DNA of 32,000 nt, taken from Candidatus Electronema aureum (GTDB lineage Bacteria; Desulfobacterota; Desulfobulbia; Desulfobulbales; Desulfobulbaceae). The stretch is taken from NCBI GenBank assembly GCA_004284765.1, contig NQJD01000030.1, positions 1 through 32,000 of the forward strand. The letters are read 5' to 3'. Each line of letters opens with the position of its first letter. Position 1 is the first letter of the stretch. Positions 1 to 32,000 of the stretch are shown piece by piece. The notes under the pieces are model-generated. The model ran no database searches. It saw only the letters and a program-made list of their open reading frames with translations, and was not told the origin of the DNA. The position numbers were made by a program, and so were the translations under genes.

Positions 1-3
1 CTT

Positions 4-376
4 TCATAAGAACGGCGTTTGGCTGGCGGGCATTCGCCCTCTGAAAACTGAGACCAAGTCGGAAGTCAACTTTTTCAATATTATATTGTTTTTAATGGTA
101 AATTCAATGTGTTTTTTAGGGAGCCGTCCGCTTTGCCACTCATGGTTCACCATTACCGATAATCTCCCGCCAGTTGTCAATGCTGGCAAGCAGCTCGGCA
201 TCAATATTTTTTATTCGGTTTAAGGCTTCACCGATGATTTCAAATTGCCGCTCGACCGCAGATTGCGTTTTTATATCCGCTGCATATTCGGATTCGACCA
301 TGTTTTCAGTGAACTGCAAAATCAGCCGACAGGCATTGGCGGCATCTTCAAGGCAGACGGCAGGATCATGAGGCAT
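4..376 (-). pseudogene. hepT: HepT-like HEPN (DUF86) toxin of an MntA/HepT pair, apparently disrupted at the catalytic motif
   Basis: ORF 140..376 has a normal HepT-like N-terminal and central part (..AVERQFEIIGEALNRI..DNWREIIG). It stops exactly where the Rx4-6H motif should begin. The C-terminal remainder (MVNHEW..HIEFTIKNNIILKKL) continues in a different frame (ORF 4..204), and no Arg is left in front of the His. There is an 11-nt overlap with the upstream mntA stop region, as is typical for this operon type. Confidence 0.55.
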
Positions 377-662
377 AAACAGTCTTTATGTTTGAAAAGA
401 TGTATTCTTTGATGCGGCTGTTTTTGAGGGATTTTGGCATAACAAGATCAACTGGACGAGAGAACAGCTCTTCCAGCTCAAACTTCACGTTCATATATCT
501 TTTGATTCCATCTACTGCACCCTCAAGCTCGATGAGGAAATCAACATCGCTGCTCTCGTTAAAATGCTCAGTGAGTGCGCTGCCAAAAATGCTCAGACTT
601 TTAACCCTATATTTCTGGCAGATACTGATAATTTTCCGCTGATAATTTTCGATATCTAGCAT
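366..662 (-). CDS. mntA: MntA-type minimal nucleotidyltransferase (antitoxin partner of HepT)
   Basis: Pol-beta-fold NTase signature FGSALTEHFNESSDVDFLIE (GS..DxD). About 98 aa from the ATG at 662; the track start at 677 is a TTG. Sits directly upstream of and overlapping the HEPN gene. Confidence 0.8.
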   Translation of the reverse strand: MLDIENYQRKIISICQKYRVKSLSIFGSALTEHFNESSDVDFLIELEGAVDGIKRYMNVKFELEELFSRPVDLVMPKSLKNSRIKEYIFSNIKTVYAS

Positions 663-799
663 GTTGTTATCTTGCAAAAGGCGCTTGATTGCCGCGCCAT
701 AAAGATCATGATTTGTTTGACACGGCAGACATCAGCTTGCAACTGCAAACGGCCCGTTACCGATGCGGTAATAGGGCAGGTTCGCCCGCCCTTGGAGGA

Positions 800-1054
800 T
801 TATACGTTGACTCCTCTACTCCACAGCTCAAATTCACTGAGATCAATTGCATCGTTCCAAGAGACAGCCGAGCCTCCCTGTTCCACGCGGACAGATTTGA
901 AGAAGGCAGAGTTTTTCAATGGCGCAAACATCTCCTTTTTAAGCAAGGGAGTTACGTCATATTGTCTCTTTTCGTTATTATCAAACTCAACGATCAGGAT
1001 ATGATTGTCAGTCGCCTTGACTGAGCGCACTTTCGGGCAGTTCATAGCAATCAT
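800..1054 (-). CDS. DUF2442-like small protein
   Basis: 84 aa. The pattern ..V..A.....L.VEF.NGE.R..D..PLL....F.PL....F..V.V..GG.AV.W...IDL is what I recognise as DUF2442. Its ATG overlaps the TGA of the upstream gene (ATGA at 1051..1054). Confidence 0.65.
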   Translation of the reverse strand: MIAMNCPKVRSVKATDNHILIVEFDNNEKRQYDVTPLLKKEMFAPLKNSAFFKSVRVEQGGSAVSWNDAIDLSEFELWSRGVNV

Positions 1055-1299
1055 GCCAATGGTGGAAGTTTAAGAAATTGCTGCTCGTTCCACATGTTCA
1101 TAAGTTCTTTTTGATGAAGATTTGCCCATTCAACAACTAATTTCTCCGCTCTGCTCGGTAAATCACCTTCAATCATCTCAAGTGTTTCCATGTTGAATAA
1201 TCCGAGATATTCACCATACACGGCATGGAAGTGCGGCGGCGGATGGTCGCCAAAAAATAATTTGATGACAATGCCGTAGAATCGAGCAATTTCAGGCAT
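1051..1299 (-). CDS. DUF4160-like small protein
   Basis: 82 aa. The N-terminus MPEIARFYGIVIKLFFGDHPPPHFHAVYGEY is the characteristic DUF4160 start (..F.GI.I.my..DH.PPHFHa.Y.e). ATG at 1299 with AAAGGAA 7 nt upstream. Confidence 0.7.
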   Translation of the reverse strand: MPEIARFYGIVIKLFFGDHPPPHFHAVYGEYLGLFNMETLEMIEGDLPSRAEKLVVEWANLHQKELMNMWNEQQFLKLPPLA

Positions 1300-1448
1300 G
1301 ACGTATTCCTTTAACTTTCCTCGGATGCTCTTGCCGGACTGTCAGCCCAGTTAATTTCTGTGCTCGGAGCAGCAGCCCCCTGCTGCTTTAGCAGAATAAA
1401 ACGGTTCATTTTTCTCTGCTCTTTTCCTACTTGTTTGAGACAAGCACA

Positions 1449-2726
1449 TCATCCTTTCTTCAAGTTGCATATCCTATGACAGAGTTTTGCATTTTCAGGA
1501 ATAGTTTTTCCTCCAATCCAATAACGTGTATCATGGTCCAGTACAGCATCATCAATAAGAACGATCTTGTTCCCGCAAAGGGCGCATGTCGGATCAGCTT
1601 CAAAAATTTCCTTCTTGAGTTTTTTAGAGAAAGTTCGCTTAGTATCCTGCGACTGACTCTGAGACATTATCTCATCGAGTCTTTCGTACCACGTTTTAAA
1701 CGTATATGTCAGTCGAGTTGATTCGCCAGTTGCGCGTCTTATTCTGTCCACCCAAACCGCATCAGATTTAATCAAATCTAAATATCCTTCATATATACTG
1801 TCTGCTTTTTGAGTGATCTGCCCCAGATCATATTTTACAAACGAAGTTGCTACAACTTGAAAAATTGCCGCATTCGGCTTGCGTGACCATTCTCCAAAGC
1901 TGTATTTTCCTGGCTTTGTAATATCACTCTTTAGCCGGAAAGCATTCTCTCCAAAAACAGTCAGGCATCCTCGCATAGATTTTTCAAATACTGCTCGATA
2001 CTCTGACACCTTTGATTCAGGAGCATTTTTATAAGTTTCCAAAAATTCATTCAGAAAACTTTTAAGACCTGCTGTGCATTTCAAGTAAGTCCGTTCATAA
2101 AATGCGAGAAAACGCAAAACAAATGCTCTGTCCTGCATACGTTTGCCAAAATTTTTTTGATTTATCGTCCTGATGAAATTAGAATTCTCGCTTAATTCCT
2201 TGATGCACTCGTTAAGTGTCCCCCGAAATATACAATTTCTTACTTCCATATCGTTTAGCTTGATACCCCCTGTATTCAACCTTTGGAATACGATAAAATG
2301 AATATCACTATCACTATCACAAAGCTCAAACGAACGTAATATAGAGTCTTCAATCTTGTTTTGAATCTCAACCGGAAGATCAGAAAATAATTTTCCGTGA
2401 TACTCTTTTAATCTATCAAGTTTTTGCAGATTATATTTACCGTCTAAATAATTAAAAACGGAAGTGAGCCGCTGTAATCCATCAATAACTTCATATTTTC
2501 CGTTATCATTCTTTGCTAAATAAATCACCGGAACAGGTATATCAAGCAAGAAAGACTCGATAAGCCTTGATGCTCTTACATTATCCCAGACATAATTTCG
2601 CTGCCATTCTGGGTCAATAATTAGTCTTCCATTCTTATACCATCGATGTAGCCTCAAAGAGGCTTCTGTCTGCCTTCTCAAGGATAACTTTCTTGAATCT
2701 CGAAATTGGATTAAGTTCTCCTTCAT
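1449..2726 (-). CDS. DUF262 (ParB-like/GmrSD N-terminal domain) fused to a C-terminal HNH nuclease; type IV-restriction-like or defence nuclease
   Basis: N-terminal IDPEWQRNYVWD ... VIDGLQRLTS matches the (Q/F)QR..vW and DGQQR motifs of DUF262. C-terminal CALCGNKIVLIDDAVLDHDTRYWIGGKTIPENAKLCHRICNLKKG is an HNH (CxxC..DH..N..CHxxCN) finger. GAAGGA lies 4 nt upstream of the ATG. Confidence 0.8.
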   Translation of the reverse strand: MKENLIQFRDSRKLSLRRQTEASLRLHRWYKNGRLIIDPEWQRNYVWDNVRASRLIESFLLDIPVPVIYLAKNDNGKYEVIDGLQRLTSVFNYLDGKYNLQKLDRLKEYHGKLFSDLPVEIQNKIEDSILRSFELCDSDSDIHFIVFQRLNTGGIKLNDMEVRNCIFRGTLNECIKELSENSNFIRTINQKNFGKRMQDRAFVLRFLAFYERTYLKCTAGLKSFLNEFLETYKNAPESKVSEYRAVFEKSMRGCLTVFGENAFRLKSDITKPGKYSFGEWSRKPNAAIFQVVATSFVKYDLGQITQKADSIYEGYLDLIKSDAVWVDRIRRATGESTRLTYTFKTWYERLDEIMSQSQSQDTKRTFSKKLKKEIFEADPTCALCGNKIVLIDDAVLDHDTRYWIGGKTIPENAKLCHRICNLKKG

Positions 2727-3264
2727 CCATTCCTTCTGCTATATCGCTGTCGTCACCTTCTTGATCAGCGCATTGTTCTTCTTGATCAAAAACCAATTCG
2801 TATTCATTCAGATTTCCGTTTTTGTTCATAGTGCCCACCATGTTGTTGAATATTTCTTGTTAAGATATAAGCTAAACCAGCAGGTTTATCTCCTCACATA
2901 CGCATCATTGGCGACAATCACCCTGCGCCCAGCCAGCCGCTCATGATGATGCCCACAGAGCCGACATGAAACAACCCGCCCACCTCGTTGTAGGCGGGTG
3001 CTTGATACGGACAACAGTATCTACATGCGGTATCCTTATTCTCAAGGGTACCCACTTGGGGTGCCTTGCAGTATTCCAGATAGCGCAGAAGCCACCCAGG
3101 CCGGAGATTATCTACTCACAACCTGATGCAGCTCATCCTAAAGAGCTGTGCAGGCTTTGTCAAGGAAATGCTTGGGGTTGCTTGTCACAATGAAGGCGGC
3201 GCGGCGAAAGGATGGCAGGGGATGCGGGGCTGATGTCTTCGGCCACAGTGCGTGTGTTGTAGGG

Positions 3265-3298
3265 GGGCGGACACCTCTGTGGCCGCCCTTTTGACTTT
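3265..3298 (+). terminator. Intrinsic-terminator-like hairpin plus T tract with no annotated plus-strand gene upstream
   Basis: GGGCGGACAC (3265-3274) / CTCT loop / GTGGCCGCCC (3279-3288) pairs at 9 of 10 positions and is followed by TTTTGACTTT. An alternative pairing GGCCACAG (3241-3248) with CTGTGGCC (3277-3284) competes with it. On the minus strand (downstream of the FNT gene) no U tract follows. Confidence 0.35.
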
Positions 3299-3314
3299 CC
3301 TGCCCCAGCAGCAA

Positions 3315-4124
3315 TCAGGCTTTCCGCCTGCTGTTGCGGAGGTAAGCGACCCAATACACTGCGCCGACCTGCACTGCACCACCAACGATGTTGCCTGCGG
3401 TTGACATGATGATGTTAGTCATGCAGCCAAAGACAGAGATCGCGCCATGGTCATCCAAGATCAGGCCAAAGGGTAGGAAAAACCAGTTCGCAATAGAATG
3501 CTCAAAGCCAATGGCGACAAAGGCGGCTACCGGCAAGAAGATTGCCATGATCTTGTCAATCACGCTACGACCACCCATTGCTAACCAGACCGCTAGGCAG
3601 ACCAGCGCGTTACAGAGCATCCCCCGGAGAAAAGCCTCGCAGAGGGTGAGATTAGCCTTGTTCGCCGCAATCTTCACGGCGGTTGCCCCTACTGCCCCAC
3701 CGTTGATGTCAGCAATTCCAGCCAGCACCACCAGCACCACGGTGAGGACTGCACCGATTACGTTACCAAGATAGGAGTAGAACCAGTTCCGCAGCACACT
3801 GTGGGCGCTAATCTGACCACTGGCCCAAGCCATAGTGAGCAGGTTATTGCCCGTGAACAGCTCTGCCCCACCCACCACCACCAGAATCAGCCCCAGGCTA
3901 AAGCTCAGGCCACCCAGCAAACGGGTCGGGCCGAAACCGAGGGTAGAGTCGGTTATCACCACCGTGAAGAAGAGCGAGCCAAGGGCGATGAAGGCCCCGG
4001 CCAGCATCGCCAGTACCAGCAAGGTCAGGGTGTCAGCATGGGCTTTTCTCACCCCCATGCTTTCGACCTTACGGGCAATGTCGTCCGGCGAGTAGGCATC
4101 GCCTAAGCCTTGTGCGGTTCTCAT
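3315..4124 (-). CDS. Formate/nitrite transporter (FNT) family channel (FocA/NirC/HSC type; substrate not assignable)
   Basis: 269 aa polytopic membrane protein with FNT-typical GAELFTGNNLL and FEHSIANWFF segments. Strong SD (AGGAGGAGG) in front of the ATG at 4124. Confidence 0.85.
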   Translation of the reverse strand: MRTAQGLGDAYSPDDIARKVESMGVRKAHADTLTLLVLAMLAGAFIALGSLFFTVVITDSTLGFGPTRLLGGLSFSLGLILVVVGGAELFTGNNLLTMAWASGQISAHSVLRNWFYSYLGNVIGAVLTVVLVVLAGIADINGGAVGATAVKIAANKANLTLCEAFLRGMLCNALVCLAVWLAMGGRSVIDKIMAIFLPVAAFVAIGFEHSIANWFFLPFGLILDDHGAISVFGCMTNIIMSTAGNIVGGAVQVGAVYWVAYLRNSRRKA

Positions 4125-4377
4125 GAATCCTCCTCCTTGTTGAGTTATCCCCTGCCGCTGGGCGGCTCTGATTCACTTCAGTTGCTGCCGCAATTCAGTT
4201 TCAATGATACTGCAAGCAATAGCAAAGAGGAAGGGCTTCTTGAATGGGTTGCGTGCTGCGCTCTCGACTGCATGCTGCCTTGTTCTCATAGGAAACAGAC
4301 AACTCTGCATGGGCATCGGATAATCCACGGCAGCCGCAACCAAACAGTAGAGAGTAGAGAGGCAGGAAGGATCACTT

Positions 4378-4884
4378 TTATTTATTCTCCAGCAGCTTCT
4401 TCAGCTTTCGCTTGTACATGTCCTGCTTGAGTCGGCTGATGCGGTCAATAAACAAAGTGCCGTGCAGATGATCCACCTCATGCTGAATGATGCGGGCAAA
4501 GCGATCTTCCGCGATGAAATCTAACTGCTTGCCCTCCACATCTTGACCAGTGACGCGGATTTTTTTGAAACGCTCCACCTTGGCATCATACTCCAGCACA
4601 CTCAAACAGCCTTCTTTGCCGCTCTCGCAGCCTTCGCCTTCAGAAATCACCGGGTTGATCAGCACAAGGTATTTCTTCTCATTGTCTTGGGTCGAAATGT
4701 CGATCACCGCAATTTGACGAGCAATGCCGATCTGGTTGCCTGCTAAACCGACCCCTTGCTCTTCATACATGGTGTCAGCCATATCTTTGGCTAATTGCCG
4801 CAGTTCTGCATTGAATCCGGTGATCTTTGCTGCCTGCTCGCGCAGTACAGGATGTGGGTGGGTGAGTATCTTTCTGAGAGCCAT
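4378..4884 (-). CDS. def: Peptide deformylase
   Basis: All three Def motifs are present: GVGLAGNQIG, EGCLSV, QHEVDHLHG. Confidence 0.95.
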   Translation of the reverse strand: MALRKILTHPHPVLREQAAKITGFNAELRQLAKDMADTMYEEQGVGLAGNQIGIARQIAVIDISTQDNEKKYLVLINPVISEGEGCESGKEGCLSVLEYDAKVERFKKIRVTGQDVEGKQLDFIAEDRFARIIQHEVDHLHGTLFIDRISRLKQDMYKRKLKKLLENK

Positions 4885-4908
4885 TGTCGGAGCGTGAAGT
4901 TGTAAGGG

Positions 4909-5637
4909 TTAAGGCAGCGGGTCAAGGTTGTGCAGGGCATTCTGAACTAAGGCAGCAGCGACGATGGACGCGGTTTCGGCCCGCAGTATCCGAGGACCAA
5001 GAGAGACCGTTGTGAAACCAGATGCTTGAGCGTGTTCCACTTCGTCGATATGAAAGCCGCCTTCTGGTCCGATCAACAGGGTTACGGGCTGTCCTGCTGT
5101 CAAACCAAGCGCGGCAAAAGGGCAGGTGGTTTCGTTCTCCCACGGCATAATTTTGCGGCTTACAGCGGGAAAGGTCAGCTCATGCAAAGGTTGCGGCAAA
5201 CTGATCTGCATCGGCACAGGTCGCCCGCACTGTTTGCAGGCTTCGAGCATGATCCGCTGCCAGCGTTGGAGCAGCTGACTGTCCTTGCCCTGCGGCTCGC
5301 AGTAGCGAGTGATAACTGGCACAAAGCTGTGAACGCCCAGTTCTGTGGCTTTCTGGACGACCGTATCCATCTTTTTGCCTTTGTTGAGCAGAGCTTGCAC
5401 CAACGTCAGCGGGCTACAGCTCTCCTGCTCTTGGCGGCGGGAAAGAATGCGAAAGGACACGCTGTTTGCGCTGATTTGTTCAATTTCACCACAAATCAAG
5501 CTACCTGCGCCGTCATACAGCTCCGCCTTTGCACCAACGTGCATCCGTAGCACAGTCTTGAGATGATGCGCCTCGGCACCGGTGATCAGGACATACTCGG
5601 TAGTATCTTGGGCTGGGTTATAAAAAAAACGTCGCAT
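4909..5637 (-). CDS. rsmE: 16S rRNA (uracil1498-N3)-methyltransferase RsmE
   Basis: MRRFFY start typical of RsmE, a PUA-like N-terminus, and the C-terminal SPOUT motif LLIGPEGGF..EV. I prefer the ATG at 5637 over the track start at 5718, which adds 27 non-conserved residues. Confidence 0.85.
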   Translation of the reverse strand: MRRFFYNPAQDTTEYVLITGAEAHHLKTVLRMHVGAKAELYDGAGSLICGEIEQISANSVSFRILSRRQEQESCSPLTLVQALLNKGKKMDTVVQKATELGVHSFVPVITRYCEPQGKDSQLLQRWQRIMLEACKQCGRPVPMQISLPQPLHELTFPAVSRKIMPWENETTCPFAALGLTAGQPVTLLIGPEGGFHIDEVEHAQASGFTTVSLGPRILRAETASIVAAALVQNALHNLDPLP

Positions 5638-5724
5638 GATGCAGGGCTTAGGTTGTGCGGAGGAGTCGATAAGGCTGGGTGGGCGATGAGCTTCAAATCC
5701 GTTAATGGTGGAGAACAAAACAGG

Positions 5725-5759
5725 AAAACCCAGCCAACTTATTCAGTTGAATGGGTTTT
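5725..5759 (-). terminator. Two-tier hairpin downstream of tRNA-Phe
   Basis: AAAACCCA (5725-5732) pairs with TGGGTTTT (5752-5759), and an inner CAACT/AGTTG stem lies between them. On the minus strand it follows the tRNA 3' end. The U run is part of the stem, so terminator function is uncertain. Confidence 0.3.
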
Positions 5760-5779
5760 GAATTGGCAGGCTATAAAAA

Positions 5780-5855
<76 letters not shown>

Positions 5856-5896
5856 ACACGATACATACAGAATGTGTCGAAAGAATATACCGCAAT

Positions 5897-6865
5897 TCAG
5901 CGTTCTCTGTCAATCTCTTTTATTTCTTTTTTTCCGCCGCCACCCAGCAAGTCACCGAGATCAACGTTGAAATCATCAAGTGCTGTACCCGTTTTTGCCG
6001 CAGGCCGCATTTTCTTACCTGCTGCGCTGGCCGCAGGCGGCAGAATCGGCGTACTGAGATCAAGCCCGTCCATCGACAAGTCGGGTAACGCGTCTGTTGC
6101 CTGCGCTTTTTCTTTTTTGCCCCCACCAGCCTTCTTTTTTGGGCTTTCTTCCCCTTCTAAACTCAATTCACCGATACCACTGAAGGAAAAATCTGTCTTC
6201 TGCTCCTCAGCCTCTGGTGGCATCAGGCCGGAGAGGTCAAGTCCACTCAGGTCGAGTGACGGCTCTTTTGCAGGTTTTGCAGGAGCTTTTTCCTTTTTTT
6301 CAGCAGGAGGTTTGGTCGTTTTTTCTAACTTTGGCTCAGGAGCTGCGGCCCCAGCATCGTCATCAAGATCAAAATCCAAGCTATCCAAACCCAAGTCTGA
6401 ACCGCTCGTATCTTCCATCGACAAATTCAGACCGCTTTCTTCTTTGTCTTTTTTCTTGGAGAGATCAAGCGTACTCATGGGCTTTTTTGCCTCTTCTTCG
6501 ACTCCACCTGAGAGGTCAAATTCTATCTCTTTGCTTTCCTCCTCAGCCGGAGCTTCAAGCTCAATGCCGTCTGCATCGGCGGCAAACTCTACTGTATTGT
6601 CCGCATCAGCCGCTTCTTCCACTTCGGTTTCTGCATCCATATCAAAACCGATGTCGTCACTTTCTGCTTCGGCGTTATCGTCTTCATCAGGCGTTTCTTC
6701 CTCTGGTTCCTCTTCTTCAGGCTTCTCGAACCAGAGAAAATCAGGAACTACACTCCGCATCACCACGCCGGAAAGCTCTTGGGAGAATTTCGTGATATTC
6801 TTTTTGCATCCCCCACATATTTCTTCTTTGTCAAAAGAAATGTAGCCGCATTTAGGACAACGCAT
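5897..6865 (-). CDS. Zinc-ribbon protein with a long acidic, low-complexity (disordered) tail
   Basis: Starts MRCPKCGYISFDKEEICGGCKKNI (CxxC-N12-CxxC) from the ATG at 6865; the track start at 6901 is a TTG. The following ~300 aa are rich in E/D/K/P/G with recurring (L/G)(D/N)LS motifs. The antisense 338-aa Ser-rich ORF is its mirror image. Confidence 0.6.
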   Translation of the reverse strand: MRCPKCGYISFDKEEICGGCKKNITKFSQELSGVVMRSVVPDFLWFEKPEEEEPEEETPDEDDNAEAESDDIGFDMDAETEVEEAADADNTVEFAADADGIELEAPAEEESKEIEFDLSGGVEEEAKKPMSTLDLSKKKDKEESGLNLSMEDTSGSDLGLDSLDFDLDDDAGAAAPEPKLEKTTKPPAEKKEKAPAKPAKEPSLDLSGLDLSGLMPPEAEEQKTDFSFSGIGELSLEGEESPKKKAGGGKKEKAQATDALPDLSMDGLDLSTPILPPAASAAGKKMRPAAKTGTALDDFNVDLGDLLGGGGKKEIKEIDRER

Positions 6866-7193
6866 AATCTTGATCTGGCGGTGAAAATTAAACAAAAACA
6901 AGAGGCTGTCTCATGCGACCACAAGGCGGGCCGAAGCTGCGCAGCCGGAGAATTGAACAATATCCTTAACTGCCATCATTTCACAGAGAAGGAGGACTGT
7001 CAACAGCATTTTTTGTCCATCGGTATCGTTGACTGCTCTTTTGAGTCGGATTTACGCGGAGAATCTGCATTCAGGTTGAACGGCATTTTTCAGGGCTGAT
7101 ACCGGTTGACAACGCCCTCTTTTTCTGAACGGCGCGAAAATAGGCATTTTCCTCGGAATGACAAAAAAATACCACCGGTAGCATGTTTTCCAC

Positions 7194-7223
7194 TTGAGCT
7201 GGCACAATATGTTGTGCTATAAG
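7194..7223 (+). promoter_or_regulatory. Sigma70-type promoter of nrdJ overlapped by an NrdR-box-like palindrome
   Basis: TTGAGC (7194-7199), an 18-nt spacer, then TATAAG (7218-7223). The spacer contains CACAATATGTTGTG (7203-7216), which resembles the NrdR box consensus (acaCwAtATaTwGtgt). Confidence 0.5.
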
Positions 7224-7323
7224 ATTGGCACAACCGCCTGCGGGACAAGCCTGCCGCCAGCGTTCAGCAGAGCCGGATTCGTGGCCGAAAACAACTGATT
7301 TACAGCTCAAGGGAAAAAGAGAG

Positions 7324-10300
7324 ATGGGAAAAGACATGACCAGAAGCATTACCAGACAGCTTCTGACCGAGACCGCTGAGACCGTATTGACCCGCCGTTA
7401 TTACCTCAAAGACGGCCAAGGCAACATGCTGGAGAACTGGGAGTCGCTTTGCCGCCGGGTTGCGGATGCTGTGGCTGGGGTTGACCGGGGGCAGGAGGAC
7501 TACGAGACCTTGCGCGAGCAGTTCTTTACTATGATTTATCGGCTTGATTTTCTGCCCAACTCTCCTTGCCTGATGAACGCGGGTACTGATCTCGGCCAGC
7601 TCTCGGCCTGCTTTGTCCTGCCGGTCGAGGACTCAATGGACGGCATTTTTACCTCCATTCATAACGGTGCGCTGGTGCATAAAACCGGCGGCGGCACAGG
7701 CTATTCCTTCTCCCGGCTGCGGCCTAAAAATTCATCGGTGCGCTCGACCCAAGGCGTGGCCTCCGGGCCGCTTAGTTTTGCTGCCGTCTTTGATGCAGCC
7801 ACCGAGACCATCAAGCAGGGCGGCAAGCGACGCGGAGCCAACATGGGCATCCTGCGGGTGGATCATCCTGACATCATGGATTTCATCACAGCCAAGCAGG
7901 ATCAGAGCAAGTTCACTAACTTCAACTTCTCCGTAGCGATCACCGACAAGTTCATGGAGGCGGCGAAGAACAATCAGGAATATGACCTGATCGACCCTTC
8001 CAACCGCAAGGTGGTCTGCCGGATGAATGCGGCCAAAGTCTTTGATAAAATTGTTGATCTGGCTTGGCACAACGGCGAGCCAGGCGTGCTGTTCATTGAC
8101 GCGGCCAACCGCGCCAACGCCACCCCGCAGCTCGGTGAGTTTGAGGCGACGAACCCATGCATTGTCGGCGACACCTTGGTGGCGGTGGCGGACGGGCGCG
8201 GCGCAGTGGCCATCCGCCAGCTTGCCGAGGAAGGCAAGGATATTCCGGTCTTCTGCCGCAACAGCAAAGGCGGCGCTTCGGTGCGGATGATGCGCAATCC
8301 CCGTATCACCGGATATGGCAAGCAGATTGTGAAAGTCACCCTCGATGATGGCAACAGCGTGAGAGTGACAGAAAATCACCGCTTCGTGCTTTCTGACGGC
8401 AGAGTGAAAGAGGCGAAAGAGCTTGTTTCCGGCGACAGTCTGAGTCTGATGACTAAGCGTGAGGCCCCGTTCGAGAAAATATTCTCACAGTCTAACAGCA
8501 GGTCTCAAACTTATTGCTGGTTATCGACAACAGACAAACCAAATTGGCAGCCTGAGCATCGTCTGATTGCTAATTTTTATCATCGGCATCAGACCGGCAA
8601 AAATTTGGACTGGAATCAAGTAGTGCATCATCGCGATTACAACGGCCTCAACAACAATCCGGCCAATCTTGAGGTGATGAGCAAAGAGGCGCATTACCGG
8701 CTGCATTCGGAAGACCGCAAGGGAGACAAGAATCCGATGCGGCGTTTCCCGGAAAAGAACTGGATGAACGATCCGGTCAAGCAGCAGGAACTCCGCATCA
8801 GGCATCATGTTGGCGCAAAACGAAGTCAGGCAACTAAAGAGCGGATTGGTGCCGCGACAAAACTTCGCTTCCAAGATGAAGCATACCGTCTTCGTCATAC
8901 AGAAGCGGTGCAAGAAGGAGTTGCTCTTCACCAAGATAATTTTTTACAGGGACTGCAACAGCGCGCTCAACAGAAGCTGGCGGAATGTCAGTCCATGACT
9001 GACTTGCGTTGCTTCCTTGATGGCAACAGTGTCATGGTTGAACGCAGATGTGAACATTGCAGTGAATTATACACAGTATCTTGGAGCAAACGCGAACAGT
9101 CTTTCTGTTCAAAGCCCTGCTATGTTGTTTGGCATAACAGCAACCAAGCCGTCCGTCAGAAAATTACAGATGGCATCCATGCCACGTATGCTGCCAAGGC
9201 AGAGCAGACCCGTCGGCTCCAAGTAGAATGCTTTCTGAATTTGAAATTTGCGCAAGGCCAGACCCCGCTGAAAAAAGACTGGGAGAGCCGCTGCGCCGAG
9301 CAGGGCATTCCCAAGCGACTGGGCACGGAATTTGGCTTTCCGACCTATCATGCCTTGCAGGAAGCCGCACAGACCTTCAACCACCGGGTTGTGTCGGTTG
9401 AGCGCGACGGCATCGAGGATGTGTACAACGGCACTGTTGACGAATTCCATAACTTTTATATCGGTCATTTCCTTGGTGAAATTGATGGAGATAAAAGTTA
9501 CAGCTATATCAATAATTTGCAGTGCGGTGAGCAGTGGCTTTTACCAATGGAATCCTGCAATTTAGGCTCAATCAACCTCGGCCAATACGTCAAAGACGGT
9601 GCGGTCGATTTTACTCGCTTGCAACAGACGGTGCGTACCTCCGTCCGTTTCTTAGACAACGTGATTGACTGCAACCGCTTCCCGATCCCAGAAATCGGTG
9701 AGATGACTCGCAAGACCCGAAAAATTGGATTAGGAATCATGGGCCTGCACGACATGCTCATTCAGTTAGAGCTGTCCTACGGCGACGAGGACGGTCGAGC
9801 CGCTTCAGCCGAGGTCATGCAATTCATTCGTGATGAGGCGGAGGCCGCCTCCATTGCGCTGGCAAAGCTGAAAGGGCCGTTCCCGGCTTGGGACCCGCAG
9901 CACAACCACTACCCCGCCCGTCGCAACGCGGCTCTGACCTCTATTCAACCCACTGGCACGGTTTCGATGATTGCCGACTGCGCTTCCGGCTGCGAGCCGT
10001 ATTTTTCGGTGGTGACAGAGAAAAACGTCATGGACGGCGACCGCTTCCTGATGGTCAACAAGCATTTTGAGACCGTTGCTAAACGGGAAGGTTTTTTCTC
10101 CGAAGTCTTGTTGAAAAAGGTGGCGCAAAGCGGCACCGTGCTGGAGCAGGAAGAAATCCCAGAAAAATGGCAGCGTATCTTCCGCGCCGCTCAAGACATC
10201 AGTCCGGTGGAGCATATTCTGATGCAGGGCGCACTTCAGGCCAGCGGGGTGGATTCCTCCATCAGTAAGACCATTAACCTTCCGTCTTCAGCCAGCAAAG

Positions 10301-10872
10301 AAGATGTGCGCGAGTCGTACTTGCTCGGCTTTGAGTTAGGCTGCAAAGGGTTGACCGTGTATCGCGACGGCTCGCGAGAAGGCCAAGTTCTCAGCACGGC
10401 GGCTTCAACTGCCAAGCAGACCGCGACGGTTTCCTCGCAGGGTGAAACGCAAAAACAAGAGTTGCCGGATGTCCTCAGTGCCAAGCGCTACCGGCTGAAG
10501 GATGCCAATGGCGACCGCATTTATATCATCGTCTGCTTTGATGATAATGAAAATCCGATGGAGGTTTTTGCTAAATTTCCATTCGATAACCGGCTTGATC
10601 TGAAAGATAAATCCACGATGTGGACAACCACGTGCAGGTTAGTTTCTTTAGCTCTGCGCTGCCAGATACCGATGGAGGAAATTATCCGCCAGCTGGACCG
10701 TTCCAGCGGCCACATGCTCGATTTACCTGCCCAGCTTGGTAGGTTGCTGAAATCCTTCATGGCCGGAACCCAGAAGGGCTTTACTTCCTCTTGTCCAGAA
10801 TGCCCAGGCACCTTAGTTTTTACTGAGGGCTGCGAGGTCTGCCGCGACTGCGGCTATTCTCGGTGCTCGTAG
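7324..10872 (+). CDS. nrdJ: Class II (adenosylcobalamin-dependent) ribonucleotide reductase NrdJ, intein-containing, with a C-terminal Cys-rich zinc-finger tail
   Basis: Extein motifs: LPNSPCLMNAG, FVLPVEDSM, EATNP|CGEQWLLPMESCNLGSINL (split by the intein), SIQPTGT, KTINLP, GCKGLTVYRDGSR. The C-terminus is CPECPGTLVFTEGCEVCRDCGYSRCS. Start is at ATG 7324 (or 7336) after GGGAAAAAGAGAG; the 33 codons from 7225 look like non-coding read-through. Confidence 0.9.
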   Translation: MGKDMTRSITRQLLTETAETVLTRRYYLKDGQGNMLENWESLCRRVADAVAGVDRGQEDYETLREQFFTMIYRLDFLPNSPCLMNAGTDLGQLSACFVLPVEDSMDGIFTSIHNGALVHKTGGGTGYSFSRLRPKNSSVRSTQGVASGPLSFAAVFDAATETIKQGGKRRGANMGILRVDHPDIMDFITAKQDQSKFTNFNFSVAITDKFMEAAKNNQEYDLIDPSNRKVVCRMNAAKVFDKIVDLAWHNGEPGVLFIDAANRANATPQLGEFEATNPCIVGDTLVAVADGRGAVAIRQLAEEGKDIPVFCRNSKGGASVRMMRNPRITGYGKQIVKVTLDDGNSVRVTENHRFVLSDGRVKEAKELVSGDSLSLMTKREAPFEKIFSQSNSRSQTYCWLSTTDKPNWQPEHRLIANFYHRHQTGKNLDWNQVVHHRDYNGLNNNPANLEVMSKEAHYRLHSEDRKGDKNPMRRFPEKNWMNDPVKQQELRIRHHVGAKRSQATKERIGAATKLRFQDEAYRLRHTEAVQEGVALHQDNFLQGLQQRAQQKLAECQSMTDLRCFLDGNSVMVERRCEHCSELYTVSWSKREQSFCSKPCYVVWHNSNQAVRQKITDGIHATYAAKAEQTRRLQVECFLNLKFAQGQTPLKKDWESRCAEQGIPKRLGTEFGFPTYHALQEAAQTFNHRVVSVERDGIEDVYNGTVDEFHNFYIGHFLGEIDGDKSYSYINNLQCGEQWLLPMESCNLGSINLGQYVKDGAVDFTRLQQTVRTSVRFLDNVIDCNRFPIPEIGEMTRKTRKIGLGIMGLHDMLIQLELSYGDEDGRAASAEVMQFIRDEAEAASIALAKLKGPFPAWDPQHNHYPARRNAALTSIQPTGTVSMIADCASGCEPYFSVVTEKNVMDGDRFLMVNKHFETVAKREGFFSEVLLKKVAQSGTVLEQEEIPEKWQRIFRAAQDISPVEHILMQGALQASGVDSSISKTINLPSSASKEDVRESYLLGFELGCKGLTVYRDGSREGQVLSTAASTAKQTATVSSQGETQKQELPDVLSAKRYRLKDANGDRIYIIVCFDDNENPMEVFAKFPFDNRLDLKDKSTMWTTTCRLVSLALRCQIPMEEIIRQLDRSSGHMLDLPAQLGRLLKSFMAGTQKGFTSSCPECPGTLVFTEGCEVCRDCGYSRCS
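8158..9522 (+). mobile_element. Intein (455 aa) with an HNH-type homing-endonuclease module, inserted before the radical Cys of NrdJ
   Basis: Begins CIVGDTLVAV (block A), then VTENHRF (TxxH, block B). An HNH motif VVHHRDYNGLNNNPANLEVMSKEAHYRLH lies at 8620-8706. Block-F-like DVYNGTVDEFHNFYIG follows. It ends ..SYINNLQ, followed by CGEQ. Removing 8158..9522 restores the universal NrdJ motif ATNPCGEQ. Confidence 0.85.
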
Positions 10873-10898
10873 AAACTGCGTTGAATAAGGTGAGCAAG

Positions 10899-11501
10899 AT
10901 GCGGACTGCGCGGAAATCTTTGTCGATTGCAGTGACGCTGCTGCTTACCGCCGCCGTATATTCTTGGAGTGCAGCGGTGGCACCGCCGAATCTCTCTCAT
11001 CAGGCTGTATCTATCAAGGATGGCCTGATAACCATGCAGGCGCGGAACCTACCTATGCGAGATGTGTTGCAAAACATTGCAACACAGGCAAACGTAGAAA
11101 TCGTCGTGCAGGGTAGTGTCGAGCAGACGGTCTCTGCTGATTTCAGCCGCACTGTGTTGGAGGAGGCTTTGCGGCGGATCACACAGGATTTCAACAGCGT
11201 GTTCATGTACGGAACCCAGCAATCAGGACAGAGTCGTCCGCCGATAGAAAAGGTGTTGCTCTACGCAAAAACAGCTCCCGGTAGCAAGGCCAATGCTCAG
11301 GTTGTTGTTTTCCGCCCCGGCTCTACCCTACCGGTCAAAATAACACCGCAGCAGGAGAAATCAGAACAAGTCCAGATTGAGTCGGAAGAAGCGGAACAGC
11401 CCTCCATCGAAGCTATTGTTGAGCAAATGAAAAGCAATGATCCCGCCCTTAGACAGGAGCCAAGTCGTCGCCGTCCTCCTTCAGCTCCGCACATGAAATA
11501 A
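10899..11501 (+). CDS. Secreted protein with an STN/secretin-N0-like domain; the 3' end is probably corrupted
   Basis: Signal peptide MRTARKSLSIAVTLLLTAAVYSWSAA. The segment ISIKDGLITMQARNLPMRDVLQNIATQANVEIVV..VSADFSRTVLEEALRRI resembles STN/secretin N-terminal domains. GGTGAG lies 4 nt before the ATG at 10899. The tail ..DPALRQEPSRRRPPSAPHMK looks out of frame (see findings). Confidence 0.55.
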   Translation: MRTARKSLSIAVTLLLTAAVYSWSAAVAPPNLSHQAVSIKDGLITMQARNLPMRDVLQNIATQANVEIVVQGSVEQTVSADFSRTVLEEALRRITQDFNSVFMYGTQQSGQSRPPIEKVLLYAKTAPGSKANAQVVVFRPGSTLPVKITPQQEKSEQVQIESEEAEQPSIEAIVEQMKSNDPALRQEPSRRRPPSAPHMK

Positions 11502-11564
11502 TGAGCCTATCCCACTAATACACAAAACATGGTAAACTTGCCCTCCATCAAGGAAGGCCATGAT

Positions 11565-11915
11565 ATGGCAGGGAGATTTGAGGGGTTAAAGGATGCTGAG
11601 TGGAAGCTGCTTGAAGATATTTTTCCCGGAAAAGACAGAAGAGGCCGTGGAATGCCTGCTGCGCATCCGCGCAAAATTTTGAATTCGCTGCTGTGGCTGC
11701 TGATCACCGGATGCCGGTGGTGCGATCTTCCGCGAGGATCGCAATGGGCATCGAGAAGCGCACGCCATCGCTGGCGCAAAGCATGGCATCTTGATGGAAA
11801 ATTGGATGATATGAAAGCGCGTCTTCTTGGAATCGCCCAGAGTCATGGCCTGATTCACTGGATTTCAGGAGCCTTTGACGGCTCTTTTTCCCCCTGGGAA
11901 AGGAGGCGGCATTGA
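11565..11915 (+). CDS. IS transposase OrfA (N-terminal DNA-binding part)
   Basis: MAGRFEGLKDAEWKLLEDIFP..RGRGMPAAHPRKILNSLLWLLITGCRWCDLP is the typical IS5/IS427-group N-terminus. Confidence 0.8.
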   Translation: MAGRFEGLKDAEWKLLEDIFPGKDRRGRGMPAAHPRKILNSLLWLLITGCRWCDLPRGSQWASRSARHRWRKAWHLDGKLDDMKARLLGIAQSHGLIHWISGAFDGSFSPWERRRH

Positions 11916-12375
11916 AGTGGCTTATGGATATAAAGGAAAAGGCGTGCTGATTCATCTTCTTGTTGACGATGAAGAAATGCCTGTCTCAGCAGTGACAACA
12001 GCCGCAAATGCGGATGAAAGGAAACAGGTACCGCGTCTGCTTGACGGAATTGAAGTCAAAACAGGAAAACGGGGCAGACCTGCTAAAAAACTTAGAAGAA
12101 TTGCCGCAGACAAAGGATATGATTCTGAAGAGCTGAGAAATTTTCTTCGGGGCAGAGGGATTCAGCCGCAGATTCCAAGAAAGAAGAATGCGAAGCGGCG
12201 GCGCGGACGGTCAGTCAGCATGAAAGCTCCACGATTTCAATTTGAACGGACTTTTTCGTGGATGCAAAGAAAATTCCGCCGTCTAGTTGTCCGCTGGGAA
12301 AGGCAGCCCTGCTGCTTTGATTCTTTTCTTTGCTTGGCTGTTTGTTTTATGTGGACGCAGCGAATAGTGGGATAG
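11875..12375 (+). CDS. IS transposase OrfB (DDE catalytic part); needs a +1 frame change from OrfA
   Basis: GKGGGIEVAYGYKGKGVLIHLLVDDEEMPVSAVTTAANADER...IAADKGYDSEELRNFL...FERTFSWMQRKFRRLVVRWER has the DDE-transposase pattern of IS5. The stop codon lies inside the right inverted repeat. Confidence 0.8.
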   Translation: MTALFPPGKGGGIEVAYGYKGKGVLIHLLVDDEEMPVSAVTTAANADERKQVPRLLDGIEVKTGKRGRPAKKLRRIAADKGYDSEELRNFLRGRGIQPQIPRKKNAKRRRGRSVSMKAPRFQFERTFSWMQRKFRRLVVRWERQPCCFDSFLCLAVCFMWTQRIVG

Positions 12376-12382
12376 GCTCATC

Positions 12383-12535
12383 GTTGAGCAAAAAAGCGAA
12401 CAAACCGCAGCGGCGGTGCGGGCGATGGATAAGGGTGCTTTGCTAACTTTTCCTTTGACAACTGGGCTGATTTACAGGATGATGAGAGAAGTTTTGCTCC
12501 GTTTCTATCCCCTTATGCTTTCTTTGCACCTATGA
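12383..12535 (+). pseudogene. Orphan 3' coding fragment separated from its 5' part by the IS
   Basis: 50 stop-free codons (VEQKSEQTAAAVRAMDKGALLTFPLTTGLIYRMMREVLLRFYPLMLSLHL*). Its TGA overlaps the ATG of the next gene (ATGA at 12532-12535). After deleting the IS and one AT copy, the frame continues upstream to 11453. Confidence 0.4.
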
Positions 12536-13038
12536 TCAAAATCAGCCGTAACCAGCCCTGTCCTTGCAGATCGGGCAGAAAGTACAAACACTGCTGCCTG
12601 TCTCTCCGACAGGCTGGGCTACCGACTGCTCCTGTCCGGCAAACCCAAGTTTCCCTGCTGGTAGAAATTGAAAAAATTCAGCAGGCCGCCATGCGTTGGC
12701 AGGAAACCTGCCATGAGCTGGGAGTGTTCATTTTTTTCAGCACCAAAGACGGTGATGCTTGGGTGTTAGAGACCACTGAATCCGATGCGTTTCAAGCTGC
12801 TATGTCCGGTCAGCCGCTGTCACCGCCGGTGATGGAGAATCGAGATGTGATTGAAGTGGACTGGAGTCACGCCTTTGTTTTACGCAAACGCAGCTTGATG
12901 TTGACTCACCACAAAGACGGCACTGAAAGTGCGCTGGTTAATGCGCCAACCCTGCAAATCAGTGCAGCTTTGCGCAGAATTAGAAAGCACTATTCTGCGG
13001 AATTGCTCCGTCAAGTGCATGTACCGACAGCAGAATAG
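12532..13038 (+). CDS. SEC-C metal-binding-motif protein
   Basis: N-terminal NQPCPCRSGRKYKHCC is the SecA C-terminal-type zinc motif (CPCxSGxKYKxCC). The rest is unrecognised. Confidence 0.7.
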   Translation: MIKISRNQPCPCRSGRKYKHCCLSLRQAGLPTAPVRQTQVSLLVEIEKIQQAAMRWQETCHELGVFIFFSTKDGDAWVLETTESDAFQAAMSGQPLSPPVMENRDVIEVDWSHAFVLRKRSLMLTHHKDGTESALVNAPTLQISAALRRIRKHYSAELLRQVHVPTAE

Positions 13039-13240
13039 TTTTTTTAGATGAAATGAGCCTATTTCCTCTCCTCCCACCCGGCACTTGCCACGGCCGCTGT
13101 TCCCGATGATCTGATCGCAGACAGTGTTGGTGCCGCCGTTGCTGTATTGACCCGTCTGGCAGCGAAAAATATTTTGAACTGACCGCAGCTTCTTCCTTTC
13201 CCCGCCTTTTTGCCGTTTTTTCTTTTCAGAAGAAACCTTC

Positions 13241-13291
13241 TTGAAATTCATAAAAAAAGCAGGTATAAATTGTGAGTACAATTTATTGTAC
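13241..13291 (+). promoter_or_regulatory. Sigma70-type promoter plus a 16-bp palindromic operator candidate upstream of the GGDEF gene
   Basis: TTGAAA (13241-46), a 17-nt spacer, then TATAAA (13264-69). GTACAAT-TT-ATTGTAC (13276-13291, perfect 7-bp arms) follows 6 nt later. Confidence 0.45.
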
Positions 13292-13364
13292 CGTGCGGAA
13301 TGTTTTGTCACAACTCTGGGGCCGGAAACAATACTACCAACTTTCATCTTGACTGGGGAGCAGA

Positions 13365-14927
13365 ATGATCTCGCGCATCAGAAATTGGGTAGCACTACAC
13401 TGCCGCCACCAGCAAGGCAAACTGAACATGCGACTGTCAGTTAGTAGAACCATCAGCAAAAACAAAAAGCTGATCATCTGCCTAAGCCTGATCATTTTTG
13501 TTGTCAACACGGTTTTTCTGTCAATCAATTTTTATTCTCTCCGAGAGACGCTGTTGTCTTCACTTTTCCAGCAAGCGAAACGACACGAGGAGGAATTCAA
13601 GCTCAATCTGAAAATGGTGTATAGCAGTATGCTACAAATGTCCACCCTGATCAGCAGCAGTGGGGTGAGCCAAGCCTTCTTGCTCAACAAAAAACAAACC
13701 ACCGAAAGCAAAAGCAGTCAGAATCAAGAGGCAGAGGACAGCAGTGCCGGACAGAAGACTTATCAATTCGGCTCAGTGGAAAATAAGCCACCACATTTGC
13801 TGTCTGATAAAATGCAGGGCTATACTTGGCTACGCGGCATTTCGCCACTTTGGGCTGTTGATCCAGAAACAAACGGAAAAATTTATGTTGGTGCGATGGA
13901 CATAAGCACCTCATTCAAAGATATCGTACCGCTTTATGCAAAGCTCTTTCAAGTTGAGGCGGCTGTTTTGCTGAATAAGGATTATATCAGAACAAAGATG
14001 TGGAATAAAAATACAAAAGAATATTTTGAACAGCATCCAGAAGCCAATCATTATGTTGAGATAGCAAGCTCGTGGGATGAGCTTCTAAAAATACTCCCCA
14101 AAGTATTTGTCAGAAGTGACTACAAGACAGATGCTGTGTCAATGGTGTATCAAGACAAATCTTATTATGCTCTCTATTATTTTGCACTGCCTGATTCACA
14201 GGACGGAGAGAGTGAGGAAACACAAACAGAACCTGCGGGCTTCATGCTGATTTGGGAGAATGTATCAGAGCAGGTCTCACAATCCGCCACGAATTTTTTT
14301 GTCAATATCCTGCTGGCAATTTTTGGCTTTGTTCTAATTGAAATCGGCCTAATATGGGTGCTGAATCGTGAGACTCGCTTATCGGTGGCCGAGCAATGTG
14401 CAGCGATTGATGAGCTGACCGGCCTGTTCAATCGTCGCTATCTCGACGATCTTTTAGACAATGAACTCCGCCGTACTGCCAAGAGCCAAGACACTCCTCT
14501 GTCGCTGATCATCTGTGACGTGGATTATTTCAAACGGTACAATGATACCTATGGTCATAAATCTGGCGACGATTGCCTGAAAAAAATTGCTGACAGTCTT
14601 AGGCTCCAAGCACGGCGAAGCAGTGACTGTGTGGCCCGCTACGGCGGCGAGGAGTTCGTCATTGTGCTGCCGCGCACTGATTTGCATTCAGCAACTGATA
14701 TCGCCGAAGCCGCCCGAAAGGCAATCCTTGCCCTCAATATTCCGCACTCCAGCTCCGACATCGTACCGGTAATCACAATCACGCTGGGTGTGGCCTGCAC
14801 CTCTACTTTGGCTGAATACGACACACTTTTCGAGGCAGCAGACCGCAATCTGTACATTGCCAAGAACAATGGCCGTAACCGGGTTGAACCAACTAAGGTT
14901 GCTCTTCCACCGCGCAGGTTAGTCTAA
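13365..14927 (+). CDS. Membrane-bound diguanylate cyclase (GGDEF) with an N-terminal periplasmic sensor region
   Basis: C-terminal GGDEF domain: LTGLFNRRY, ICDVDYFKRYNDTYGH, RYGGEEFVIVLP, with an RxxD I-site (RSSD) five residues upstream of GGEEF. Two hydrophobic segments flank a ~270-aa unrecognised domain. GGGGAG lies 4 nt before the ATG at 13365. Confidence 0.9.
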   Translation: MISRIRNWVALHCRHQQGKLNMRLSVSRTISKNKKLIICLSLIIFVVNTVFLSINFYSLRETLLSSLFQQAKRHEEEFKLNLKMVYSSMLQMSTLISSSGVSQAFLLNKKQTTESKSSQNQEAEDSSAGQKTYQFGSVENKPPHLLSDKMQGYTWLRGISPLWAVDPETNGKIYVGAMDISTSFKDIVPLYAKLFQVEAAVLLNKDYIRTKMWNKNTKEYFEQHPEANHYVEIASSWDELLKILPKVFVRSDYKTDAVSMVYQDKSYYALYYFALPDSQDGESEETQTEPAGFMLIWENVSEQVSQSATNFFVNILLAIFGFVLIEIGLIWVLNRETRLSVAEQCAAIDELTGLFNRRYLDDLLDNELRRTAKSQDTPLSLIICDVDYFKRYNDTYGHKSGDDCLKKIADSLRLQARRSSDCVARYGGEEFVIVLPRTDLHSATDIAEAARKAILALNIPHSSSDIVPVITITLGVACTSTLAEYDTLFEAADRNLYIAKNNGRNRVEPTKVALPPRRLV

Positions 14928-16523
14928 TGACTCAGTTTCTTTTATTTTGAGCAGCAGTCTTTTCTCAGCTACCCAGATCAGTCCCAGCACCGGCAGGCCC
15001 AGCAGGGCTGTGGCCAAGAAGAACCGCTCATAGCCCCAGGCTGTGGCCATTGTGCCGGAATAGCCGCCGAGGAGCTTGGGCAGCAGGGTCATCAGTGAGC
15101 TGAAGAGCGCGTACTGCATGGCGGTGAAGGAGATGTTGGTCAAACCGGCGAGAAAGGCGACAAAGGCGGCGGAGGCCAAGCCCGCGCTGAGGTTGTCCGC
15201 CGCGATGACCAACGAGAGCAGCGGCACGTTGGCCCCGGCCTGCGCCAGCAGGAGGAAGAGCAGGTTGGTCAGGCTGGAGAGCAGCGCACCGAGGAAGAGC
15301 ATCCGCATCACACCGTAGCGCACGGTCAGGGTGCCGCCGACAAAGCCGCCGAGCAGGGTCATGAAGAGGCCGAAGGTCTTGGTCACGCTGGCGATGACTT
15401 CCTTGGAGAAGCCGATATCTTGATAAAACAGATTGGAGACCACGCCCAGGAGGATGTCGGAGATGCGGTACAGGCCGATCAGGGCGAGGAGCAGGAGTGA
15501 GGTCTGGAGGCCGTAGCGACGGAAGAAGTCCAGCACCGGGCTGATGTAGGTCTCGCTGACCATGCCGCTGTCGGCGAGATTGGCGCGGATGAGCAGGACA
15601 GCGGCCGCCAAGGCGGCGCAGGCGGCAAAGAGCAAGCGGCCTGTCTCGGCCAGCAGGGAGGAGAAGGGAGCCAGCTCGCTGCCCAAGGCGGAGCTGAACA
15701 GGCCCTTGAACAGCCCGTCCAGTGCCAGCACCACGCCGCCGCTGAGGAAGAAGACGCAGGCAAAGACTGCGGCGGCGCAGAGGAAGAGCAGCAGGAAGCG
15801 CAGGTAATAGCTGGCCGGATAATAGACCTTCTTCCGGTTCGCCGCTGGTTCCGGGATGAGCAGTGTGGTGATGACTCCAGCCAGCATGACCGCTGCCATG
15901 ATCAGATAGCTGCCCTGCCAGGCGGCGTAGTTGTACGCCTCCATGCTCGTGCCAAACCAAGCGGCGAGATACAGCGCGCCTGCCCCGGCAGCCAGCATTC
16001 CCAAGCGGTAGCCCGCAATATAGGCCGAGGAGAGCAGGGCTTGCAGCTCCTGCTCCGCGCATTCAATCCGGTAGGCATCAATGACAATGTCCTGCGTAGC
16101 CGAGGACAAGCCGAGCAACACCGCCGCAACGGCCATCATGGTCAGCGTTTGCCCGCCCGCCGCTGGGTTGATCATGGCCATCAGGCAGATGGCGGCAATC
16201 ACTGCCAGCTGCGCCGTCAGCAGCCAAGCGCGCCGCCGCCCCAGCCTTTTGGTCAGCAGCGGCAAGGGCAGGGTGTCCACCAGCGGTGCCCAGACGAACT
16301 TGAAGGAATAGGCCAAGGCGGCCCAGCTGAAATAGGTGACTGTGGAGCGGTCAACGCCCGCCTCGCGCAGCCAGAGCGAGAGGCTGGAGAAGATCAGCAG
16401 GATGGGCAGCCCGGCGGAAAAGCCGAACAGGAGCATGGTCAGCACTCTGGGGTGCAGCCAGGCCCGCATGGTCTCGCGCCAGTTCTTCGCCGCCGCGTTC
16501 TCTACACTCATGTAGTTGTCCAT
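14919..16523 (-). CDS. ampG: AmpG-family muropeptide/MFS permease
   Basis: The N-terminus LLFGFSAGLPILLIFSSLSLWLREAGVDRSTVTYFSWAALAYSFKFVWAPLVD is the conserved AmpG signature. About 14 TM-like segments. The 3' end overlaps the convergent GGDEF gene by 9 nt. Confidence 0.85.
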   Translation of the reverse strand: MDNYMSVENAAAKNWRETMRAWLHPRVLTMLLFGFSAGLPILLIFSSLSLWLREAGVDRSTVTYFSWAALAYSFKFVWAPLVDTLPLPLLTKRLGRRRAWLLTAQLAVIAAICLMAMINPAAGGQTLTMMAVAAVLLGLSSATQDIVIDAYRIECAEQELQALLSSAYIAGYRLGMLAAGAGALYLAAWFGTSMEAYNYAAWQGSYLIMAAVMLAGVITTLLIPEPAANRKKVYYPASYYLRFLLLFLCAAAVFACVFFLSGGVVLALDGLFKGLFSSALGSELAPFSSLLAETGRLLFAACAALAAAVLLIRANLADSGMVSETYISPVLDFFRRYGLQTSLLLLALIGLYRISDILLGVVSNLFYQDIGFSKEVIASVTKTFGLFMTLLGGFVGGTLTVRYGVMRMLFLGALLSSLTNLLFLLLAQAGANVPLLSLVIAADNLSAGLASAAFVAFLAGLTNISFTAMQYALFSSLMTLLPKLLGGYSGTMATAWGYERFFLATALLGLPVLGLIWVAEKRLLLKIKETESLD

Positions 16524-16598
16524 TATTCACAACTGTGTTATTTTGAAGGAAAGCGGGAAGCACCCGGCACCTATTCTATCCTTGCACGAAATCATCCG

Positions 16599-18071
<1,473 letters not shown>

Positions 18072-18281
18072 TTTTCGTCCTACCGGAATCGGTAGCCCGA
18101 CTCGCTGGGTTACAATGATGCATCCACCTGCGTACGATTATTCACAGGATGGGAAGTGAAGTATTTCGTCACCATTTGGTAATCAACAATCCAACAACCA
18201 GCTCGTCCGACTTGATTTAACGAATTTTTCCTGTACACTGCCGGAATCCCCTAACTATCAGCCGCAGTGTAAAGAAAAACC

Positions 18282-20069
18282 ATGTCCAAAATACGCATCC
18301 TCTCCGATCAGCTTGCCAGCCGCATCGCCGCTGGTGAAGTCGTTGAACGCCCTGCCTCTGCCGTTAAGGAGCTGCTGGAAAACGCCCTTGATGCTGGAGC
18401 CAGCAGGATCGAGATTCAGGTGGAGGATGACGGCACCCGCCTGATCAGGGTAGCGGACAACGGCTGCGGCATGGATCAGGATGACGTGCTGCTCTGCCTC
18501 GAGCGCCATGCCACCTCTAAATTGACCGAGAAAAGCCAACTTGATGCCATCGCCACGCTCGGTTTTCGAGGCGAAGCTTTGCCCAGCATCGCCTCGGTCT
18601 CGCGGCTGACCATCCTCTCGCGTACCCACGAGGCGACATCAGGCACACGGGCCGAGGTGCGTTGCGGCATTCTCCACGATCTGCACGAAGACGGCTGCGC
18701 CTGCGGCACTATTGTTGAAATTCGCAATCTCTTCGCTAACATCCCAGCACGGCGCAAATTTCTCAAAAGCAAACGCACTGAACTGGCGCATATTGAGGAA
18801 GTTATTCGCAGTCAAGCTCTGGCCTACCCAGAAGTCAGTTTTTCTCTGCACATCGATGAGCGCAAGACCCTCGACCTGCCCGCCGCCAGCCCGGAGCAGC
18901 GGTTGCGTGACGTGTTTCGCTGGCCGGAGGAAAAGTTGCTTGTGATTGAGGCCAGCGGCGGTAGCTTGGCTGTGTACGGCTGGCTTTTGCCAAGCGGAAC
19001 AACGGTTGGCCTACTGCGGATTTGCGTCAACCGGCGGCCTGTGCAGGATCGGATGCTGCGCCATGCGGTAGCGGAAGGGATGCAGAGTTTGCTGATGAAG
19101 GGCCAGCAGCCTGCGGGTGGGCTGCTGCTGAAGCTGTCCCCAGAGCTGGCGGATATCAACGTGCATCCTGCTAAGCGGGAAATTCGTTTCCGTAATTCCG
19201 GCGAGGTGCATCAGGCAGTGGTAAAGGCTGTGGTCGAAGCGGTGCGGCAGCAGCAGGGGCAGCTGCGCTCGCAGCTTTTTGCGGTGCCGAAACAAATGGA
19301 GCCGGTTGCTCCGCCTGTCTTTCATGAGACTTCTTGCATGACCGCCCCTGCGCTCAGTGGCTGCTGCGATGTAGGGGCGAAAAATTTTTCACCCCTACAG
19401 GTGCGGCTTCCGCAAGGGGTCTGTGTTGCCGAGCCGCAGCCGCAGTTCCGGGAGCAATTTGCCAAGCTGCCGGAAATGCGGCCCCTGTTGCTTGAGCCGA
19501 AACGTGGTGGCCTGCGTTTGATCGGCCAATTGCTCAACCTTTACCTGCTTTGTGAACATGAAGGCCAGCTGGTGGTGATTGATCAGCACGCGGCCCATGA
19601 GCGGATTATCTATCAGCAGCTGCGGGAAAATTACGAGCAGCGGCAGCCAGTCAGCCAAACACTGCTCTTTCCGGTTACAGTGGAGCTTAAACCGGAACAT
19701 GCTGATATCTTGGAAAAGAAAGGAGAAATGATCTCCGCACTCGGCTTGGAGGCGGAGTTCTTCGGCGGCAGCACGTGGATCATCAAAACTCTGCCTGCTC
19801 TGGCTGCACATCTTCCACCGCAGGAGATATTACTTGAAATTATAGATGGTTTGTCCTCTTCCGTGCCTGAACATGTTAATAAAATGCTTGCTGCTTTGGC
19901 CTGCAAGGCAGCGGTTAAGGCGGGAAACCGTCTTCAGCCAGAGGAAATGCTGAAGCTTTTAGAGCAGATGGGTGAATGTACGACCTTCTCGCATTGCCCC
20001 CACGGTCGTCCGGTGCTAAAGTTTTTTTCCCAACAAGAAATGGAAAAATGGTTCAAACGAGGAGGATGA
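18282..20069 (+). CDS. mutL: DNA mismatch repair protein MutL (endonuclease-type)
   Basis: GHKL N-terminus (IAAGEVVERPASAVKELLENALDAGA, DNGCGM). C-terminal domain with DQHAAHERIIYQQL (DQHAxxExxxxE nicking motif) and CPHGRP. Confidence 0.95.
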   Translation: MSKIRILSDQLASRIAAGEVVERPASAVKELLENALDAGASRIEIQVEDDGTRLIRVADNGCGMDQDDVLLCLERHATSKLTEKSQLDAIATLGFRGEALPSIASVSRLTILSRTHEATSGTRAEVRCGILHDLHEDGCACGTIVEIRNLFANIPARRKFLKSKRTELAHIEEVIRSQALAYPEVSFSLHIDERKTLDLPAASPEQRLRDVFRWPEEKLLVIEASGGSLAVYGWLLPSGTTVGLLRICVNRRPVQDRMLRHAVAEGMQSLLMKGQQPAGGLLLKLSPELADINVHPAKREIRFRNSGEVHQAVVKAVVEAVRQQQGQLRSQLFAVPKQMEPVAPPVFHETSCMTAPALSGCCDVGAKNFSPLQVRLPQGVCVAEPQPQFREQFAKLPEMRPLLLEPKRGGLRLIGQLLNLYLLCEHEGQLVVIDQHAAHERIIYQQLRENYEQRQPVSQTLLFPVTVELKPEHADILEKKGEMISALGLEAEFFGGSTWIIKTLPALAAHLPPQEILLEIIDGLSSSVPEHVNKMLAALACKAAVKAGNRLQPEEMLKLLEQMGECTTFSHCPHGRPVLKFFSQQEMEKWFKRGG

Positions 20070-20135
20070 TATTTTCTGCTTAATTTTGAAGTTTAAGCCT
20101 TTCAATGGGCAGAAGTCAACCGGAACTCATAAAAA

Positions 20136-20189
20136 TTGACACGGGCATATTTTTTTCGTATCCTTTAATTAGGAATGATTATCAATACC
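20136..20189 (+). promoter_or_regulatory. Sigma70-type promoter followed by a Fur-box-like AT-rich element
   Basis: TTGACA (20136-41), a 17-nt spacer, then TATCCT (20159-64). AGGAATGATTATCAATACC (20171-89) matches 13 of 19 positions of GATAATGATAATCATTATC. Confidence 0.4.
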
Positions 20190-20244
20190 GAAAAGAAGGG
20201 ACATGTAGGGGGAACATGTTCAATCATCGAGGGAGGATACGATC

Positions 20245-20559
20245 ATGAGGAAATATATCATCGTACTACTTGCAATCACGGCACTAATTACAGGTCAAGC
20301 GTATGCCGACGAGGCCAAGAAGACTTGCGTTAGAGGATACGGAAAAACTGCTGCTGAAGCCTTTGCACTGGGAGTAAAGCTGGCGGAAAGCAAGGATGCG
20401 GAACTGGGCAAAAAACACTATCTTCGAGCAGACACCCGCATCCGCGTTCTACCGGAAAAGGTGAATGGTCTATATGTGGTTGAGGTCTATTCCTCGCGCA
20501 AGGGTGCTTGTGATTTGAAACTTGAAGGTGCTATTGCAGACACTGTTGTTGAACCGTAA
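20245..20559 (+). CDS. Small secreted protein of unknown function
   Basis: 104 aa. Signal peptide MRKYIIVLLAITALITGQAYA|DE, two Cys residues, GAGGGAGG SD. Confidence 0.6.
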   Translation: MRKYIIVLLAITALITGQAYADEAKKTCVRGYGKTAAEAFALGVKLAESKDAELGKKHYLRADTRIRVLPEKVNGLYVVEVYSSRKGACDLKLEGAIADTVVEP

Positions 20560-20584
20560 AGATGGCCTCTGCGTTGTGGCTCGG

Positions 20585-20618
20585 CCCGTCATGTGCAAAG
20601 CATGACGGGATTTTTATT
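20585..20618 (+). terminator. Rho-independent terminator
   Basis: CCCGTCATG (20585-93) / 7-nt loop / CATGACGGG (20601-09), followed by ATTTTTATT. Overlaps the folP stop codon on the other strand. Confidence 0.7.
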
Positions 20619-21423
20619 CCACCTGTGATGTCAGTACCTCAGTCAAGCGCACCGCCGCCACTGTTTTTCCAATTTCATGCACCCGCAGAATATCAGCCCC
20701 TTGCTGGGCGCATAAAGCCGAGACCACCGCTGTCGCAGAATCTCGTTCTTCCACTGGCAGGCCAAGCAGTTTGCCAAAAAAGGATTTGCGCGAATGGCCG
20801 ATCAGCACAGGAAAGCCGAGCTGTTTGAATGCGTGAATGTTGCGCAAGATGGCGAGGTTGTGTGCCAAGGTTTTGCCGAAACCAATACCAGGATCGATGA
20901 TGATCCGCTCTCGGCTGATGCCCTGCGCTTGCATCCACGCTGTCCGTTCTTGAAAAAAGGCACAGATTTCTGCAATCACGTCGCTATATTGCGGAGCAAG
21001 CTGCATGTCGCCGGGCTTGCCCTGCATGTGCATGATGATCACTGGGCAAGCAACGTCCTGCGCCACCTTAATCATACTTGCATCATGACGGAGTGCGGAA
21101 ATGTCGTTGATCATCGTCGCTCCGGCGGCAAGAGCAGCCCGCGCCACTGCGGCCTTGGTGGTGTCGATGGAAATCGACAGATCAGCAGACAACGAACGGA
21201 TAACCCGGATGGCCGGAATAACCCGCTGTAACTCCTCCTGCTCGGCAACCGGTTGCGCAAAAGGTCGGGTTGATTCGCCGCCCACGTCGATGATATCCAC
21301 GCCCTCATCCATCATCCTGCGCACTTGACTGAGCAAAGCCTGCTCATCAGCAAAGCTGCCGCCGTCGGAAAAAGAATCTGGGGTGACGTTCAGAATGCCC
21401 ATGATCTGCGGGTGGTTCATCAT
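20614..21423 (-). CDS. folP: Dihydropteroate synthase
   Basis: IMGILNVTPDSFSDGG, DIGGESTRP, INDISA motifs. The tandem ATGs at 21423/21420 follow a GGAGG; the track start at 21438 is a TTG lying inside the ftsH terminator. Confidence 0.93.
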   Translation of the reverse strand: MMNHPQIMGILNVTPDSFSDGGSFADEQALLSQVRRMMDEGVDIIDVGGESTRPFAQPVAEQEELQRVIPAIRVIRSLSADLSISIDTTKAAVARAALAAGATMINDISALRHDASMIKVAQDVACPVIIMHMQGKPGDMQLAPQYSDVIAEICAFFQERTAWMQAQGISRERIIIDPGIGFGKTLAHNLAILRNIHAFKQLGFPVLIGHSRKSFFGKLLGLPVEERDSATAVVSALCAQQGADILRVHEIGKTVAAVRLTEVLTSQVE

Positions 21424-21435
21424 TGCCTCCGTCTG

Positions 21436-21469
21436 CAAAAAAGAAAAGGCGCAGGTTTATCCTGCGCCT
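21436..21469 (-). terminator. Rho-independent terminator or attenuator between ftsH and folP
   Basis: On the minus strand, AGGCGCAGG / ATAAA / CCTGCGCCT is followed by TTTTCTTTTTTG. Confidence 0.7.
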
Positions 21470-21496
21470 CGTTGTTCTCAGGTAGAAAAAACGTTC

Positions 21497-23350
21497 TTAG
21501 ATTGCTGCCGCTTCCGATGGAGCAGCTACGGAAGTTTCTTCCTTCCTTAGCCCGCCGATGAGCCGATCAATATCTTCAAGCGTGATGGTTTCTTTTTCCA
21601 ACAGCTCGTCGGCCACGGCCTTCAGGATGTCCTTATTTTCCGTTAGCAGGGTCTCAGTTTCTTCCGCAGCCTTCTCGATGATATTCTTGACTACTTCATC
21701 AATGCGGCGGGCAGTGTCCTCGCTATAATCGCGCTGCTGGGCGATTTCACGACCAAGGAAAACCTGCTCCTCTTTCTTGCCGTAGGCCAGTGGCCCCAGC
21801 TCCTCGCTCATACCCCACTCGCAAACCATCCTGCGAACTAAGTCGCTCGCCCGTTCAATGTCGTTGCCAGAGCCGGTGGTGATCTCACCAAAAATGATTT
21901 TCTCCGCTGTCCAGCCGCCGTAGAGTATCTTGATGGTGTTCAGGAGAAACTTCTTAGAATGAGTGTACTTCTCATCGGTGGGGAGCTGCATAGTCAAACC
22001 AAGTGCACGACCACGTGGAATGATCGTTACCTTGTGAACGGGGTCAGTGCCCGGTAACAGACGGGCGACTATCGCATGACCAGCTTCGTGATAGGCGGTG
22101 ATCTCCTTTTCCTGCTCGGAGATAATCATTGACTTGCGCTCCGCACCCATCATCACCTTGTCCTTGGCCTTTTCTAACAGCTCATTGGTGATTTCTTCTG
22201 CACCCTGCCGGGCTGCCATCAAGGCGGCTTCGTTGACTAAGTTCTCTAAATCCGCGCCAGAAAAACCGGGAGTGCCACGCGCGATCACCGCCATATCTAC
22301 CTCGGCAGACATCTTGGTCTTTCTCCCGTAAATCTCCAGTATCATCTGCCGCCCCTTGATATCAGGAATCGGTACCACCACCAGACGGTCGAAGCGGCCC
22401 GGACGAAGCAGGGCAGGATCGAGTACGTCAGGCCGATTGGTAGCAGCGATGATGATCACGCCGTCATTGGCGTTAAAGCCGTCCATCTCCACTAAGAGTT
22501 GGTTGAGGGTCTGCTCGCGCTCGTCATGACCACCACCTAACCCAGCCCCACGATGCCGACCAACCGCGTCAATTTCATCGATGAAGATGATGCACGGAGC
22601 GTTTTTCATACCCTGCGTAAACAAATCACGCACGCGCGAGGCACCCACACCGACAAACATCTCAACAAAATCGGAACCAGAAATGGTGAAAAACGGCACC
22701 CCAGCTTCACCAGCAATCGCCTTGGCAAGCAAGGTCTTGCCCGTACCCGGAGGGCCAGCCAAAAGCACACCCTTGGGGATACGCCCGCCGAGCTTCGTAA
22801 ATCGCTCTGGATCCTTCAGGAAATCAATGATCTCCTCCAGCTCTGCCTTGGCCTCATCAATGCCCGCTACATCCTTGAAGGTGATTTTAACCTCACCTTC
22901 CTGCTGCATCTTAGCTCTGGTGCGGCCAAAACCAAGCGCACCGCCCTTACCACCGCCCATCTGCATCTGGCGCATGAAGAAAACCCACACGCCGATCAAC
23001 AGCAGCATCGGGAACCAAGAAATGAAAATCGACAGCCAGAGGGATTCCCGGTCAGTTTCCTTGACCGTGATCTCGACTCCCGCCTTGCGCAGCATGGGAA
23101 TCAGCTCGGCATCATGCGGCATCATGGTGACAAAGGGACGACCATCGGCAGTTGAGCCGACCAATTTGTCGCCCTTGACTGTGACTTTATCAATCGCCTT
23201 GCTCTCGACATTGACCAAAAATTGGCTATAGCTCAGGTCGATGCTACTGCTGATCTGCCGTTCGGTTCCAGTGCCAAGTAGCTTGACCAGCACAATTGCA
23301 GTTAGCCCGATCACCAGCCACATGCTCAGATTCTTATAAAAATTATTCAT
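21497..23350 (-). CDS. ftsH: ATP-dependent zinc metalloprotease FtsH
   Basis: N-terminal TM segments, Walker A GPPGTGKT, Walker [17 protein letters not shown] zinc site. Confidence 0.97.
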
Positions 23351-23428
23351 GCCTCTACAGGGGAATTATGAGTTGAGGACATCTCTCCGGCACAGTGCCT
23401 TCGGGTCAAGGTATGACCTTACTGCGGT

Positions 23429-26656
<3,228 letters not shown>

Positions 26657-26676
26657 GGCGAACTGTGCGAAAATAT

Positions 26677-26868
26677 TTAAGCTGACAGGCAGCGGTCCTT
26701 TTGAAAGGGAGAATGTTCTTTTGCTGGCTGCGAACGGCGCATTCCGGGCGAAAAACGGCCTGTTCCCGGCTGCGAATGGCCCGTTTGAGGCTGGCAATGA
26801 CCCATTGCCAACTGACAACGTCGCAGTGCCAGTGTCAAATGCGGCATTTCCAGCCGGGAACGCCTCAT
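26677..26868 (-). CDS. Candidate 63-aa spacer ORF between carA and carB (may not be translated)
   Basis: A true ATG 9 nt after the carA stop, with GGAG 12 nt upstream. Stops 20 nt before the carB ATG. The sequence is only the repeat array read in a third frame (GHxQPxT heptads). Confidence 0.2.
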
Positions 26869-26874
26869 TGCTGC
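26707..26874. repeat. Eight perfectly phased 21-bp tandem repeat units in the carA-carB spacer
   Basis: An invariant AAYG core occurs at 26712, 26733, 26754, 26775, 26796, 26817, 26838 and 26859, exactly 21 nt apart with no indels. Approximate consensus: ctGnnAAYGnCnCatTnCcnG. Each unit has the dyad AAY-N5-RTT; for example AAATGC-g-GCATTT spans 26837-26849 (core AAYG at 26838) and CAATG-acc-CATTG spans 26795-26807 (core at 26796). Confidence 0.9.
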
Positions 26875-26876
26875 TG

Positions 26877-27986
26877 TTATCTCCGCCCTTCCATCAAGCC
26901 GATGAAGCGGTCGAAGAGGTAAACGGCATCGTGCGGGCCGGGCGCGTGTTCCGGGTGATACTGGACGGAAAAGGCGGGGTATTCTTTGTGCCGCATCCCC
27001 TCAAGGCTGCCGTCGTTGAGGTTGATGTGCGTGACTTCGACGCTGGCGGGCAGGCTTTGCGGGTCAACGCAGAAGCCGTGGTTCTGCGAGGTGATCTCCA
27101 CTTTGCCAGTCTGCAAATCCTTCACCGGCTGATTGCCGCCGCGATGTCCGAACTTCAGCTTGAAGGTTGTGCCGCCATACGCCAAGCCGAGCATCTGATG
27201 GCCGAGGCAGATGCCGAAGATCGGCTTCTTGCCGAGCAGGGCGCGGATGTTCTCGACCACGCCTTCCACGCCCGCTGGGTCGCCGGGGCCGTTGGAGAGA
27301 AACACGCCGTCCGGGTTCAGGGCCAAAACCTCTGCTGCCGGAGTTTTCGCAGGCACGACCAGAACGCTGCACCCCTTTTCGGCCAGAATGCGCAGCTGAT
27401 TGTATTTGATGCCGAAGTCATAAGCCACGACCTTGAACCTGCCGCCCGCCGGGAAGGTGTGACCTGCGGCCGGGCCACCGTTGCTCCAGGTGTAGGAACG
27501 GGCGGTGCTCACGTTTGCCACCATGTCTTGACCAACCAAGCCTGCCCAGTTCCGCGCTTTTTCCACTAATGAAGCCTCGCTGAGGTCTTCGGTGGAGATG
27601 ACCGCCTTCATCGCCCCGCGCTTGCGGATGATCCGGGTCAGCATCCGGGTGTCGAAACCCTCGATGCCGAGCACCCCGAACTTGCAGAGGAAGTCGGCCA
27701 AGGTGCCGCTGGCGCGGTAGTTGCTCGGCACGGCCTGATATTCGCGCATCAGGAAGGCGCGGGGATGCGCGGCGGCGGATTCCATGTCCTCCGGGTTGAT
27801 GCCGTAGTTGCCGATCAGCGGGTAGGTCATCGTCACCATCTGGCCGGTGTAGGAGGGGTCGGTCAGGATTTCCTGATAGCCGCTCATGCTGGTGTTGAAC
27901 ACGATTTCCCCGGCTGCCTCGCCCGCCCCGGTGAAGGAGCGGCCAGTCAGCACAGTGCCGTCTTCAAGCGCGATTAGTGCTTTCAT
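26877..27986 (-). CDS. carA: Carbamoyl-phosphate synthase small (glutaminase) subunit
   Basis: [19 protein letters not shown]-type N-terminus. Class I GATase motifs GICLGHQ and HPE. Confidence 0.95.
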
Positions 27987-28009
27987 ATAAATTGTTTTTC
28001 AGATTGAGA

Positions 28010-28243
28010 TCACCCGCTGTTGCGCTGCAAAGCAAAATGGCGCGGCGCAGTGTCAGTCGGATGCGATGATTTGTCAGCGGAGGGGGGATGAATTGGAGGC
28101 GCAACAACGTGACAGCCGGATTGAATATGTTCTGCTTCTGACTTCTTCAAGTCTTCATAAATTGCCCGCAAGTCATAATTGAATTTAGCCGCGTGCGCTT
28201 CCCGGTTTTTTCTGACTTCTTGAAGAATTTCATCAGTCGGCAT
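28010..28243 (-). CDS. Small protein, putative partner (antitoxin-like) of the upstream PIN-like gene
   Basis: 77 aa. AGGAGAAG SD. Overlaps the PIN-like gene by 11 nt. The N-terminal EILQEVRKNREAHAAKFNYDLRAIYEDLKK resembles small proteins I have seen next to this PIN family; this is my recollection, not a search result. Confidence 0.5.
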   Translation of the reverse strand: MPTDEILQEVRKNREAHAAKFNYDLRAIYEDLKKSEAEHIQSGCHVVAPPIHPPSADKSSHPTDTAPRHFALQRNSG

Positions 28244-28715
28244 GGTCTTCTCCTAACAGTTCTTCAGGGGTGCAGATGAAAGGAAGAAACAGGTCTATTT
28301 CGTTCAAGTATGAGGAGATATTTCTCTGGATTTCAGGATTCGCGATGTGTTTGCAATTCCATGTCAGCAGATAGTCAACCTTATGCACTGTTGCAATGGC
28401 AATATGCAGGCCATCCTCCGCCGCTTTTGCTGGAATTATTCCTCGTCCCAGCAACGCAGCGGTTATCTGAAAGGCTTCTTCGGTGATCAATAACAATGAA
28501 AAAGACTTGGCAATCTCCAAACGTTTCAGTGCTGCTTTAGGATCCCCAGCAGCGCATTCTCGTAATACAGCCTCTGAAACCAGCAAGTCATATGCAAATC
28601 GTTTTTCCCACCATGCCGCAGTGATCTGCTGATGCGCGGCACCGATAATAGTTTTGCTTGGTCTTGCTGTCAGATAGCTGATGACAGAGGTTTCAAGATA
28701 AACTCTGCGCTTCAT
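28233..28715 (-). CDS. PIN-like (VapC-family-like) nuclease domain protein
   Basis: 160 aa. VYLETSVISYL at the N-terminus, where this family usually has D-T-S. Later AEDGLHIAIATVHKVDYLLTWNCKHI (D..H.A.A....D.L.TWN..H). Its ATG overlaps the waaA TGA (ATGA). Confidence 0.6.
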   Translation of the reverse strand: MKRRVYLETSVISYLTARPSKTIIGAAHQQITAAWWEKRFAYDLLVSEAVLRECAAGDPKAALKRLEIAKSFSLLLITEEAFQITAALLGRGIIPAKAAEDGLHIAIATVHKVDYLLTWNCKHIANPEIQRNISSYLNEIDLFLPFICTPEELLGEDHAD

Positions 28716-30016
28716 TGATTTTCTCTGATTTCCCGCATCACCAATTCCGCCTGCCGCTGCGCCGAACCCTGCTGGGATGCTGCCAACCGCTCCGCCGCCT
28801 GGCAGGTCTGCGCATACAGCCGCTCATCGCGCAGCAGGGCGGACAGGCAGTCTGCGAGACCTTCAGCGTGTTGTGCCTGAAAACCCGCACCCGCTGTCAG
28901 CACCAAATCGACCGCATCCTGATAATCCTGCATAAACGGCCCAAAGCAGACCGGCCTGCGCCAGCGCACCGGCTCCATGATGTTGTGGCCGCCTTTGTTG
29001 ACCAAGCTGCCGCCGCAGAAGCTGATATTCGCTGCTGCGTAGAGATCGGCCAGCTCGCCAAGCGAATCCAGCAGCACGATGTCTTTGTTTCGGCCCTTGG
29101 CAGCGCAATCGGAGAACAGCTCGTATTCCAGCCCGACTTCATAGAGCAGCCGCCTGACCTCATCCAGCCGCTTCAAGTGGCGCGGCGCGATGATCCAGAG
29201 CAGGCCGTCCGCTGTTTCCGCCCGCAGGCGGCGGTAAACCGGCAGGAGCAGCTCCTCCTCGCCCGTGCGGGTGGAGCCGCAGATGAAGACCTTTTTCCCG
29301 CCCGGCTTGAGCAGCCGCCGGTATTTCTCCCGCATCGCTCCGGCATCAGCGGCGGGCAGGTCGTATTTCAGATTGCCGCAGACTTGCACCTGCTCCGCCC
29401 CTAGCTGTCGGAAGCGTTCGCCGTCTTCTTCACGGATGACTCCAATTACGGCAAAGCCTTTGAGCAGATCAGCCATGAAGCCGGGCAGCCGCCGGTATCT
29501 GCGGAACGAACGCTCTGAGAGCCTGCCGTTGAGCAGAAGCAGCGGAATCCCGGCCCGGCTGGTCTCGCGCAGCATGGTCGGCCACAGCTCAGTTTCCAAG
29601 CAGACATAGGCATCAGGCCGCACCGCCCGCAGCGCGGCGGTCACAGCTTGGGGCGTGTCTATCGGAGCCAGCTCGCAGCACACGGTTTCCGGCAGGCGGG
29701 CGCGGGCCGCGTCCCTGCCCTGCCTGGTCATGGCACTTAAAAAAAAATGGCAGCCGGGAATCTGCGCTGTCAGCGCGGCGATCAAAGGGCGGGCGGCCTG
29801 CACCTCGCCCACCGAGGCAGCGTGAATCCAGATGAGCGGGCCGGTGCGGTCGAAATTGCCTTGATATCTGCCCAGACGCTGCTCTGTCTCCCAGCCGGGC
29901 GCGGTGATGTTCAAAACAGGCAGAACAGCCGGAAGCAGGGCATGAACAGCCGTGCCAAGTATGCGGTAGAGAACATGCAGCATGACGGTCTTGCGGTCTC
30001 GGCTGTCTTTTTTCAT
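28712..30016 (-). CDS. waaA: 3-deoxy-D-manno-octulosonic acid (Kdo) transferase
   Basis: IWIHAASVGEVQAARPLI, the GT30 family pattern, and C-terminal GGSL..KGGHN..EP. The start could instead be the ATG at 29983 (MLHVLYRIL). Confidence 0.88.
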   Translation of the reverse strand: MKKDSRDRKTVMLHVLYRILGTAVHALLPAVLPVLNITAPGWETEQRLGRYQGNFDRTGPLIWIHAASVGEVQAARPLIAALTAQIPGCHFFLSAMTRQGRDAARARLPETVCCELAPIDTPQAVTAALRAVRPDAYVCLETELWPTMLRETSRAGIPLLLLNGRLSERSFRRYRRLPGFMADLLKGFAVIGVIREEDGERFRQLGAEQVQVCGNLKYDLPAADAGAMREKYRRLLKPGGKKVFICGSTRTGEEELLLPVYRRLRAETADGLLWIIAPRHLKRLDEVRRLLYEVGLEYELFSDCAAKGRNKDIVLLDSLGELADLYAAANISFCGGSLVNKGGHNIMEPVRWRRPVCFGPFMQDYQDAVDLVLTAGAGFQAQHAEGLADCLSALLRDERLYAQTCQAAERLAASQQGSAQRQAELVMREIRENQ

Positions 30017-30208
30017 CCTTTCGCAAAACAGGCTATTTAAACAGGATTGCCCCGGAACGTCAAGAGGGAAGCAGTCGCGACCGGGAAAAATCAGGTTTTG
30101 CTTGACAGTTGCGCCTATAATCTGGTAGCAAACCCTTTACCCGCTGCGTTTTCCTGCGGGAGAAACCTTTTTCGTGTACCACACCAAAACTGCTGCTGGA
30201 GAACTCTT

Positions 30209-31303
30209 ATGACTGTACCGTTGATACGTCTTTTGCCTGCGCTCGCGCTGGCAATGTTGCTTGTTTTTTCAGGACAGACTGCTTCAGGGCAACCTAAGGC
30301 GGCCCATCCCGCACCCACTTCTCCAACCTCAGAACCCAAGGAAATAAAAATGAAAGACGGACTGTATGCGAAGATCAAAACCGACAAAGGCGATATCCTG
30401 CTGGAGCTGTTTTACGACAAGGCACCGCTCACGGTGATCAACTTTGTTGGCTTGGCTGAAGGCACACTGACCTATGGCGGCGCAACCAAGCCCACTGGCA
30501 CCCGTTTCTACGACGGCCTCAAGTTCCACCGGGTGATCAGGGACTTCATGATCCAGGGTGGCTGTCCGCTTGGTACTGGTACTGGTGGCCCAGGCTACAC
30601 CTTTGCCGACGAATTTGAGTCGCGGCTGAAGTTCACCGGGCCGGGCATTCTGGCCATGGCCAATGCTGGGCCTGGCACCAATGGCTCACAGTTCTTCATC
30701 ACCCATGTTGCCACGCCGCATCTGAACGACAAGCACACCATCTTCGGTAAGGTGGTAGAAAGCCAGAACGTAGTTGATGCGATCAAGCAGGGGGATGTGA
30801 TCAACACGATTGAGATCATCCGCCAAGGCGAGAAGGCGCAGCAGTTCCAGACTGATCAGGCTGCCTTTGAGCGGGCCAAGGAAGAAATTGAGGCCAAAAA
30901 GCAGATTGGTGCTGCCGAAGGCCAGAAGAAGACTGCGCAGCTGATCAAGAAACGCTGGCCCAAAGTGCAGTCGAACAAGGAAGGGCTGTACTGGGTCGTG
31001 ACCAAGGAAGGCCAAGGCGAGAAGCCCGCGTCAGGCACTAAGATCAGCGTTCACTACACAGGCCGCCTGCTGGACAATGACCGGAAATTCGATAGCTCCT
31101 ACGACCGGGGCGAGCCGATTCAGTTTGAAGTAGGCACTGGTCGGGTTATTCCGGGCTGGGACATGGCTCTTGCCAGCATGAAGCAGGGCGAAAAGCGCAC
31201 CCTGATCATTCCGCCAGGCTTGGCTTACGGAGCACAGGGCGCGGGCGGCGTTATTCCGCCTAACGCTTGGCTGGTCTTCGACGTGGAGTTGGTGGGCTTC
31301 TGA
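30209..31303 (+). CDS. Secreted dual peptidyl-prolyl isomerase: cyclophilin domain fused to an FKBP domain
   Basis: Signal peptide [27 protein letters not shown]. Cyclophilin motifs [34 protein letters not shown] Lys/Glu-rich linker follows. FKBP motifs [38 protein letters not shown] and [15 protein letters not shown] lies 7 nt before the ATG at 30209. Confidence 0.9.
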
Positions 31304-31304
31304 T

Positions 31305-31348
31305 TGACTTGTCCGCATTTTGCAATCAGCTAAAATGCGGACAAGTCA
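31305..31348. terminator. Perfect 17-bp inverted repeat (hairpin) after the PPIase gene
   Basis: TGACTTGTCCGCATTTT (31305-21) / 10-nt loop / AAAATGCGGACAAGTCA (31332-48). The A4/T4 runs sit inside the stem, so it could act as a terminator in both directions. Confidence 0.55.
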
Positions 31349-31453
31349 GTGCCTGCGCCAAACTGCCCAAGCCTGCTGAGGCGATATTTTCAGCGATTGC
31401 CAAGCTATCTTGGTGATGGCCCGAAAGAGGCCCTGCACCAGTGCCGTCCCTCC

Positions 31454-32000
31454 TCAGCTCCCCGCGCTCACATCCAATAGCCTGCCGCCGTAAGAAGTCC
31501 TGACCATCTTCAGCAAGGCGGCATAATTGTTGATCCGCACCTCCAAGTTCGTCAAGCCTGAACCCGCATAGCCTGGCAGCGTGCAGGCATCATTCGCGCT
31601 CACCCGCACTTCATTGCCTGCCGCGCCGTTGTCTTTCATGTCCAAAAGACTGAGGCGCAGGTCGCCCTCCTGAACATCCAGCAGAGCCTGAATCCGCACT
31701 TTCGCAGCCGCAGTCAAGGTGCCGCCCGTGACCGTCACATGCGGAACCACCGCATTGTCTGTGAGGATGCCGGTCTCCGGCAGATGGGGATGGCCAGAGA
31801 GCGGCACAGCCAGCGGCGCGCGCAGCAGCCTGCGGTAGGTGCCAGTGCGGAGGCTGCCGTTTTCAGTGTAATGCGTTGAGACGGACAACCGGTACTCGTT
31901 GTTCCACGGTTCAGTCTGACTGGGAATGTCCGGCATGAGGATGATCTCGCTGTTGGAGATCGGCCCAAAGCGGCTCTGCACCGTTCTGCCGCTGCGGGTG
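31454..32000 (-). CDS. C-terminal part of an unrecognised protein; the ORF runs off the window edge
   Basis: The frame stays open from the stop at 31454 to position 32000 (..TRSGRTVQSRFGPISNSEIILMPDIP..). The track 'M' at 31981 is a GTG. I recognise no motifs. Confidence 0.4.
   Translation of the reverse strand, partial: TRSGRTVQSRFGPISNSEIILMPDIPSQTEPWNNEYRLSVSTHYTENGSLRTGTYRRLLRAPLAVPLSGHPHLPETGILTDNAVVPHVTVTGGTLTAAAKVRIQALLDVQEGDLRLSLLDMKDNGAAGNEVRVSANDACTLPGYAGSGLTNLEVRINNYAALLKMVRTSYGGRLLDVSAGS

Follow-up and report, generated by a model that had tools for sequence, protein, structure and literature searches.

Short imperfect extragenic palindromes of 20–40 nt are a familiar feature of several bacterial groups, among them the REP/BIME elements of Enterobacteria and Pseudomonas and the SMAG elements of Stenotrophomonas. 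REP/BIME elements are often intercistronic or placed between convergent genes, are often clustered and lineage-specific, and are conserved in sequence because RAYT transposases, gyrase and IHF recognise the palindromes. Phased tandem repeats with a dyad in every unit also serve as sites for dimeric proteins in plasmid iterons and in F sopC, the latter with 12 units of 43 bp that each hold an inverted repeat. For the gene pair dealt with here, Lawson et al. in 1995 reportedly described the carA–carB intergenic region of Neisseria as variable and filled with repeats.

Repeats of shorter units are known from other bacteria. Geobacter metallireducens has multicopy intergenic heptanucleotide and octanucleotide tandem repeats (PMC2700814), and TAACTGA direct repeats occur in Beggiatoaceae, Cyanobacteria and Bacteroidetes (PMC4679880). 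Both kinds are dispersed, intergenic and proposed to be regulator-binding sites (PMC2700814, PMC4679880). The operators of ArgR consist of paired 18-bp ARG boxes that lie 3 bp apart on one face of the helix (PMC6245113).

The array considered here lies between carA and carB in a window of 32 kb (the whole stretch of DNA that was analysed) from a freshwater cable bacterium of the Desulfobulbaceae. It belongs to a palindromic family with a 21-bp unit, present in cable bacteria and not described before, which falls in the known class of extragenic palindromic tandem repeats. Its closest analogy would be with the REP/BIME-type palindromes, a likeness that rests on two loci in different genomes, with no RAYT (IS200/IS605-like) transposase gene among the window ORFs scanned against Pfam and NCBIfam. 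Like those elements, the cable-bacterium repeat is a short imperfect palindrome that is clustered and lineage-specific; its 21-nt unit lies within the range of about 20–40 nt that is usual for REP elements, and it is extragenic at both loci. In contrast to REP/BIME elements, the units are strictly head-to-tail with a fixed 21-nt period, and most of those in the car arrays are no longer stable hairpins. The array also differs from the Geobacter and TAACTGA repeats, which are 7–9-nt direct repeats, sometimes in two opposed blocks, whereas the car unit is a 21-nt self-palindrome with a 4+4 core.

The array and its unit

The features of the locus are collected in Table 1. CarA of the window is identical in sequence to that of Ca. 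Electronema aureum (CAK8718225.1), and the 2.94-Mb NCBI record OW818638.1 also carries it. CarB begins with the canonical MPKRTDI, with no Shine–Dalgarno sequence visible before it. A consensus scan of positions 26300–28400 for promoters and terminators found nothing resembling either in the spacer. The CAG CAG CAA TGA that follows the present carA stop is a relic of an older carA terminus, which is still used by one of the relatives described below (L168, ending ...GQQQQ*), and the first repeat core, AATGAGGCGTT, overlaps this older TGA. Upstream of carA there is a weak PIN-like ORF of 160 aa with a 77-aa partner, resembling a toxin–antitoxin pair. It was considered as an adjacent source of a regulator for the array and rejected, since relatives carry different modules at that place and the pair thus does not co-vary with the array.

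Table 1. Features of the carA–carB region in the 32-kb window
Feature	Position	Strand	Remarks
carB, carbamoyl-phosphate synthase large subunit, 1075 aa	23429-26656	-	NF003671, 1703 bits, NCBIfam equivalog
carA–carB spacer, 220 bp	26657-26876		
Spacer tail without repeats, 31 nt	26657-26687	-	TGTCAGCTTAAATATTTTCGCACAGTTCGCC, up to the carB ATG
GCTGCCTGTCAGC element	straddles 26681-26693		Common to all array-bearing genomes and UBA5173
Array, nine head-to-tail 21-nt units	26688-26876	-	Starts right after the carA stop
Unit n	26876-21(n-1) down to 26856-21(n-1)		Units 1-7 good, 8 weak, 9 degenerate
Ninth unit	26688-26708		Degenerate
Eight AAYG cores	26712 to 26859	+	Exact 21-nt steps, no indel
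End of carA	26865-26879	-	Present stop TAA (26877-26879), then CAG CAG CAA TGA
carA, carbamoyl-phosphate synthase small subunit, 369 aa	26877-27986	-	TIGR01368, 490 bits, NCBIfam equivalog

An initial annotation of the window had described eight 21-bp units in exact phase with AAYG cores, and the array, its phase and the core positions all proved to be real. The self-identity of the spacer is 0.48, 0.53 and 0.47 at lags of 21, 42 and 63 and around 0.25 at other lags, and in 5000 dinucleotide-preserving shuffles neither the lag-21 value nor the maximum across lags 4–69 was ever attained. The eight cores stand as described, and to them is added the degenerate ninth unit. The array is the strongest cryptic periodicity in the window (z = 8.2); it was not called by Tandem Repeats Finder, because its units are only about 50–60% alike. 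The unit can be described by the pattern GGNAAYGNNNCRTTNCC, usable singly or at 21-nt spacing, and the two-unit pattern AAYG-N3-CRTT-N10-AAYG-N3-CRTT matches in the array only, with no match expected. No further copies of the unit occur in the window outside the spacer. AA/TT steps return at intervals of 9 and 12 bp, close to one turn of the helix.

When 39 units from three genomes were pooled, the sense-strand consensus was ctGGmAAYG-nnn-CRTTsCCag, and that of the full family is CTGGCAATG-NNN-CATTGCCAG. The core columns are the best kept: C15 in 38 of the 39 units, A8, A9 and T18 in 36–37, and G11 and T17 in 32–34, with Y and R in columns 10 and 16. Variation is found in the three columns at the centre and in the ten of the linkers, and the columns neighbouring the core hold the consensus base in just 20–31 of the 39 units. 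The internal dyad that had been noted in each unit is also borne out, as it is centred about column 13 and 70% of cells pair in register compared with 35–44% when the arms are slid. When the partners were shuffled among units, pairing was still 68.6 +/- 1.4%, the observed value being reached in 65 of 500 shuffles and the covariation score of the units in 72 of 500. The dyad is therefore a property of the column consensus and not of individual units.

Origin and spread of the repeat

Relatives were drawn from a scan of one genome per species and from the nearest clusters of CarA. Two genomes, L167 (Electronema, CarA 93% identical) and L168 (CarA 90%), each have an orthologous array of 15 units, in spacers of 346 and 333 bp, respectively, with units collinear with those of the window. 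All differences in array length are multiples of 21 nt, the window missing a net 126 nt, and the sole 1-nt indel is found in L168, in the tail outside the repeats. The array thus has the character of a minisatellite or VNTR, in which head-to-tail units of 10–100 bp change in copy number by whole units (here 9, 15 and 15). The variation in copy number that the initial annotation had raised is seen from one species to another (9 or 15 units); within E. aureum none was seen, four assemblies being identical at the array. Significance had also been attached to the phase placing every unit on the same face of the helix. Since length changes are whole units only, these suffice to account for the perfect 21-nt phase, and selection for a helical face is not needed.

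It was expected that carA and carB should normally lie close together, and spacers of 0–90 bp were found in most of about 118 loci examined. E. halotolerans has no array and an unrelated spacer of 158 bp. The relatives at 84–88% CarA identity also have none, and their spacers of 23–57 bp share homology with the final ~23 nt of that in the window; other Desulfobulbaceae likewise lack the array and have spacers of 16–90 bp. The ancestral spacer was 23–29 bp, and this short outgroup spacer is what makes up the final ~23 nt of the repeat-free tail. By these comparisons the array is a derived, lineage-restricted insertion immediately after carA. In a metagenome scan with CarA, the nearest relative was no closer than 78%.

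A different arrangement is present in UBA5173 (CarA 93%), where five units of ~23 bp are built on a perfect palindrome with the halves GAGTCATAC and GTATGACTC, and the period is a non-helical 22–24 bp. The distal tail (AAAAGAtCGCTGCCTGTCAGC...) is nevertheless common to UBA5173 and the array-bearing genomes; therefore, its ancestor probably bore the insertion and later exchanged the repeat. A different palindrome upstream of the same 3′ tail makes the site a sink for palindromic repeats. Many of the other fetched loci have carA–carB spacers filled with heptamer arrays.

The insertion invites comparison with Neisseria, where the same gene pair is split by a lineage-variable, non-coding, repeat-bearing insertion, and the two cases together suggest that the carA–carB junction tolerates insertions. 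The cable-bacterium spacers differ from the neisserial ones in being 0.2–0.35 kb and not kilobases long, in holding one 21-bp family and not the neisserial mosaic, in lacking the Neisseria uptake sequence and in their Desulfobulbaceae host. An origin of the window DNA from Neisseria was dismissed, as there is no uptake sequence and the CarA sequence matches that of Ca. Electronema aureum exactly.

A second locus of the family came from a HMMER search with the translation of the heptad frame of the window array as query, which gave nine weak matches, mostly to heptad-repeat ORFs. The best match, P0152, is an ORF called across positions 1381–1632 of a locus in another cable bacterium (L180), and this stretch consists of twelve in-phase 21-nt units of the car-array family. 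Five of the twelve are perfect palindromes of the consensus type with stems of 8–9 bp (9+3+9), and five of the twelve form stable hairpins. The array stands between a DVU0772-family gene, whose intrinsic terminator it follows, and a GGDEF gene with which it is convergent, and it lies upstream of no gene. The closest named homologues of this DVU0772-family gene all belong to cable bacteria (Electrothrix or Electronema). The cluster mates of P0152 keep the twelve heptads, with the middle units reshuffled or different. In Electronema sp. TJ there is no array in the ~140–170 bp that follow the DVU0772 gene, where both contigs end.

Nothing above shuffles is common to the flanks of the car and L180 arrays, and as these flanks are unlike, a mobile element with defined ends or a target duplication was rejected. 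No copy of the family was found in 1.09 Mb of fetched loci beyond the car arrays and L180, and neither the unit pair nor the L180 array had a match among viral contigs, plasmids or phages. A special link of the array to the car genes is not supported: twelve units lie at a locus unrelated to car, E. halotolerans and the nearer outgroups have no array, and the sister lineage UBA5173 has a different palindrome array at the site. The initial annotation had suggested that the array would lose interest if the family were dispersed in the same genome with no link to car, and L180 goes part of the way, as it is an unrelated locus but in another genome. No paper in the literature was found to tie cable bacteria to intergenic tandem repeats; the "genomic repeats" of the closed-genome cable bacteria paper are insertion sequences.

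Constraint on the core and what may read it

The rate at which the units change was estimated from L167 and L168, and the substitutions per site were 0.09 in the core, 0.15 in the centre, 0.27 in the linkers and 0.30 at carA fourfold sites. The core falls below both the carA fourfold rate (p = 1e-5) and the rate of the linkers (p = 0.002); the linkers and outer arms cannot be distinguished from the neutral fourfold rate. The pair of the window and L168 agrees (p = 0.02). The closest pair, the window and L167, shows no difference between core and linkers (p = 0.8) and is uninformative. A and T make up four of the six core columns, so mutation bias could account for part of the slower rate, and a comparison of the G/C core columns only was marginal (p = 0.06). 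With this A/T caveat, the 4+4-bp dyad core is under constraint, its rate of change being about a third of that in the linkers and at carA fourfold sites.

Taken together, these results lead us, with moderate confidence, to regard the array as a lineage-specific minisatellite made from a 21-bp REP/BIME-like palindromic extragenic family, with a core that is probably read by a protein and with no specificity for car. In the Ca. Electronema aureum group the array follows immediately on the carA stop, with the ancestral spacer surviving at its 3′ end, and it gains and loses whole units only, as slipped-strand events or in-register unequal recombination would produce. The outer arms of the palindrome have decayed at about the neutral rate, and the 4+4-bp core AAYG/CRTT has been retained. 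As the units are symmetric without covariation, we infer a two-fold symmetric, sequence-specific protein that would recognise each unit on duplex DNA and so keep the core. The reader may be one of the host's nucleoid or topology proteins, or else an enzyme specific to the element, by analogy with REP/BIME; no candidate protein that binds the 21-nt unit was identified. The array itself would ride passively in the carAB transcript, being tolerated and not needed for the regulation of carAB. The row of sites for a dimeric protein proposed in the initial annotation is thus supported in that the core is symmetric, sequence-specific, constrained and free of covariation.

If this is correct, the birth, amplification, decay and replacement of an extragenic palindromic family inside an essential operon become datable, with the ancestral and several derived states open to comparison in an uncultured, multicellular and electrically conductive host. 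The defined 11-bp motif would also serve as bait for a putative DNA-binding protein of cable bacteria.

The alternative that comes closest is a neutral, decaying minisatellite, in which a palindromic seed by the carA stop was amplified by slippage and has been drifting with neither function nor binder. The conserved core would then reflect mutation bias, or an amplification that favours intact cores (molecular drive). Indels that are whole-unit only, outer arms at the neutral rate, the absence of the array from sister species and the unrelated short tandem repeats in the carA–carB spacers of other lineages are all as a neutral array would have them, and so are the marginal G/C-only test and the lack of a difference in the closest pair. 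Set against this are the near-invariance of C15, A8, A9 and T18 beside their much more variable neighbours, a core rate one third of the fourfold rate and the conservation of the same core in L180, where the array is independent and both locus and lineage are different, and we judge the neutral explanation to be unlikely.

It could also be that the locus needs some array at this place, as it was kept across lineages that differ by 30% at fourfold sites and was replaced, not lost, in UBA5173. A rather speculative idea, to which we give little credence, is that a putative symmetric protein coats the 190–315 bp of AAYG-N3-CRTT sites as a filament or wrapped complex and uncouples carB from carA, with the array of UBA5173 as a co-evolved replacement and L180 as a second target. 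Phased tandem repeats with a dyad per unit recall the iterons and sopC in this respect. Unlike those, the car array is chromosomal and lies in a biosynthetic operon, with no rep or par genes nearby and no plasmid or phage match.

Regulation, RNA structure and coding

Another possibility is that the array is a car-specific operator for a symmetric regulator responsive to arginine or pyrimidines, which would polymerise along the spacer and act as a roadblock or control an internal carB promoter; ArgR-like hexamers, for example, bind palindromes in pairs 21 bp apart on one helix face. The array sits in the car operon, its core has the symmetry, sequence specificity, constraint and lack of covariation that such a regulator would impose, and its self-identity is as high at lag 42 as at lag 21 or higher, which would fit a unit made of two boxes. 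The centre-to-centre spacing of paired ARG boxes is also 21 bp (PMC6245113), and the period of the car array is exactly 21 nt, so that the array resembles ArgR operators both in the spacing of its palindromes and in its association with carAB (in E. coli for ArgR). It differs in that there are 9–15 boxes and not 2, they lie between carA and carB and not at a promoter, and the family is also present at the non-car locus L180. Identity with the ARG box was rejected, as TGAAT-N4-ATTCA scores at best 5–7 of 10, 8 of 10 is reached only at N5 or N6, and the half-sites fit at N5 only. The analogy with ArgR thus fails because consensus, position and distribution do not fit. A sigma-54 promoter (TGGCAC-N5-TTGC) was likewise rejected, with TGGCA...TTGCC fitting at N7 only and a maximum of 8 of 10 at N5. 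The spacer has no promoter-like or terminator-like site, the L180 units lie between convergent non-car genes, carAB has no array in E. halotolerans or in any outgroup, and the palindrome of UBA5173 is different and its period non-helical; hence, a car-specific operator is improbable. Control of carbamoyl-phosphate synthase by the array is not supported by present evidence, and the long-standing question of how this enzyme is regulated is not opened by it.

An RNA element was considered as well, in which unit hairpins or one long imperfect hairpin in the carAB mRNA would stabilise the carA message, guide processing or tune the translation of carB, like some REP/BIME operons. The array is inside the operon and presumably transcribed, the young units of L180 form hairpins of -10 to -13 kcal/mol, the column pair 10/16 is U-G in 13 cases and C-A in 5, and the antisense strand of the spacer folds better than shuffles (z = -3.1). 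However, the sense strand folds just at z = -1.9, and the units of the car array fold at -4.0 kcal/mol compared with -3.3 +/- 2.4 for shuffles, with unit 4 the only one to form a strong hairpin. Unlike the stable stem-loops of REP elements, the units of the three car arrays are thus no more stable than shuffles. Mismatches of the G-U and A-C types are balanced overall (35 versus 39), and the conserved stem has just 4 bp with a 3-nt loop. Rfam 15 gave nothing relevant on the spacer even at E <= 10, only tRNA-Phe on the whole window and nothing on 12 heptamer-spacer loci; the published "carA motif" is a different thing that lies upstream of carA in Polynucleobacter (PMC8632094). Lacking both covariation and excess stability, the array is not hairpin-driven, and there is little reason to expect a function of the RNA.

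The array is also non-coding. It is stop-free in several frames, as had been noted, four of the six being open and the carB-frame heptads among them. Such openness is expected because the column composition suffices for it, the probability of an open frame under column-frequency sampling being 0.61–0.86 for the two heptad frames and 0.17–0.36 for a frame with an ATG in each unit. The heptad frame (N-x-x-F/L-P-x-G), which had been offered as a sign of coding, begins without an ATG, GTG or TTG, is stopped before carB in both L167 and L168 and is off the carB frame in L168, so its continuity with carB in the window is accidental. These stops and frameshifts also disposed of an N-terminal extension of CarB, and a +1 frameshift extension of CarA or a CarA–CarB fusion was rejected, there being no slippery context and the heptad frame being closed in L167 and L168. 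The variability within the array, which runs in the order of codon positions 3 > 1 > 2 and had been taken as coding-like, follows from which dyad columns are conserved. The substitutions show no codon periodicity, as the 50 between the orthologous units of L167 and L168 fall 18, 14 and 18 at positions 1, 2 and 3.

The frame with an ATG in each unit begins where the old carA stop lies, the two overlapping as ATGA, and is closed by a TAA 21 nt short of carB. That the array is translated, as a heptad peptide (N-x-x-F/L-P-x-G)n or as a "bridge" ORF by which ribosomes cross the insertion and keep carA and carB translationally coupled, is very improbable: a unit length that is a multiple of 3, an ATG frame without stops between 26868 and 26677 in the window and through 105 codons in L167, a terminal TAA that the three genomes share, a single stop of that frame in L168 with an ATG directly behind it (TGAATG) and the lack of a visible Shine–Dalgarno sequence before carB would agree with it, but the openness of neither the ATG nor the heptad frame is significant, the substitutions and the missing start, stops and frameshift of the heptad frame speak against it, gene callers annotated no ORF in the spacer in any assembly, and the same frames are open in the L180 array, between convergent genes, where coupling is impossible.

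The matches to the translated array can be understood in the same way. When all open frames were translated into one chimera and this was used to look for homologues, a single match resulted, to an unrelated real repeat protein, and the sequence relatives of the heptad translation are only ORFs that span DNA arrays of a similar kind or repeat proteins with no relation to it. Arrays of this kind are thus a hazard for annotation, as they give long stop-free frames that are miscalled as "heptad-repeat proteins", P0152 being one example.

The carA–carB spacer in sister lineages

In the sister lineage UBA5173, the position held in E. aureum by the array of 21-nt palindromic units is occupied by a different array, whose units are built on a perfect 18-bp palindrome (GAGTCATAC-GTATGACTC) and were found in none of the other fetched loci. 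The half-sites of this palindrome, TCATAC/GTATGA, are identical to those of the E. coli NikR operator, but the spacing differs and the match is probably a coincidence. The 158-bp spacer of Ca. Electronema halotolerans (locus L179, 3111-3268) is G+C-rich and unrelated in sequence, with repeated GGGCTGCCC-type motifs. It also contains a hairpin with a T-run directly after it (GGCAGGCACGGGGGCCTGTCCTGCC...TTTTTT), which resembles an intrinsic terminator placed between the two genes.

The carA stop (TAA or TAG) in E. aureum (window 26865-26879), UBA5173 and the relative L167 sits 9 nt upstream of an older TGA, which is kept as the stop in the relative L168, where CarA ends ...GQQQQ*; the outgroup CarA C-terminus reads ...MAQQG*. 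No recognisable Shine-Dalgarno sequence was present in the 20 nt 5' of the carB ATG in Electronema and most of the Desulfobulbaceae examined, a check that covered positions 26657-26680 of the window and the corresponding stretches in loci L005-L030.

Heptamer arrays in other bacteria

Tandem heptamers (octamers in one locus) are present in the carA–carB spacers of many unrelated bacteria, including Nitrospirae, Firmicutes/Clostridia, Desulfuromonadales, Desulfatiglans, Poribacteria and other Desulfobulbaceae; loci L142, L139, L114, L066 and L050/L051 add to those in the table. A block of direct repeats is often followed by a reverse-complement block, e.g., (GGAAATT)x4 ... (AATTTCT)x4. Of 46 loci, 10 had their strongest lag-7 window in the spacer, where length alone would predict 1.1. 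Because similar arrays also occur in these loci in intergenic regions other than the spacer, the spacer is enriched only about 2-fold relative to the remaining non-coding DNA. A search of 12 heptamer-spacer loci against Rfam gave no family match, and the repeats resemble the multicopy arrays of Geobacter metallireducens (PMC2700814).

The heptad-frame translation of the E. aureum array matched the metagenomic heptad "proteins" P0149, P0153, P0155 and P0157 (ENRSLPS, GKATFPL, SNEPLDx, ASNASLQ). Back-translation, e.g., GCAATGCCTCATTGC for SNASL, suggests that some of these may be 21-nt palindromic DNA arrays too.

Features mapped in the window and in loci from other genomes
Feature	Location	Strand	Remark
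Spacer repeats	L037 1190-1330
Spacer repeats	L052 2317-2393
Spacer repeats	L079 5107-5263
Spacer repeats	L036 5116-5219
Spacer repeats	L055 5086-5252		octamers
Spacer repeats	L076 5137-5286
Spacer repeats	L085 1236-1340
UBA5173 repeat array	L005 5121-5235 (= L165/L166 2621-2735)		five units, ~22-24 bp
Two small overlapping ORFs	window 28010-28715	-	between waaA (28712-30016) and carA
Ribonucleotide reductase large subunit gene with intein	window 7225-10872	+	Pfam
GmrSD-type restriction endonuclease gene	window 1449-2726	-	within low-G+C stretch

Upstream of carA and elsewhere in the window

Of the two ORFs between waaA and carA, the 160-aa one has a weak PIN_3 hit (E = 0.04) and the 77-aa one matches no family; together they look like a toxin–antitoxin pair. 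The same junction holds a BrnT-like and RHH module in L169, DUF4145 with a 67-aa ORF in L165, and no inserted module in L170-L177 and L179; since relatives carry other modules or none here, this junction upstream of carA is a hot spot for insertion as well. At the start of the window, positions 1-3000 have a low G+C of 0.38-0.44, against ~0.53 elsewhere, and may be an acquired defence island. The intein that interrupts the ribonucleotide reductase large subunit bears an endonuclease domain of the HNH type; the Pfam matches are Intein_splicing and HNH_3, both within Ribonuc_red_lgC.
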